A stretch of DNA of 64,000 nucleotides, from assembly GCA_000091205.1 (NCBI GenBank), contig AP006483.2. The stretch is one strand, 5' to 3'. Positions within the stretch are counted from its first letter, which is position 1. Each line of letters starts with the position of its first letter. Below are positions 1 through 64,000 of the stretch, in pieces. The DNA is from Cyanidioschyzon merolae (lineage: Eukaryota). The notes under the pieces were generated by a model that was not told the DNA's origin, made no database searches, and saw only the letters and a list, made by a program, of their open reading frames with translations. Both the position numbers and the translations under genes were made by a program.

Positions 1-1425
1 AAGGTACTGCTGCATCGGTGCATCTTGCAGAGCGTCCATGCTTTCGACGGCATAGGCATGCTCATGAGATCTGGGGGGCTTTTTAGAAAAGGATTCCAAT
101 TCAGCTGAGCCTTCAACAGAGTGCGTACCGTTCTCCGGCCAGAAGCGTCCTTACGGAAACGCGAGTCCAGCTGACTGGTGTGGCGTAAACGTCAACTCGT
201 GGGTGGACACAGCCTCATGCAATGTGCAGCGTGGTGCCCTTGAGCACAGAGGCTCAATCTGTCTAGCCTTCGCATGCAGTGCACGACAGCAGGTCAGCGC
301 GACGCCCTGGCACGTGTCAGATCGAGGCGCGACTGACCCAGCGCGAGCCTGGAAAGAAAAGAAAAACTCCTGGAAAACATGTTGTTGCAATATCTGCCAG
401 GGCCTCGAACAGCATGCGCTCCGCGCGAACATCACGGAAGTTTGATGGATTCGCTGCATTTGGTACGGATGAACACCTTGCGAATCGCTGTTTTAAGGCA
501 CAGGATCCACGCATCTAACTAGACTCCCTCGAATGCGCAGCTTCTGCTCATAAAAAGGCAAGCGACGCATGTGTCTCTATAAATAATTTTAATGTTACAC
601 TCAATCCAGACCACAGCTCTTCCTGGAGACTCAGATTTGATCGGTGCGGCAACGCTGGAACTGCGGTAACTGGGGAAGCGCTTTTCCAAAGAAGCTGGAC
701 TAGCGTGCTGCGACGTCGAACGACGACGTTGGGAGGTCCCGTTCGCTGGTCGCTCTAGCAACGCCGCCAGCTTTTCCTTTGGGCATCAATGAGGCGGCAC
801 GAGCTCCGCGCGGCATCCCCTGTTGTCATCATGCAACCCGCGCTGAACCGTGTTCACGAAAGGAAGCGATAATCTGCAACCCGCTGCTCAAAACATGAGG
901 TTATGTCGCACCCAGGTCTTCTTGTCTTTTAGCGCACCGTGTTACAAACCGATCCAGGCCATATACCGAATGCGCTGCACCAGGAAATCGTCGTTCGAAT
1001 CAGAAGAAGAAAAATGCAACCAATGTGCCGAGAATCGCAAGAATCCGCTTGCATCTTGCCAGCGCAACCAGCCGTTCGATCACGAACCCCTGATCACAAC
1101 ACATGCATGGATCCATGGAGCATTCACTGCCTTGGGATGGCGACTGCTTGACATCCCGGTTGCATATGTGTTTGTGGGGAGGATGTAGGCTGCGAACGCA
1201 ACGGCGTCTCAGCGCCCGCGAAGCGAACAAAACGGACTCGGAACTGTGGGATACGCTTCACTGCCCGTGTGCCCGTCGAGCGATTCCGGCAAAGAAGAAT
1301 CATATCCGCTTAATCGGCATCGAGGCAGCTTACGTTCACGTACTTGATCGTGCTTGGCTCTGATCTCATCCCGGGCAAGCGTCACACAGGCGTGAGGTGA
1401 TCGTATACACGGGAAACGGGGCGGT

Positions 1426-2640
1426 ATGCTCCTGTCGTGCGAAACGTCGCAGATTTTAGGGTGGTGCTGTTTTCACAGTTCGCGGCACGGTCTGCGGAGT
1501 GTGCGACAGGGCACCCGCTTGGTAACGCTTCGATATCAGCAGCGAGTGCCTGCAAAGCCTCGATATCTACGAAACGCGCATACGTTTGGTGAACACGCTC
1601 GATCAAGAATGGACGTGCTGGAGCCAGCGCGCTTGCTGGAGGCGTATCGACGGAGCATTCCAGACTGGGAGACGCTACGGCACAAGGGTGCTGCTGGACG
1701 CGTAGCGGTTGTCGGTGGTTGTCTCGAGTACACCGGCGCGCCGTACCTTGCCGCTATGAGTGCCACACGAGCTGGCGCAGATCTCGCTTACATATTCTGT
1801 GCAGTCGAGGCGGCATTCCCGCTGAAAACCTACGCCCCAGACTTGATCGTTATTCCCGCTTACAGTTCACGGCCTTTGGCGAGTCTGCAGCCGAGTGATT
1901 CTGTTCATAGCTCCGAGCCGGCTGCGGTAGACCTTTTCGTTTCATGGCTACCGCGCATGCATGCGGTGTGCTTTGGACCCGGCCTCGGGCGAGACCCCGG
2001 TGTGCTTGCTACTGTGCAGGAGCTCTTGGTGCGCGCCCTCAAGCATCCAGTGCCCGTGGTTATTGACGCGGATGCTCTGTTCCTGTTGAGCCAATTCGGT
2101 CCACGACACACCGGAACGGCACTAGCGACCACCCTGGAGGAACGAAGAAACGCAACTGCTGACCGAGGGTCTTCCTCCAATCGCATTGCTCCCATCGTGG
2201 TGACCCCGAACGCAGTGGAAACTCGACGACTGCTGGAGTCTTTTCAGATCCGCTCGCCGCAAGAATGGGTCCGTCATGTACTGGCTCCTGGCGATGTCAT
2301 GTTAGAGAAAGGTGAAACAGACCGAATCCATGCGGTATGCGACGAGGCTCACGAACCTGAACCATCCTGTGTGACCGTGGACTGCGCGGAATGCGGCTCA
2401 CCGCGACGCTGTGGCGGCCAAGGTGATATACTCAGTGGCATCTTGGCAACATCTCTGGCATGGATGGGCTTTCAGGGCGAATCCGCAAGCGCCCTAGTAG
2501 CAGCGGTGGGGGCATCCACGCTAACCCGGCGCGCATCACGAGCAGCCTTCGGGGCCAAATATCGGGCCATGACAGCAACAGACGTTCTCGAGCAAGTCGG
2601 GCCTGTATTCCATGCCTTTGAAACAGAGTCATCCAGCTAG
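1426..2640 (+). CDS. NAXD: ATP-dependent (S)-NAD(P)H-hydrate dehydratase (YjeF C-terminal / CARKD family carbohydrate kinase)
   Basis: 404-aa ORF. It carries the family motifs 'GAAGRVAVVGGCLEYTGAPYLAAMSATRAGADLAYIF' (Gly-rich nucleotide loop) and the C-terminal 'CGGQGDILSGILA' (GxGD...G catalytic Asp motif). The first ~60 aa show no family resemblance, so the real start is probably the in-frame Met at 1609 (MDVLEPARLL..., 343 aa), or the N-terminus is a targeting peptide. Confidence 0.8.
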   Translation: MLLSCETSQILGWCCFHSSRHGLRSVRQGTRLVTLRYQQRVPAKPRYLRNAHTFGEHARSRMDVLEPARLLEAYRRSIPDWETLRHKGAAGRVAVVGGCLEYTGAPYLAAMSATRAGADLAYIFCAVEAAFPLKTYAPDLIVIPAYSSRPLASLQPSDSVHSSEPAAVDLFVSWLPRMHAVCFGPGLGRDPGVLATVQELLVRALKHPVPVVIDADALFLLSQFGPRHTGTALATTLEERRNATADRGSSSNRIAPIVVTPNAVETRRLLESFQIRSPQEWVRHVLAPGDVMLEKGETDRIHAVCDEAHEPEPSCVTVDCAECGSPRRCGGQGDILSGILATSLAWMGFQGESASALVAAVGASTLTRRASRAAFGAKYRAMTATDVLEQVGPVFHAFETESSS

Positions 2641-5600
2641 ATGGGTTGTCCACGTGACATGCGCTGTTTGCTTCTATTCGGGAGAAGCATCTGGGTGCTG
2701 GTCGGCGCACAAGAACGTCTGTCCGAAACAGACCCATGTGCTTGATTGAACGTGCTCATCGATGCGAGTTGCGCCTCGATACTTTTCGCAGGGAAGACGG
2801 TTTCTTCGTGGAAACGAACTTTAACCACAGGAAGCTACTGGATGGAAGCCTCGTCAGTACGAATCGTACCGAAAGGCGTGCCTTTGATTCTGTCCATGCA
2901 CATGAGAGCGAAACCATGCAGGGATGCCCAGCATCATGTCTCATCTATGGGGAGCAATACCGCTTCGTACGTGATTCGATGGGTACGCGCGTTGTCGCCT
3001 GTGCTGCGGCGCGTGAACCTCTCCGGAGCTGGAAGCCTTGCCAGGAAATCTAGAGCTCCAGCTCATGCGCGCGGCATGCTCCACAATCCATAGAGATCAA
3101 GATAGCCATCGCTGATCATGGCAAGCACGCTCATCCCAACGAAAACGCGATGCACCCAAAAATGCAGAGCGCTTCCGTTCCTGTTCACAGAAGGAAGCGA
3201 TGGTAACGGTGTAGGAACGCATTCGTCAGTTCGAAATGCGTTTTCTGGTGTACCGAGGCTGTGCGCCTGGATACGAGCGGTTTTGCGAGGCAACGCAGCA
3301 CATCGCAGATGCATCTACCTGATAGAGAGGCGTCTCCGGTCACAAGCGCGAGTGCCAGAGCCATTCTCGAGGCACAAGTCCTCCCTCCGTTCGGTTTGGC
3401 GGAACGAATATGCGGAAACCTGGAAATCATCGCAGAGTCACAGCCGGGATGCGCCCTTGACTCCAAGTCGGCGAAGGCGGCTTTCGTGTACTGCGCCTCG
3501 GTCAACGGAAAGCGAAACTTGCATGGAGCGAGTGACTTTATTGGCGCCTCTGCCGATTGTATGCTGTTCTCGTGGATGTCTGCGCATGTCCAGCACGAGC
3601 GCATAGCTACGATCGGACGCGCTGCTAACGCAAGTCGGGCCATGCGCCTGCCATGAAAAATGGCATGTGCCCGACCCGTCTCTCTACACCCGTGTCAGAT
3701 TAAAATGGTAGCGTGGATTACTTGCTTTTTTCCAGCTACTGGATATTTTCTCGGAACGGGTTTTTAGATGTACAGCCTCGAGATTCGAAATGCGGCAGTA
3801 AAGGTTTACGGATTCATAGCTAGTTTGAGGATTCTCGCTCCTCTTGTGAGAACGGCTTCTTTAACTCTCTGCCGCTTGATTTCGTTCCGTCACATGAATC
3901 GAGGTGATTCGTGATGCCATCGAAAAAGCGTTGATAAAAACATCGACATCGGTATCCTATTCTTGCGTGCCCGTCTACGAGCACTCCTTGCATGTGGCAT
4001 GTTCAACTTGTTGATTTTTGGAGTTCTCGATGCTTTTGTCTCAGGGCAACTCATGGGCGCAATATTTCGCGTCACTGGATTATCGAGACAAATACGCAAC
4101 GTCGTCTCTAGGCGCTGACCTCACAAGTGCATGATGAAACTTCACTGGACTCTTGATACGGCATAATCGATTCCGTTAGAGCGACCGATGCTCCGCTCTT
4201 TGTAGTCATTGACAAGGCGCCATTCGACAGCAGTATGATACTTGTCTGATCCGACAAAGAGGCTGGTGCTGCCGTGTTAGCCTTCTCAACGAGCGCAACT
4301 GAGGCCGCCAAATCAATACATCCCAGCTGGAATAGATTACGATCTCATCGTTCTCTGTCGGTTCGATCATACAAACGACGGGTCCCTTTTCTACGAATGC
4401 GCATAGACAGTCCGGCAATTTCATCGGGTAAAAGTCTCATCGACCGAAAAAAACAGTTCGACGTCCCACTGCTGTATTCGGATGGCGACGTTCCAAGAAA
4501 GCTGCAGCTGCGATTTCGATGGGAAGGGGCCGTGTTTGAAATAGAACCCTTTTTTGCAACTGTATCCGAGTCTTTTCTGGACCATACGAACTAGCTGTTG
4601 AGAAACAGAGACGCCCTTGCCGGCCACTATCGTCGCTTTTGCTTTCCCATAGGTGATGAACAGGTCTTTTTCTACCACTGACAACAAGTGCTCTTAGACA
4701 GTCCCAGTTTTTGGTGCGGAGCGCATATGCTTGTTTCTTTTATTGTTCTATACTTATCTGAGTACAGTGGTATGACGGAACTGAATGAGGAATGCGGTCC
4801 TCCTTGCAATGTTCAGTGAGGAAGATATCCTACATTCAATTCGTCTACCATCGATAGGGTAAATTGTTTCTTGATTTGGATGCCCTGCTATGCACTGCAG
4901 AAAAACATTCGATTACACCCAGGGAAGGGTAACATAATTGAGTTGAAAGCGTATAAGACGCCCGGCCCCCTGACCGTTTGCATGGAAAAATGATTGTGGA
5001 CTTGGGCTTCAGTCAACGCAGTGACTACTTCCAATAAAGTATGTGTCTGGGGTTCGTACGATGAGGGAGTACACGGATCGAAATTTTTCGACATGTTCTC
5101 TATCCCAGGTTTTCCTTCAGGTAACTGCTTAACATGGACAACATCCCGTTCCACAAATCCTATAGCGCATAGAACAGCTTGCTTTTGCATGCGCAGCGTA
5201 TAAACTAAGCGCTAAGGGGATCTCCCCGAAGAAGTCCGTGATCAAAAGGCACCACAACAGGCGCTTAGACTGAAGAGCAGATCCGGGCCAGTCTTCAGTA
5301 CTCTTTTAGGACGTACACTGAGCCAGGGAGCGAGCCTTCATGGACCATAGGGTGACACTCGATGGATGAAGTGCTATGAGCACCCCGGAGCGCACCTGAC
5401 CTCAGCCAAATATCACTGACACAGAAGGCGCACCAACGGCATCTACAAACAAGATGAAAATGGCAAAAAATATTAATCACAACGAACCTCTGTGGAGCAA
5501 ATTCGATGACAACGGCTGAAAGCCGTAAAAGACTAACTCGCCCGCTGCCATGAACTTCCTTCGATTGCTGACAAAGGTACCGGGGAAACACGGGAGAGCA

Positions 5601-5726
5601 TCCCCGATAGAAGCTCGCGTCATCGGTTTACCCTGCGATGGCCGACACGATCCGAGATGTCCGAAAAAGCGCAGCATCCCTGCGCAGGATCATTTATGTC
5701 TTTATATGTCTAGTTTCTAATCGATC

Positions 5727-5757
<31 letters not shown>
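5727..5757. repeat. (ACGC)n / (CACG)n tetranucleotide microsatellite, ~7 units
   Basis: Read directly: gcgcacgcacgcacgcacgcacgcacg. It is alternating purine-pyrimidine (Z-DNA-prone) and lies ~60 bp upstream of the ATG of the next CDS (5813). Confidence 0.9.
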
Positions 5758-5812
5758 AGCAGGTGCGCGTGCCGTTTTCCCGCGCTGCACCGCTGCACGC
5801 AGGGCGACACGC

Positions 5813-7429
5813 TTGTCGACGTGTTGTTGTTGTGGTGGTGCTGTCATGGACGTTTTGGAGTGTCCTCCGAAAGAGACGTTCTCTGATCTCCCTGAGTGGC
5901 TGCAGCGAGATATCGGTAAAGGCATTCAGCAGCTTCAGGATGTGATACGTTCCAGAACGAGAGAAGAAGCCGGTGTCGTCGACGCTGATCCACATGCACC
6001 AGTCGAGGAACAGCCCACGTTCACGGACGTTGCGAGCTTTTTCTCACAAGTTTTAGAGCGTTTCGAGACAAGCGAAACGTTTACAGGACTAGATGAGTCA
6101 CCGGCGTACGCTGAACTCTTACTTCTATACGGAAGGGCACTGCTCGGGGCGGCCTGGAACGCGCTGGAGCAGGAGGCTGCGGCGAAGGTGCTTGGCCCAC
6201 CGGTTCCACGCTATATCGCTACGGACGCAGGCTCAGGCGCCGATGCGGTTACAAGCGATGACGAGCCCGAAAGGAATGAGGAAACGACATTTGATGAGGT
6301 ACCTGACGGGGTTCAGGAGCAACCGGAAGACTTCACGCAAACGGGCCAGAATAATGCTCGAATACGGAGCGGAACCGAGCCCGCAAACCACAAGGCTGCT
6401 GCTGCGGAACCAGAAGTTTGCGCTGCAGTTGCACACGAGGCAGGCGAGTCAACCGGCGCAATGCCGCTATCGTCCGCACAGACTGGCAAGGACAAGTTGG
6501 ACGAGTTTGCCACGGACACCCGAGAGGGACACGGGTTGCTTGGGACGCCTGAACATAGCCGCTCGCCCTGCGAACGCACCGTCTCGAAAAGTCTCGAAAA
6601 GGAATCACTCGGGAGAAACGGTAACGGTGCTGCAGAAATTCTTTCCAAGCAGGATGCCGATGCGGCAAATTCCGATCATCCAGATTCAAGTGACGTGAGC
6701 GACGGCGACGACGAGATTGAAGAAGGCCAAGTCGATGACAACAACGAAGATGACGAGGACGACGCACAACGAGCCTGGGAGGTTCTCGAATGCTCCCGTA
6801 TGATATTCCTCAAGGCTGGCGAGCGTTATCTGCCACGCGTCTCTCTTTGCTATGAATTGCTCGGTGATTTTTCTCTGTATGTGAACGACGCTTTCGAGCA
6901 AGCGGCCGAGGATTACGCGCAAGCCATTGCCACAGCAGAACGCGCTGGTGATGCCCGCAGCAGACGGGTTGCGTCGCTGGCCCACCGGAAGTATGTTGCT
7001 TTGCGAAGCGCCGGCCGCTGGACGGATGCGCTCGACGCCTTGCTCGTCGCGAAAGCAATTCTCACTGACCAGTTCGAGCAAGTGCCGCAGGAGGAACGCG
7101 AGGATGTAGCTGCGCTCGTGCAAGAGTTGGAATCAGAATGCCGGATGATACGTGATGCTGTGCGCGGACTCGCAAAACAGGAAGAATCCGCTCGTGAGCA
7201 TTACCCGGCCTCTTCTGACAATCGAAACCGGCAGTGCCTATCGGCGAAGACGGAGAACATTACTGGGCCACCACCGGCCGATGCTGTGCCGGTTATGCCA
7301 CGACGCGGTGTGAAACGTGTCGCCGCGGACCTGAAAGCCGACCCTGGGCATCACGACGAGAAAACCGGTCCAAGTTCAGCAAAACTGGCAACAGGGAGCG
7401 CTTCCACAGATCCGACGTCTCCGCAGTGA
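5813..7429 (+). CDS. NASP: NASP / SHNi-TPR family histone H3-H4 chaperone (N1/N2-like)
   Basis: 538-aa ORF. TPR-like helices are interrupted by a long acidic stretch (DDEIEEGQVDDNNEDDEDD), then 'AQRAWEVLECSRMIFLKAGERYL...CYELLGDFSLYVNDAFEQAAEDYAQAI'. The acidic interruption plus the 'AWE.LE..R.I' helix is the hallmark of NASP/Hif1/Sim3. The first Met is followed by MSTCCCCGG; the Met at residue 12 (MDVLECPP) is an alternative start. Confidence 0.6.
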   Translation: MSTCCCCGGAVMDVLECPPKETFSDLPEWLQRDIGKGIQQLQDVIRSRTREEAGVVDADPHAPVEEQPTFTDVASFFSQVLERFETSETFTGLDESPAYAELLLLYGRALLGAAWNALEQEAAAKVLGPPVPRYIATDAGSGADAVTSDDEPERNEETTFDEVPDGVQEQPEDFTQTGQNNARIRSGTEPANHKAAAAEPEVCAAVAHEAGESTGAMPLSSAQTGKDKLDEFATDTREGHGLLGTPEHSRSPCERTVSKSLEKESLGRNGNGAAEILSKQDADAANSDHPDSSDVSDGDDEIEEGQVDDNNEDDEDDAQRAWEVLECSRMIFLKAGERYLPRVSLCYELLGDFSLYVNDAFEQAAEDYAQAIATAERAGDARSRRVASLAHRKYVALRSAGRWTDALDALLVAKAILTDQFEQVPQEEREDVAALVQELESECRMIRDAVRGLAKQEESAREHYPASSDNRNRQCLSAKTENITGPPPADAVPVMPRRGVKRVAADLKADPGHHDEKTGPSSAKLATGSASTDPTSPQ

Positions 7430-7996
7430 GTTGCCGACTTGGTCACAGGGCGCGGTTTACCGATGTAGCTGCAGCAACCATAACAATAGTAATAATCGTC
7501 TGTACGAAGCGTCTACACAAATCTGACGATCCATTGCAGTAGCGCGAGGCAGTCGGCGTCACCGTACGGCACTGTGGCGATTGTCGTTCTGGCAACGCAG
7601 ACGCTCCAACGCATGCACGACTATGAGCATTGCAGTTGGCGAATAAAGCACCACAGGCCACGCATTCTTCAACTTATGCTGAATGCTATTCGCCTGATGG
7701 CCTTTCATCAACCGTTCTCCGTGATCGCACTCATGAAGTATGACGAGAATTCGAACAGCGCCCGTCAGAGAATGACTGCACGTTTCTCGACCAGAACAGT
7801 CTGGATTAAGGAGGATGCTCGGTACCGGCTCCGATCGATGATATCTAAACTTGTTCAACATGGAAAACTTACAAGTCCAGCCCGGTGCGCTGATGCCGCC
7901 CCGACGACCTTTCGTCTGCGGATAGCCGCCCAGGACTGGGGCGTTTTTATGTCCGCCTGGTGCTGTTGCGCGGTAGCCGTGCGCGTGATGCGAATC

Positions 7997-8032
7997 CTGC
8001 TTCTGCTGCTTCTGCTGCTTCTGCTGCTGCTG
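7997..8032. repeat. (CTGCTT)/(CTG)n trinucleotide-hexanucleotide microsatellite
   Basis: ctgcttctgctgcttctgctgcttctgctgctgctg, intergenic between the NASP 3' end and the 3' end of the minus-strand capping enzyme gene. Confidence 0.85.
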
Positions 8033-8090
8033 GCATGTAAGTACTCTCGCCTGATGCTCACGAAAAACATCGTCAACGTCGAATGCTCAC

Positions 8091-9878
8091 TCAGCGTACA
8101 GCGTCACTGACTCGCGGCGGTGGCAACAGCGAGATCGGAGTCGTCCGCAGATACTCCCAATCGCTCTCGTCGAAAAGGTCGCCAGGCTGCAGGGCATTTC
8201 CTGTAGCTGTCTTGGTCTGCAGTAGTGCCCTGCACCGCTGCCGTGCCTCCTCTAGGCCGCAAACACGTTCAAGCAGCTCTGCCCGCGTCACATTTTCCGC
8301 AATCGCCTCCAAACAATCAATGACTACGGAGGCGTAGTTCGGTGACTCTTTGTCGAGACGCGGGCGCAAAAAGCGCCATTCGCCAGCCAAACGATCATAA
8401 GTGCATTCGATCACCGCCTCATGCCAACGAGCGTAGTCTGCGAACCACTCGCGCTTTAAACGACTCGGAAAATATACCTCTCGATAGCGCACGACTCCGT
8501 TGTCGCCGCGATAGCCGAGAAACGCGCGGACGTCGTTGGCCGGATCATTCCCAGCCTGTAGCCAAAGAATGAAGTCGACCGTGTTATGCGTTGGGTATTT
8601 GTACTTGAGAAGTGCTGCACAGGTGCGCAGGGTATACGGCAAGCCAACTGGGGTAAAGATGATGCCGTCGTTGCCACTCTGAAAGACGCCATCGCTCCGC
8701 AAGTGCCGATACGTGTACGTCGGAGCGCCGCCTTGAGGGTCATCGGCTTTCCCGGAACGACCCTGGTAAATGCGCGAAAAGAGCAGCGGAAGCTCAGCCT
8801 TCTCATAGACGTCTTTGCGTCGCACTCGCAAACAGCCCGCAGTAGCGGGGTGCAGGGCACGCGGCCCCGTCACGTACCGCTCGATAGCATCCAGGCGGAC
8901 GCGGTAGGACTGGTAGGCGATGCCGGTGTCGCCCTGGATAGCGATCACGTCGTAGGCGAGGTACTCGAAGCGCTCGATGCACTCGTTGTAGACCAACTCA
9001 CCATCAAGAAGTGTGTCTTGGTGCAGAGAGCCGTCAGGCATCATAAGCACCGGATATGGCGTCACAGCAAATAGGTCGAGACGTCGATCCACCAGCAGAA
9101 CGCCCAGCTCTGTAGCAAAGAGTAGATAGCGAACGCCGTCCGATTTCTCCAGGAGCAGGTAGTCGCAGTCACGTACCATTGAGAAATGGCGTCTTGACAG
9201 CGTCACCGGCATACTGCCAGCGAAGGAGCGCGGCGGCTCGGACGCTCGTGCTACCCTTTGAAAAAGGCTCTGAAGCCGGACGAGTAGTTGACCTTTTTCG
9301 GCTGGTGGCAGACGCACGTAGCCGGCCTCCGCCATTTTCGCTTCACGGTTGGTTGCCTCTGTTACACCGGCAGCAGCGGTTGCAGTAACGCTCGAGCGAC
9401 ACCCAGCAGAAGCACAGCAGGCTACTGGGCCTGCAGTGCGCGAGGCTGGACCCGTAGCCGGGAGCAGCTGGCAGCGGTACCGGCAACAGACGAACGAAGT
9501 GCAACACGACCCGCTGGCGCCGAATCCCGCTGCGTCATGGACGATCAGGACCACCTCGTATTGTCCGCGGTGGATCAACAGATTCGGAAATACTTTGGCG
9601 TGGATATTCTGGGCCCTGGATCCGTAGAACCTGCTGGAAAAATCTAGCATACAGTCTCTGGAGGTGTATGCCACTGGTGACCGTTGCTCCCGAGCGACCT
9701 GCGTGTATGCACGGACGCTTTGCTCGCGAATATTTACGGGTGCGTCAGCATCTGTCCATCGACCTGTATGCACTGATGCTTCGCGCTCGAATGTTTTCAG
9801 GTGCATCGTCGTCACTGCATTGGCCTGGGGCGCACCCGCTCGCGACCATGAACGCGATAAACAGGTAGATGTCGCCAT
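8091..9878 (-). CDS. mRNA capping enzyme, GTP-RNA guanylyltransferase (covalent nucleotidyltransferase superfamily)
   Basis: Ordered nucleotidyltransferase motifs are present: I 'LLLEKSDGVRYLLF' (KxDG, active-site Lys), III 'LLDGELV', IV 'DGIIFTP', V 'LLKYKYP'. Upstream is 'FAGSMPVTLSRRHF', similar to the FPGSQPVS motif of capping enzymes. The GTase part begins near Met182 (ATG at plus 9333..9335). The upstream 181 in-frame codons are discussed in findings. Confidence 0.8.
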   Translation of the reverse strand: MATSTCLSRSWSRAGAPQANAVTTMHLKTFEREASVHTGRWTDADAPVNIREQSVRAYTQVAREQRSPVAYTSRDCMLDFSSRFYGSRAQNIHAKVFPNLLIHRGQYEVVLIVHDAAGFGASGSCCTSFVCCRYRCQLLPATGPASRTAGPVACCASAGCRSSVTATAAAGVTEATNREAKMAEAGYVRLPPAEKGQLLVRLQSLFQRVARASEPPRSFAGSMPVTLSRRHFSMVRDCDYLLLEKSDGVRYLLFATELGVLLVDRRLDLFAVTPYPVLMMPDGSLHQDTLLDGELVYNECIERFEYLAYDVIAIQGDTGIAYQSYRVRLDAIERYVTGPRALHPATAGCLRVRRKDVYEKAELPLLFSRIYQGRSGKADDPQGGAPTYTYRHLRSDGVFQSGNDGIIFTPVGLPYTLRTCAALLKYKYPTHNTVDFILWLQAGNDPANDVRAFLGYRGDNGVVRYREVYFPSRLKREWFADYARWHEAVIECTYDRLAGEWRFLRPRLDKESPNYASVVIDCLEAIAENVTRAELLERVCGLEEARQRCRALLQTKTATGNALQPGDLFDESDWEYLRTTPISLLPPPRVSDAVR

Positions 9879-9967
9879 GCTGCTTCATTCATGGAGCGCT
9901 CTACGAGTCCTCGTGCTCTGGGCAGTACACCATTAGCTTGTTCTCGATACTATGTTTGCATATGAGA

Positions 9968-10615
9968 TTAGCTGAGCTGACATCTTACAAATGGCCAATT
10001 CGCTGCGAACCGGTGCCCACTGCGCTGAGCTACGAGTACGATTCCTGCAGCAAAACGCCCCTTGAGAGGGAATGCGCAGGTTGGATTCTCTGCCAGGTAT
10101 CCGTACGCATGCAACAACATGATATTCGGTGTTGCGCTTACGTGGCGAGCGCGGTGCCACCAGGCTCGTCGGATGGCTTCAGGAATGTCCCTCGCAGCTG
10201 CCTCGCAGAGGTCGTTATCGATGGAAGTGCATGTTGCAAGTGTACAGGCACGTGCTCGAGCGTCGCATTTCTGAACGACGCGGAATCCAGGCAAGTCTCG
10301 GGTATATTTGGCCAATACAGAGGGAACAGCTGGGCAGAGAAAATGGGTGTTTCGCTGAGCCTTGCATGATTGCAGTTCGCGACAACATCGTCTCGTCCAG
10401 AGAACGCACAGAGCAGCAGCACTCGCTTCACGGAATTCGCATATGCGTCTCAAGTGCGCGTTGTCCAAATAGAACTCGATATAGGACTTGACAAATTTGC
10501 GGGTCTGTACTGGGAAATGAAGCGTTGTGGATCTGCTTGTAGTGCGTCGCGCAGCAAGGGTGCGTATCGCGCTCGCGAGCATGTCTTGCGCATGCGCGCG
10601 TGCTCGCAGCGGCAA
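9968..10615 (-). CDS. hypothetical protein (215 aa), no recognisable domain
   Basis: Longest ORF in the ~1.5-kb divergent intergenic space between the capping enzyme and TBCB. Composition is protein-like, but I recognise no motif, and antisense ORFs of similar length occur by chance in this GC-rich DNA. Confidence 0.2.
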   Translation of the reverse strand: MPLRARAHAQDMLASAIRTLAARRTTSRSTTLHFPVQTRKFVKSYIEFYLDNAHLRRICEFREASAAALCVLWTRRCCRELQSCKAQRNTHFLCPAVPSVLAKYTRDLPGFRVVQKCDARARACTLATCTSIDNDLCEAAARDIPEAIRRAWWHRARHVSATPNIMLLHAYGYLAENPTCAFPLKGRFAAGIVLVAQRSGHRFAANWPFVRCQLS

Positions 10616-10872
10616 TCAAGCCCAGCTTCCGTATGAGTTACATCGCATGGCGCGACAGTCAGGGAGCAGCAAAGCCTGATCATGGATTTATTTTTGCAGT
10701 ACGCTCCAAACCAAAGCCGCCGTCTATCCCCGTGGCATTTTCGGAACAATGCCGAAATGGCTCTCAAGGAACGCATCCCACAGGACAATCGATCCCCGAA
10801 TCCCGGCTGGCTGGGGCTCGCGGCAAGCCATCCATGCAGCGCTGAATCGCGCTGAAGCCCAAGGCCTCTCTG

Positions 10873-11200
10873 CCGATCCAGTTCGTACATGCACCATGCG
10901 TGTTACAACTTTAGCGGGAAATATGTAGTTGCGTGCGCGAAACCGCTTCCGCCGATCTAGTTCGTACATGCACCATGCGTGTTACAATTTTAGCGGGAAA
11001 TATGTAGTTGCGTGCGCGAAACCGCTTCCGCCGATCTAGTTCGTACATGCACCATGCGTGTTACAATTTTGGCGGGAAATATGTTGTTGCGTGCGCGAAA
11101 CCGCCTCCGCCGATCTAGTTCGTACATGCGCCATGCGTGTTACAATTTTAGCGGGAAATATGTTGTTGCGTGCGCGAAAGCGCTTCCGCCGATGTACGCG
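10873..11200. repeat. minisatellite, 79-bp unit x ~4.1 copies
   Basis: Unit 'ccgatctagttcgtacatgcaccatgcgtgttacaattttagcgggaaatatgtagttgcgtgcgcgaaaccgcttccg' starts at 10873, 10952, 11031 and 11110 (period exactly 79) with a few substitutions per copy. A partial fifth copy decays at ~11189. Confidence 0.9.
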
Positions 11201-11388
11201 CGTCGGTGCTGTGGCGACGATTGCGGCCCCGAAGCCAAGCGGCGCTCGCCGAACAACAACAACAAGCGCACCGCACCGCATTCGAGACGCGATCCCTCTA
11301 GCTTGCTAGCGCAGACCACGACGCTGGAAGAGGCGGCACGCTCGCAGCGAGCGACGGGCTCTCGGGCTGGCCTCTCACTACAGGCAGT

Positions 11389-12162
11389 ATGGGGCACAGC
11401 AGCAGAGTGCACTGGTACATTACGTACGGCGATCGAGTGCTGAATCCTTTGGATGACACCGGCTTCCCCGCCGATATCACCTTGAAACGCTTTGTTGAGC
11501 GACTTTACGCATGGACCGGCGTGCCACCGGCTCAGATGCGCGTAGTGCTACGTAGCAAAAACGGCCAAGAGCTGGTTCTGGACTCCGAAACTATCTCGTG
11601 TGCCGAAGCAGAGACGCTCACGTTGGCGTCTGTCGACTCGCGTCTCCCGGAGCCTGTGCACAGCGCAGAAGTGATCGCCACTGGGCTCGTAAACCCGACA
11701 GCGAGTACTGCTGCCTGCTGCAAAGACACTCATGATGGCTCAGACGACGAAGTTAGCTACGAAATTAGTGAAAGCACATACGCTACTCGTCTGGACACAT
11801 ACAGGGCCAAGAAGCAACAGCTGTGGGCGGCAGGTCGCAGCCAACTGGCCGTATCCCTGCGTCCCGGCTTGCGATGTAGTCTGCGAAACTCCAATCGCAA
11901 AGGCCACATTGCCTATGTGGGACCTGTTCCCGCACTGACGATCGCTGGTGATGACACTTGGATCGGCGTCATTCTCGATGAACCGAACGGAAAGAACGAT
12001 GGCACTGCACCAGACGGCACGCGCTACTTTGAATGCACTGCGAATCACGGGCTCTTTGTGCGTCCAGAACGAGTCCAAGTGTGCACAGACGACGCTGAGC
12101 ATCCAATCGACAGTGCGGCAACGACGAAAACGGATACAGACGGGATTCCTCTGGAAATCTAA
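11389..12162 (+). CDS. TBCB: tubulin-folding cofactor B (N-terminal ubiquitin-like domain + C-terminal CAP-Gly domain)
   Basis: 257 aa. The N-terminal Ubl-like segment is 'VHWYITYGDRVLNPLDDTGFPADITLKRFVERLYAWTGVPPAQMRVVLRS'. The C-terminal CAP-Gly is 'GHIAYVGPVPALTIAGDDTWIGVILDEPNGKNDGTAPDGTRYFECTANHGLFVRPERV' (GKNDG motif). The architecture matches TBCB/Alf1. Confidence 0.85.
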   Translation: MGHSSRVHWYITYGDRVLNPLDDTGFPADITLKRFVERLYAWTGVPPAQMRVVLRSKNGQELVLDSETISCAEAETLTLASVDSRLPEPVHSAEVIATGLVNPTASTAACCKDTHDGSDDEVSYEISESTYATRLDTYRAKKQQLWAAGRSQLAVSLRPGLRCSLRNSNRKGHIAYVGPVPALTIAGDDTWIGVILDEPNGKNDGTAPDGTRYFECTANHGLFVRPERVQVCTDDAEHPIDSAATTKTDTDGIPLEI

Positions 12163-15100
12163 CCGACGCCTTCGATGCAGAGAGTGTTGTTTGGAAAGCG
12201 GTCGGATACGTTTTCGGATAAAGTGGCTGGATATGATGGCGGCACTTTACAGACGCTTCGCCCGCGCGGCATCGATACGAGGTCCGGTACGACGGGTACG
12301 AAATGTTTTGACGGGAAAAATGGGGGCGCGCGCTGTCCCCGCTTCGCCGCATCCCTACCGGTACACACCACAGCGTTATACCTGTAGAAAGCTTCTCATA
12401 AATTGCTGTATTTCCTAGTAATGTATCCGTAGCAATTCGAGACACGACGCGACGCAAACGGATCGGATCGTTTCCGTACCGACAGGGTGTGTGCGCTGGG
12501 CGAAGCGCTCATGCGCGTCCATACGCTTTAATATCGAGGAGTCAAACTGTACGATCGTTCACCAATCGCTGAGGGAAACCGTTCCCATTATATATATCTC
12601 TATATTGATCTCGAGCCTTGTTGGATTGCTGAAGCGTAGGAAACTAGTGCGTGGCTCGGGGCGAGCATCCAATGCACTCGCTCTCTGCAGCTGATTTCTA
12701 TTTCATCGAAGTTCTTCCACGGTTTGGCTCAATGCTTCCGATAAGTCCCATGCGATACCATCGAGAGTTCGCTGGACACACCCGCGGATCGTTTCAGAAG
12801 TATGGCAAATTTCCCGGCGTTGATCAGGACGCTCAAGATCTGGTGCAGCATGCGTTTCCAGGCTCTTTTCCTGGTGGTATCACTTCAGAGCAAGCCTTTC
12901 ACCTGCGAATGTCTCGCCATTTAGCGTTCGGTCATCATATTGTAGTCCATTTCGTGCATCCATCTCTCTTGCACTCTCTGATTCTCTACCTGTTTTAGCA
13001 TGCGCTCGTGCTCGTAATGCATCTAGATCGTTCTGAAATTATCGATGCAAATCGTACGGAATCGATGCTTGCATCAGGTGTAGGCACTGGCCGACAGAGC
13101 AAAATGCAGGATTTGTATGCTACTGCATGTCCAGCGGCACGAGGTTAAACAAAATGACAGAACTTGCAGGCCGTTTTCCTGTATGACTCGGTAAAGAGGG
13201 CGGCGAATGCAGGTTTTGCGCCAATGTACGTCGAAAACCGTCGACAAACTAAAGCGATTTCTTGTACGCTCGCCAAAGAGCGTTCGCATCAGCCATATGG
13301 ACACTCATATACTCTCTGAATACAGCGCACAAAGCGCAACCTGCTGCTCGATGGGATGCTCGAAGCGTCGAGATGGGTCCTGATGCCCTCGCTCCACTCG
13401 CTGGTGCGCCTCGTGGTGTCGCTCATGTCCGACTCTCGATGATACCGACACCTGGAAATATTGAGAGGCTTCTTCTGTTTTCGAATCGAGTCATTGGCTG
13501 GTGCTCTTGATGAAGAGATATGGCGAACGTGTTGAGGTGCTTCAACCCGGGATCCACGCCCTTGGGAGAGTCCTCCGCTTCATCTTCCTCGCATGATTTT
13601 TATGGGGCTCGCTGCTCGACTCTGGCAATTTTTTCACAACATGCTTGCAAACGGATATTCCGATTGTCTCCATGGTCCGTGAAAGCCGCTTTTCATTTGC
13701 TCCCCGTAACCGAGAACGCTCGAATGAGCTCCGCAAATGCGCTTCGCAACGATGCCCAATGCTGTTTCAATGCTCGCAGGGACCAGCCGTTCCTCACTGC
13801 GCAGGCCATGAACGATTCTATACGATTGCCTACGGTCATATCACGGTCCCTGATAGGACCCATAGAGACCAGATGACTAGGCGCTTGACGAGGCTGGAGC
13901 GCTCGGGTACCGATGTGGGCGTCTGCTCTGCTCCAGAGCGCTCTCTTCAGGAAATCTTTCTCGTCCAAAACGCAAGCACAGCAGATTCCAAAATTCCTTT
14001 GTCCTTTGAATGCAAAGCGCATTGGTCCGCATTCGAGAATACCACGGTGAATGTAGACGAACTGAGGAGGCACTCGATCTCACTGCGACTCCTCGTCTGA
14101 ACTCGCTACCACCTCGATCTCTTCCGCCTTTAGCTCATCATTTGCTTCCATCGCTACCCCAAGAATTTCGTCGATTCGTCCGCGAATTTCTGCGCCAATA
14201 CGATTGGGGTACAGCGCCCACGGGATGCCCCTAAGATACGCTCGAGACTGATCCGCGTATGCTTTTGGTTTACGATGACAGTTTCTTATTTTTGGTACCA
14301 GCGCTGTAGATGTTGCGATCGCCGGAGTGGTGCGGGCACGCGTCAGCTTGTTCAACGGAGCAGATATGCAAATCTCTGATCCTATGATGGATGCGCACCT
14401 CATCTTCTGTCCCGAGCATCAGCTATGTTTTCGCATGGGAATTCGATCGAAGTATTCCACAGACAGCTGGACAGCTTTCTGTCCTGCTCTAGGAACGCCT
14501 GTGAAGAGTTGGTCGACGAGATGCGTCAAGCCGAGAGCAGACGAGCGATACTCTCTCGAGTTAGACTCTATTCGATGCTCGCTGGTACGCTGCATCTATC
14601 AGAGTCGCGTCTGCGAACGACTCGTCAATTGGGCCTTGCGCGTAAAACTGGCGTTTGAACAACGTCCAGTACGCTCTCGACTCGATTGTACCGCAGATAA
14701 TAAGCTGGCAGGCAGACCAGCTCAATGCTAGTCCCAGATGCCTGCTGCTTGACCCCTGTTTTCTGGTGGAAAGCGACGTTTTCTATGATCAGGACAGAGT
14801 CATCTGGGAACGATGGGTCACGACTTGTGCTTCGACGACGGATGAGGTATTGAACGATCCTGCCCGTTCTGCGGTTTGCCGGTCACCACACGAATGCAAT
14901 GCGGTTTACGGCGGTAGCTGGTCCCCTTCTCGCTTGTGTTCCATTTTCGAATGACAGTTTGCCGCTCATGGAGAGCCCATATACAACTCTATTATCTCTC
15001 GCCGATGAAGCCCCATTGAATGAGACAAATACAGGGAGTTCCTGTGACAAGCGTTCGCGTTTCAGCACGAAATCGATGAAGCATTGGTCATCTTCAGATG

Positions 15101-15593
15101 GTCTCCCAGAGAAGCGCATTTTTTTCTTTATACACCTGTATCTCTGTATCCTGCATATATCCATGGTGCGGACGCTTCACAAGCTGTGCCCTCTCTGGAA
15201 GCATTTTTCAGATCATGTACGTAGTCGATTGGACTGATGAGTAGGTAGTGTTCCGATAGCGTTTAACATGTTCTTTTTTGGGCACACGACCATCCGAATA
15301 AGGTCTAGACAAATAGCAGTTCATCCATCTGCTGTTCGTTGAATGCCTAGCGTGCAGTAGCAAGGCCGGTTTTCCATAAGATATCATGCAAAGCGTAAAC
15401 GCATTCCGCAACCTTCTTCAATTTTCTGCACAGATTCCTATCGTTCACTACCAGCGGAAAAAGCCAACAAAAACAAATTGGCGTGCCTGTACAGGTATTC
15501 ACGAGATCGATGCGATGAGTATAATGCCGCCGTAGCGCGTGCCCTTGGTACCTAGGCGAACGCTGTCAGCGCCATCATGTTCCTGGATCCGCT

Positions 15594-16439
15594 TTAGAAC
15601 CAGTTCGCTTTGAGGCCACTTGGCCGGTCTCCATGAGGCTTCTCGTAGCGATTCGGCACGGCTTCGGGCAAACCAGCGACAAGCAAATGACCGACATCGC
15701 CCAACGCTAGACAACGCGGCACCGCAGTCGTTGGACTGCGAGTCTCGAATAGAACCGTCGTGACTGAGCTCGGCGCAAGCCAGAATGCATTCCAGAAGAG
15801 AGCCAGCGGCAGCTCCAGGAGATGTGCTAACCAGGTCAGTCCGAAACCGCCATGGCATACGACGACAACCGCAGCATCACGCCCAGCAGTGCCCTGTGCT
15901 CTGGCGACTGCCGCATCGACCTCAGTGAGCCGATAGACACCGTTCGGCTCACGCGTATAGCCATGCCGTGCAAGAAACGCATCGCTATTCATTACAAGCG
16001 CCTGAAAGTCGGACCTGATCTTATCGTCGAGTCCAGGAACGAGTTTCCATTGGCTCTCGTGGTCCGGTAGCGCTCCGGTCGTACTGCGACAGCGGCTACG
16101 CACCAAAGCAGCATCCATATCCCAGAGCGCCCGCCCGCCTTGCCCAGCAGCAGGCGCTGTGTCTGAGGCGCCCGCGTTCGAAGCACTCGCTCGCCAGGTC
16201 ACCAGTTCCTGGGTCCAGGTCTCGATCTGGAGAGGCAAGTCCAGTTCCCTTGCTATGTACCGAGCAGTCTCCTGAGCCCGACCCATCGGTGACGTGTACA
16301 CGCAGGCGATGAACGGTCGCCTTCGCACATGGGCGTGTCCGAGTCTGCGAGCGAGCGCTGCCGCCTGTAGTTTCCCATCAGCGGTGAGCGAGTCCGTCGC
16401 ATAGTCCGGGTCAGCGTGTCGCACTATGATCAGTCGCAT
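15594..16439 (-). CDS. histidine phosphatase superfamily protein (phosphoglycerate mutase-like, branch 1)
   Basis: 281 aa starting 'MRLIIVRHADPDY...LTADGKLQAAALARRLG', which is the RHG catalytic-His motif variant followed by the substrate-binding region typical of PGAM-like phosphatases. No cofactor-dependent PGAM signature is present, so this is a family-level call only. Confidence 0.65.
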   Translation of the reverse strand: MRLIIVRHADPDYATDSLTADGKLQAAALARRLGHAHVRRRPFIACVYTSPMGRAQETARYIARELDLPLQIETWTQELVTWRASASNAGASDTAPAAGQGGRALWDMDAALVRSRCRSTTGALPDHESQWKLVPGLDDKIRSDFQALVMNSDAFLARHGYTREPNGVYRLTEVDAAVARAQGTAGRDAAVVVVCHGGFGLTWLAHLLELPLALFWNAFWLAPSSVTTVLFETRSPTTAVPRCLALGDVGHLLVAGLPEAVPNRYEKPHGDRPSGLKANWF

Positions 16440-18080
16440 CTGCTAAAGCGGAACGATAATGTCGTCTATGAGAGTGCCAGAAGCAATCGTCCACACAACG
16501 TGTCGACGAGGACGCGTTGGTGACGTGTTTCCCAGCCGGTGTTCGCCCGGCGAGTGCCCAGCGTCTCGAGTCGCCGCCCTGCCCACCGCGCACGGTAGAC
16601 GCTGAGGGAAACGGAAACCCGGTTTCCAGACCAGTTGTACTGACCTGGCAACGCGTGGGTGTGCGTGGAGGTGCTCGCGAGGCGACCAACCTACCGGACT
16701 AGGAGATCTACCCTCGACTGCCTTCCGCGGGGTATCGCTCCGGAGTTCGCTGGACAGCAACAGCGACCATTACGCCTATCTCGGACGACAACAGAACGGG
16801 TCTAGTTCGCTGACTCTTGCGTACACCTAGGCAGGTACAGGTTTCTTCCCAGTGCCATGAATAGCAGGAAATGGGGCCCTGTTCTGCGACTGCTTCATTT
16901 TCCTCTCTCGCATCGCCGGCATTGCATGCTCCGGCCTCCTTTTTCCCTATAGCTCTGGTTTCAATAGTCAAAGGATGCTGATAGCAGCGTTCAAGTCCCA
17001 ATGATGACGCATTTGATGCGCATGCGGAAGTTGCGATCTACGCTTCGCTTGCCAGTTTTATCATGGTAAACGGTCTTGATGCGTCCTTCACAGTGGTGAC
17101 ACTTGAGTGTGGTCGGGTGTTCGAATCTGCCGTCGATACCGCCTCCACCGGGAGCTGCCCTGTGGCGCGTGAATGCTCACGCCATCGTTTGGTACGTGCC
17201 GCTGACGAGTCTAGAAGTCTTCCCGAGGCCATCCTCTGATATAACGCCCGGTACCGTACCCTACGATCAGGGTCGTCTTCGGGTGATGCCCTCCACGAGC
17301 ATGCTCTCTGCTGCACGCGCAGGTACACGCTGTTTCATGCGATAGAGGATTTGCGCAACTAGATGCTGTTCATGATGATACGAGTCCCGTATGGAATATC
17401 CAGGCTAGAGAACGAGTCGAGAGGTTTCCAACCAGCTGCGCTCCCTTTGTGCGAACCGGTGGTGCACGCTCCACTGCAGGCGATCGTTGCGACGATTCAG
17501 GTCTGTATCTAAGACCCTCGTATATGCCAACGGAAGAGACGAGCGCCTCTGAAAGCATATCTCGTGAAAGATTCGTATACGACGTAGAATTCTATTTCGT
17601 CACTGGTTCGATAGAAAGCAGGATTCTGCTCTCGAAAGGAATCGAATATTTTCCGTGAGAAGTGCACTGAAGTTTCTGCGGGAGCCTGTGAACAAGTCGC
17701 CCAGGGACGATGTCGAGCTCTGTTCGTCATCAATCCAGAGGCGCGAGTTGCTGCGCGTACGAATTGCCTTGCACTCGAGAGATCGAAAATTTGAAGACAA
17801 GCGTGATGCCAGCATCCTGAACGCAAGGAAATGAGACTAGAACTGGTTTTCCCATTTGCGTTGGATCATGGTATGGATTATTTCACGAAACCTTGTTTGA
17901 GGGCGTCGCGAATCCTCTTTATTCCAGTAGGCTGACGCATTCCAGCGGCGAAGCGTCGAACAAGCCACATCGTAAAAAACCCCCAAATATCCTGAAACTA
18001 CCAATGAATCCGCAAGCCCTCATTGCTGCGGTTCCAGTGCAGCGGCCATTCATCTAAAAAATGAAGGAAGAATCACAATG

Positions 18081-18125
18081 CAGGAACAGCAGGAACAGCA
18101 GGAACAGCAGGAACAGCAGGAACAG
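18081..18125. repeat. (CAGGAA)7 hexanucleotide microsatellite
   Basis: caggaacag repeated, read directly. The in-frame ATG just upstream gives only a 27-codon ORF, so it is probably non-coding 3' flank of the minus-strand zinc-finger gene. Confidence 0.9.
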
Positions 18126-18226
18126 ATCCTTGTTCCAGATCAATCAGATGCATCATTTTAGCGCACCATTGACGAGACTCGAACTCGAAAGCGCATCCCA
18201 ACCAGGATATTTTCCAGACTGTGTGA

Positions 18227-18958
18227 TCATACGGCGTCCTGATTTGTCTCCTGAAGGCGGTGCAGTCTTCGAAGATGACGTTTGGAGCGTGCATGATCCC
18301 ACATATCCCGTGCATTCAGCAGGACGACTTGCCGGCAGATCTGACACTGAAAGGTATCCCGCGAGCGCTTCTCGATGGCTGGGGGTAGCACGCTATGATC
18401 GCCGTCGGACTGCGCATCACTACAAGTCGCTCGACTGGTTGAGTGCAACTTCACGATGCGAGCAGTTTTGACTGTGAGCTGTGTCTCAGGGTCGTGCTGT
18501 TGGCGTCGATCGTCTGCACGGCACTGCGGAGCATCGCTCGCCTCGCCCGAGTCGCTCAACACGTCATTCGCTGGGTCGTACGAAGGTTTGGTACTCGAGT
18601 CCATGACAGCGTCTAGCGTAGCCGCATCTCTAGGTGCAACCTGGTAACGGCTGGCTTGCATTCGGGACAGACGGGCGAGTTGGTCTTCGGCGACGTCCTC
18701 CTCCTCTGGATCGGACTCGCTCGCCAACGAGTCGGGTCGATCTCCAGTAGACACCGTCGTCTCGGAGTCCTCGGACTCGCTGGTTGAAGTGAGCGCATCA
18801 TCACCGTACCAGGTGTTCCAGGCGATGCGTTTAATCATGGCGGGTCGGTGGCCTGTGCACGCTTCCCCCTGCAATTGAGACTCCCGAGAGCAGTACTCGA
18901 CGCGATCGCAAACTTTGGCTCTCTGGAACAGAGGATCCGCCACCAGCCGCCAACGCAA
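18227..18958 (-). CDS. acidic Ser/Asp-rich protein with C-terminal U1/matrin-type C2H2 zinc finger
   Basis: 243 aa. The C-terminus 'FQCQICRQVVLLNARDMWDHARSKRHLRRL' fits C-x2-C-x12-H-x5-H (U1-like/JAZ-type ZnF). The remainder is acidic low-complexity. The internal Met (MIKRIAWNTW...) is an alternative start. Confidence 0.5.
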   Translation of the reverse strand: MRWRLVADPLFQRAKVCDRVEYCSRESQLQGEACTGHRPAMIKRIAWNTWYGDDALTSTSESEDSETTVSTGDRPDSLASESDPEEEDVAEDQLARLSRMQASRYQVAPRDAATLDAVMDSSTKPSYDPANDVLSDSGEASDAPQCRADDRRQQHDPETQLTVKTARIVKLHSTSRATCSDAQSDGDHSVLPPAIEKRSRDTFQCQICRQVVLLNARDMWDHARSKRHLRRLHRLQETNQDAV

Positions 18959-19164
18959 GATCCTTACAAGGAAAGTAGCACCCTTTTGAAAAAAAGCGCT
19001 CTTTCACCAACCCCGAGCAGAGAACGGCACCGCTCTTCTGCAACGCCTCCTTTAATACAAAGGCGCACTGCTGGCCAACTGGTGTCTGTTCTCAAGGAAG
19101 AAACTCGGCAAGTTCGGGAATCGGTACCCTTGCCCACCAACCAATCAGATAAACACACCAGCAA

Positions 19165-20844
19165 GTGGTTCGAGTTTTCCGCTTTGACTCGTTGGAACGA
19201 AGCAACGCCTCCGAGCAAGTCGAGCGCAGTGGATGGTGGAGCTGTTGCGGCCCGAGCCAGCTCGAGATAGAATTCTTTATCCAAGCCGCGCTGAGCATCG
19301 TTTTTCACCCGCGGTGCCACTGGCTTCCACGGATGGTATCCCAGAAAGAGACGTCGCGTGCGGATGAGGTAACTATCACCATTCCAGTAGAGCCTGGTGA
19401 TGCCGAGGCCGGACGAGCGGCTGCTGTGTCGGCAGCTGCCGTGGGGCGCGCTCTCCAGACGGCCTTGCAGCGAAAGGCGTCTGCGGCGCCTCGACTGGCC
19501 CCGCGTGAGGTCTGGCTCTATGACCCTGGCTATACAAGCACGGCCTGCTGTCGCTCTGCAATCACTTTTATTGACGGTGAGAACGGTATTTTGGAGTATC
19601 GCGGGTTTCCAATTGAAGCGCTCGCAACGACCTGCGGCTTCTACACCGTAGCGTACATGCTGCTCGAGGGAACGTTTCCGGCGGACGCAAAGGTGCGCGC
19701 CCAGTTTGCCAAGAGCATTCAACCAGGTCTCGACCTCGACCCTGTTGTCGCAAACGTCGTAGAGAGCTTCCCGCAGGAGGCGCACCCGATGACGGTCTTT
19801 ATGGCTGCGACGGCTGCATTGAGTGCGAGTCGCCCGGCATGGAACCCCGCCCTCGTTCGAGGCGATGGCGGCAGTTTGCGGTTGGTGTATCGCACTCGCG
19901 CTGAACGTCAACGTATCGCACAGGAATGCATTTCGTCACTCACCAGTATCGCTGCAGCGGTTTTCCGTCACATGCGTGGTTGCCCTGTGCGCTTTCCGAA
20001 GAGCACACAGCACCTGCGGGAGCATCCTCTGGATGCCTTTGCCCCTGACGGGTTCGCGCGAGCCTTCCTGCACGCTGCTGACCCCGAAGGCACACTCTGG
20101 CCTGAGCAACGTCATGCATCGGCAGTTTTCGCCGAAACCCTGGATGTCATCTTTGTACTGCATGCAGATCATGAACTGAACTGCTCCACTGCAGCGATGC
20201 GTCACCTGACTTCAGCAGGTTCCGATGTCCTGACCTGTTTGGCAGCTGCGATCGGGGCACTCTATGGACCGTTGCATGGCGGCGCAAATGAGGCAGTTCT
20301 GAACATGCTGGAGGAGATCGGCAGCCCGGAGGCGGTGGAAGCCTTCGTCGCATCCGTGAAGCGTCAGGAACGGAAGCTCATGGGATTTGGTCATCGCGTT
20401 TATCGGAGCTATGATCCACGGGCAAAAATTTTGCGAACGCTAGCACAACAAGTGTTGCGGGAGGCGTCCACGGAAGGTCGTACTGCAAACGGACCGACGA
20501 CTGCGAACGGCGCATCAGACCCGCTGCTGATCATTGCTCAGACGCTGGAGAAGCGAGCACTGGAAGACCCCTACTTTACGGAACGGAAACTCTATCCTAA
20601 CGTTGACTTTTACTCAGGGGTTTTGTATCGCGCGATGGGTTTTCCGAGTGTTTTCTTTACAGTGCTGTTTGCCATTGCGCGCACTGTTGGCTGGCTTGCG
20701 CACTGGATGGAGATGCTCGAACGGGACGCAACGGATGCTGAACGCAAAATCGTACGCCCTCGACAGATCTATATCGGAAAGCGGCGACAACGCATCCCGC
20801 TTGAAGCGGTGGAGAAACGACCTGATCGCCGTTCGAGACTGTGA
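19165..20844 (+). CDS. citrate synthase with C-terminal PTS1-like tripeptide -SRL (candidate peroxisomal/glyoxysomal isoform)
   Basis: 559 aa. The citrate synthase signature 'GFGHRVYRSYDPRA' is present, along with the N-terminal-domain motif 'ITFIDGENGILEYRGFPIEAL'. The ORF ends ...RPDRRSRL*; S-R-L fits the PTS1 consensus [SAC][KRH][LM], and yeast peroxisomal Cit2 ends -SKL. The first ~56 aa are non-homologous; the in-frame Met at 19333 (MVSQKE..., 503 aa) is a likely alternative start. Confidence 0.9.
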   Translation: MVRVFRFDSLERSNASEQVERSGWWSCCGPSQLEIEFFIQAALSIVFHPRCHWLPRMVSQKETSRADEVTITIPVEPGDAEAGRAAAVSAAAVGRALQTALQRKASAAPRLAPREVWLYDPGYTSTACCRSAITFIDGENGILEYRGFPIEALATTCGFYTVAYMLLEGTFPADAKVRAQFAKSIQPGLDLDPVVANVVESFPQEAHPMTVFMAATAALSASRPAWNPALVRGDGGSLRLVYRTRAERQRIAQECISSLTSIAAAVFRHMRGCPVRFPKSTQHLREHPLDAFAPDGFARAFLHAADPEGTLWPEQRHASAVFAETLDVIFVLHADHELNCSTAAMRHLTSAGSDVLTCLAAAIGALYGPLHGGANEAVLNMLEEIGSPEAVEAFVASVKRQERKLMGFGHRVYRSYDPRAKILRTLAQQVLREASTEGRTANGPTTANGASDPLLIIAQTLEKRALEDPYFTERKLYPNVDFYSGVLYRAMGFPSVFFTVLFAIARTVGWLAHWMEMLERDATDAERKIVRPRQIYIGKRRQRIPLEAVEKRPDRRSRL

Positions 20845-20975
20845 ACCAGATATGAACTCATGATGAATGGTCGCACCTTGCGCATACGATGCCACAGAGC
20901 GACGATTTGATCGCCATACGCGACGATGAACCCGATATGAATTCATGATGAATGCTCGTATCCTACGCTTGCTCG
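20815..20975. repeat. tandem duplication, ~85-bp unit x2, spanning the citrate synthase stop codon
   Basis: Copy 1 runs ~20818-20902 (cgacctgatcgccgttcgagactgtgaaccagatatgaactcatgatgaatgg...). Copy 2 runs ~20903-20975 (cgacgatttgatcgccatacgcgacgatgaacccgatatgaattcatgatgaatgc...). The anchors 'tgatcgcc' and 'catgatgaatg' are each spaced 85 bp apart, and identity is ~80%. Confidence 0.7.
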
Positions 20976-21803
20976 CAATCTGTCCATATAGCTGACGGAT
21001 CCGTGCCCTGACCCGTACTGGATTCGTTCCTCATGTCGTTCGTAAACGACGCGTGCAAGGTACCGCGTGCTGCCTAGACCCCAACCGACTCAGCGGCATG
21101 CAAGCCAACGCAGGCCTTGACCGGCCTGTACTGCGCCCTCGGTCCCGTAACAAGTGTTTGTATCTCGAACACGACTCGAAAGCGCAATGTTCCGTTCAAG
21201 GCGTCACGGCGATAAGTGCCCGCTCCTATACGGTACGCTGCACCACCAAGGCGTCTTCCATAGCGAATTGGAAGCTATCGTTGATGCCGTCTAGCTTCCT
21301 GGTTTCCTGGGTGCATACGAGCGAGCCTTGACGCCACTCCCCGCAACGTCAAGTGATTCATTGCCGAGCCCAACTTTAGATTTGAGAGCGGTCACTTTCT
21401 GGGAACTGCTCGCGTTCCAGTCCCGCATTTTCGCTCGCGTCGCAGACGCGCGCAGGTCACAGTCCAACGACCGGTCGAAGCGAAATGCATAAATATTCCA
21501 GGTACGCTGCTTTAGAGCTGATCCATGAAGGCCTCGAACTGAGATGCTCGATCGGGTCCAAGACGCAGAACGACAACCGCAGCAGACGTCGCATCTGCAT
21601 CTCCCAGCACGAGCGACCTGCTCGACGAGATTCTCACTCAAAGCCGCAAAGTTGCCTGGTCGACGAGAGCCTGCTGTGCTGACCAGAACATGGCTAGGAG
21701 GCACATCGACGTCCTCACTCGAGGGCACCCCGCTCGGCCTAGCAACGACAGACCGCACGACGATGAAGTTCCTGCTGCTACTGCTAACGCTGCTGCTGGC
21801 GCT

Positions 21804-22871
21804 CTAGTCTGACCCTTCTTTCCGGTATCCATGAGGGTTCTCGCTCTGCCATTTCCACGTGGACGCACACATTTCATCGATACCGAGCTTGGCTTCCCAA
21901 CCGAGGAATGTTTTGGCAAAGCTCGGATCCGCGTAGACAACAGCAGCATCGCCTGGTCTTCGCGCAACAATTTTGTACGGAATACGACGCCCGGACGCTT
22001 TCTCGAAAGCTTTCACCATCTCAAGCACGGAGTATCCTCGGCCGGTGCCAAGGTTTACCGCAACGCAGCCCACGTTTGCCTCGTCTTTTTCAAGTTTCTC
22101 TAACGCCGCCACATGGCCCTTTGCTAAATCCACCACATGAATGTAGTCACGAACGCCGGTTCCATCCGGAGTGGGGTAGTCATTCCCGTACACCGAGAGA
22201 AACTCTCGGCGTCCGACGGCAACCTGTGCGATAAACGGCATCAAATTATTCGGAATACCCACGGGATCTTCCCCGATACGCCCGGAAGCATGGGCACCAA
22301 CGGGATTAAAGTAGCGCAGGATGAGAATGTGCCAGTCGCGTCCACCATGTGGCGAGGCGTGCAGATCCCGCAAGAACTCTTCAATAAACAATTTGGTTTT
22401 GCCGTATGGATTCGTGGCACCAAGTGGTGATGTTTCCGAAATCGGCACCTTTTCTGCCTGCCCGTACACTGTCGCCGACGATGAAAACACAAATCGACGA
22501 CATCCGTGGCGGTTTAAGCTCTGCAGAAGGTTCAACGTGCCAATCAAGTTGTTCCGGTAATACCGCAACGGTTGCTCTACAGACTCGCCTACAGCTTTCA
22601 GGCCTGCAAAGTGAATACAAGCGCTGATTGGCGCTGATTTTGCCACAGCAGCGTCCAGTGCAACGCCATCCGTGAGGTCAACGGCTTGAAACTGCAGCCG
22701 CTGCTCACTGGCCCCGGTGAGCTCCCGTACCCTGCGCAGCGCCTCCTCACTCGAGTTGCTCAGGTTATCCAGGACAACCACATCGTAACCCGATTCAAGG
22801 AGCTCTACGACCGTATGACTTCCAATATAACCTGCCCCTCCAGTTACCAATATCCTTTTCGTATGATCCAT
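21804..22871 (-). CDS. GALE: UDP-glucose 4-epimerase (GalE, NAD-dependent SDR)
   Basis: 355 aa. The N-terminal Rossmann motif is '[35 protein letters not shown]', and a catalytic YxxxK region is present ('[16 protein letters not shown]'). The length and C-terminal '[26 protein letters not shown]' are typical of GalE. Confidence 0.9.
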
Positions 22872-23205
22872 AGAAGATTACGACGACTATGATGATGATA
22901 GTAGTAGTGGTGGTGGTGAGGATGAGCTCGTCGGCGAGGGCGTATACGTGCCGGTGTACCAGAAAGCCGACACGTCCCCGCGCGAGCGATGCTGAGACGC
23001 GTCTCGGGATCCCCGGGCTGCACCGGTGCCTGCGCGCACATCGTCGCGAACCGCGCCAGCTGCGCTCGTGGCCGCACATTCCTGTAACCGCTATGTACCG
23101 ATTTGGAAAGGGCGCTACGCGAGCGCCCCATAGGCGTTCGTGCTGCCTTCGGGAACGACGCAGAAGATCTCCTGACCCGCTCGATACGGTGGCGTCTCTG
23201 CTAAG

Positions 23206-23250
23206 TGTGCGTGCGTGCGTGCGTGTGTGCCTGCGTGCGTGCCTGCGTGT
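23206..23250. repeat. (GCGT)n-rich imperfect tetranucleotide tract
   Basis: gtgcgtgcgtgcgtgcgtgtgtgcctgcgtgcgtgcctgcgtgt, alternating purine-pyrimidine. It lies ~330 bp upstream of the GalE start (minus strand). Confidence 0.8.
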
Positions 23251-24288
23251 TTCCACACACTGATGCTTGTCGATGCGCAGCGCAGAGCGTGCCGCTCGAA
23301 CGGAATACGAGTCGCTCTGGATAACGAGGCAGAGGGTGCGCTCCCAGCGCTCAGGCGTTGCCCGGATCGCTCATTTCCTCCAGCTTGTCATTCCGGGCTC
23401 AAGGCAGGCTAGCTTGTGTAACCGATCAGCGTCCTGATCGACGATGACGATGACGTCGAGTCTTGCGTTCTGCAGCGAGTGAGCTGCGTCTGGAGCCGGC
23501 GCCCTCAAAGGCTTCGCAAAGGCATGCATGCCTCGTAGGGCGAGCGCAGCAGCGGCTTATCCAGTGGAACAGCATTCAGTTGCGGTAAGCTTCATGTCCA
23601 TCTAATCAGTGTATCGAGCATGCGATTATGCAGTCGACGCATTCTGGTCTGGAGTTCGTGGAACGCGGCGGCATCCGGGTGGGGATATGAGCGGCCTCTT
23701 CGCAGCTGGTTGCCGCCAACCAGCATGCGCTTGAGGACCTCCGCTTCGGATCAAGGATCTTTCAGCTTCTAGCAAGCTTACGCACAGTAGTAGCCGCAGA
23801 CAACCAAGTCCGTCGAATCATGGAAGAGCGTATGCTGAGGTGGCAAAGAGCCGCGACGTTCTTGCCAGCTGCCGAGATCGCCACGGAGCCATCGCCGCTC
23901 ATGGGAGCGCACTCGCCAGCCCGCCGAGAAACGAAAACGTAAATGCGAAACACCATTCTGCACCTAGAGGCCGGCAGACATGACTACCTACCATTCGAAC
24001 AAAATCCCACTTGCGCTATTGGCGCAATGCTCGCAAAGCGAACCCAGCGATGCCATGGGTTATCATGCGCCTGCGAACGATCCGATGATCCGCCGTCCCG
24101 TGCGCAGTGTTCCGCTTGTAGCGCTCGATGCTGCCGCCGCGACGCTGCAGCCTGCACTCGAAGCGAAGCTACCTCCCTGGCATTGGCGCTATCCACCGCA
24201 GATCAGGCACTGGAGGCGCCGCCTTACGGCCATTGCCGAAACTACCGCCAAGAGCGTTGACGCTCCAGAGCAGTGGAACGTACGCCCG

Positions 24289-24590
24289 TCTATGATGCAA
24301 TGCAGCAATCCCCAATGTATGATGTCCATTATGATCCAAGATTGAATCAAATGGACTCAAGTGCGAACGGGTGGCGATCTATGATGCAATGCAGCAATCC
24401 CCAATCTATAACGTCCATTATGATCCAAGATTGAATCAAATGGGCTCAAGTGCGAACGGGTGGCGATCTATGATGCAATGCAGCAATCCCCAATGTATAA
24501 CGTCGATTATGATCCAAGATTGAATCAAATGGACTCAAGTGCGAACGGGTGGCGATCTATGATGCAATGCAGCTATCCCCGCATCCATCA
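24289..24590. repeat. minisatellite, 89-bp unit x ~3.3 copies
   Basis: Unit 'tctatgatgcaatgcagcaatccccaatgtatgatgtccattatgatccaagattgaatcaaatggactcaagtgcgaacgggtggcga' starts at 24289, 24378, 24467 and 24556 (period 89). The fourth copy is truncated and diverges after 'gcagctatcccc'. Confidence 0.9.
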
Positions 24591-24611
24591 TATCCATAAT
24601 GATCTATTTAG

Positions 24612-24618
24612 TATAAAT
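24612..24618 (+). promoter_or_regulatory. TATA-like element (tataaat) ~143 bp upstream of the thiolase ATG
   Basis: 'agtataaattta' sits in an AT-rich patch immediately after the 89-bp minisatellite. Position and orientation are compatible with a core promoter if the 5'UTR is ~110 nt. No TSS data are available. Confidence 0.3.
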
Positions 24619-24760
24619 TTAGCACAGCGCTAATTTACACACGAGCCCACCACCTTGCATCTCGCGGACCTGCAGACGCTCGTCGCCTGGCAAGTGCCAC
24701 CAGTACGCACGACTGGGCGCCACCAGCGCAAACGCAGCCTTTGCGCTCAGGGTCGCGCGT

Positions 24761-26077
24761 ATGGATGCACCTGCGCCTGCAGAAAATGACGCGCTTATAG
24801 TGGCTGGAAAGCGTACACCGCTAGGTTGTTTGGGAGGCGCTCTGGCAGGTGTTTCCGCTGTAACCCTGGGTGCTGCTGCGGTACGAGGCGCCCTCGAGGC
24901 CGCCCGCATACCCGGCGCTCTCGTTGAGGAGTGCTATTTCGGCTGCGTCCTGAGCGCGAACCTCGGACAGGCACCTGCACGCCAGGTTGCGTTGCAGGCG
25001 GGCTTACCGGTGACTTGCTGCTGCACGACCGTGAACAAGGTGTGCGCGAGTGGTGCAAAGGCCATAGCGCTGGCCGCACAGTCCATACTTCTGGGGCAGG
25101 CTGATGTAGTCGTCGCCGGAGGCATGGAGAGTATGAGTCAAGCACCCTATTGCATCGGGAATGGCGGCTCTGGTGGGCCTGAGGGCGTTCACCGCGTCCG
25201 CATCGGTGGCCTGCGCCTCTTCGATGCTCAACTCGTTGACAGTATCATGCGAGACGGTTTACTGGATGCATCACCGGCAGGGAAACCTGCGCGCCCTATG
25301 GGATGGTATGCAGATGCCTGCGCTGTCCATCATTCAATCACCAGGGAGGAACAGGACGCGTACACGTTGGAAAGTTACAGACGCGCCCAAATGGGCTGGG
25401 AATCGGGTTCCATGGCCGAAGAAGTCGTCCCTGTCCCGCTGAATTCAGCAGACAGCGCATCGATTGCACGAGATGAGGAGCCGTGGCGTCTCCAAGCCGA
25501 CAAGCTACCGCGCTTACGACCGGCTTTTGATCGAGAGCGAGGCACCGTCACAGCTGCAAATAGTTCCAAGATCAGCGACGGTGCCGCTGCAGTGGTGCTG
25601 GTCTCGCGCCGCAAGGCTCGCGAACTCGGCCTCATTTCCGCTGACAGCGCAGCAGCCGAGGATACGCTTCGTGACGGCAGACGATCTCGTTCCATTTTTC
25701 AACTCGTTGCCGCAGCTGATGCTGAGCGTGAGCCTGAATGGTTCACGCTCGCTCCCGTGACCGCGATTCGCAAGCTCTTCTCGACTCGCTATGGACTTGA
25801 TGCTAGCGACATGGCAAATGTTGATTGCTGGGAAATCAACGAGGCATTCAGTGTGGTGCCTCTGGCAGCGATCCGGGAGCTGCCTCGGATTCGTTCCGAA
25901 CGCCTGAACATGCGAGGTGGTGCGGTATCGTTGGGTCATCCTCTCGGTTGCAGTGGAGCGCGCATTGTTGTCACGCTGTTATCTGTTCTAGAGGAGCACC
26001 AATGGGAATACGGCGTTGCTGCCATCTGCAATGGCGGCGGCGGCGCTACTGCGCTTCTCATTCGGCGACTGGCTTAG
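24761..26077 (+). CDS. acetyl-CoA C-acetyltransferase (acetoacetyl-CoA thiolase, thiolase II, ERG10/ACAT type)
   Basis: 438 aa. 'VLSANLGQAPARQVALQAGLP...TTVNKVCASGAKAI' contains the active-site Cys of the thiolase N-terminal signature and closely matches the ERG10/ACAT block. 'GGMESMSQAPY' is present, as is the C-terminal signature 'NGGGGATALLI'. There is no N-terminal PTS2 (R[LI]x5HL) and no PTS1. Confidence 0.9.
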   Translation: MDAPAPAENDALIVAGKRTPLGCLGGALAGVSAVTLGAAAVRGALEAARIPGALVEECYFGCVLSANLGQAPARQVALQAGLPVTCCCTTVNKVCASGAKAIALAAQSILLGQADVVVAGGMESMSQAPYCIGNGGSGGPEGVHRVRIGGLRLFDAQLVDSIMRDGLLDASPAGKPARPMGWYADACAVHHSITREEQDAYTLESYRRAQMGWESGSMAEEVVPVPLNSADSASIARDEEPWRLQADKLPRLRPAFDRERGTVTAANSSKISDGAAAVVLVSRRKARELGLISADSAAAEDTLRDGRRSRSIFQLVAAADAEREPEWFTLAPVTAIRKLFSTRYGLDASDMANVDCWEINEAFSVVPLAAIRELPRIRSERLNMRGGAVSLGHPLGCSGARIVVTLLSVLEEHQWEYGVAAICNGGGGATALLIRRLA

Positions 26078-29000
26078 AGGGCCAAGGCGGACGTGAATAC
26101 CGCGGCCCGGAGCTCAGAACGCCGCGCGTCTGCGCACAGCAACATAGCAGAACCGCATACTGAGTGTGACGTAAGCGTCAGGGTAGACTTGGTCGCGCTT
26201 GGAGGACGTTTTGGCACAGGAAGCGCGGGCTTGAAAAGCAACCCGCATTCCAAGTGCGCTGGTGCGGCTGCGGCCATGGGAGCATCTGCGAACTGCACGT
26301 ACACGACAAACAACGGCACGGTCGAGCCGACTATATGCGTGTGGGCGCAGCTCCGCCTTGGTTTTGTCTTGAGTGCGAATAGCTTCCATGTGTTGTCTGT
26401 GGACGTCGTCTGGCCCGTTGCCTGCTCCGAAAGCTTGGCACTAGAGCATCCCAGCTGCAGTGCGGCTTTTCTGTATTCGCGCGTCTACTGCTGGGGCTCG
26501 AAACATGTCTCGCCAGGATGAAATGGCATCTGAGGGGATGATCGAGCGCCTGTGGACAACACTGCGCGACCTTTTCTCATACGCTAGCCGTATTTCGCAG
26601 AGACATCCAGGAGAGCGAGCAGCGGCAGCGAAGCTGTCATTCGAGTTGTCAATCCCTGGCACTCTGCCCAGCGCTGATCGTCATGATGAAGCGCTGCTGT
26701 GTTGCTTCGCGATCCACTTGAACGCCGGACTCGTATTCCCCTGAGACCTCGCTGCCTTTTCGAGTTCCGGCTGCGATCGCTGCTGCACGGAAACCAATTG
26801 AATTCCCCAGCAGCAGGTCTTCTGCTCCGGTGGCGTTGCTATCGAATACGCTTTCATTCGTTGGCGTCGGCGGAGCGTAGAGGCTAGTCTCAACCGAGCA
26901 ACGTCATTCATTATCGAGCGTGCGTCCATCACATCCCTGGGGCATAGCGATGGTAGGTTTGCCGCCCCGTACCATATCGGAGAAGTATTCTCGCGCTAGG
27001 GTGCAATCAGGTTCCCGAAGCGACGCTGATCGTGGCGCTTTGGGCATCAACCCAGACGACAACGCTCTGTATCCATCGTTTCCTAACGAGTCGAACGTCG
27101 TTGCTGAAGCGCGCTTTGATACAAGCAACAGGCAGACGAAGGCACGTGATGCACTTTCGTGGCTCGGGAACGCCTTGAACGCCTTGGACGCTCTCCTGCT
27201 GGTCGAAATGCTCCTTGGGCCCAAATCCTGACGACGCTTCAAACGATACTCAATCCTCAGTAGTCTCGCGTGATACAAACGCATGATCATTTATCCGTTC
27301 GAAAGAAAGAACGGTTTCCAGTGTGTGTGTATCTACAGCTCTTCAAGCTCACTGTACTGCTGCAACAGACTCCATCAGTGGCTTGTTCCAGGCGGGAATG
27401 CAGTGCCCGCTCTCCCTGTTATTACAGTTTTTGCGTTGCATTTCTGGAGCGCTCCAGCACAATACCTGTCTCCAGGACAACACGATTCCCTTGAACGTTC
27501 GTTCGCCACAAACTCACTGTAAGTTCCGCAAGCAGGACACATTTCCTGGTTTTGATCAAGCGGTTCATCGCTTGGTCCAGAGCGTTCTTATGTGCGTGAT
27601 TGCTGGTGACAGCAGACTAGCGCAAGCCTCTCGGTTTCAATTCCGTTGCCGTCTGATGTCCGTACAGCTTCGTGTACACCATTTGGTGCATCCGGCTGGA
27701 TCTCAAGCTGTTCCCGTCAACCAGTCGCCGAGTGCAGACGTGCTCGTGATACTACATGCCGTCCTAGAGTCATTGATGGGAAACGTACACCATCGCTTCC
27801 TGCACGCGCTGGACGCTCTTGTCAACGGAGCATGCGAACAGTCTCTGGACGCCGCAGCACGTCCAGCGCCCTGGGCAACCAATTAGCAAACCGAGCTATC
27901 GATCGTTTCCTGGTCCAACGCATTGAAGTTCACGTATGCACGCTTGTCGCTTTCGTGCAACTGGAGACGTTGGAGGGCCCCAGCGCTGTCCGACGTTCCC
28001 CCTGTGAACACCATGCGCATAACCTATTCAGACGCTGACGTACTACCAGACGCGTACGCTCTCATACATCAGTCGCGCTCATCCAGACCAGTCAGGTGAG
28101 CGTGAGGCGTCTTCAAAGCCAACAGGGTACGCTTCATGATCCATTCGGCGAAGATCAGCACATAGTATTCGGGTTTGGTTTCGGATTGATACTTTTTGGC
28201 AACCGCCCTGTAGATATACATTCCCATTGCCGATATGGCGCGACGACAGGTCATGGTACTCTGGGGAGCGTGTGTTTCATGCTCTGATCCTACGATCAGG
28301 CCGAATCGCATGCTGTGTACCGAGCATCAGTTGTGTTTGCGCACGAAGATTCGATCGAGAAATTGCAGATGAATGTGAAAAACCGGCAGCCTTTCGTCCA
28401 GAGTCCGTACGAACTGTTTCATCTCGGGTTGCGTCCAGGTGAGCGACGCTCAGCAGACCATTCTCGACTACTAGGGGCCACGATCGCTCGTGGCGTCCAG
28501 CAACTCACTTTTCCGGAATGCTGGCCCTACTGATGTCCTCTGGCAGGCAGGCCTTGAATATGGTTTTGAGAACGATCTTTCCGCTCCGACAGTTTACCTT
28601 CACGTCGCGCGTCGCCCTGTTTCCGGGAGAATCTTTCTCCTCATTGTCCGATGACTCCTCCTCGTCCTTCCTCTTCGCCTTGTTATAGACATGACGGTGT
28701 GGCATGGATGTGGTCCCCTGTCGTCGTTTCCGTTATCTTCCTGGGACGAAGAGGCGCTGGGTGGACGACCAGACCCGAACTAACCTTTTCCGTGCATGTA
28801 CCTCCGACTCCTCTAATATCTTTTCGTCTTCCGCTCCGTCGTGCGCACGCCCACGAACCGAAACGCGTGTCTCGAGTCCGCATTGCGTACGAGCAGAAAA
28901 TCAAAACCGCAGCTCAGAGTTGATGAAGGCGGCGCAATGCATTTCAAACCAAGGCGCCAAGGGTGCGACTCACTCGTCTATTCATCATTGAGTGTAAACT

Positions 29001-30112
29001 CGGCGTTCGAGATACGAGATAAGACCTTCGAGTACATCGAATCAGCGAGCATAGGCTTGTACGACGAATAGCTCAACGCCAATGTCAGCTACATACTCCT
29101 TGACTGATTGTAAGTGATGGAGCCTGGCGTCATCTACGGCCAGTACAAGAGAGTACGGGTCCGACGAGCAACGATGAATTCCTCGACTGAGGATGAGGTA
29201 TTGAAGGATCCAGTCTGCACAGCGATTCCAGCTTCACCGTACCACTGAGTCGCCGCAAGTGTAGATGCTCTCGGCATGCTCGCTTGTCTCTTCCTTACCA
29301 GCAGCGGTTTGCTACGCCTTGCGTGCCCTTGCACTGGCACACGACTGCTCGTGTCTGAATTCCCATCGAAAGAGACGAGCTCCCGTCGGTCTTGGAATAC
29401 GCGTTCGCGTTCCGTTACGAACTTGATCAGGGGTTACTCAGCGCGCGACGCGCTCCCATGGACACGTGCTATCTCCTTGGTCTGTTGGGGTCTCTTGATT
29501 CGCGTTCGTACCAACCGTTCTGAAATATCGTTTCCTGTATATCCTCGGTACTATTTCTTAGAGAATTATGGGGTGAAATGGATTGAAGAGTTGACTCTCG
29601 TGTACACTGAGATCGATAAGGTCTGTTTTGGCAGGTAACATGCACTCGACGGACACCCAGCAGCGTGATTCACTCACTTGTTGACCGTCGTTTGTCTGAC
29701 GTGCATATTTAGCGCAAACTTGTCGCTAGTTAGCAGTGATAGGAGCACGTCTCCCCGCAACCTTTTCCAATCCATAAGTTACCATCCTTTTGTTCCATAC
29801 CCCTGAACTATCAAATAAAAACAAGAACCGCGTGCTGTAGCAGGTACGCCGCTGCGCCCCCAGCCAAGCACAACCGACACCAGGCACAGCGGGTGCGGCG
29901 AGTCTCTCTCTCACCCGGGACGCTTCACTCGGAACGAGCGTGCCGGGCCTTCAAGTCTCACGGGTACACTCACTACACCACGCAAAGAATGGCCCACGTA
30001 CTCGAGCCGCAGACTCCCGAATCCCGCGAAAACTTCGCTTCAAAGCCGCAATAACGGAAAAGATGCCAACATCGCTGCGCATCGAAGCCCATTCACTCGC
30101 CCATGACCTCGT

Positions 30113-31933
30113 GTGGACCTCTTCACATCATATCACATGAGTTGGGGACTGGTCTGGTTTCGCAACGACCTGCGAGTTCGGGATCACGAAGCACTCTTAA
30201 CAGCTTGTCTGGAGCATGCCGGAAGAATCATCCCTGTCTATGTCTTCGATAAACGGCAGGTTGGCCCACACGCCCGAACTAGACTGGGCCAGTTCAGCAA
30301 GTGCTCGACGCCCCGTGCACAGTTCCTTGTAGAGGCCGTTCAGGACTTGGCAAACACGCTACGGACGCACTATCGTGGCATGCAACTGCTCGTATACAAA
30401 AACGCTCTTCCAGAAAACGTCATTCCGAAACTCATCGCTGAGCTCTCAACGGAAAAGCAGGTTCACGTCGGGGCCGTCTACTATCACCGCGAGGTCTGCA
30501 GCGAAGAGCGCGCCGTGGAGGACGCCCTGCGAGCCGCTCTGTGCGCCCTCAACCAACGAGGCGAGCTTCCTGCGGTCACACTGCGGGCGCTGGACGGAAG
30601 CAGCACCCTCTATCACGCCGATGATCTACCGTCAGGAGCGTCCGTGGGGAACATGCCGCCAGTTTTCACCAGCTGGCGCAAACTCGTCGAGAAAGGCGCT
30701 CGTATCCGAGCACCGTTGCCCATGCCGGATCCCGCGAAGGTGCAGCCGCTGCCCCTCTCGCTGGGCTGTGACCCCATACCGACCTGTGCTCGCGAAGTGA
30801 TCGGGGATAACTGCGAACAAGCACGCTTACGGCATCGTGTACCCTGGACGTTGCCCGATGATGCCACGAGTCGAGTGGATCCACGACATGCCTGTCCGTT
30901 TCGGGGCGGAGAGTCGGCTGCACAGGAACGTGTACAGGCGTACACCTTCGGAACCGACGCCATTGCTCGCTACAAAGCTACTCGCAACGGACTCCTTGGA
31001 ACCGAGTATTCCACGAAATGGTCGCCGTACCTGGCGCTGGGGAACGTCACACCGCGGCAGCTGTACGCCGTACTTCGTCGTTACGAAACAGAGCGACCAG
31101 AGAAGAAGGGTATCTCAACCTATTGGGTCCTGTTTGAGCTCGAATGGCGGGATTTCTTTCGCTTCACTGCAATGCGATACGGGAATGCCCTATTTTGGCG
31201 ACGGGGTCTGCAGGCGGTGCTTCGGGGCGACCCGCAGGTCGCTGGGCCCTCGAAAACATGGCGGCAGGATGCGGTGCTCCTCGATCGCTGGCAGACCGGT
31301 ATGACAGGCTTCCCGCTGGTTGACGCCAATCAGCGAGAGCTCCTGGCGACCGGCTGGATGTCGAATCGGGGTCGCCAGAACGTGGCGAGTTTTCTTACCA
31401 AAGACCTTGAAATAGACTGGCGCCTTGGTGCCGAGTGGTTTGAGTCCCTCCTCCTCGACTATGACGCGTGCTCGAACTACGGCAACTGGCAGTACGCTGC
31501 GGGTGTGGGCCTCGATCCCCGTGCCGATCGTCATTTTGATGTGATCCGTCAGGCCCGCATGTACGATCCCGAAGGACACTATATGCGACGATGGTTACCG
31601 GAGTTGGAGTCATGCACCGATTGGTCGCAAGTTCTTCATCTGCACGAGCACTATCCGGAGTATCCGGCACCAGTCGTGCGCCATCTGCACGGCGGGCGCA
31701 AGAACCTCGACGATGCTGCGAATGCACCCAAATGCTCTGTCCGCGGCACCAAGTCGGGGTCTCGCGGGAGACGGCAAACCAAACAGACGGGGAAACCACA
31801 TCGGGAACCGGGTTGGATGCGTCAAGCGCATACCGGAGCTGTGGACATCCTCGATAACCGAGACGGGAGCGCGGCGCTCGAACAAAACCGGCAGACGGTG
31901 CTCGATGCATACCTTCGATCCCAGAAGCGGTAA
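30113..31933 (+). CDS. cryptochrome DASH (photolyase/cryptochrome family, ssDNA CPD photolyase type)
   Basis: 606 aa. The N-terminal photolyase alpha/beta domain starts 'LVWFRNDLRVRDHEALL'. The FAD-binding domain is 'TGFPLVDANQRELLATGWMSNRGRQNVASFLTKDLEIDWRLGAEWFESLLLDYDACSNYGNWQYAAG', whose WMSNRGRQ...DYD..SNYGNW pattern is characteristic of cry-DASH rather than class I/II photolyase. A ~90-aa basic C-terminal tail follows. Confidence 0.85.
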   Translation: MDLFTSYHMSWGLVWFRNDLRVRDHEALLTACLEHAGRIIPVYVFDKRQVGPHARTRLGQFSKCSTPRAQFLVEAVQDLANTLRTHYRGMQLLVYKNALPENVIPKLIAELSTEKQVHVGAVYYHREVCSEERAVEDALRAALCALNQRGELPAVTLRALDGSSTLYHADDLPSGASVGNMPPVFTSWRKLVEKGARIRAPLPMPDPAKVQPLPLSLGCDPIPTCAREVIGDNCEQARLRHRVPWTLPDDATSRVDPRHACPFRGGESAAQERVQAYTFGTDAIARYKATRNGLLGTEYSTKWSPYLALGNVTPRQLYAVLRRYETERPEKKGISTYWVLFELEWRDFFRFTAMRYGNALFWRRGLQAVLRGDPQVAGPSKTWRQDAVLLDRWQTGMTGFPLVDANQRELLATGWMSNRGRQNVASFLTKDLEIDWRLGAEWFESLLLDYDACSNYGNWQYAAGVGLDPRADRHFDVIRQARMYDPEGHYMRRWLPELESCTDWSQVLHLHEHYPEYPAPVVRHLHGGRKNLDDAANAPKCSVRGTKSGSRGRRQTKQTGKPHREPGWMRQAHTGAVDILDNRDGSAALEQNRQTVLDAYLRSQKR

Positions 31934-33009
31934 AATCGAGCGCTGTGAGACACAGACAGTCTAGAGGGATATCGTCTTTTCAGGACGGTCCCAGGTCCCG
32001 ATAAGTCGTCACACGCGTTGTCTCGTTGCATCGCCGGCAGCAGGGGACGCATCCAAACGACCACGAAGCCGTGTGCGCGAGTCGGTTACGGATGCAGACT
32101 CCTGTGCAGTGATGTTTCGGGATTCATCAGCAGAAGCATAGTGTGCACTGGTCAGGAGCAGACCCCAGACGTGCCCTGTGCATAGCAGCGTTTCGCGTGG
32201 ACAGAGAGCAAGTACGTGTTGTGCACGGGTCTGTGCGAGAAGCGAGACGTGCACGATGGATGAACAGGAGCAACACGTTCGGGTTGCACTGACGGAGCCA
32301 ACGGTCGGGTACTCCTGGTTTCCAATTCCTGCAAACGTATCGAGGAGTGCAACGCTCACGTTGACCATTGACCTATGCAAACGTGTTGCATTCTACGCGC
32401 TTTTGCTGGATCCCGCATGATACACGTCTCTGGGTGGTGGCACCAGCAGGAAACCGCTCACGAACGGACATGTGTCGCTGTATGAAACGCTTGAAGAGGC
32501 CGCACGCGACGTCATGTTCAAATGACGCAAAACGAATGCTGCAGACCTGACGGATACGTGCACGACGTTCGCAGCCTCCAGGATGGTGCTGGAAGCTGAG
32601 CGCTCTGGTGATGCGTTTTCCTGGGAAAAGCTGCCTCGAGTATCCATTTCCCTGAGATCCCGTTACCAAGGAATTCTCATTCCGCATCACATAAGAAACG
32701 CTAGTGTCATCGAGAAACATGCTTCCGCATTCCCGGTGAGCGTTCCACCAGCTCGCGAGAACACAACTTTACAGCATCTGCTTCGCTCAATGCCTGTCAC
32801 TGGAGTACACCTCTACCCGAACGAACCGGTTTTTGAGCACCCGTGCATTCTACTACGCAGTTTTCGTCGTGTTTTTCGCCCAATGCACCTTGCGGGTTTC
32901 TGTCTCGTACGCGATGCTTACGCAACGAGTTCGCGCCGCATGCGATAGCGAAAAACCAGCGTCCACGACCAAGCTCGAAATCCTTTACATTTCCTAGATA
33001 CCAGAACTG

Positions 33010-35052
33010 CTATTCCCGAATCAAACGCTTGTTTGGGTCGAAACAAACCCGCAGTGGATGCGCACCCAATAAACCAGCAAAGCTGAAGCGTTGCTCTGTC
33101 GCTGCTGCACAGAGGCCGGTAACACGTCGCCCGTGTCGAAGTCGTCGCCAGGTTTCGCGCAGGTGCCAGGGCTCCAAACATCGGGTGCTGTGCTTCGCGA
33201 AACCTCGCCAAAATACACGTCCCGGAGCCACGGTAAGCTCGAAGAGCTCCAACTCACGACGCAGCGCCTCGTATTCTCGTGTCTCCAGGGGCAGCACAAT
33301 AGCAGTGGCGATACCGTTGCCGAGTGCTGCCAAAATATGACGCGCTGGACGCCAACAGACAGCTCTAGCGTCACCACGTTCGTGTGCAATTTCATCATAG
33401 TGCCGAAAGAGGAGTGCGGCTTGCGTCAGTAGGCCGGTAAGCTCCCACGCGACGTGACCCAAGGCGTGCAAACCATCCTCGGTGACAATGACGCCCTCCT
33501 CTGGAGTCAAATGTAACCAGTCGCGGAAGAGGACGGCTCGTGTAACGCCCTGATGTGCACGCGACTCCCCGTACGTATACCGCACGTTTCGACACGCCAC
33601 AAAGTCTGCGTATTGATGTCGAGGCAGGCACTGTTTGAGAATAAAATCAGCTCGAAAAATGATCATGAATACTGGGTTTTCAGAGGAAGGCTTGCCCGAA
33701 CTCGACTCCGTACGCGTCTCGGACTGGACCTCGATCCAGGTCTCGTTATCGAGTCGGAGGCGTTTGCGTTTCGCTCCTGCTGCTGCTCCTGCTGCTGCAT
33801 TGGCTTCACGTTCACCGGTGTCCGGGCTCGGTTTCTGTGTTGAGGTCCGTTGCGCATGCGGCTCGGATGCTGCTTCCAGCTTCATGGTATCCGCTGCTTT
33901 CGCTCGTATCTGCGGAACGCTACGATGCATAGTTACGAGCGCCGGTTCCGCATCTGGAGTAGTTGCGTACTCGTGAGCCTGCGTAGAGCCTGGATATCCA
34001 CCAGGCTCGCGATGATTGGCGTGATCAGCGTCAGGGAGCGCTTCCGACGGACCGTCAACACCCGACGATTCATCCGCAACGCTCGTATCCAGTTGCAAAT
34101 CGTCTCTGGGGCCTTGGGAGAGGCGCTTCTCCTCAAGCGGTCTAGCCTCACCAGGTGCTGCACTCGTCTTTGTCGGACTTTGCCGGGCGCTGGCTCGCTG
34201 CAGTCGCTGCTCATGACCACCGGTGTCGTTCGAACGTGTTTCGTGTACGTAGTTGCCAGCGTTTTCCCCAACGGAAACGTCTGGTGCGGGCGTTACCACT
34301 CGATTTGTCCCCAGTACCGGTGTTTTCGGTTCTTCCACGTGCTGGCCCAAAGCTTGCGCTTCCACTGCTAAAGTCGCAGAGGCTGGCGTTCGTGATGCGA
34401 CCTCTGGTATTCGCTGAGCTTCCGCTGCTGGTTTCCTTCCCGACGTGGCATTGCCTGGGCCAGTCTTCTGAGCGTTTTGGGATCCAATTACGGCGCTCGC
34501 ATATCCGACGAGTTTGGCACTTGCCGTTTGCTCTACCATGCGGACAAGCCAGGAGCAGTGTGCCCCGCCTCCGGAGTGCGAGTCAGCGTCGTGGTCCGCA
34601 AAAGACGGAAGCGTCATTTCGGTTTCCTGCAAGAACGCCTCCAGTTCCGCCGCGGCCTCGCGGACCGGTCCCTTTGCCTGTTGTTTGGCCATGATTTCGA
34701 CGAGCTTACATAGCCTACGTAGCGCTCGCTGGTCGTGACAGAAGCGTCTTGCCACAGCTGCTGCTGTGATGCGGCCGTCGGGCTCTCGGGCCGCCACCTC
34801 CAGTGCAAAGAGCCGCACACCGTCCCGAACCATATCTTCCATGAGTTCCAGCACGTCGCGGGCACAGTACCGGACTTCCCCAAAGGCGTGCATAAGGCAC
34901 TGGATCTCGTGGCCAAACTTTCGACGTCTGACGAGCGTCTCCGGTGGGCCGTACGCAGCGGCCTCGAGGCTTCCCTCGGCACTCGCGATCATCAGCGCTT
35001 TGCCGGGAACCACTGCCGCCAGCGAAACCCCTTGGTCGTCGTACCCGTCCAA
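33010..35052 (-). CDS. SPT3: SPT3-like SAGA/TFIID-type transcription factor (TAF13-like + TAF11-like histone-fold halves) with a ~330-aa low-complexity insertion
   Basis: 680 aa. The N-terminus 'RRRKFGHEIQCLMHAFGEVRYCARDVLELMEDMVRDGVRLFALEV...ITAAAVARRFCHDQRALRRLCKLV' aligns with the yeast Spt3 N-terminal TAF13-like fold (YRVEIQQMMFVSGE...IEDIVRGQV...IRHDKAKVNRLRTYL). The C-terminus 'HQYADFVACRNVRYTYGE...LFRDWLHL...ALGHVAWELTGLLTQAAL...PLETREYEALRRELE' matches the Spt3 C-terminal half (EEYVHWSDCRQASFTFRK...FKDW...LGFLTFEIVCSLTETAL...PLKPRHIEEAWRVLQ). A Pro/Ala/Glu-rich region separates the halves. Confidence 0.65.
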   Translation of the reverse strand: MDGYDDQGVSLAAVVPGKALMIASAEGSLEAAAYGPPETLVRRRKFGHEIQCLMHAFGEVRYCARDVLELMEDMVRDGVRLFALEVAAREPDGRITAAAVARRFCHDQRALRRLCKLVEIMAKQQAKGPVREAAAELEAFLQETEMTLPSFADHDADSHSGGGAHCSWLVRMVEQTASAKLVGYASAVIGSQNAQKTGPGNATSGRKPAAEAQRIPEVASRTPASATLAVEAQALGQHVEEPKTPVLGTNRVVTPAPDVSVGENAGNYVHETRSNDTGGHEQRLQRASARQSPTKTSAAPGEARPLEEKRLSQGPRDDLQLDTSVADESSGVDGPSEALPDADHANHREPGGYPGSTQAHEYATTPDAEPALVTMHRSVPQIRAKAADTMKLEAASEPHAQRTSTQKPSPDTGEREANAAAGAAAGAKRKRLRLDNETWIEVQSETRTESSSGKPSSENPVFMIIFRADFILKQCLPRHQYADFVACRNVRYTYGESRAHQGVTRAVLFRDWLHLTPEEGVIVTEDGLHALGHVAWELTGLLTQAALLFRHYDEIAHERGDARAVCWRPARHILAALGNGIATAIVLPLETREYEALRRELELFELTVAPGRVFWRGFAKHSTRCLEPWHLRETWRRLRHGRRVTGLCAAATEQRFSFAGLLGAHPLRVCFDPNKRLIRE

Positions 35053-36674
35053 CTAGTTGCAGAGGCCCCGTAGAGCAAGAGCACGCTCCTCGAACAGGTG
35101 AGGCAACAAAGGCTAGCTGCTGGTCGCAGCACACGACCCGGGCGTCCAGACAAGTCGCAGCGGAACTCGCTTCTAGTCCGATGGACGCTGTCGGAGATAT
35201 GGGTGCAGCGCAGCGGCGCCTCCTCGCTGTTTTGGCACCAAAGCGTTGCTTTCTGGATCTAGAGAAATCATGTGAAGACAACTTCGGGGTGCATGGCGAG
35301 TGTGTCTATGCATACGCCCGTGTCAGATGAATGTGGAGAAAATAAACTGCTCGCTCTGTTCCTGCCGCGGGATTCGTTTTCGAACACGCTTTTATGTATG
35401 GCGTTGTGAGTCGAAGTGCTGCAATACACGTTCACAGGTTCTTCGGTAGTTTTAGAATGCCAGGTCGTATTTTCCGAGTGGATCCTTGGACGCTTTTCCG
35501 CGGATATTTTTTTACCGTACCTGAATCAGCATAAACCTCGAGGCTCCCGATCAGGGGTTCTTTTATACTACCCGATAGCACCATCGAATTCAGATGTAGA
35601 TGCAAGCTTTCACGCTTCTCTTTTGCTGATATATGGCGTGCTCAAATCACATATGCTTCAAGTTTTCGATCTTTCCGGGTCAAGACAACGTGTGGGCCGA
35701 GCGATTTGCACTGTTGGATTGACGAGGAGCAAAACTCGGCATCGTCCTCTGAAGACTTGTTCGCCCACTCATGCGAAATGTCCACGGAACATCTCGCGTT
35801 CCGTAATCGATTTCGTTCAGCAGACAACGCTCCTATCGTTAGCGCTATAGGCTGAACGACTTTCCATAGTAGCATCGTTTGACTGACGGAATATTTGCTC
35901 CAAGAGGATCCCCTTCTCTTCTCTTTGCATGGGAATGCTTCTTGGATTCGGACCGAAGTTATCGCAGCGATTATTTCCGATAGACTGAGCTTCACCGCTT
36001 GGACGTATGGAGCGCTGACGACTCGAGAGATTCCTCAAATGGTTCTCCTGCCTTAACTTTCCCTCCGGTTCTTGTTTCACCAGGGACAAGATGGCGTTCC
36101 ACAATTCCCCAATTGGAATGGACAGCTCGCGCTTGCACGTACATCGGAAAGGGTACGCGCCCCGGGGAAGCAAACATCAGAAACTCGTCATCATCTTGCA
36201 TAGCACTGGGCACAGGAAAACCCGAGGGTATCGAGGCGAGTCCTCTGTGCCCGTCAAGGGCATGGAACTACCAAAAAAGCATGTTTTCACGCGTCATGGA
36301 GCGGCCTGCGGAGGAGCGAATCTTCTGGACTTATGGGCACAACTGACCTCTATCGTATGTCACAGCTGGAAAGGCGCACAGAGACCGTATCCAAAGATAA
36401 TGCACATGGCAAACGAAGCATGTATCGCAATATACGTCTGTGCATGAAATGCATGAACCGCAGCCGGGAGCAGTGATGTCGGGACGTTCGCTGCCATCAA
36501 CTTCCTGCGACTATCGATCAAGGATCTGAACGGAAACCTTCATCGGTCGTGCTCTTCCAGCCGGATCCAGGAGAGAATGGAAAGAAATCAGTCACAGGAA
36601 AGCCCGCAAATGTTGATGTTGATCACTCTGAGTAAAGACCCAAAGTTTCGCATGGACGCCCGAGTTACGGGGTT

Positions 36675-37130
36675 TCATTCATTTTTTCTTTTTATGTTCA
36701 GTGGAACGATAAACGTGTCACGACCAGAGAGTATATAGATACATGCGCACGCGCAGACGCCTTCCAGTCTTTTTGACGTGCGGTCTGCTATCGGTTTCAG
36801 CTTCGCCTTGTCCAATTCGAGTATGAGAGGGTTCCCCACAAAGTTGGATTGCGTCGGCTCCACGGGTCTCATCTTTAACACCGCACATCGCCCGGTTTTG
36901 AAAGCGGCGTTGAAGTCTGGGTGGACAAAGTCAGTGCGTTTATTGCCAGTGGTAGAACTCAGCGTTGCAGGCATTGCTACAACTCGCTCCCTCTTTGCCA
37001 TTTGGTGCCCCGTCAGCTCTCCATCATCTGCTATCGTCCAGGCGCTCCGCTGGCATTTCTCCATATAGACCTTCGGCATTGTATACCGCAGCCCATCCCT
37101 TGGTTTCTCTATTTCTTCAAATGAACGCAC
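36675..37130 (-). CDS. hypothetical protein (151 aa)
   Basis: Isolated ORF in a lower-GC island with protein-like mixed composition (MRSFEEIEKPRDGLRYTMPKVYMEKCQRSAWTIADDGELTGHQ...FNAAFKTGRCAVLKMRPVEPTQSNFVGNPLILELDKAKLKPI...). No confident family assignment. Confidence 0.3.
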   Translation of the reverse strand: MRSFEEIEKPRDGLRYTMPKVYMEKCQRSAWTIADDGELTGHQMAKRERVVAMPATLSSTTGNKRTDFVHPDFNAAFKTGRCAVLKMRPVEPTQSNFVGNPLILELDKAKLKPIADRTSKRLEGVCACACIYILSGRDTFIVPLNIKRKNE

Positions 37131-38412
37131 TTCTTTATGCCTTTAGGTGAGGACCTGCTTGGAGCGAGAGGGACTTGCGGAAGAAAGACGACATGAGCCC
37201 TGCTATGTCATCCTGTGCTGAACGCTTCAGTGATTCTCTCAGTGGAGCGATCCTCACGTTTCACGATAGAAAATACTTTTTCGATGGGGTTCAACCACAG
37301 AAAGTACAAAGGAATGAAAAGCGGCTGTTCTACCCAATAGAATTGGCAGAAAGCTCGACCGCACCGGGAATAGTGAAATGCCACGTTGTTTGTCAGAAGG
37401 ACATTGTCTGACGTCAAGGCAATAGTCTTCAATGATTCGACAAAGTGGTTGATGCTGTTGCTTGAGCCTCGTCTACCAGCGAAGCTGAGACAGCCAAGAG
37501 AATCCATTGCAACTAGAACGCATGGTACTGTCGTCGCTCTCATCGAGTTCGATCATACGTAGAACGGGCTCTCTTCGTCTCGGATACCAGTAAACGCTCC
37601 GACCGTTTGTTCCGATGAAACGCTCATCAAATGAAAAAAAAACAAACTGACGGCCCTGCGCTGTATACCGATCGCTGCGGCCTAGGAATGCCGGATTTGT
37701 CATTTCGGTGCGAGATGACCGTCTGTGAACTAGTGCATTTCACGCGATTTTATTCCATTGTCTTCAGAGCTACCCGAGCCAGCAGCATAGAGGAATAGAC
37801 GCCCGTGGTGACTAGAATCATCGCATTCGCTGTCTTTATGGTCATCAAAGCGCCGCTTTCCACCGTTGACCGCAAGCAGTCTCCGAGAATATCGGTTATT
37901 GGCGCAGTGCGCATACCCCTCTTTCCGAACCGTGTTCCTCAACCATATGCGTACTGTGGTATGCCTTACCGGATTGAGTAACTCAGTCCTCCTTGCACTG
38001 CTCAATAAAGAATGTATATTCTGCAGGCAATTCGTCTACGATCCATCCGGTACATTGCATCGCGACAGCGATCGCCTGCTATTCACCGCAGCGGAGTTGA
38101 AACAACCTCTACCTGATAGGCGATCAGATGACCGTCCAGAGGATCATGCGTGTGGATCAAGCAGAGCGATATCCAATTAGTCCCTAAAAATACATTTATA
38201 TCCATATACGTTCAGAAACGCATATCGCCATCCCGCAGCACCGGCCTGTGCGCGTCTGCCGCCCGCCCACGGCGCATCGTCGGAGGCGGATCACGCGGCA
38301 GAGGAGCGCTCGCGCAAGCCGCACCGCGACAGCTCTAAAGGATACAGCGCACTGACGTTGCAGCGTTCGCCTGCCATCGACGATTTGCCAACTCATCGAG
38401 GACGCTGCTCGC

Positions 38413-40068
38413 ATGATTGCTTTCCTACCATCTTCACATGGATGCAGAACGTTTTCTAGCATCAGGTGGTCGAGGTCCGGTGCTCAGCGGCGAGTTCGAG
38501 CAGTCGTAACGTGTTCACGGGGGAGCGTCTCGCCAGCGCAGGCACCCGGAGAGCCCAGTCAAAACTCCGACGAGGCTGCGGTGCGGGACAGGGAGAGCGC
38601 GTGGCGCCCTGTTGCCTGCAGCTCCGGGCAGCTGGTCACGAACTGCAGCTCACTGGTGCCGGCGTGCACGGTTGGTGCGGCTGCCACTGAACTTGCGTTT
38701 CCAGGGGCCTTGACAGCTCCCGGAGCGCGACTTTCCCGCAGCACCCAGCGCCAAAACGGTTTCCGAACGGAACCTGCTTCCTGTTCAGAGCGTTCTATGG
38801 AGATCTCGTGCGCGGCGGGGCGGGCACCTGCCACGACGCCGCTCTCGTACCGACGTGCACAGCGTGCTACCTGCCGGGGCCGAGTCGGGCGTCCACAGGA
38901 AGCGCCAAACGCCAGCGTCTACGAGTTTCGCGCAGGACAAAGCGTCAAAACTGCTGAGCTCGCACCTTGTGACTCGGACGTTGTTGACCCAAAAATAACC
39001 ACTCTCGTAGATGCAGAGCACCGAACTGAACAGGCAGCGTTGAATGAGACGCATCCTCGACTTCGCCAGATACCGAGGCCAACACACTGCGTCCCGCGAC
39101 GTGCGTTTCTCTCAATAGCCATTGCACTGGGCGTTGCTAGTCTTGGGAAACCGCTCGCTTCTGTGGCAGCAGCCGCAGCCGCAGCAGCACCGGCGTCTTC
39201 GAGCGCAGAGCCCGCAACTACCCGGATCCCGGGCGATGTGCGCATCCTCTTCTCTCGAGCGCAACGCCTGGAAGATGAGGGCGAGTTTCAAGAGGCCCTC
39301 AAGATTTACGCTTCGGTCGTCGATCGCGAGCCAGGCCTCGTCTGGGCATATGCTAACCGCGCAAACCTTTACAGTCGCCTGGGGCAGTACGATCAGGCCC
39401 TCGCGGACTACACACAAGCGATTCGGTTGCTCTGCAAGACGGTATCTGGAAACGAATCAACCGGAGACGAGCGGCTGACGGACGCTGACGCCCCGTGTTT
39501 GGAGCGCGAGCTATGGGTCCTCTACCTGAATCGAGCTACGGTGTACCGAACGCTTCGCCGCCACCAGGAAGCGCTTCGCGATATGAATCGAGCTCTGAGC
39601 ATTCGTCCGTATGAGCCGCTGCTCCTTGTAAATCGTGCAATGGTCTATGTGGATCTGGCGAAATACGATGCTGCCCTGTTGGACTATCAACGCGCTGTGG
39701 AGCGACGACCGGGCGATGTGCAGCCCTTCTGGGTAGACTATGCGTTGACGCTCTTCCAACGCGGACGTGACACCGATGCCCTCGGCATCATGCGCAGAGT
39801 AGCGAGTAAGCCGAGTTTTGCCCAGTCCGATGAAGTGAAAGCAGCCTACGCAGTCCTTCTTTATGACCGAGGCATGCTCAGTGACGCAGAGGGTCTATGG
39901 GGTGCGTTGCAGCGCCCACGCCGATTTCAAGACGAAAACTTTCTTCGAAACGAGCGTCACTGGCCGCCTCGAGCCATTGAGGTTGCGCTGCGATATCATC
40001 CACAACGTGGCAGGCAGAAGACATCATCTTCCTCGGCGGCGACCAGCCTGGCCCCTTCTACCGATTAA
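38413..40068 (+). CDS. tetratricopeptide-repeat (TPR) protein with long Ala/Ser/Arg-rich N-terminal region (possible organellar targeting)
   Basis: 551 aa. The C-terminal half has at least 5 tandem 34-aa TPR units, e.g. 'ALKIYASVVDREPGLVWAYANRANLYSRLGQYDQALADYTQAIRL', 'LNRATVYRTLRRHQEALRDMNRALSIRPYEPLLLVNRAMVYVDLAKYDAALLDYQRAVERRP'. The N-terminal ~270 aa are low-complexity and rich in R/S/A, with an (A)9 run before the TPR block. Confidence 0.65.
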   Translation: MIAFLPSSHGCRTFSSIRWSRSGAQRRVRAVVTCSRGSVSPAQAPGEPSQNSDEAAVRDRESAWRPVACSSGQLVTNCSSLVPACTVGAAATELAFPGALTAPGARLSRSTQRQNGFRTEPASCSERSMEISCAAGRAPATTPLSYRRAQRATCRGRVGRPQEAPNASVYEFRAGQSVKTAELAPCDSDVVDPKITTLVDAEHRTEQAALNETHPRLRQIPRPTHCVPRRAFLSIAIALGVASLGKPLASVAAAAAAAAPASSSAEPATTRIPGDVRILFSRAQRLEDEGEFQEALKIYASVVDREPGLVWAYANRANLYSRLGQYDQALADYTQAIRLLCKTVSGNESTGDERLTDADAPCLERELWVLYLNRATVYRTLRRHQEALRDMNRALSIRPYEPLLLVNRAMVYVDLAKYDAALLDYQRAVERRPGDVQPFWVDYALTLFQRGRDTDALGIMRRVASKPSFAQSDEVKAAYAVLLYDRGMLSDAEGLWGALQRPRRFQDENFLRNERHWPPRAIEVALRYHPQRGRQKTSSSSAATSLAPSTD

Positions 40069-40608
40069 TACGTCCAACGTCCGTGAATCTGGAGATGGCG
40101 AAACACGGCATCCCACAGACCTGGAGTATAGGTCTTATCTGCCTATATGCCGCGTTTTTCTTCCGGATGATCTGCGTTCCTGGTGCACGCCAGGCGTGTC
40201 GTTGTACCTGGAGATGGACCGATCGGCTCTATTTATGCGGTGACGCATGCCCGTGCGTATCCATCCAGCTGACAAGCAAATAGAGCATGCACGCAAGCAC
40301 ACCCGCAAGTAGACAGGCAGGCGGGACAGCACCAGGACCTCGTGCGAGCGACGGCTGCGTTTGTCAGGATAACAACGCGTTGTCCTCGTTCGGGTCTGCG
40401 TGGCGCAGGTCTGGTTCCATAAAAAGCTCTCGACTAACCGCTCGTAACCACACACTTACCGGGCACAGTATCCTATGCTGTGCTTGTACGCGTCGGAGCA
40501 GCGCCAGACTTGCCTCCGCTGTACGACAACGACGAGTGCTTCTGCTCGCGAGCTGGAGCTCGACTCGCGCAGTTGCCCTTCCCAGGGTCCAGGTCGAACA
40601 GAAGTGGG

Positions 40609-40863
40609 CTATGGTGCCGCCTCTTGCACTTTCGGTGTGTCAGGCTCTCCTCCTGCTGTCTCGGAAACGGGATCAGTACCTAGCGTTTGGGCTCGCCCGT
40701 CCCGCACAGCCTCTCTCCGCCGCCGGATCTCGCGTTCGAGTCTCGCGTAGTGCTCACGTCGTGCAGCTAGCGTTTCGTTTATCCGCGGAACGAGCTCGTT
40801 TAGCCCTTGAAGCAGTACAAACGTACCAGCAACATAAATCGCGAACCGTACAAAGGACGGCAT
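40609..40863 (-). CDS. hypothetical small protein (84 aa) with one predicted TM helix followed by a charged coiled segment
   Basis: 'MPSFVRFAIYVAGTFVLLQGLNELVPRINETLAARREHYARLEREIRRRREAVRDG...' has a hydrophobic 20-aa stretch then an Arg/Glu-rich helix. It is antisense to a longer low-complexity plus-strand ORF (40287..40976) that looks spurious. Confidence 0.2.
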   Translation of the reverse strand: MPSFVRFAIYVAGTFVLLQGLNELVPRINETLAARREHYARLEREIRRRREAVRDGRAQTLGTDPVSETAGGEPDTPKVQEAAP

Positions 40864-42409
40864 CTGTGTTCAGCACGACTCTGGAGAACGTCAGCTGCAG
40901 ACCCGGACTCGCGCATCACCTGTCGTCAAGGTTTAGCGGCTGGCAGCGGCTTCCGGCACGCGACACCCGTACCTGATCCTAGCGTGGGACGCTGAACTCC
41001 TCGAACTATCCTTTGCATGTGGACTTGTTTCCAGACTTTATTCATCGATGGTGAGCTGCCACATTCCAAGTACGGCAGTGTGTGTGCTTCCGGATTCAAC
41101 CGTCGTTTTCGGATCATCAGACGTCTTTTCCGAGTGGCTCTCTGTTGACGCTTCGCTGGTGCACTCTACGATGGCATCGGAATTGTGGTAGCTCGTGATG
41201 CCGTTGAAGCGGGACTCGTAAAATATCTGACAGCATGACCCGGTGCATATATACAAGCCGCCACGCTTCTCCGCTGGATACCCCTTGCATGCTCAAATCA
41301 CGCGTTCTTCGGATGGTCGATGTTTCCGTTTCCGGGCAACTCGTGAGTACTCTCCATTGCATCGCTCGGTATGATTTGAGCAAGTGCACACGACGGTGCC
41401 CGTGACGATTACCTCTTCACAAGTTCATACCAGAGGTTCACGGAACTTGTCACGTCGTGTAATCGAATCCGTTCGGGTGATGAATGCGCTTCTCTGTGTG
41501 GCCGTCAACGGAACGGCAGGCCACCGAGGCATGGGAACGCTCAGCGAATGCGCTGTAGAGGCTCGTGTTTCTTCGCTTTGCATGGGACAGGGTCTTGGAA
41601 TGCGACTTGAGTCATCGCAGCGATCGCTTTCAGTTGCGTATGGGTCGCAGCTTTGCACATAGCGAGCGTGGATAGATCGAAATTTCTCGACTTGAGCTGT
41701 AGCGTAGATTTTCCATCCGGTACTTGTTTCATGATAGACAAGATCGCGTTTCGACAAATCCTCTGTCGAGTGGAACAACGAGCTCTTACGTGTGCAGCGG
41801 ACACCGAATTCGCTGATGACATCGTCCAGAAGAAGCCGAGAATCGCTCGGTACGGCACCAGGAGAAGAAACGGAGGGCATCATCGAGGCAGGCCTGCTTT
41901 ATGCGTCAAGAGCATGTCGAGGCCAATGAGGGAAATGTTCATGCGCGCCACAGGATGGCCCTTCGACGAAGAGGCGTTGTGCTGGACATCTATGGAAACG
42001 CCTGATCACTGATCGATAACTCCGCTACAAGAAGCGCATCTTGGTCGTATACACACAAAATGAGAACGGCAAGCAAAGCGGGCATCGCGACTTCCATCTG
42101 TGCATGAACATCGAAGCAAACAGCCGAAAATAGTAAAGTCGGGAATCCTATGCTGCCACCAACATCCGTGTTTTGCTGACACCAGAGCTGGAAGGCTAGC
42201 AGAGAACTTCGTAATTTAAAACGTTGGTAAGATAGGGGTGCAGGCAGCAGAGGCAGAAAGACCCGCAATGGCTGGTGCTCGTGAGCATGCGTGAAGGAGT
42301 TTACTTTAGCAGGTATCAAGCCCCACCCCCTCGGGTAGCAGCCTAGACACGTCCTAGTTTATGTTGACATGAATGCACTGCGACACCTGCCCGCACCGCA
42401 ACGGTTGAG

Positions 42410-42712
42410 GTGCGTCCCTGTCATTCCTCATGCTTCGACTGTGAAACTGATTCACTCCCAACCACCGAGCAGTATCACATAACAGTAGACGTATCCGATG
42501 CCTTGGACACAGCACTTCTGACATGGGATGAGGAAAAGTTTGTGGGTGCAAGCGCTCGCGCTGGATCCCGTGACTGCGTCAGCGGCATAGACAGGGCACC
42601 CCGCTTCACCGAAGCCAGCGTTCGTTGGCACCAGATGAAGCGCATGTTCCGGGATCGTACAGTAGGATCGCCTGCGTATAAGGATGCTGTGCATGACGAA
42701 GGAATGATAACC

Positions 42713-42744
<32 letters not shown>

Positions 42745-42880
42745 CGTATTGCGTGATGTCAGGTGGATGCACCTGACCATGCGCTTCGACATACGTGAAA
42801 GTTACGATCCAGTGCCCGAGGCAGATGCCGAATCGCTCTCACTCAAAGACGCTGCTGCTTCGCCAGACCCAGACATGTGA
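42410..42880 (+). CDS. hypothetical protein (156 aa) containing a Q10 tract
   Basis: ORF with mixed composition and an internal (CAG)10-encoded polyglutamine (MITEQQQQQQQQQQRVLRDVRW). No recognisable domain. Confidence 0.25.
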
Positions 42881-43340
42881 GCTTGTTGGTGGCACAGAGG
42901 CATGCTCCCATGATACGCTGGTTGTGGAGGCCATCCATCGTGGGTACCTAGTTGGCGTCCGATGCTTCGCTGCAAGGCGCATACCGAGGCAAGTCGCCTT
43001 GGACACACCCTGCCGGACTTGGGCTTGATGCTGCTCCCGCTCGTTAGCCCCCGGCGATAGCTATGCACAGTACGTGCACAGGCGCCACGGTGGGCGCTGC
43101 GACCTGCGCCCAGCCTAGCTGCGACAGCGGCTTGTGAAGCGGTACCCATCTGTGCGGACTTCGTGCTGCACCTTGATGCAGCGTAGGCGGATCCGAGTTC
43201 TGCCGCCCGCTGGGTACCGCAGCAAGCCCGCTGGCAAGTTTTCATGATGCTATTGATGCATTGTTCATCCCGCGCCTGGTGGTCGTTTCGAGGACACGTG
43301 TTCGGCAGCGGCATGGACGGCAACTGCCTCACTCGCGATC

Positions 43341-44010
43341 CTGCAGGCGCAAGCATCCGTTGTTTCACACGTGAGCAGCGCCCTATCGACGTTCGACTAG
43401 CGCCATGGTTGTAGAGAGGGATGCCATCGCGTGCGGCAATCGCTACTGCTACTGCTACTGCTACGGGTTACTGATCCTGGAGGCGCAAGCATCCGTTGTT
43501 TCACACGTGAGCAGCGCCCTATCGACGTTCGACTAGCGCCATGGTTGTAGGGAGGGATGCCATCGCGTGCGGCAATCGCTACTGCTACTGCTACTGCTAC
43601 GGGTTACTGATCCTGGAGGCGCAAGCATCCGTTGTTTCACACGTGAGCAGCGCCCTATCGACGTTCGACTAGCGCCATGGTTGTAGAGAGGGATGCCATC
43701 GCGTGCGGCAATCGCTACTGCTACTGCTACTGCTACGGGTTACTGATCCTGGAGGCGCAAGCATCCGTTGTTTCACACGTGAGCAGCGCCCTATCGACGT
43801 TCGACTAGCGCCACGGTTGTAGAGAGGGATGCCATCGCGTGCGGCAATCGCTACTGCTACTGCTACTGCTACGGGTTACTGATCCTGGAGGCGCAAGCAT
43901 CCGTTGTTTCACACGTGAGCAGCGCCCTATCGACGTTCGACTAGCGCCACGGTTGTAGAGAGGGATGCCATCGCGTGCGGCAATCGCTACTGCTACGGGC
44001 TACTGCAGCG
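43341..44010. repeat. minisatellite, 136-bp unit x ~5 copies, each unit containing an internal (GCTACT)3-4 microsatellite
   Basis: Unit '...ggcgcaagcatccgttgtttcacacgtgagcagcgccctatcgacgttcgactagcgccatggttgtagagagggatgccatcgcgtgcggcaatcgctactgctactgctactgctacgggttactgatcctgga'. The 'gcgcaagcatcc' anchors are at 43347, 43483, 43619, 43755 and 43891 (period 136). Copies are >95% identical; the last one is truncated. Confidence 0.9.
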
Positions 44011-45410
44011 ACATCCGTCCCGTATCGCTGTTGCTGCGAGGAAACAGCTCGCTCACGGATTCCAAAGCGTCCCCAACGTTCCAAGAGTCAGGTGCTGCCG
44101 TGCGCAGATTCCATGGTACGTAGACATTGCGAGTGACTCGCGCGCACCCCGGCCGTCGGATGCCAATGAGGATCCCCGTACCCACACCTATACCCAATTC
44201 AAACTCGGTGAGAAATGAAGGCATCGGCACGCGCTCGACACCAGATGTGCGTTATGCGCAGTGTTGTCGGGAAAAGCTGCACGCAGCTGAACACTGTCAC
44301 CAGTACCGCTGCCTGAGATGTGCACGGTCCCGCGAATCTTGTGCCCCGCGCTACGTTACGGAGATTGACTTTGGCCCATCGGCAGCGACCTTCAACATGA
44401 CAGGTCCAGCTACCCGGATATGCACCCGAGTCCAGCGATTCATGCGCCCTGCCACTGGTGGATACCGAGCACCGGCCCGCATCACGAACCGACAGCGCAT
44501 TCACACACGAGAGAACGACATGAAAACTCGGTACCCAGCATTCGCCCTCATCGCGGGTCTGCCCCAAGGCGGCGCGCTGTGGAGGCAGGCCTATATTCGC
44601 AGGGTGCACCAGAACAATCTCACGATGAAGCCCGAGTCGGTGCAATACGAACCACACCTCAGTCCGGAGCGTCGCGTCAGTGAACTGACAGAGCCGTACG
44701 CGCTCCATGCTACTGCATCCACACCTGCACTATACCGCCGCTATAGCGAATACACACAGCCGGCACCCAGCACATACACACACACACAAGCACGTGAAAA
44801 ATAACCGGTACCTCCGAGGCCCAGAATGGAGTCTGGAATCTGTACGTACGGTGTGCTACCAGCCATGGACGCTTCACCATACGCTAAGACCAAGCGTGCA
44901 ATCAAGAGTTCCTAGATTGGCCTCCTTACGTATGTGTATATAAAGAGAAGCATCGCCCGTCGATCGCCTCGACTTGAAAACGCGGCATCTGCGATGCGCC
45001 GCTGCGGCGCTTGCGACGTCGCCGCAGCTTCTTGACGCGGTAGCGCACCTGAGTGTGTGTTTCACTACGCGAAAAGGTATTGCTCGCTCATTTACCGAGC
45101 GTTCGTTTCCCAAGAGTCGACGAACCCCACGTAAATTGATCCGTATTGGACCTGAGAGTACAGGTCTGGGGCTTACCGACTGTAATCAGGCCACATCGAA
45201 AGAAAATACTTACGTACTCAAGGCAGTTCCCGGGCGAGCGTTTGCTTTGGACCTGACTGGTGCGGCGCTGTCGTCGTGTCGTTTTTACCGCTTCACCAAC
45301 GCTCATTAACCGAGATCGGCTTACCTAGCCGTCTTGGTAGCGAGTAGAGACGCCTCGGGATATCGAGAATTCCCGACAAGGTACCTGCACTCGCCAGCCC
45401 GTGCCGACGC

Positions 45411-47096
45411 TTGATCGAGGCAAGCGACTCGAAAGGCACGCAGCGCACGCGGGAACGCTCCAGGATGCCGTCTCCAGCTCTTACGCTGTCGTTCGTATGC
45501 GCATCTGCGTGGCTCTCGGATCGACATAACATCAGCACGTTCTGTTGTGGGCAGACAGGGCGCGCTTCTACGAAGCCTGCGCGTGGACCTCGAGGCCTTG
45601 GTTACCCGCGATCAGTCGGGAACGCGCAACCGCTGAGGTTCATAAACGCCAATCTGCCTGATCCGCGGACCAAGCCCCTGGCGTCGCATCACGAGAGCGT
45701 TCGTTCGGAGGACGAGCTTCGTCTAGAGCCTATACGTCGACTCCAGGGCGATGTCTACCTCCCCGGATCGAAATCGCTCTCCAATAGAGTTCTCTTGCTC
45801 GCGGCCTTGTGCGGTGATGGAGCGGATACGCCCCAGATCCGGGTCGAAAATCTGCTCTTTTCCGATGACGTCTGGGCCATGATTCGAGCGCTGGAATCGC
45901 TGGGGATTCCTGTCGAAGTCGACGAACACAACCGAACAGCAGTCGTCACCGGTTGTGGTGGCCGCATCCCGCGACGTAAGCCCGTCATCGAACTCCATCT
46001 AGGAAATGCTGGAACCGCAATGCGCCCTTTAACTGCCGTATTATGCGCGGTTGCGCCACCTGATCCATCGCTATCGGAACAGATCTTCGTCCTCGACGGT
46101 GTACCGCGTATGCGAGAGCGACCTATCCAGGATTTGGTCGAAGCGCTGCAGCAACTCGGTTGCGATGTGCAATGTGTTTTGGGTACCGGCTGTCCGCCAG
46201 TGCGCATTCGCCGCACCGGGGCGTTTCCAGGCGGTAGAGCTTCGGTGAGCGGCAAGATCAGCAGTCAGTATCTCAGTGCGTTGTTGATGGCGGCCCCGCT
46301 GGCGCGCAATCAAGACGTGGAACTCGAAATCCGCGATACACTCGTCTCTGTGCCGTATGTGGAAATGACCGTGAAGCTCATGCAGAAATTTGGGGTTACC
46401 GTGCACCAAGAGCACCGTGTCCTGCCTGATGGGCGCGAATCGCGCCGCTACCGGGTTCCGGCGCGGCAGGAATACCGACCGCCAACCCATCACTGCATCA
46501 TGGTTGAGGGCGATGCTTCCTCGGCTTCGTACTTCCTCGCAGGTGCCGCCATTACCGGTGGCGATGTACAAGTTCATGGATGTGGATCCGCTTCAGTTCA
46601 AGGTGATGTGCGCTTCGCCCAGATTCTTGAAAAAATGGGGGCCAAAGTGTCCTGGTCTCCGGACTCGATTCGCCTTCAACGCGAACCGGGACAAGTGCTT
46701 CACGGCGTCGATGTGGACTGCGGCGATATCCCGGATGCAGCCATGACGCTTGCCGTGGTCGCACTCTTTGCCAGAGGCCGTACTGCGATTCGCAACGTTT
46801 ACAACTGGCGAGTGAAAGAAACAGAACGCATGCGGGCAATTGTGACGGAATTGGGCAAACTCGGTGCCCGGGTCGAGGAAGGCCACGACTACTGTATCAT
46901 TGACCCGCCGCAGCCGGGCGCGCTTCACGCAAACGTGTCCATCGCGACCTACGACGACCATCGGATGGCGATGGCATTCGCGCTCGTGGCATGCGGGGGC
47001 GTCCCGGTGCGTATCCAAAACCCGAGCTGCGTCCGAAAGACGTTTCCTGACTATTTCCAAGTACTACGATCGGTATCCGTTTTTGAAAGCACGTGA
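45411..47096 (+). CDS. 3-phosphoshikimate 1-carboxyvinyltransferase (EPSP synthase), monofunctional, with ~100-aa N-terminal presequence
   Basis: 561 aa. EPSPS signature 1 is '[17 protein letters not shown]' and signature 2 is '[13 protein letters not shown]'. Also conserved are '[18 protein letters not shown]' and a C-terminal '[25 protein letters not shown]' (RxKExxR). The mature domain starts near '[20 protein letters not shown]'. The preceding ~100 aa are Ser/Arg-rich and non-homologous, consistent with an organellar (plastid-type) transit peptide. Confidence 0.9.
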
Positions 47097-47861
47097 CGAA
47101 GATCGCCACGAGTCAACGCGGGCGCCTCGAGCATCGCGGATACGAGCTAGCGCCACTGCAGTGCAGTGTACTGTAGTGTAGCGTTATGAAGCGTTGCATT
47201 GCGGTGTGGAGCTCGTACATTCCCCGGATATCAAGGATGCCTATCCATAACATCCGTACACGATCCGTGCGTGGAATTAGAGCATCGTGCGCTGCCGATG
47301 GTGACAATTCGCAGCTGCGCGCATGCGTGCAAATCATCGGCTGTGGATGCCATGCACGCTATGTGATGCACCAGGCATCAAGGATGCTTGATGATTCTAT
47401 CCGATTTCTGGTGATCGACGCACGGATTGCTATGCGATGCACCAGGCATGTGTGGTGCAGATTGCGCGACTGTGCGTGCCCGTCACGCATTGCAGGCGGC
47501 AGCGGCGCAGGGCATGGGGGAAACGTCGTGTTCCCGGATGCAACGTAGACGAGTATGCATGAATACGTAAAATTTGCACTGTGGATGATCTTGGTAACGT
47601 ACGTCATGAATCAGCAGATGCAAACGTGCGGCGCTCTACGATCGTAGGCACCTTTACAAACAAAGCGAGTCAGGTGCGATTAGCCGGGATAAAGGCGGAG
47701 AGTGCGCGTTCGCCATGGCGCGGGCACTGACACATACACGCATGCACCTAATCACATACGCAAGTGCGTTGCTTAAAGGCACCATATGAATCAACTTGCG
47801 TCTGGGTCACGTGGCGATGCCCGTACGAAAGCAAGTGTTCGTGAAGCGTCTGGAACGTCGC

Positions 47862-49994
47862 TCAGGAGGACTGGTTTTTGAGATGCTGCAGCGCATCGGC
47901 AGCGATCTGTTCCTCCCAAGAGGCCGTGCCATAGGCTCTGCTTGTTCGAGCGATACCGGGCACGTTTTGCTCACCAGCAATGTCATTCGCATCTGCTCGT
48001 TTGCCGGCAGGCAGGCGCAAGATGGCGCCGTTCCGGAGCCCGGCATTCACCGCGGAAAAGGATGCTATGTTTGCTGCCGTAGCAGCGGCTCGAGGCGGCG
48101 GTGTCGACGGCGTCGACAGCAGCTGCGGCCTGCCCCGCAGTGTCGGGTACTGACGGTACATTGCCTCGCTCAGATCGATGGCGCGCGGGTTATTCGCGGT
48201 TGCTTCCGGGTAGTCGGTCATGGGCGGGTAGAAAAACGCCGGATTCCGAACATCGGCGACGTTCATGAACGTCTGAGGCGCTCCGCGGACGCCCAGCCTC
48301 ATGCCCGTCGTGGCGGTTGTAGCGGTGATGGCGGCGGACTCTTGCGGCGCTGTTAGCGCACACGTCTTGCATGGCGACACAAGCGATGCCATACCAACAA
48401 CCGTGCCGGCAGACGCGTACGACGGCGAGGCGCATAAAGCGCCCGGCGAGTGACCCGAATCCAGTCGGCGACGTTGGCCGGACAAGACCACTCTTGACGC
48501 GTTCCGCTTGGACATCCTGGTCATCGACGATGCGCGTCCGATGCCAGCAACACCATTGCGCTGTCGAGCACGCTGTTCCGGTAGGGACGCCCGATCAGCC
48601 AAACTCGCTGGAGCCGATAATGATGATGGTGATGGTGATGGACTCGCCTCGGAACTGCGATGCGACTGCGGCGAATGCCGGTGCCATGCTTCCATATTCG
48701 ACGGGGAATCATTCGAGACTTCATGCTCGGATCGCTCAGACTCGCATCCGGTTCGCAGGTTGCCACCGGATGGCGACGCCACAGGTGACCTGTGCGGCGT
48801 CCCCGTGTCCGTTGCCATAAAGCTGTTGCGCAACTTGGCCGTCGGAGTTCGTGGCGACGACTCCACTGTGGAACCGTTGGATGTTTGAGCATATGACGTT
48901 CGCCTGCTCGTCTCAGAGCGCTTCGCACGATGTGACTTGCTGGAACCCGTTGACTGCGCATTCGACTCGCCTGGTGTTCGTTTCCGTAACGATTGGACCT
49001 TTTCTAAAATGCCCTCGAGTCCAATGTTCCGCACGCTTTCCTCAGAAAGCAGTCCGGATTCTACCACGCCAACGAGAGAGCTCTTGGTAGGCGTGCCGCT
49101 TGCACCCTTCTGGTGCGAGAACGATATACCAAGCTCAGCGAGCACGAGCCGCTCGCGCGCCTGACTGAGCTCAGCGCTTCCCTCAAAGTTGCGACAGTTC
49201 GAACATCGGCAGGATGCGCTGCAGTACACGCCATTCTGGAAACACTCGCAGTATTTTTTGAGACAGAGGCTGCGCAAGCACGAGCATCCCTTAATATGCT
49301 GCGCGTGACGTTGCGTCGTCGTTCCGGTCGTTCTCGGTTGCGTGCTCGTGCTGGAGGCCTCCTCATTCGGAACCTGTTCCTGGACAGGTTCCGAAGAATC
49401 CTCCGGTGCAACGTCCGCGGACTTGGCGGCAGCAGCAGTAGCAGCACAATTTTGTCTCGATGCCGTATCCTTGCTGCTGGTATCGTATTCGAGGGTAACC
49501 ACCTTGGAACGGAACGCGTGCGGGTTACGTTCAAGCGAGGTCCGGATCGCGTTCTGTCGTAGCGTGTCGTATGCAGGCAGATTCAAACAGTTTGTGCAGT
49601 GACAGCCGTTGCAGTACGTTCCAGCAGCAAAACAGTCGCAATAAAGTTTCAAGCACTTGGAGTTTTTGCAGTTGCACGGTTTCCGCGGCCGCGTGACACT
49701 CCCGCCCTCCAGAGCGTTACTCGAGAGTCCCGGGGACGCCACCGCGCTCTTGCGCAGGGCGCTGAGCAGAAGCGCTTCACCAGAACCTTTGGATGGCGTT
49801 TGTGGTGAGGTACTGGGCGTGCTCGCCGGTGCAGCACGAGAAACGTCCGCCGGCGAGGCGAACACCGGCTGCGACGCTCGGCGTTCAACATCACCGTCGA
49901 CCTCTCGTGACAAAGCGTCACCCGGCTCTTGTCCAAAGCTCCGCTTCTTCTCCTCTTCAACAGGTACTCGATCCGAATCAGTCATCAGGAACAC
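47862..49994 (-). CDS. CXC/CRC-domain protein (Tesmin/TSO1/LIN54 family; DREAM/MuvB-type DNA-binding protein)
   Basis: 710 aa with two Cys-rich CXC modules, 'CNCKNSKCLKLYCDCFAAGTYCNGCHCTNCLN' and 'CSCLRSLCLKKYCECFQNGVYCSASCRCSNCRN' (both C-x-C-x4-C-x3-YC-x-C-x6-C-x3-C-x-C-x2-C). They are separated by a short linker, as in LIN54/TSO1. The rest is Ser/Pro/Ala-rich low complexity. Confidence 0.75.
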   Translation of the reverse strand: MFLMTDSDRVPVEEEKKRSFGQEPGDALSREVDGDVERRASQPVFASPADVSRAAPASTPSTSPQTPSKGSGEALLLSALRKSAVASPGLSSNALEGGSVTRPRKPCNCKNSKCLKLYCDCFAAGTYCNGCHCTNCLNLPAYDTLRQNAIRTSLERNPHAFRSKVVTLEYDTSSKDTASRQNCAATAAAAKSADVAPEDSSEPVQEQVPNEEASSTSTQPRTTGTTTQRHAQHIKGCSCLRSLCLKKYCECFQNGVYCSASCRCSNCRNFEGSAELSQARERLVLAELGISFSHQKGASGTPTKSSLVGVVESGLLSEESVRNIGLEGILEKVQSLRKRTPGESNAQSTGSSKSHRAKRSETSRRTSYAQTSNGSTVESSPRTPTAKLRNSFMATDTGTPHRSPVASPSGGNLRTGCESERSEHEVSNDSPSNMEAWHRHSPQSHRSSEASPSPSPSSLSAPASLADRASLPEQRARQRNGVAGIGRASSMTRMSKRNASRVVLSGQRRRLDSGHSPGALCASPSYASAGTVVGMASLVSPCKTCALTAPQESAAITATTATTGMRLGVRGAPQTFMNVADVRNPAFFYPPMTDYPEATANNPRAIDLSEAMYRQYPTLRGRPQLLSTPSTPPPRAAATAANIASFSAVNAGLRNGAILRLPAGKRADANDIAGEQNVPGIARTSRAYGTASWEEQIAADALQHLKNQSS

Positions 49995-52900
49995 GAAAAC
50001 GAACCGTTCACCAGGGATATAGAGGCGACCCGCTCCTCCACGGGCTCTGACGTTCTCGCGAGAGCCGCGGGTACGAACCCGCGTTACCGCAAGCGGCTTT
50101 GAACTTTCAAAACTTGAAAGGAATCCCTAATCCCCGGCCAACGGCACTTAAGGGAATACCCTCCGTTAGATGCGCGGACCGATGCGGAATCGATGCATAG
50201 GGCGCGGCGCACTGCAAGAGCTGCGCTTGCGTGAACGTGTGACCTGCGCACCCCTGCCGCCGGCAAATCCCTTAATTCAAGATCCCGCGCAGACGCTGCA
50301 ACGTCCGGCGATGCCCCTTCTCCCGATGACAAAACGTTGACCTTGACTATTGGATGGTAGAATGCGGGATGGGTATTGGCTTTCGGGACAGTAACCACCA
50401 TGCTGCATCCTATCTTCAAGTTCCATTACTTGTTCTCGGATGTACTCTTCATTTCATGGGTTCTATCGTGCGCCAAGTGCCTGTAGTTCGTTTCCTTTGT
50501 CGCGATGGCGGCGCAGGTGCGGATGGTACAGCACAGAGCGATGACGACTCTGTCAAGCTACTGTGAAGATTCGGATTGAGGCCTCATTCAATTCATGCCG
50601 CGTCATGTTTCGTCGTCAGCTTGCATACAGAAACTCTGCATAGGCGGGCCTGCCTTCGAGAAACGAAGCGTCTGAATGCCCCTCGAGATGTGCATGAATC
50701 CCGGGGGGTCCGTGCTACCCCCTTGCGATCGCGTGTGCGCAATGCATCGTCCGTTCGCGAAAGGGAACGATTGCTCGGTACCTACCCGAGAGGAGGTGTA
50801 CGTATCGCTGGGCCCACGTACGCAACTGGTTCGCGGGACCTTTCATTCAGAAGATCGTGCGTGTGTTTTTGTCGCGACCCGAGGGCGTTGCGGCTCGGAT
50901 GCAGACCCATCAGTTGCCAGGTCCGTACTCAGCCGGTGTCGTCTCGCGTTACCTTCTATGGTGACACCCAGAAGCTGTCGTCCCTCAAAGAGGAGGCTGC
51001 GTTCCAGATACCATCGTGGTCGCTGTATGCGCACGTGTATCGGAGTCTCAGCGTTCGCATCCTGACACCAGGTGCCGTATGACTCGTACTGTGTGCATCC
51101 AGAGTTCCGACACGACTCAGAGACAGGGCGTGCGGGCGAGCCGAACCCCCGTCGATGCGAACTTTGGCGAGCCGACGGGTGCATCGAGCAAGCTCCAGGG
51201 ATCCGAGCGCCTCCCGCCAGTACTCGCGTGTACTTTCCAGATCGTAATCCCAAAGTAATATCCAGTCACCGTTTACGACAAGACTGTTGCCAAAATGATT
51301 CGTAGACCGCAGGTTGTAGGCATTCGGAGCCTCGTTATAAAATAACAGCGGACGACTAGAGTGTATGTTCGCCGGCGAGGCGCTTCACCCAGATCTGAGT
51401 CGACTCTACCCGAGTACGCCTGCGATGCAATCGCGTGGATGGGATTATCCTGCCACGCTAGGCGCGCTTGCTGGGCACTGTAACCCATGAGCGTACTCGG
51501 CCAGTCATCCCGACTGCCGAATGAACGAAATAACTAGTTTTGCATGCCACCAGGGTCGCGCTGGAAATACACCACACGCCCTCAGCTGTCCAGCAGCCAA
51601 CTTGCACCACAGATGCCCCAGGCACGCCTCGCCGTCTCCGAAGCGCATGCCTGGGTGACCAGCGTCATTGGCGCATCAGCAGGGAACGAAACGCAATGCA
51701 CCCGTCTATCCTATCGCCTGGAAATGGCAACAAATGCATACATACGCGGATGTCAGATGAAATCCAGTCCTTTTGGGCGCCGTGAGCATTGCCTCCGCGT
51801 CGCAGCGGATCACGCCAACCCGATGGGATCCATATGCACGAGAACGTTGTGCTCGATATCCGCACAAAACCTCACGATGCTCTTCATCCATCTCTATGCA
51901 TACGTGCCGCTACGTGATCGACGCACACGATGATACCCGTTCTGGAGCAGGTATCGTAACCGTTCGGGAACTCGAAAGCAAGCATCCGAGGCAGGGCCGC
52001 ATGAAGCGCAACCTCTCGCCAAGTAGGTGTGTTGCGGGCAACGCACGCCCGTTCTTTGGTGCGAGCGATGCATCGGTAGCGTTCGTCTGTCAACCGTATC
52101 CCGCATCCGCCACTGATCTGGGATTCCTCCGACAGAGGACGCGTCGAAAGGCCTCGGACGCACCAGCGATGCAGGTCAGCGCGACGATGCCGACGATGCC
52201 TCTCATGTTGTCGAGTGACAGCGTACCACGGGGCGTTGCCTGGCGTGCCTGCTCTGGTGTGCTCCGGGGCGCCAAGAGTTGAATGTACTCCCATACCAAC
52301 CGAATGCCTGAGTGTCGTTCAGACAGACCTGCTGTATTGGGACGCTTCGGGTCGTTTGTTGTACCGGCCTCGACTTGAACGCGTCGCCACCCTTCGATCC
52401 ATTCTTCTGCCATGCATCAAGCAGCAGCGGTACGACGGTACCAGAGCAGCGCTATCAACGCTTTCGCCCGCAAACGCACCTTGTGGAGTACCCGTTTCAT
52501 CTGGCGCAAGTACTGCTTCTCGCGTGCCGTGCATAACCTCTGCGGAGGGCGGCGGGGAAGGGGGCCAAAAACTCCTGGTACCCCGCTTCATGGCGCCAGC
52601 TCGTGGACTCGTTCACGCGTGCCCGCTGGTTTGCAGGCTCGAGGCGTGACGGGTAAACTGGGGCCTGCTTCCCGCTCCGAAAGTCGTCTGAACACCGGCG
52701 AGTACCTGGGCAGCAGCTACGCAGCAGCATCGACGCACGATCCCGCGACTGCGCTGTGCTCAACAAACATCAAAACGAGGCACAGACACAAAAGTTGCCT
52801 GGTGAAGACCCGCCAGACCAACACTTCCCCGCACGATAAAAATGGGCGTCAGAACGAGGCAGTCTGCGGTTCATGAAACACGTGGAGGTCTGGAACGGTT

Positions 52901-53321
52901 TCGTGGTTGCCTCCCTGACTGCCCGTAGGCAACGCACGTGCGGAAGCTGCCTGGTTAGATCCGTTGGCCGTTGACAGTGAAAAGAATCAGAACGGGTCTC
53001 CGTTCCGCTGTCTGTTGCGGTCTGTGCTGGTAAATAAACAACAGCGCCATGCTCCAGTACACTTTGAACGCTTTACCGTGGCGACGCGAAAAACACAAGC
53101 TTGATTTCCGGCTCGCCGACTTGCCTTGGAGAAACAATCGGTCCAGCTTTCCGTAGTCTTCCCTTGTCGGCCTCCTATCACTTTCCTGCAGCCGTGACGA
53201 TCAACAACGCCTCAGATACCTGTGTGCTCATGGCATCCCACCGCGCAACAACTGGGCTCCATCTGGGCGTAGCATGCGAGGCACGCGCGACGACTTGTTG
53301 TACCGCGCGCTGCGCTCGTTC

Positions 53322-55832
53322 TCAGAGCGGATGCGCTGATCCCGCTGGACCCGCTTCAGAGCTGGGCAGCGGCGACGACGACGATGACGCTTCTGCCTCT
53401 TTTTCAGACTGCCCAGAGGTGATCCGCGCACGGCGCTGGCGCTGCGCATTCGCCAAACGACGAAGCGCAACCAGCTCCGCAGTTACCGATTCCGCCTCCA
53501 AATTGCGGCCCCAGACGAGCGCATACGAGCTGCTCGGACTCATCCCACAAACGTAGAAGCAGGGCGGAGGCGTAAAGCCGTTAAAACCACCAGCCAGACT
53601 CAGCGTATAGGCACCCATGCCAGTCCACCAGAGCCAGTCACCAATTTGCAGCGGTTGCGGCAGGATGACGTCGCGGCGCACCACGTCGAGGGAATCACAT
53701 GTCGGCCCGAATATCGTGCATCGCACCGGATGCAAGAGGGACGCATCCGTAGCACAGGGTGGAATGGGTTCCGGAAGTAGCAACCTCGGCGTGAACGTTA
53801 CACCGAGCAGCGCTGCATCCTTGAAGCTTCCGTACATACCATCTCCAATATAATAGTCCATACCGCGTTTCAGTGGCGTTGGCGTTGGCGTATCCTTCCC
53901 GTTGACACCGATATGCTTGGGACGTGCGCTGATCACCTGCGTCGCCAAGATCTGTGCTGCACCGATAAAATAGCGGCCTGGCTCGGCGATCACATCGACA
54001 CCGCTGGAGGCCGGAAACAACTCCTCCAGGGCCGGTCCCAAACGAGCAGCAATTTCGGCAAACGAGATCGGCGCGTCACCATCATGGGCTGGGAATCCGC
54101 CACCGATATCGAGAATCGTGAGCGGTTCTCCCAGAATCACCTCTGCCATATCGAAGACTTTGCGAGCATCCTGAAGCGCTTGATAGTAGGCGGCAAAGGA
54201 GCGCGCCCCGCTGCCCACATGGAACGCAACGCCGACGACGCGGACGCCGAGCTCGCGAGCCACGCGTAGCAGCTCCGGCACATCCTCCAGCGACGCTCCA
54301 TACTTGCTGCTCAGGGGGCACAAGGAGTCTTGATCATGCGTTGCGATACGCAGAAGCATCCGCGGCACCGGAATCATGTGTTGGTTATCGGTTCCCAGCG
54401 TACCAGCCGCCGTGCTGCTGCAGCTGCTGCTGCTGCTGGGCTCGTTCGACGGTCCAGGTGCACCTGTCGATCCGCTCGCGTCTGCCACGGGGCCAAATTG
54501 ACTCCCCGCGTGACCAATCGCGATCCCGGCTACTTTGCAGGCGGCCCAGTAGACGTCCCTAACCTTGTACAACTCGAGTTCGTTGTCGAATGTCATTAGG
54601 GACACACCGTGCTTCTCCAGTGCGTAGCGTATTTGTGGAGGTGCCTTACACGGGTTAGCGTATACAATACGCCGGGGGTCAATCCCTGAGCCGCCGAACC
54701 CTACACCGCCGACCGGGAATCCTTTCTCCTTGCCCGACGCCGCCAGCGCTGCGCAGGTATCCATCACCAGATCAATTTCGGTCCGGGACGCACAGTCGAA
54801 GCCGCATCCTAGAGCCGCCAGTACCGCGACAACACAGCGATCGGGGTTGCATTTCACTGCGTAGTGAGGGCGCACGCGCGGCAAGAGTCGCCGAAATTGC
54901 CAATACTGGCGAGCGACATGTCCCAGATCAACCACATAAAATGCCGACAAATCCGGAGACAAACGCGCGTACTGGGCATGGCTTGCGGTCGGTTTCCCGG
55001 TAATGATCGCTCGGGCATAGGCAGCCATCGCTGCCGCGGACGGTGAGATGGTATGGTCTCCACCGATGCGGTGGTTGTCGTGCCCTGAATCGGTTTCCAG
55101 GCCCGTGTCAGACTGCATAATCATTTCCGCCTCTTCTGTCCAGGCATCGGGTTCGCTATTGCCGGCAACCGCAGACGTTCCGGGCGCCGAGCAGGTGTCG
55201 CCGTCCGGCTGGGGCTTGGCTCCGATTCCATCCGTCGTATCTGGATCGAAAGCAGAATGTAGCTCACGAAAGAGTGCCGGCTCTGGGAGCACCAGACGAT
55301 CAATGGCAACGCCGGGCAGCGACGTCATAATCCTTTCCAGAAAATCTTCCTCGGATGGATCCAGGATCTGCAGCAGTTGCTGTTGTTGTTGTTGCTGCTG
55401 TTGCCGCCGCCTCAAAAGTTTCTGTACGAGAACATTTTGCTGTCGAAGACTTTGGGCGATCTGCTCGGATACCGAACGATGAATTCCACTCCCCAGCTTG
55501 CTTTTTCGGCGACTCCCTGGAGACACCGGTAGCGTGTGCTCTACACCATAACCACGAAATGAATACGCCGTGCCATGCACTGGCGCCGAGGACTCGCGCG
55601 TCAGCGACGCTGGCAACGAGCGCGCGACCGACACTTGGCAGTCCCTGTCGCAGCTGCCTGTAAGTGATTCGGCCCAGGGCGTTCGCTTGCCTCTCTGGCA
55701 CTCGACAACGCTGGTTCCCGAAGCTGTCACCATGCTCGATGCCGGAACCCCGTCGTCGGCCACTTCGTCGCCACTGTGCTCCGCTGAAAAGCGCATACGC
55801 AGCGACTTCGCTCGCGAGTCAGATATTTGCAT
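53322..55832 (-). CDS. ODC: ornithine decarboxylase (group IV PLP-dependent decarboxylase) with ~270-330-aa N-terminal extension containing a polyQ tract
   Basis: 836 aa. The Orn/DAP/Arg decarboxylase family-2 PLP site is 'YAVKCNPDRCVVAVLAALGCGFDC' (Lys in 'AVKCN'). The Gly-rich 'ILDIGGGFPA' and the ODC substrate/dimer-interface motif 'EPGRYFIGAA' are present. The extension carries (Q)12 'RRRQQQQQQQQQQLLQ'. In-frame Mets at residues 237/239 and 269 (ATG at plus 55026..55028) would give a ~570-aa protein. An internal Ser/Gly-rich insertion and an ~80-aa Ser-rich C-terminal tail are also present. Confidence 0.85.
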   Translation of the reverse strand: MQISDSRAKSLRMRFSAEHSGDEVADDGVPASSMVTASGTSVVECQRGKRTPWAESLTGSCDRDCQVSVARSLPASLTRESSAPVHGTAYSFRGYGVEHTLPVSPGSRRKSKLGSGIHRSVSEQIAQSLRQQNVLVQKLLRRRQQQQQQQQQLLQILDPSEEDFLERIMTSLPGVAIDRLVLPEPALFRELHSAFDPDTTDGIGAKPQPDGDTCSAPGTSAVAGNSEPDAWTEEAEMIMQSDTGLETDSGHDNHRIGGDHTISPSAAAMAAYARAIITGKPTASHAQYARLSPDLSAFYVVDLGHVARQYWQFRRLLPRVRPHYAVKCNPDRCVVAVLAALGCGFDCASRTEIDLVMDTCAALAASGKEKGFPVGGVGFGGSGIDPRRIVYANPCKAPPQIRYALEKHGVSLMTFDNELELYKVRDVYWAACKVAGIAIGHAGSQFGPVADASGSTGAPGPSNEPSSSSSCSSTAAGTLGTDNQHMIPVPRMLLRIATHDQDSLCPLSSKYGASLEDVPELLRVARELGVRVVGVAFHVGSGARSFAAYYQALQDARKVFDMAEVILGEPLTILDIGGGFPAHDGDAPISFAEIAARLGPALEELFPASSGVDVIAEPGRYFIGAAQILATQVISARPKHIGVNGKDTPTPTPLKRGMDYYIGDGMYGSFKDAALLGVTFTPRLLLPEPIPPCATDASLLHPVRCTIFGPTCDSLDVVRRDVILPQPLQIGDWLWWTGMGAYTLSLAGGFNGFTPPPCFYVCGMSPSSSYALVWGRNLEAESVTAELVALRRLANAQRQRRARITSGQSEKEAEASSSSSPLPSSEAGPAGSAHPL

Positions 55833-56288
55833 CCAAAATGCCTATCCAATCAAGGTAAAGATAATAAAGAGCACGCACACCTAGCACGCCTTCGCGTGTG
55901 AACAAGCGTCTCCCGTCAGCGCAGTCCCGGGCTCGTGCAGAAGCAGCAACACCGGTCTTCCCGATAGCGCCAGCGACGCTTCAGATAGCTTGCGGGGTAA
56001 GCCCCCAAGGACGAGTAACACCAGTTGGGCTCGCCGTGTACCAACTGCGTGCGTCGGCGCTGATCCCTGCCAGTATGTCCGCGAGCGTTCTCAACGTTCT
56101 CCCACCCTGTTCCCACAAAGTTCATGTCACTCTACAACGTTTCCAGCGCGTACGTTTCACGCCAGTTGCAGCTGCAACAGCGTCGTTATCGGCGGTTTCG
56201 TCCCTGCAGCCGACGTGTCTCTGCTGGACGAAAGTGCTTACGCAGACCGCGTGAGCACCAAACAGGCATCCGTCGCGACGTTCGCGCT

Positions 56289-56480
56289 TGCGTGCGTGCG
56301 TGCGCAGCGGCGATGCGGCTGCTGCCGGCGTGCTGGTGATGCTGCCGGCGTGCGTGCATGTACGAATACGTGCGTGCGTGCGTGCGTGCATGTACGAATA
56401 CGTGCGTGCGCGCGTGCGTGCGTGCGTCACTGCCTCGATGTGATCGATGCAGGTGTCAGCGGCGAGCGAGCGAGCGAGCG
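56289..56480. repeat. cluster of tetranucleotide repeats: (GCGT)n, imperfect 'acgaatacgtgcgtgcgtgcgtgcatgt' direct repeat, and (GCGA)5
   Basis: Read directly: 'gcgtgcgtgcgtgcg' at 56289-56304, 'gtgcgtgcatgtacgaatacgtgcgtgcgtgcgtgcgtgcatgtacgaatacgtgcgtgcgcgcgtgcgtgcgtgcgtc' at 56350-56428, and 'gcgagcgagcgagcgagcg' at 56461-56480. The cluster lies 450-650 bp upstream of the ODC start on the other strand. Confidence 0.8.
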
Positions 56481-58236
56481 TTCGCGCGCGCTCCCACAGC
56501 CGCAATCGATGCGATCCTCGGTGCTGGGTGTCGATGCACGTACGCATCCATGCATCTATGTACGTCAGTACTGTAGAAGCTAGTCGCTCGCATCTATGGG
56601 TATGCTTCATCATTGCATACACCAAGGAAGACAGTCAGCAACTGGCGACCCGAGTGCTCAGCGCTGCCCGCATCGAGCGCCAGTAGCGCTCTGTGCATGC
56701 AGCAGGTAGCCTACGCAGCGTCGAGCAACTCGAGCGGCATGGGCGATATCTCGAATCCATACGGCCGTCTGGGCTGGAGCAAATGGGAACAGATCGGAGC
56801 ACCGTGGTGGACACATCGGCACTGATGCCCGATAGAAGCGGGGCATCATACAGAGGAGGCAGCCGCCGACACCGGTCCGCTTGTGGATCGGCTTCCACGA
56901 AAGCATGCTGCTTGCCGGAAACGGTGTCCGAATACCGCGCAACAGCGAATTGGACTGGTGCTGGTGGGCAATTTTTACGTTCTCTTCGAGTTGCCTGGTG
57001 TCTGCTGGCTCTGAAATGCATCTGGAGCCGTCGAATGCATCGAAAGGCGTTGACGGAACGATTGAGGGCGTTCTCGTATGCACTGGAACGGTGGATGTCT
57101 CAACGTCGCACCCGAACTGCATTGAGCTGGGTATCTGTCGCCAGGCTGTAGCCTTCGCGCTGTCGCCGTATGTCATAGGCCAATAGTCGGTCTGGGAGGT
57201 CCTTGCATGAGTGCCAGGCCCGTGCATTCGCGTAACCCTGCTGCTGGAAGCGTAGCGCCAACATTCGTGTCGCGGCTTCCGCCTGAAGCACATCAACTAC
57301 TTCATGGATATCCTGCAGAAGAGATGCAGGCTCAGCCATACGTATGAAGCTGGCTGCAAAAGTGATGCGTCTCTGCGATGCAAGGCAGGCAACTGAAGAT
57401 CACAGGTGGTTGTTTCGGGGCCCAGCACGAGACACGTTCCCGTGAGAAGGCCATTTCCTGGCTCGCCAGTATACCCTGTATCATCTCGTTTTTTATTTTT
57501 ATGAGGAATCGACCTCAGCACTGGACCAGTTTTCACAGACTGAGCGCGCGTGCACCGGAATCGAGAGCATATCCGTATGGAAGGCTTTCACTGTGACGGA
57601 CTGTTCTGAAATGCTCCTTGCCAGCCAGCCAACCAGCCATCAAGCACCAGCGTCTTGGATGGACTCGAACAAGAGACTGCAGCCTGTTACGCTTGACCGG
57701 AATGCCACGAAAGCCGTCGACGAAACGCTGCTCACCGTCTGCGCACGACTGCATCGGGCAAGCGTCTGTGAACCCGGGTGCATCATGCGGCCCTCTGTGC
57801 AACGCCTGCCCGCTAGATCTCATACGCAGAGCATCTTCGCAGAGTCTCATTCTTAGTGTCTATCGTTCACAGGCATGATCATTACGTGCCCGCAAACTCT
57901 GTGTAATGTCGCAAGCGCCTATTCCATTCGCTGACGTCTTTAGTTCGTCATGCATTTCACTCGAGACGCAAAGGCATATCACAGAACGCATCCAGCTTCT
58001 CAGACGCGGCCGTGACCTCTGGAACATACAAAACAACATCGTGTATTCCGGTATGCGCGCTCCTTGACGCTGCGCCAAGCAAAGCCCTTCCCAGTCGTCT
58101 GCAGCCGCCGTCTCGAAGCGTCGATGACCATCGACAGCCGCTCAACACCCAGATCGGCATGAAAGGGGACGACTTCTCTACCTCGGGTGTGCACACTGAA
58201 GTTTGAGCCACCTCTAACTATGGTGAGCACCAGCAT

Positions 58237-58848
58237 TTGCTGGCTTTTTCTGTAACAGCGTTCTTTTCTTCTCACCTCTCTATGGATTTACATACGCCTG
58301 TCTATGAAACACCTCGAGCTCTGTTATTACACTCGAACGATGTTCATGGCGGCAATAAACTCCCAATTTCGTTGCTTATGGCCGCTATCAATGCATTTCG
58401 TACACGGGCAGAGGATACGTTCCGTCCTTCGCTCGACGTTTCCATCTTCGTTCTAAACAGTCACAACGAGCTCTGCGCAGCGACGACGCTTGCCAGTGCT
58501 CAGGTGTGCCCAGAGGTCCGCCACATCACAGGCAAGTTCCAGGGGTGCCCCGTGGCATGCGAACGCCTGCTTCATCGCGTCGTACCCGCTCTTAAGGCGC
58601 ACACAAGGCCTCCGTCGACGTCCTCTTCTGCTCTCGTGCGCATTGCCGTGCTGTACGCTCACGGGCTTCTTCGAAGCGATGCTCTCGGCGAGTATTCCGT
58701 CCGCTGTACACGCAAGCGAACGCTGTTCCATTCCATATTGGATTTGTGGACTACGATGTTGTCCATGATAAAACGAGAACCAGAAGGACTATCCAGACTA
58801 GGGAACACGTCCATAAAATTTCGTTCCATCTACGTGTCCTTCATGTAA
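58237..58848 (+). CDS. hypothetical protein (203 aa)
   Basis: Isolated ORF in a lower-GC island (MLAFSVTAFFSSHLSMDLHTPVYETPRALLLHSNDVHGGNKLPISLLMAAINAFRTRAEDTF...). No recognisable motif. Listed because no stronger competing ORF overlaps it. Confidence 0.2.
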   Translation: MLAFSVTAFFSSHLSMDLHTPVYETPRALLLHSNDVHGGNKLPISLLMAAINAFRTRAEDTFRPSLDVSIFVLNSHNELCAATTLASAQVCPEVRHITGKFQGCPVACERLLHRVVPALKAHTRPPSTSSSALVRIAVLYAHGLLRSDALGEYSVRCTRKRTLFHSILDLWTTMLSMIKREPEGLSRLGNTSIKFRSIYVSFM

Positions 58849-60242
58849 CGCTGTGACGCAGTCTCAACGGGAAATGATCGCAGTGATGACGCAGATCCGA
58901 GTCCAAGACCCGTCTCCATTCAGACAGCCAGGAACAATGTCATGTTTTTATGCTCCTCAATCGATCGGTGCGAATTTCGGCATCCTCGCATTGCCTTGAA
59001 CCAGAGCGATCGAAAACTGGAAAGAAGCCCGCTTTTATCATGCCACTTGAAAGCAAAAGAGAAGCGTACAGGCATGCATCTCGGCATTGAACAATGATTC
59101 CTGTCATTTCACGAATCCTCGTTCGACACCATGTCGAATCATCTGGATCCCGAGGACGCACCGAATTCCAGCAGCTCAGCCTCAATGGAACAACTTTTGA
59201 AAACCCGACCGAGTATTCAGAAACGATCTATGAATCCGTGAGCCCTCATTGCTGCATTCGCAAGTCGAGGATGTTCATCCAAAAAGTACATCCGAACAGT
59301 ATCGAAAGCCAGCAACAGAGTGCCAAGTTTCGTGTTCCATTCTCACCCGCTACAGATAAAGAGCATATTCGCTTCTATCCAGTCATGGATCATACCATAT
59401 TTCCGCTGGATGAACCTATCGCTCGTATCTCCGTTGGCAAGACGCGAATCCAGACACAAACACCCACCCACTCGCAAGAGCACACACGCGGGCCTCAGGT
59501 TGAACGCCGCCACCGGGCCGCAGCGCTCGCAAGCCATAGACCACGTCGGACAATCCCAGCGTTTCGAAAGCCTGGTCGTCGTCGTCGTCTTGAGAGCGCC
59601 TTTTGGTCTATGTGTGTTGAAGAGAGTTCCTTTTGACCACTACAGCGCCTCAGTATGCCTGTATACCGACCGCTCTTTCGCTGCGCGTTGAGTGTGTTCC
59701 TCTGCCGCAACTCGTACCGAACACTGGGGCGTGCTGTAGGATTCTGGCGAGCCAACGGAACATCGTGGCTTCTGCGAGGTTCCCGTCTGGGTATCGCACT
59801 CTTGAGCAGTTGGCTTCTTCTTTTATTTATTGGTGAGTTCCTAGCGTCACTCGTGGAGTTGTCTGTGGACGTTCTTACCCGTATTGGTGTTGATGCTAGG
59901 CGCAGCACGGAGAGCGAAGCCCCGCCACGTCCTTCGCAGCACGCTCTGGGGGCCGCTTTCCTGGCTCGTGCCGCTCGAATCGTTCGACTGACCGCTCCCT
60001 TCGGCTTGGTTCAAAAGTTCAGACTCGCCTTTGGAACGAGACTGGTGTTGTGTTGGGGCACCAAGCCCTCACACCCGTGGGCTGAGCAAGGCAAGCGAGA
60101 GCTTCGTCCTGCCGCAGTAGACCCGGGCGCGCTGCTGGGGCAAGGCGTTGCTCGTCCGAGGGCCTCGAATACACCTTTGGACTGGGTACCGCACCTGCAA
60201 TGTTGCCATGATTTGCTACCCGAACCGGAACGACGATGCCCG

Positions 60243-63200
60243 ATGAAACGGTGTTTCGGCATCGGCGTCTATGTACCTGCTCTGGAGTTGGTCTATGGCG
60301 CTTCCGCTGCCGAGACAAGTGCTACGAGCAACGCAAGCGAGTCGAGCGCTGACCCGGTCGTTGTGACCATTCGCGTTGAACAGCTCTATGTTCCAGTCAG
60401 CGCGCTCGTTATTCTCCTCGGTCGCTATCTGTACGGGCGTCTTCAGCGGCACCACAGAGGCGCGTCTTCGTTCGGGCGCCGCGAAACGCACCCTAGTTCC
60501 TTTTGTAGAGTGTGGAAACAGCGGCTGGAGCATGCACTGGTCAAGATGCTGTATGGGATCCTATCTGGCATCCGAGCAGCCCAGGTGGCAACGGTGCTGG
60601 TTTCCGCGAGCAGTCCGGACCAGGGGGTCTTCACACTGCAGCGCTTAGAATGCGAACTTGATCGTAACACCCCAGCTGTGCAGTTTCATGGCCGTTATGG
60701 GCTCTATGCCAAACCCAAGCGATCCGGTGCTGAAGATCATCAAGAAAGCTTTGCCCGAGCATTCTTGCGAGCGCTCCGTGGTACCCAGTCTGAGCAGCAG
60801 TATGCCGGTATCGGAGTTTTTGGCTGCGTTCACCTCTGCCGTAGCCTCGAGGAGCGCAACACGCGCTGTCATCAGAACGCCGCCATCATTGCCTGGTACG
60901 AGACACCCGGGCAGTTGGGTTGTGGAGCCGCGCTGCTCGGCTCAACCCACGGTGTCTACCGATCACGTCCACCGGGTCGAGATGCAGACAAGGAAAGCAT
61001 CGACTCGCCGCCGCACAGCAGTGTTGCGATAGCCACACCGCCGACCTCGGCGCGAAGGAATGCCGACCTTCAGTTCGAAATGGCAGGGATCGGCCTGGAA
61101 CTGAGCTTCGAGCTCCTCGTTGAACTGGCACAACGCTACACCCAGCAGTGGTTACGCAGACAAGCACGAAAAACAGAACAGAATCGGGTCGGAAGGTCGC
61201 GTTCGGATTCTGGTGCGAAACTGTTGCAGAAACTCTCGCACTTGGCGATCTCGCTGCATTTGCGCAACGTCAAACTTGACTTTATTAGCAAGCGTGATGA
61301 GGTGCGTCTCGAAGCATCCGAGCTGGAACTTTTTCTGGATCAAAGCAAGGCAGGTGCATCCGCCGTAGGGGCATTCATGGTCCCCGAGGCTCGTCCGTTT
61401 GCCAAGTCCCTGCACATCCGCCTGGATCAGGCCGCTGTACAGCTGTTTCACAGGCTAGTGACACCTTCGATAACAACGAAGGATGACGGTGCCTTGAACG
61501 CCACGCTAACGACAGTGCTGCGCTGCGGGATGATATTCGGATCCCTGGAGGAGGCTGTGCTCGAGCGTGTCGAGCTGCAGGTCGCACAACACCCTCTGTT
61601 GGTGATTGCTCAGCTGGCAGTGGTGCAGACTTTGCGACAGGTGCAGGTACAGCGTCCTCGCTTGGACTGGTGCCCCGACGCCCAAGATGGACTCGAAGCG
61701 ATCTGGCATCGTTGGCGAACCTTATTACCGCAGTTGGATGAGCACTTGCAGCGGAAATCTCAGAAGCGCAGCGAACTGGCGCCCACACGAATTCCAGAGG
61801 ATTCCATCTCGTTGTGGCAACTCAGCGTTGTGGGCGAGGCCAGCGCCTGGGGTCGCTTTCCTCACGGCAATAACTCGGGTATGGTATTCGATGCCTTGCA
61901 GATGCCGCTGCAGCGGCAGCCGTGGCGCATACGTGTCGAACGCCTATCCTGGTTTGTGGATGACCGCTGTATGGGGCATGCAGCCCAGACGTCTTTCTGT
62001 GTGCACTGGGGCAAGGAGAAGCGTCTAATTGAGGCCCACACTGCATTGCTTCGCTTCCAGATGCCCTATGGATTTCGTTTCCTACAGCAATACAACCTGT
62101 TTTTGGCGCATTTGCGGCTCTACTTTCGATATCGCAAGACGTTTGGCCGCCATACCGGCACACGCTCCGCCCGAGCTGCTCCAGGCACGGCGACTTGGTC
62201 GGGTACGCGGAAGTCTATTTTTCCCGACGTGGACATTCGAGCCGATGAGGCGGAGTTCGTGCTCCGCGATCACGAACTGGAGCACTGGTTCAACGAACGC
62301 TTCCTGGTGATGGTGGACGAGGCGCAGGAGCGGGTTCTTCGAGAGCGGCTCGCACACTCCATGTTGGAGGCGAATCGACCCAGGCAGCAGGAGATATTGG
62401 CGGATGAACTGGAGCACCAGCACGCAACCCTCTATGTCAGAAGAATGCAGCAATGGCAGCAGCAGAGACTTGAACTCGAGCGGGCCGCAGCACTGCACCA
62501 GCAAGTGGTCGCTCCTTGGATGCCGGACGCTGCTTTCCAACAGTTGTTTGTGGCTAGAGCGATGAACGTACGTTTCCGTCTGATCCGCTCGCGACTGAGT
62601 CGCGCTGAAGAGAACCGCGAAGCAGCAGCGTTCGCGGCGCGTATGGACGCCACATTCGGTGAAGGTGCAGTTTCCAGCCAGGCGAATACCGAGACCGCTT
62701 GGAGCTCGCGTTCCAAGCAAGCCTCGGAAACTGCACCATCTGATGAACCGGCGAAACCGGAAGCAGGCAAAGGATGCACCCGCATTGCCGGAGAAGCTGA
62801 ACTGGTGCACCGCAGCGCAGCTGCCTCGTCGTCTGGGGCACCCACGATGTCCACATATAGCACTGCTTCTGCTGCTGTTGCTCCTGGAGCAGTGCAACCG
62901 CCACCGTCACCGCCACCACCTTCAACACAACGAGAACATCTCTTGGACCCGAACCAGTGGTACACGCTCGGTCGCCGACGCCTCGTCATTGATATCGATG
63001 GTGAACTGGTCGTCCATTTGCGTCATTTCCCCTTTCCGGTGGTGCAGTTGGAGAAGGGACTCCGCCTCCGGGGAACCGTTGCGCTCGGTGAACTGCACGT
63101 TTGCGAGCCGTTCGCTGCTGAGCGAGACCTTCAGCTCAGTCAAAGCTGCTGGGTGCGCTACCGGCGAGCCATCTCCCCGAATCGCTGGTACTGCGACTGG

Positions 63201-64000
63201 GACCTCATGAGCGGTGGACGCTTTCGGCTGAACTGGTCCCGTGCGCTGATTTCTACCCTCAAGGATATGATGGATGGCTTTCAGGGCTTTGCGGGTGCAG
63301 GCAAAGACCCGAGTCCGCTGCTCAACTGGTGGAATCAACTGAGACTGTTGATTCACGGCCGTTGGCGACTGCACTGCCCCGAGGGCTTTCAGATTGTCCT
63401 GTTGAGCAGCGCGCCTTACAACCCTGAGTATGACGAGCGGATCGAGTGCTGCCTAACGGGACCTCGTACGGGGTTATGTATCGATCGCCGACTGGGAACA
63501 GTGGAACTTGAAGCGGACGCCTGGAAGTTGCTGTTCCATGTAGCGACATCGAGCAACCAAGGAGCACCGCTCCACGCCCCGAGTCGACTGTGCGGTGCTG
63601 AACCCATTCACTTGCTTTTCCGGGTCGATGCGGAGCCCGCGCTTGGTGTTCCCGTCTCTGCGTACCCACATCCACTGGGGTATCCTCGAGGTGTCCAGGG
63701 GCCGGGAGAACGCCTGCCTCCCGCTGTCCCGTCGACGTTGGTACCGCTGACTGCTGCCTACCAGGGGAGTTGCGCTCGACTCGCAGCGCGAGAAAACGTT
63801 ACGTTGGGCACTTTGCCTGCGAGCGATGCCTCCAGTGACGCAGCAGGCGCTAGGTGTTTCACGGATTCAAAGCAGCTGATAATGGAGCCGGATGCGGAAA
63901 CGGTTACCCCGTCGCATACTCGGGAATCCGCCGGTGTTCACGCAGATAGCACGCTCGCGGATACCGATACGAAAACAAGCGAACATGCCTCTTCTACGGC
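60243..64000 (+). CDS. 5' part of a very large protein of unknown function (>1250 aa, continues beyond the window end)
   Basis: The frame with codons starting at positions divisible by 3 has a TAG at 59841..59843 and no further stop through 64000 (>1385 codons, traced codon by codon). The first ATG in the frame is 60243 (MKRCFGIGVYVPALELVYGA...). It is absent from the supplied ORF table only because it has no stop inside the window. Composition is amphipathic and repetitive, with segments such as 'LHLRNVKLDFISKRDEVRLEASELELFLDQS' and 'NWWNQLRLLIHGRWRLHCPEGFQIVLLSSAPYNPEYDER'. Function is not assignable by eye. Confidence 0.75.
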   Translation, partial: MKRCFGIGVYVPALELVYGASAAETSATSNASESSADPVVVTIRVEQLYVPVSALVILLGRYLYGRLQRHHRGASSFGRRETHPSSFCRVWKQRLEHALVKMLYGILSGIRAAQVATVLVSASSPDQGVFTLQRLECELDRNTPAVQFHGRYGLYAKPKRSGAEDHQESFARAFLRALRGTQSEQQYAGIGVFGCVHLCRSLEERNTRCHQNAAIIAWYETPGQLGCGAALLGSTHGVYRSRPPGRDADKESIDSPPHSSVAIATPPTSARRNADLQFEMAGIGLELSFELLVELAQRYTQQWLRRQARKTEQNRVGRSRSDSGAKLLQKLSHLAISLHLRNVKLDFISKRDEVRLEASELELFLDQSKAGASAVGAFMVPEARPFAKSLHIRLDQAAVQLFHRLVTPSITTKDDGALNATLTTVLRCGMIFGSLEEAVLERVELQVAQHPLLVIAQLAVVQTLRQVQVQRPRLDWCPDAQDGLEAIWHRWRTLLPQLDEHLQRKSQKRSELAPTRIPEDSISLWQLSVVGEASAWGRFPHGNNSGMVFDALQMPLQRQPWRIRVERLSWFVDDRCMGHAAQTSFCVHWGKEKRLIEAHTALLRFQMPYGFRFLQQYNLFLAHLRLYFRYRKTFGRHTGTRSARAAPGTATWSGTRKSIFPDVDIRADEAEFVLRDHELEHWFNERFLVMVDEAQERVLRERLAHSMLEANRPRQQEILADELEHQHATLYVRRMQQWQQQRLELERAAALHQQVVAPWMPDAAFQQLFVARAMNVRFRLIRSRLSRAEENREAAAFAARMDATFGEGAVSSQANTETAWSSRSKQASETAPSDEPAKPEAGKGCTRIAGEAELVHRSAAASSSGAPTMSTYSTASAAVAPGAVQPPPSPPPPSTQREHLLDPNQWYTLGRRRLVIDIDGELVVHLRHFPFPVVQLEKGLRLRGTVALGELHVCEPFAAERDLQLSQSCWVRYRRAISPNRWYCDWDLMSGGRFRLNWSRALISTLKDMMDGFQGFAGAGKDPSPLLNWWNQLRLLIHGRWRLHCPEGFQIVLLSSAPYNPEYDERIECCLTGPRTGLCIDRRLGTVELEADAWKLLFHVATSSNQGAPLHAPSRLCGAEPIHLLFRVDAEPALGVPVSAYPHPLGYPRGVQGPGERLPPAVPSTLVPLTAAYQGSCARLAARENVTLGTLPASDASSDAAGARCFTDSKQLIMEPDAETVTPSHTRESAGVHADSTLADTDTKTSEHASST

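What the first reader, a model, noticed from the sequence alone, without database searches (positions are those of the whole stretch)
19165..20844. Citrate synthase ends in a PTS1-type tripeptide (-SRL): candidate peroxisomal/glyoxysomal isoform
The CS signature GFGHRVYRSYDPRA is unambiguous. The last three residues, S-R-L, fit the peroxisomal targeting signal 1 consensus, and yeast peroxisomal Cit2 ends -SKL. This points to a peroxisome-located citrate synthase and hence a glyoxylate-cycle-type acetyl-CoA route. The next anabolic acetyl-CoA enzyme, an ERG10/ACAT-type acetoacetyl-CoA thiolase, lies only 4 kb downstream, with GalE between them. The ORF also has ~56 non-homologous N-terminal codons before an internal Met (19333), so dual targeting or a mis-called start is possible.
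Basis: partly seen in the sequence, partly recalled or inferred. Interest (0 to 1): 0.5.

Follow-up and report, generated by a model that had tools for sequence, protein, structure and literature searches.

The report
Known peroxisomal citrate synthase, red alga

Summary
The ORF at 19165-20844 (+) encodes a citrate synthase (Pfam PF00285, E 1.5e-109) that ends in -SRL.

The window comes from Cyanidioschyzon merolae 10D chromosome 1. From the ATG at 19333 the protein is 100% identical to XP_005535043.1, and published CMA040C qPCR primers match inside it. The 56 "extra" codons are an artefact of a GTG start, because no ATG lies upstream of 19333.

A peroxisomal location is well supported:
- All five Cyanidioschyzon, Cyanidiococcus and Cyanidium orthologues end in SRL, ARL, AKL or ARM, although the preceding tail has diverged. 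A Galdieria paralogue ends in AKM or SKM.
- 61% of homologues from other eukaryotes carry an N-terminal PTS2 instead.
- The best solved-structure match is Arabidopsis peroxisomal CSY3.
- C. merolae is reported to lack PEX7.

This is already published. Gonzalez 2011 tabulates C. merolae citrate synthase as PTS1. Moriyama 2015 names three peroxisomal citrate synthase genes and a mitochondrial CS-4.

The glyoxylate-cycle inference fails, because KEGG lists no isocitrate lyase or malate synthase for C. merolae. The neighbouring thiolase (CMA042C) and GalE (CMA041C) were reported non-peroxisomal, and their linkage to the citrate synthase is plain synteny.

Verdict: correct, known, low interest.

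The parts
19333..20844 (+). Coding sequence of citrate synthase CMA040C (503 aa plus stop), C. merolae 10D
   Evidence: 100% identical to XP_005535043.1/P0128. Pfam PF00285 at E 1.5e-109. Published CMA040C qPCR primers match at 20503-20518 (+) and 20549-20569 (-). The 1,595-bp Logan contig L001 covers 19300-20894 at 99.56% identity.
20833..20841 (+). Codons for the C-terminal tripeptide Ser-Arg-Leu, the predicted PTS1
   Evidence: Fits the plant consensus [SA][KR][LMI]> (PMC7710942). Orthologues end in ARL, AKL, ARM and ARL. Residues 499-503 have AF2 pLDDT below 50, which suggests a flexible exposed tail.
20806..20832 (+). Nine residues upstream of the tripeptide (AVEKRPDRR); the 12-residue tail has a net charge of +3
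   Evidence: The last 12 residues hold 5 K+R against 2 D+E. This stretch is poorly conserved among orthologues while the tripeptide class is kept.
19165..19332 (+). In-frame upstream stretch with no ATG; not coding, an artefact of bacterial ORF rules (GTG start)
   Evidence: In-frame stop at 19150-19152 and first ATG at 19333. All orthologues and the reference protein start at the equivalent of 19333.
20383..20424 (+). Citrate synthase signature GFGHRVYRSYDPRA, including the catalytic His354
   Evidence: Coordinates. H315 (PLHGGAN), H354 (GFGHRVY) and D425 (NVDFYSG) are invariant in an 87-sequence alignment.
19984..20058 (+). Largest of four insertions specific to the Cyanidioschyzon/Cyanidium clade; the others are at 19864-19881, 20461-20517 and 20722-20733
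   Evidence: Alignment A1. The two long insertions coincide with AF2 blocks of pLDDT 59-73, as does the block containing the 4-residue one (66-68); the block with the 6-residue one is at 78. Coordinates.
21804..22871 (-). Neighbour: UDP-glucose 4-epimerase CMA041C (context only, not part of the system)
   Evidence: 355 aa; the published primer atggatcatacgaaaaggat matches its start; cytosolic by GFP (PMC6325583). Pfam Epimerase.
24761..26077 (+). Neighbour: thiolase CMA042C (context only, not part of the system)
   Evidence: 438 aa; the published primer atggatgcacctgcgcctgc matches its start. Its GFP fusions were cytosolic or vesicular, not peroxisomal (PMC4928187). It ends in -RLA, which is not a PTS1.

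Best explanation
CMA040C is an active citrate synthase of the bacterial-like type II family that eukaryotes use in peroxisomes. It is translated from the ATG at 19333 and has no N-terminal targeting peptide. It is most likely bound in the cytosol by the PTS1 receptor PEX5 through its free C-terminal -SRL and imported into the single peroxisome of C. merolae. There it would condense acetyl-CoA with oxaloacetate, so that acetyl units leave the organelle as citrate. This is the role shown for Arabidopsis CSY2/CSY3, and it needs no glyoxylate cycle.

Its relatives in most other eukaryotes use an N-terminal PTS2. The Cyanidiophyceae, which are reported to lack the PTS2 receptor PEX7, carry the signal at the C-terminus instead.

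Shown here: the enzyme family, the catalytic residues, the start codon, the tripeptide and its conservation, and the absence of PTS2. Inferred: actual import, and the metabolic role.
For: - Family: Pfam PF00285 at E 1.5e-109. The best NCBIfam model is GltA-type PRK05614 at 406 bits, against 92 bits for the eukaryotic mitochondrial model. The best solved-structure match is 'Citrate synthase 3, peroxisomal' 9x0i at E 8.6e-105.
- Catalytic residues: H315, H354 and D425 are invariant in 87 homologues.
- Identity: 100% identical to the C. merolae 10D protein, and the CMA040C primers match.
- PTS1 conservation: SRL, ARL, AKL, ARM and ARL in five orthologues at 50-70% identity, with divergent upstream tails. 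The Galdieria 'peroxisomal' paralogue ends in AKM or SKM.
- Signals in the wider family: of 114 other homologues, 70 have R[LIV]x5[HQ][LIVAF] in the first 40 residues, against a background of 0.5% per 40-residue window. Twelve have a canonical PTS1, against a background of 0.3-0.5%. None of the five orthologues has a PTS2.
- Tail accessibility: AF2 model with pLDDT 85.7 and pTM 0.88, with the last five residues below 50.
- N-terminus: the first 30 residues hold 6 acidic and 3 basic residues and form part of the folded N-terminal domain, so they are not a presequence.
- Literature: C. merolae lacks PEX7 and its citrate synthase is scored as PTS1 (PMC3178647 Table 3; PMC7710942). [quoted passage not shown]
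Against: - I could read no direct localisation of this protein. Moriyama 2014 (Planta), Imoto 2013 (peroxisome proteome) and Misumi 2005 are not held. The 2015 paper says only 'peroxisomal ... believed to be involved'.
- In the same organism, GFP fused to the C-terminal peptide of acyl-CoA oxidase did not reach the peroxisome, although that enzyme has a predicted PTS1. The beta-oxidation enzymes were also absent from the peroxisome proteome (PMC4928187). A predicted PTS1 is therefore not proof in this organism, and the source of peroxisomal acetyl-CoA is unclear.
- No PTS1-predictor score could be computed.
- The tail has two acidic residues, D at position -6 and E at -10.
Confidence: 0.8

Rival explanations
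1. Glyoxysomal citrate synthase feeding a glyoxylate cycle, functionally coupled to the neighbouring acetoacetyl-CoA thiolase.
For: The PTS1 and membership of the peroxisomal citrate synthase family. The thiolase lies 3.9 kb away. The CS-GalE-thiolase order is kept in a relative at 70% identity.
Against: KEGG lists no isocitrate lyase or malate synthase for C. merolae, Galdieria or Chondrus. None of 17 red-algal transcriptomes has malate synthase and only one has isocitrate lyase (PMC6642084). CMA042C was not peroxisomal by GFP and ends in -RLA. CMA041C is cytosolic. In the Cyanidium-type contig the thiolase is replaced by RPL10 and a branching enzyme. Upstream genes (Carb_kinase, capping enzyme, His_Phos_1) are conserved in order too, so this is ordinary synteny.
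Confidence: 0.04
2. Cytosolic citrate synthase whose SRL ending is not used for import.
For: No localisation data were accessible. A PTS1-bearing acyl-CoA oxidase C-terminal GFP fusion failed to reach the peroxisome in C. merolae. 0.4-1.7% of ORF ends in this window fit the tripeptide pattern by chance.
Against: The tripeptide class is retained in 5 of 5 orthologues and in a Galdieria paralogue, while the adjacent residues diverge. 80 of 114 homologues elsewhere carry a peroxisomal signal. The literature treats the protein as peroxisomal.
Confidence: 0.12
3. Mitochondrial or dually targeted enzyme that uses the 56-codon upstream extension or the N-terminus as a presequence.
For: An open frame extends 56 codons upstream of the ATG.
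Against: The extension contains no ATG. It is not present in any orthologue or in the reference model. The Logan contig begins at 19300. The true N-terminus is net acidic and folds into the enzyme's N-terminal domain. A distinct mitochondrial CS-4 exists.
Confidence: 0.03

Closest known systems
Arabidopsis thaliana peroxisomal citrate synthases CSY2/CSY3 (PDB 9x0i)
   Same: Same type II-like family and the best solved-structure match at E 8.6e-105. Peroxisomal. They export beta-oxidation acetyl units as citrate (Pracharoenwattana 2005, cited in PMC2808949).
   Different: The plant enzymes use a cleavable N-terminal PTS2. CMA040C has no PTS2 and a C-terminal SRL. It also carries four clade-specific insertions and is only about 42-49% identical to homologues outside its clade.
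Citrate synthases of Cyanidiococcus yangmingshanensis (KAF6000398.1) and Cyanidium caldarium (KAK4538696.1)
   Same: Orthologues at 69% and about 51% identity, with the same insertions, no PTS2, and PTS1 endings AKL and ARM. They form a clade with 100% bootstrap support.
   Different: Only the tripeptide variant and the tail sequence differ.
Galdieria sulphuraria 'Citrate synthase, peroxisomal' (GJD08357.1, XP_005704031.1)
   Same: A red-algal type II-like citrate synthase ending in AKM or SKM, without PTS2.
   Different: It has a canonical sequence, about 60% identical to other eukaryotes, and lacks the insertions. It does not group with CMA040C in the neighbour-joining tree.
Nannochloropsis gaditana citrate synthase (ARL>); diatom PTS2-to-PTS1 conversions
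   Same: The same evolutionary pattern, in which classical PTS2 cargo carries a PTS1 in algae (PMC7710942; PMC3178647).
   Different: Nannochloropsis still has PEX7. Diatoms appear to have no peroxisomal citrate synthase.
Saccharomyces cerevisiae Cit2 (-SKL)
   Same: A peroxisomal citrate synthase imported by a C-terminal PTS1.
   Different: Cit2 is a paralogue of mitochondrial Cit1 in the eukaryotic-type family. CMA040C scores 92 bits against a cut-off of 620 on that model. The resemblance lies only in the targeting signal, and Cit2 works in a glyoxylate cycle that red algae lack.
Escherichia coli GltA (type II citrate synthase)
   Same: Fold, N-terminal domain and catalytic His/His/Asp. E about 7e-86 to PDB 4jad. 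The best NCBIfam model is PRK05614.
   Different: It is bacterial and has no targeting signal. CMA040C scores below the equivalog cut-off (406 against 505 bits) because of its insertions and divergence.

Membership tests
Citrate synthase (Pfam PF00285), type II / peroxisomal-type clade | Full-length match to the citrate synthase domain | tested here: met
   PF00285 at E 1.5e-109, covering profile positions 1-357 of 357.
Citrate synthase (Pfam PF00285), type II / peroxisomal-type clade | Catalytic His, His and Asp (pig H274, H320, D375 equivalents; the mapping is from my own knowledge) | tested here: met
   H315 (PLHGGAN), H354 (GFGHRVY) and D425 (NVDFYSG) are invariant in 87 sequences.
Citrate synthase (Pfam PF00285), type II / peroxisomal-type clade | Closer to the GltA and plant-peroxisomal type than to the eukaryotic mitochondrial type | tested here: met
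   PRK05614 scores 406 bits against 92 bits for TIGR01793. The top PDB hit is Arabidopsis CSY3. The score is below NCBIfam's equivalog cut-off of 505 bits.
PTS1 cargo (PEX5-dependent peroxisomal matrix protein) | Extreme C-terminal tripeptide within [SA][KR][LMI]> | tested here: met
   The protein ends -SRL followed by a stop. The consensus is as quoted in PMC7710942.
PTS1 cargo (PEX5-dependent peroxisomal matrix protein) | Signal conserved in orthologues | tested here: met
   ARL, AKL, ARM and ARL in four further lineages, and AKM or SKM in Galdieria.
PTS1 cargo (PEX5-dependent peroxisomal matrix protein) | Exposed, flexible C-terminus | tested here: inconclusive
   The monomer AF2 model gives pLDDT below 50 for residues 499-503. 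The oligomeric state was not modelled.
PTS1 cargo (PEX5-dependent peroxisomal matrix protein) | Score above threshold in a trained PTS1 predictor on the last 12-14 residues | not testable with these tools
   No predictor was available. The only data are a net charge of +3 and R at positions -4 and -5.
PTS1 cargo (PEX5-dependent peroxisomal matrix protein) | Experimentally shown import that depends on the tripeptide | not testable with these tools
   The key papers are not held.
PTS2 cargo (as in plant CSY2/3 and Dictyostelium CshA) | R[LIV]x5[HQ][LA]-type nonapeptide in the first ~40 residues | tested here: not met
   No match in the first 60 residues of CMA040C or its four orthologues, while 70 of 114 other homologues have one.
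Glyoxylate-cycle (glyoxysomal) citrate synthase | Isocitrate lyase and malate synthase present in the same genome | tested here: not met
   Tested through the literature only. A KEGG keyword and EC search found neither enzyme in C. merolae (PMC6642084). I could not scan the genome itself.
Mitochondrial citrate synthase | Eukaryotic-type sequence and an N-terminal basic amphipathic presequence | tested here: not met
   TIGR01793 scores 92 bits against a cut-off of 620. The first 30 residues hold 6 D+E and 3 K+R. A separate mitochondrial CS-4 is reported.

The most novel reading that the evidence does not exclude
The citrate synthase of the Cyanidioschyzon/Cyanidium clade is a fast-evolving, insertion-bearing peroxisomal paralogue. 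Its job would be neither the glyoxylate cycle (isocitrate lyase and malate synthase are absent) nor disposal of peroxisomal beta-oxidation acetyl-CoA, because acyl-CoA oxidase, the multifunctional protein and thiolase were not found in the C. merolae peroxisome. This would point to an undescribed peroxisomal acetyl-CoA or organic-acid route in these minimal cells, for example one tied to photorespiratory glyoxylate and redox handling.
Probability: 0.12. Interest if true: 0.45.

Novelty: already known. Interest (0 to 1): 0.12.

Why it matters
The finding matters little as a discovery. The gene is annotated, its PTS1 was tabulated in 2011, and it was called peroxisomal in 2014-2015.

It is a clean textbook case of a PTS2-to-PTS1 switch in a lineage that lost PEX7. 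It also shows that a peroxisomal citrate synthase does not imply a glyoxylate cycle.

One open point remains. The beta-oxidation enzymes were not detected in the C. merolae peroxisome, so it is unclear what supplies acetyl-CoA to this enzyme.

Tried and rejected
- **TPR protein as PEX5.** I checked whether the TPR protein at 38413-40068 is the PTS1 receptor PEX5. It gives only generic TPR hits, with PEX5 at E about 7e-6 over one repeat, and has no WxxxF motifs. Rejected.
- **Other C. merolae paralogues.** I looked for CS-2 and CS-3 among the hits of two database searches and by listing cluster members. Only the two Galdieria paralogues surfaced. The one lead is that the CMJ293C qPCR primers translate to RALDI and LNCSTA, which are citrate synthase motifs.
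- **Papers not held.** Moriyama 2014 (Planta), Imoto 2013 (PNAS peroxisome proteome) and Misumi 2005. A full-text search for 'CMA040C' found nothing. Supplements of PMC12112623 held nothing on citrate synthase.
- **Bootstrap tree.** A Biopython bootstrap run timed out and was replaced by a numpy-based neighbour-joining bootstrap. The sister position of Porphyridium may be long-branch attraction.
- **Functional gene cluster.** I considered that CS, GalE and thiolase form a functional cluster. Rejected, because the genes are on different strands, the products are reported in different compartments, and the linkage is broken in the Cyanidium-type contig.
- **Antisense ORF.** The 315-aa antisense ORF at 18964-19911 overlaps the citrate synthase gene. 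I treated it as spurious without testing it.

Full report
**Observation.** The ORF reported at 19165-20844 (+) is present. It matches Pfam Citrate_synt end to end (E 1.5e-109). The motif GFGHRVYRSYDPRA is at nt 20383-20424. The protein ends ...AVEKRPDRRSRL, followed by TGA at 20842-20844. GalE lies at 21804-22871 on the minus strand, and a thiolase at 24761-26077 lies 3.9 kb downstream. The 559-codon ORF begins at a GTG, a start allowed only by bacterial ORF rules. An in-frame TAA lies at 19150-19152, and the first ATG is at 19333.

**Source and gene identity.** The closest database cluster contains XP_005535043.1/BAM78757.1, "citrate synthase [Cyanidioschyzon merolae strain 10D]", 503 aa, on a 422,616-bp contig. 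The window protein read from 19333 is 100% identical to it.

Published primers fix the gene names:
- The CMA040C qPCR primers of Moriyama et al. 2015 match once each at 20503-20518 (+) and 20549-20569 (-).
- The CMA041C (UGE, 355 aa) primer matches the start of the GalE gene.
- The CMA042C (438 aa) primer matches the start of the thiolase gene.

This is a nearly intron-free eukaryotic genome, which explains the long uninterrupted ORFs. No tRNA genes were found in the window.

**Start codon.** All orthologues begin at the position equivalent to 19333. A 1,595-bp Logan contig from a near-identical strain covers 19300-20894 only. The 56 upstream codons are therefore not coding. The true N-terminus, MVSQKETSRADEVTITIPVE..., has 6 acidic and 3 basic residues in its first 30. 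In the AlphaFold model it belongs to the folded N-terminal domain of type II citrate synthases. There is no mitochondrial presequence.

**What kind of citrate synthase.** The best NCBIfam model is the GltA-type PRK05614 at 406 bits. The eukaryotic mitochondrial model TIGR01793 scores 92 bits against a cut-off of 620. The best solved structure is Arabidopsis "Citrate synthase 3, peroxisomal" (9x0i, E 8.6e-105). The catalytic residues H315, H354 and D425 are invariant in an 87-sequence alignment. The AF2 model is confident (pLDDT 85.7, pTM 0.88). The low-confidence segments are four clade-specific insertions and the last five residues.

**Is the SRL a signal or chance?** In this window, 0.44% of all stop-to-stop segments end in [SA][KR][LMI], and 4 of 238 segments of at least 100 aa do. 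One occurrence alone proves little. The comparative evidence is much stronger.

- The four other orthologues end in ARL, AKL, ARM and ARL. They are a Cyanidioschyzon-like metagenome lineage at 70% identity, Cyanidiococcus at 69%, Cyanidium caldarium at about 51%, and a second Cyanidium-like lineage at 50%. The ten residues before the tripeptide are almost unalignable between C. merolae and Cyanidium.
- A Galdieria paralogue annotated as peroxisomal ends in AKM or SKM.
- Among the 114 other homologues in the top 120, 70 carry a PTS2-like nonapeptide (for example RLSILRNHL, RLATVLGHL) within the first 40 residues. The background is 0.5% per 40-residue window.
- Twelve of those 114 carry a canonical PTS1.
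- None of the five orthologues has a PTS2.

This is a family of peroxisomal enzymes, and this clade carries the signal at the C-terminus. That fits the published absence of PEX7 and of PTS2 cargo in C. merolae (PMC3178647; PMC7710942; PMC9328179).

**Already known.** Table 3 of Gonzalez et al. 2011 lists C. merolae as Pex7 absent and citrate synthase "PTS1". Moriyama et al. [quoted passage not shown] CMA040C is in their primer table. I could not read Moriyama 2014, Imoto 2013 or Misumi 2005, so I cannot say whether localisation of this particular isoform was shown experimentally or inferred.

**Pathway reading.** The glyoxylate-cycle inference does not hold. A KEGG search found neither isocitrate lyase nor malate synthase in C. 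merolae, Galdieria or Chondrus. None of 17 red-algal transcriptomes has malate synthase, and only one has isocitrate lyase (PMC6642084). The better analogy is Arabidopsis CSY2/3, which export beta-oxidation carbon as citrate.

There is a caveat. Mori et al. 2016 found that GFP fusions of the C-terminal peptides of acyl-CoA oxidase, the multifunctional protein and thiolase CMA042C did not go to the peroxisome. They also note that these enzymes were absent from the peroxisome proteome. The acetyl-CoA source for a peroxisomal citrate synthase is therefore unsettled. The same result shows that a predicted PTS1 is not proof of import in this organism.

**Neighbours.** CMA041C is cytosolic by GFP. 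CMA042C is cytosolic or vesicular and ends in -RLA. The order Carb_kinase ... capping enzyme ... His_Phos_1 ... CS, GalE(-), thiolase, photolyase is conserved in the relative at 70% identity. In the Cyanidium-type contig, CS-GalE is followed by RPL10, a branching enzyme and an IP5 2-kinase instead of the thiolase. The adjacency is ordinary synteny between monocistronic genes, not a functional cluster.

**Phylogeny (rough).** In a neighbour-joining tree on 446 columns with 200 bootstraps, the five orthologues form a long-branched clade with 100% support. That clade is sister to the Porphyridium protein, which may reflect long-branch attraction. The two Galdieria paralogues fall elsewhere. C. 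merolae probably has at least one more canonical paralogue, CMJ293C, because its qPCR primers translate to RALDI and LNCSTA. I could not retrieve it.

**Verdict.** The peroxisomal PTS1 interpretation is supported, at about 0.8. The ideas of a glyoxylate cycle, coupling to the thiolase, and dual targeting are not supported. The feature is already described in the literature, so interest is low.

Noticed in passing
window 24289-24580: A tandem repeat of an 89-bp unit, 3.3 copies at 96% match, lies about 180 bp upstream of the thiolase CMA042C start codon. Its function is unknown; it may be a promoter-region repeat.
   Followed up: no
window 18080-18125: A perfect 9-bp microsatellite (GCAGGAACA) x5.1. 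It produces the NSRNSRNSR run seen in a spurious ORF, in the region upstream of the citrate synthase gene.
   Followed up: no
window 38413-40068 (+): A 551-aa protein with C-terminal TPR repeats and a hydrophobic, Ala-rich segment in the middle. I checked it as a possible PEX5 and rejected that: only generic TPR similarity and no WxxxF motifs.
   Followed up: yes
window 19864-19881, 19984-20058, 20461-20517, 20722-20733: Four insertions in the citrate synthase are shared only by the Cyanidioschyzon, Cyanidiococcus and Cyanidium orthologues. The largest two, plus the 4-residue one, fall in low-confidence AF2 blocks (pLDDT 59-73); the block holding the 6-residue one is at 78. Their role is unknown.
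   Followed up: partly
P0015, P0140 (Galdieria gene models); window 1426-2640: Some Galdieria gene models fuse the peroxisomal-type citrate synthase to a YjeF_N NAD(P)HX epimerase (828-841 aa). Others split them into a 476-aa citrate synthase ending in SKM and a 355-aa epimerase, so the fusion is probably an annotation artefact of adjacent genes. In this window and in related contigs, a Carb_kinase (NAD(P)HX dehydratase) gene lies 8-17 kb upstream of the citrate synthase.
   Followed up: partly
PMC4586181 Table S1 (not in the window): The qPCR primers for CMJ293C translate to RALDI and LNCSTA, which are citrate synthase motifs about 60 nt apart. CMJ293C is therefore probably another type II-like citrate synthase paralogue of C. 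merolae. It was not recovered in my protein searches.
   Followed up: partly
window 18227-18958 (-): A 243-aa ORF with what looks by eye like a C2H2/U1-type zinc-finger motif (CQICRQ...HARSKRH) is divergently oriented, about 375 bp from the citrate synthase ATG. Genes of 207 aa and 192 aa occupy the same position in related contigs. By its numbering it is probably CMA039C.
   Followed up: no
P0020 (Porphyridium purpureum 'Citrate synthase 3, peroxisomal'): This gene model has neither a PTS1 nor a PTS2. It does contain ...LLPSKL followed by a roughly 45-residue non-homologous extension, so the C-terminus of the model may be mis-predicted and may hide an SKL ending.
   Followed up: no

What the first reader, a model, noticed from the sequence alone, without database searches (positions are those of the whole stretch)
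59844..64000. Giant stop-free reading frame missed by the ORF track runs off the 3' end of the window
From the TAG at 59841-59843 to position 64000 one plus-strand frame has no stop codon, which I verified manually over >1385 codons. In ~58% GC DNA a chance stop-free run of this length is effectively impossible, so this is the 5' part of a very large gene (>1250 aa from the first ATG at 60243). It is not in the provided table because the table only reports ORFs that terminate inside the window. The dozen short Met-initiated ORFs listed on all frames between 60000 and 64000 are out-of-frame or antisense artefacts of this gene. The protein is long and amphipathic-repetitive, with Trp-containing blocks ('WYCDWDLMSGGRFRLNW', 'LLNWWNQLRLLIHGRW'). 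That is the general look of giant bridge-like lipid-transfer proteins (Hob/SABRE/KIAA0100/Fmp27, VPS13-like), but I cannot see a diagnostic motif such as GFWDK. The first 130 codons after the upstream stop contain no Met, so the true start may be in an upstream exon or the gene may begin at 60243.
Basis: seen in the sequence. Interest (0 to 1): 0.7.

Follow-up and report, generated by a model that had tools for sequence, protein, structure and literature searches.

The report
Red-alga-like BLTP2/Hobbit lipid-bridge gene, 5' half
The long stop-free frame is real and is the first half of an intact, intron-free gene of about 2,890 codons for a divergent member of the well-known BLTP2/Hobbit/Fmp27/SABRE family of ER-anchored bridge-like lipid-transfer proteins, so it is an ordinary gene that the ORF table missed only because it runs off the window.

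Summary
The stop-free + frame runs 59637..64000 (1454 codons). The real upstream stop is TGA at 59634-36, and an in-frame ATG sits at 59655.

The family guess is right. Pfam PF10344 (Hobbit/FMP27/BLTP2) scores 57.7 bits against a cut-off of 24.5. A 2608-aa orthologue aligns from residue 5 onward, which fixes the start at 59655, not 60243 and not an upstream exon.

Three Yellowstone metagenome contigs, 99.2-99.4% identical in DNA, carry the gene to its stop as one ORF of 2885-2890 aa. A profile built from validated BLTP2s matches it collinearly over aa 661-2756.

Verdict: a new, divergent member of a known family. Lipid transfer itself is inferred. Interest is low.

The parts
59634..59636 (+).
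   Evidence: The TGA and the ATG context are conserved in the near-identical contigs L006-L008.
59655..64000 (+). Partial coding sequence: codons 1-1448 of a gene of about 2,885-2,890 codons for a BLTP2/Hobbit-family protein. It is cut by the window end.
   Evidence: No stop in the frame. Pfam PF10344 at 57.7 bits, E 4.5e-16. Orthologue P0122 aligns aa 5-1370 to its residues 3-1338 at 48% identity. Divergence by codon position is pos2 < pos1 < pos3 in every segment, including codons 1-196. The gene is extended to its stop in L007 (6719-15391, 2890 aa) and L008 (2885 aa).
59787..59855 (+). Predicted N-terminal transmembrane anchor, aa 45-67 (LGIALLSSWLLLLFIGEFLASLV)
   Evidence: Highest 19-residue Kyte-Doolittle hydropathy of the whole 1448 aa, 2.1. 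It lies inside a predicted helix at aa 38-86, pLDDT 56-73 by 10-residue block. An equivalent hydrophobic segment lies in the first 70 or so residues of most homologues. An LLxxGE[F/T] signature is shared with P0122 and with two Galdieria BLTP2 sequences.
60243..60245 (+). It is internal Met197.
   Evidence: Residues 5-196 align with the orthologue.
61635..62651 (+). First block with detectable BLTP2 homology, aa 661-999. It includes a textbook RBG unit: five long strands at aa 728-803, preceded by a short strand at aa 721-726, then a helix at aa 809-834. A long helical hairpin follows at aa 874-948.
   Evidence: hmmsearch with a profile of 13 validated BLTP2s: domain 1, 78.3 bits, HMM positions 545-896. 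Weak Pfam stretch aa 851-931 to profile 945-1030. AF2 model with pLDDT mostly 80-95 here.
62667..62939 (+). Low-complexity Ser/Ala/Pro-rich linker, aa 1005-1095, predicted disordered and poorly conserved
   Evidence: pLDDT below 50 for model residues 306-382. Only 29% identity to the orthologue here, with gaps.
62943..63425 (+). 'GFWDK-motif' RBG unit, aa 1097-1257. This is the most conserved block of the family.
   Evidence: Pfam best stretch aa 1117-1256 to profile 1137-1275 of 2372. Domain 2 of the custom profile, 90.3 bits. 69% identity to P0122 over aa 1096-1300. Alignment A1.
63306..63359 (+). Motif DPSPLLNWWNQLRLLIHG, aa 1218-1235. It is the degenerate counterpart of the family's DPSPxxGWWDKLRLxxHG. 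The five-residue motif N-W-W-N-Q is at 63324-63338.
   Evidence: Regex and alignment across 22-25 homologues. S1220, R1230 and H1234 are invariant. The near-invariant Asp is Asn here, and Lys is Gln.

Best explanation
Window 59655-64000 encodes the N-terminal half (aa 1-1448) of a single-exon gene of about 2,890 codons. Its product is a divergent orthologue of BLTP2 (Hobbit in flies, Fmp27/Hob1 and Ypr117w/Hob2 in yeast, SABRE/KIP/APT1 in plants, KIAA0100 in humans).

How it most likely works, by homology:
- The hydrophobic helix at aa 45-67 anchors the N-terminus in the ER membrane.
- The rest of the chain folds into a series of repeating beta-groove units, each a five-strand meander plus a helix. 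Together they form a long rod with a hydrophobic channel.
- The rod spans a membrane contact site. In the organisms studied this is ER to plasma membrane.
- Lipids move in bulk along the groove.

What is shown here: the gene's extent, start, intactness and conservation; family homology; the hydrophobic N-terminal segment; the predicted RBG fold of aa 700-1330.

What is inferred: ER anchoring, the partner membrane and lipid transfer itself.

The host is an intron-poor, plastid-bearing eukaryote found in Yellowstone hot-spring metagenomes. It is probably a cyanidiophycean-type red alga; that too is an inference.
For: Frame and start:
- 1454 stop-free codons, chance about 1e-11 or less.
- ATG at 59655, preceded by an in-frame TGA.
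- The 2608-aa orthologue P0122 aligns from query residue 5 to its residue 3 and on through residue 1370, at 48% identity.
- P0122 is itself one uninterrupted ORF in NCBI GCA_041825655.1 and JGI 3300061725.
- Substitutions follow pos2 < pos1 < pos3 in all segments.

Full length:
- Contigs L006-L008 are 99.2-99.4% identical to window 52.9-64.0 kb.
- They give one ORF of 2890 or 2885 aa with the same start.
- Ga0078972 is a Yellowstone metagenome (PMC8986864).

Family:
- Pfam PF10344 scores 57.7 bits for the window part and 73.8 bits for the full length, against a cut-off of 24.5. No other Pfam family hits.
- An exhaustive HMMER search returns 21 hits. The 10 looked up include Galdieria, Rhodosorus and Pyropia proteins, two of which UniRef names FMP27/BLTP2/Hobbit proteins; the first protein search had found a Porphyra protein with the same UniRef name. 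Three that were scanned score 150-182 bits on PF10344.
- hhalign of the clade profile against the red-algal BLTP2 profile gives Prob 100, E 1e-42, over 1316 columns.
- hmmsearch finds six collinear pieces, aa 661-2756 to HMM 545-2132 of 2258, 255.8 bits. They include the conserved C-terminal block.

Motif: DPSPLLNWWNQLRLLIHG aligns to DPSPxxGWWDKLRLxxHG.

Anchor:
- aa 45-67 is the hydropathy maximum.
- Levine 2022 (PMC7613979) states that Hobbit starts with a single transmembrane helix that integrates into the ER.

Fold:
- The AF2 model of aa 700-1448 has pLDDT 67 and pTM 0.67, with 425 residues at or above 70. It shows strand meanders followed by helices.
- Foldseek against the PDB: top hit LPD-3/BLTP1 9cap_A, E 7.5e-8.
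- For the aa 1-1000 model, the six best hits are LPD-3, TamB (two entries), Vps13 and Atg2 (two entries).

Function in model organisms: bulk ER to plasma-membrane lipid transport (abstracts of PMC12406788 and PMC11844476).
Against: - The N-terminal 650 or so residues have no statistically significant similarity to other BLTP2s (hhalign Prob 2.4%). They were modelled at low confidence, pLDDT below 50 over aa 73-635. The first RBG units are therefore assumed, not shown.
- The name-giving motif has lost its near-invariant Asp and its Lys: WWNQ instead of W[W/F]DK.
- The Pfam score is far below that of other red-algal members (58-74 bits against 150-182).
- Alternating hydrophobicity in the predicted strands is only weakly above shuffles (mean z 0.67). 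I could not measure groove hydrophobicity on the model coordinates.
- There are no transcript data, no localisation data and no lipid-transfer data for this organism.
- The best structural match is BLTP1, not BLTP2. No BLTP2 structure appeared among the solved-structure matches, so fold evidence supports the RBG superfamily rather than the BLTP2 family.
Confidence: 0.9

Rival explanations
1. It is a member of another bridge-like lipid-transfer family rather than BLTP2. Candidates are BLTP1/Tweek/Csf1, which is also anchored by an N-terminal transmembrane helix, or VPS13, ATG2 or BLTP3.
For: The best solved-structure match is LPD-3, a BLTP1. Vps13 and Atg2 N-terminal fragments also appear among the matches. 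The N-terminal 650 residues cannot be assigned to any family by sequence.
Against: Pfam reports only PF10344 Hobbit. There is no Chorein_N, VPS13, ATG2 or Csf1 family even at E up to 1. Every named or Pfam-scanned sequence relative found is a BLTP2. Homology is collinear with BLTP2 over about 2,100 residues, including the GFWDK unit and the C-terminal block. The size of 2.9 kaa fits BLTP2, not BLTP1 at about 5 kaa (PMC7613979). The structural hit reflects the shared RBG fold, and no BLTP2 structure appeared among the solved-structure matches.
Confidence: 0.03
2. The gene either starts at the ATG at 60243, or its true start lies in an upstream exon spliced onto the open frame.
For: No transcript data are available. 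A 180-codon ATG ORF (59094-59636) lies in the same frame just upstream, separated only by one TGA.
Against: The premise was a misread stop. An in-frame ATG exists at 59655. Residues 5-196 align with the orthologue, whose own ORF starts 2 residues earlier, and they evolve with a coding pattern. The family's expected N-terminal hydrophobic anchor (aa 45-67) would be lost with a start at 60243. The upstream ORF has no Pfam hit. The TGA is conserved in three further strains. All large genes in the window, and both orthologous loci, are single ORFs.
Confidence: 0.03
3. It is a BLTP2 descendant whose role has shifted in this lineage, for example to another contact site such as ER to plastid, or to altered regulation. 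On this view the family's standard ER to plasma-membrane mechanism does not describe it.
For: The conserved Asp and Lys of the motif are replaced in both members of this clade. The N-terminal third has diverged beyond detection. Long low-complexity inserts make it about 300-700 aa longer than most relatives. A review names plant BLTP2 orthologues as untested candidates at plastid contact sites (PMC12096540).
Against: Nothing here positively indicates a different site. The anchor, the RBG fold, the GFWDK unit and the C-terminal block are all retained. Motif degeneracy is common in validated red-algal members, which read PWFDS, AWWDQ and MSFDM. Levine 2022 notes that RBG domains can lose detectable sequence homology without changing secondary structure or function (PMC7613979).
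Confidence: 0.08
4. It is a chance or non-functional open frame: an orphan, a pseudogene or an assembly artefact.
For: None beyond the absence of expression data. The window-versus-L007 comparison shows 11 nonsynonymous against 3 synonymous differences, but the numbers are small.
Against: The chance probability is about 1e-11 or less. The gene is intact over 2,885-2,890 codons in independent contigs. It has been conserved with a 2608-aa orthologue under a coding substitution pattern. dN/dS is about 0.3-0.4 in the two larger within-species comparisons.
Confidence: 0.01

Closest known systems
BLTP2 family (Drosophila Hobbit; yeast Fmp27/Hob1 and Ypr117w/Hob2; plant SABRE/KIP/APT1; human BLTP2/KIAA0100); Pfam PF10344
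   Same: Curated profile hit above threshold. Giant size. An N-terminal hydrophobic anchor and nothing else transmembrane-like in the first 1448 aa. A predicted repeating beta-groove fold. A mid-protein GFWDK unit at the collinear position: profile 1137-1275 of 2372, compared with human aa 1028-1160 of about 2,200 (PMC5686863). A conserved C-terminal block in the full-length copies.
   Different: Weak profile score. The N-terminal 650 or so aa are not recognisably homologous. The motif reads NWWNQ instead of G[F/W]WDK. Long disordered Ser/Ala/Pro/Gln-rich inserts bring it to about 2,890 aa. No functional data exist.
P0122, an unnamed 2608-aa 'hypothetical protein' of NCBI assembly GCA_041825655.1 (contig JBBELT010001264.1) and JGI metagenome 3300061725
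   Same: This is the true orthologue. It is 48% identical over aa 5-1370, has the same start, the same anchor and an identical motif block GKDPSPLLNWWNQLR, and is a single ORF.
   Different: About 280 aa shorter. Identity is only 29-33% in the N-terminal 196 aa, the linker and the region after aa 1300. It comes from a different species; the citrate synthase next door in the window is about 70% identical to the closest metagenome version.
Galdieria sulphuraria Gasu_33330 (XP_005705847.1, UniRef M2XGY5) and G. phlegrea G1576: annotated red-algal FMP27/BLTP2/Hobbit proteins
   Same: They are the closest named relatives. They are collinear from about aa 650 to the C-terminus (hhalign Prob 100). 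They share Gln in place of the motif's Lys (WWDQ against WWNQ). Two Galdieria sequences (G. phlegrea P0123 and the longer G. sulphuraria entry GJD05855.1, P0145) also share an LLxxGE[F/T] anchor signature, which is absent from the shorter Gasu_33330 entry P0124.
   Different: Only 24-30% identity, even in the best block. They are 2,196-2,261 aa long and score 181-182 bits on Pfam against 58-74 here.
C. elegans LPD-3 (BLTP1), cryo-EM structure 9cap; also the Vps13 N-terminal fragment 6cbc, Atg2 6a9e and bacterial TamB 9xdd
   Same: These are the best structural matches of both models. They share the RBG or AsmA-like beta-groove architecture.
   Different: Different families, with 6-10% sequence identity and no sequence-level hit. 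The similarity is at superfamily, that is fold, level only.

Membership tests
BLTP2 / Hobbit / Fmp27 / SABRE (Pfam PF10344) | Significant match to the curated family profile, above its gathering score | tested here: met
   57.7 bits, E 4.5e-16 for the window part. 73.8 bits, E 6.1e-21 for the full-length copy. The cut-off is 24.5 and it is the only Pfam family hit.
BLTP2 / Hobbit / Fmp27 / SABRE (Pfam PF10344) | Collinear homology with validated members along the protein, not just one domain | tested here: met
   Six collinear HMM pieces, aa 661-2756 to HMM 545-2132 of 2258, 255.8 bits. hhalign Prob 100, E 1e-42 over 1316 columns. The N-terminal 650 or so aa are not significant.
BLTP2 / Hobbit / Fmp27 / SABRE (Pfam PF10344) | A single N-terminal transmembrane helix as the ER anchor (Levine 2022, PMC7613979) | tested here: met
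   aa 45-67 has hydropathy 2.1, the maximum of the 1448 aa. It lies in a predicted helix. A hydrophobic segment is found near the N-terminus of the homologues. This is prediction only; membrane insertion was not tested.
BLTP2 / Hobbit / Fmp27 / SABRE (Pfam PF10344) | GFWDK-motif RBG unit in mid-protein | tested here: met
   The unit is present at the collinear position, aa 1097-1257. The literal pentapeptide is degenerate: NWWNQ, against GWWDK or PFWDK in many homologues. Pfam-validated or source-annotated red-algal members are degenerate too, reading PWFDS, AWWDQ and MSFDM. The flanking DPSP...LR...HG is conserved.
BLTP2 / Hobbit / Fmp27 / SABRE (Pfam PF10344) | Repeating beta-groove fold: five-strand meander plus helix units forming a rod | tested here: met
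BLTP2 / Hobbit / Fmp27 / SABRE (Pfam PF10344) | Size class of about 2,000-3,200 aa, with the conserved C-terminal block | tested here: met
   2,885-2,890 aa in L007 and L008. The C-terminal block at aa 2679-2756 scores 50.4 bits against HMM 2054-2132. This part lies outside the window.
BLTP2 / Hobbit / Fmp27 / SABRE (Pfam PF10344) | Localisation at ER to plasma-membrane contact sites, and lipid binding and transfer | not testable with these tools
   Inferred only from studies in yeast, fly and human cells (PMC12406788 and PMC11844476).
VPS13 / ATG2 / BLTP3 (chorein-type RBG proteins) | N-terminal Chorein_N domain and family-specific Pfam domains | tested here: not met
   No such Pfam hit, even at E up to 1, on the whole protein or on five overlapping pieces. 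The N-terminus is a hydrophobic anchor instead.
BLTP1 / Tweek / Csf1 | Family profile match; size of about 3,000-5,000 aa; a transmembrane helix followed by an amphipathic helix | tested here: not met
   No BLTP1 or Csf1 Pfam hit. All sequence relatives that were named or Pfam-scanned are BLTP2. The LPD-3 structural match is fold-level only, at 7-9% identity.

The most novel reading that the evidence does not exclude
In this hot-spring algal lineage BLTP2 may have been remodelled. The N-terminal third has diverged beyond recognition. The near-invariant Asp and the Lys of the GFWDK motif are replaced (NWWNQ). There are large disordered inserts. Together these could mark a change of partner membrane or regulation, for example an ER to plastid bridge in a cell with a very reduced endomembrane system. 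That would give a simple, intron-free system for asking what the GFWDK unit does.
Probability: 0.08. Interest if true: 0.45.

Novelty: new member of a known kind. Interest (0 to 1): 0.2.

Why it matters
Mostly as a correction and an annotation. A 64-kb window's largest gene was invisible to the ORF table purely because it runs off the end. It can now be annotated with a start at 59655, an N-terminal anchor, a GFWDK unit and a full length of about 2,890 aa taken from sister contigs.

Biologically it adds a very divergent BLTP2 from an uncultured or unnamed thermoacidophile-type alga. It shows which residues of the GFWDK block survive extreme divergence: S, R and H of DPSP...LR...HG are invariant. 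The name-giving D and K are not preserved.

That is mildly useful for people dissecting BLTP2. It does not change what is known about the family.

Tried and rejected
1. Word-index homologue searches. The whole protein found only one Porphyra fragment. A 22-sequence alignment of the GFWDK unit found nothing, although P0122 and the others are in that collection. The exhaustive HMMER search was what worked.
2. Exact look-ups of two neighbouring window proteins, to extend the contig: not on record. The degenerate-pattern metagenome scan worked instead.
3. PDB sequence search: no relative, only a chance hit at E 0.66.
4. The AFDB Foldseek library was not available, so no direct fold comparison with AlphaFold BLTP2 models was possible.
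5. Literal GFWDK-type regular expressions found nothing in any red-algal homologue. A relaxed pattern plus an alignment located the motif.
6. Profile-profile test of the N-terminal 700 aa against other BLTP2 N-termini: not significant (Prob 2.4%).
7. AF2 model of aa 1-1000: low confidence before aa 640.
8. Even/odd hydropathy alternation in the predicted strands: only weak (mean z 0.67).
9. Within-species dN/dS: too few differences to be informative for the window part.
10. Naming the organism. Literature searches for the assembly and run accessions found nothing. Citrate synthase relatives gave no clear named clade: 70% to unnamed metagenome contigs, and 43-51% to further unnamed sequences, glaucophytes, red algae, chytrids and other eukaryotes.
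11. tRNA and Rfam scans of the window: nothing.
12. Rejected ideas: a trypanosomatid origin, because genes lie on both strands at short range and a plastid-type EPSPS is present; VPS13-like identity; an upstream exon.


Full report
**1. The observation**

Translating 59841-64000 on the + strand gives 1386 codons without a stop. A scan of all six frames shows that the frame is open for longer than reported: 59637..64000, which is 1454 codons. The next longest stop-free run in the window is 839 codons.

The true in-frame stop is TGA at 59634-59636. It is followed by an in-frame ATG at 59655-59657.

In the same stretch the other two + frames carry 36 and 45 stops. The probability of 1454 stop-free codons, multiplied by 128,000 possible positions, is about 2e-19 from base composition. 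It is about 2e-11 from the window's own stop-trinucleotide frequency.

The frame is missing from ORF lists because the tool does not list ORFs that run off the source.

**2. What it is: sequence evidence**

Pfam reports a single family for the 1448-aa translation. This is PF10344, Hobbit/FMP27/BLTP2, at E 4.5e-16 and 57.7 bits against a curated cut-off of 24.5. The best stretch is aa 1117-1256 to profile positions 1137-1275 of 2372. A weaker, collinear stretch runs from aa 851-931 to positions 945-1030.

The word-indexed protein search found only a Porphyra umbilicalis fragment that UniRef names a FMP27/BLTP2/Hobbit protein.

An exhaustive HMMER search of 1.84 billion cluster representatives with aa 249-1448 found 21 proteins.
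- The best is P0122, 2608 aa and 1181 bits.
- Among the ten looked up, those that carry names are red-algal BLTP2s: Galdieria sulphuraria Gasu_33330, G. phlegrea, Rhodosorus marinus and Pyropia yezoensis. The other hits are unnamed eukaryotic sequences.
- Three that were scanned score 150-182 bits on PF10344.

**3. The start of the gene**

BLASTP of the window protein against P0122 gives one alignment from query residue 5 to subject residue 3, running through residue 1370 at 48% identity. The orthologue's own ORF therefore starts at the equivalent of 59655.

P0122 is a single 7,827-nt ORF on NCBI GCA_041825655.1 contig JBBELT010001264.1 and on a JGI metagenome contig. Threading codons onto the protein alignment gives divergence in the order pos2 < pos1 < pos3 in every segment. 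For codons 1-196 the values are 0.41, 0.55 and 0.67.

The upstream TGA and the ATG context are conserved in three further strains. The 180-codon ORF just upstream in the same frame has no Pfam hit. All other large genes in the window are single ORFs.

**4. The 3' end**

A degenerate-pattern scan of JGI metagenome contigs with aa 1095-1448 found three loci, L006-L008. They are 99.2-99.4% identical in DNA to the window over 7.6-11.1 kb. One comes from Ga0078972, a Yellowstone metagenome (PMC8986864).

In L007 and L008 the same ATG opens one uninterrupted ORF of 2890 and 2885 aa. The window thus holds almost exactly the first half. The full-length protein scores 73.8 bits on PF10344.

**5. Homology along the length**

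hhalign of the clade profile (the window protein, P0122 and its close relatives) against a profile of 13 other BLTP2s gives Prob 100, E 1.2e-42, over 1316 columns. It aligns P0122 residues 647-2496 to Galdieria residues 522-2094 of 2196.

An HMM of those 13 proteins hits the full-length L007 protein in six collinear pieces, aa 661-2756 to HMM 545-2132 of 2258, at 255.8 bits. These include the C-terminal block at aa 2679-2756, which scores 50.4 bits.

The N-terminal 650 or so residues are not significantly similar to other BLTP2 N-termini (Prob 2.4%). Levine 2022 notes that individual RBG domains can lose detectable homology without losing structure (PMC7613979).

**6. The "missing" motif**

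No red-algal homologue carries a literal GFWDK. A relaxed pattern and an alignment of the conserved unit from 22 proteins show the following.
- The family column reads DPSPP(V/I/L)GWWDKLRLxxHG in many members, and PFWDK in one.
- Red algae read PWFDS, AWWDQ, TWWDQ or MSFDM there.
- The window protein and P0122 read DPSPLLNWWNQLRLLIHG, at aa 1218-1235 (63306-63359).
- Ser1220, Arg1230 and His1234 are invariant.
- The near-invariant Asp is Asn here, and the Lys is Gln.

In human KIAA0100 the SMART/Pfam "GFWDK domain" is at aa 1028-1160 (PMC5686863), which is consistent with the mid-protein position here.

**7. Anchor and fold**

The most hydrophobic 19-residue window of the 1448 aa lies at aa 45-67 (LGIALLSSWLLLLFIGEFLASLV, hydropathy 2.1). 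The homologues have an equivalent segment near their N-termini. An LLxxGE[F/T] signature is shared with P0122 and with two Galdieria sequences. Levine 2022 states that Hobbit begins with a single transmembrane helix that inserts in the ER.

AlphaFold2 results:
- aa 1-1000, 18-sequence alignment: mean pLDDT 48.6. Only the helix at aa 38-86 and the region aa 640-1000 are usable.
- aa 700-1448, 28 sequences: mean pLDDT 67.1, pTM 0.67, with 425 residues at or above 70.
- That second model shows strand meanders each followed by a helix, for example strands at aa 721-803 then a helix at aa 809-834. It also shows a helical hairpin at aa 874-948, a disordered linker at aa 1005-1081, and further meanders through about aa 1323.

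Structure comparison:
- Foldseek against the PDB gives one significant hit, LPD-3/BLTP1 9cap_A (E 7.5e-8, 636 columns). Vps13, TamB and Atg2 follow.
- For the aa 1-1000 model, the six best Foldseek hits are LPD-3, TamB (two entries), Vps13 and Atg2 (two entries).

This supports the repeating beta-groove fold. It is superfamily-level evidence, not family-level. The AFDB library that holds BLTP2 models was unavailable. Even/odd hydropathy alternation in the predicted strands is only weakly above shuffles.

**8. Mechanism**

By homology, the protein is anchored in the ER by aa 45-67. It forms a rod of RBG units with a hydrophobic groove that bridges to another membrane and conducts bulk lipid flow. 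In yeast and human cells that other membrane is the plasma membrane (abstracts of PMC12406788 and PMC11844476).

Shown here: the gene structure, conservation, family homology, the hydrophobic N-terminal segment, and the predicted RBG fold for aa 700-1330.

Inferred: ER insertion, the partner membrane and lipid transfer.

**9. Context**

The window carries, on both strands, single-ORF genes for:
- NAD(P)HX dehydratase
- mRNA capping enzyme
- citrate synthase
- thiolase
- a photolyase or cryptochrome
- a TFIID-like protein
- a TPR protein
- an EPSP synthase with an N-terminal extension of about 100 aa
- a CXC/tesmin protein
- an 836-aa ornithine decarboxylase

No tRNA or Rfam RNA was found. The citrate synthase is 99% identical to a Logan contig (SRR29605864) and 70% identical to unnamed metagenome and NCBI contigs. 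It is 43-51% identical to everything with a name.

Four things point to a cyanidiophycean-type red alga: the intron-poor layout, GC of about 56-59%, the Yellowstone origin of the sister contigs, and the Galdieria-like motif and anchor details. I mark that as inference, because no tool named the organism.

**10. Comparison, novelty and verdict**

The protein meets every testable defining feature of BLTP2: the profile hit, collinearity, the N-terminal anchor, the GFWDK unit, the RBG fold, and the size with its C-terminal block. It fails the tests for the chorein-type families and for BLTP1.

It differs from typical members in four ways: its weak profile score, its unrecognisable N-terminal third, the NWWNQ motif, and its large disordered inserts.

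It is a new, divergent member of a known family in an unnamed organism, and it is not a new kind of system. Interest is low, at about 0.2. The one mildly novel possibility is lineage-specific remodelling with a changed contact site. It is neither supported nor excluded, and I put its probability at about 0.08.

Noticed in passing
window 59094-59636 (+): A 180-codon ATG-initiated ORF lies in the same frame as the giant gene, separated from it by a single TGA (59634-36) and 18 nt. It has no Pfam hit and reads like non-coding sequence. The same ORF and the same stop are present in the sister contig L007 (6164-6700). It is probably 5' UTR or intergenic DNA, but read-through or a recent stop cannot be excluded without transcripts.
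   Followed up: partly
window 53322-55832 (-): The ornithine decarboxylase is unusually long at 836 aa. The PLP-decarboxylase domains start only near aa 300. Before them is an N-terminal extension containing a poly-Gln run (QQQQQQQQQQ). A Ser-rich low-complexity insert splits the N-terminal domain into two Pfam stretches.
   Followed up: no
window 45411-47096 (+): The EPSP synthase domain begins at about aa 106 of the ORF, so there is an N-terminal extension of about 100 aa. This is consistent with a plastid transit peptide. It is the main hint that the window comes from a plastid-bearing eukaryote.
   Followed up: partly
window 19165-20844 (+); loci L001-L003: The citrate synthase is of the peroxisomal/glyoxysomal type. 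It is 99% identical to a 1.6-kb Logan contig (SRR29605864), 70% identical to unnamed JGI and NCBI metagenome contigs, and at most 51% identical to all other relatives (≤48% to anything with an organism name). The source organism is therefore not represented by a named, annotated genome in these collections.
   Followed up: partly
L007 6719-15391 vs L008 6719-15376: There is a length polymorphism between strains, 2890 against 2885 aa. It comes from a Gly-run indel in the C-terminal low-complexity region (GGGGGGGGDGAHAH against GGGGGAHAH). In codons 1-1448 the window differs from L007 by 11 nonsynonymous and only 3 synonymous changes, though the numbers are small.
   Followed up: partly
L004 8996-18107 (downstream of orthologue P0122): Downstream of the orthologous gene in the related species lie a 999-aa ABC1-kinase/beta-lactamase-domain protein and a Ski2/Mtr4-type DEAD/DSHCT helicase. 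In L007 the 5.7 kb after the stop hold only a 320-aa ORF with no Pfam hit. Downstream synteny was not established.
   Followed up: no
tool behaviour, vs 21 and 26: The word-indexed protein search missed a 48%-identical, 2608-aa orthologue. It also missed every member of a 22-sequence query alignment, although those proteins are cluster representatives in the same collection. Negative results from that tool are therefore unreliable for low-complexity-rich eukaryotic giants.
   Followed up: yes
window 47862-49994 (-): A 710-aa protein carries two Tesmin/TSO1-like CXC domains near its N-terminus. The rest is long Ser/Thr/Ala/Pro-rich low-complexity sequence. The same pattern of conserved cores embedded in disordered expansions appears in the BLTP2 and in the ornithine decarboxylase of this genome.
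   Followed up: no
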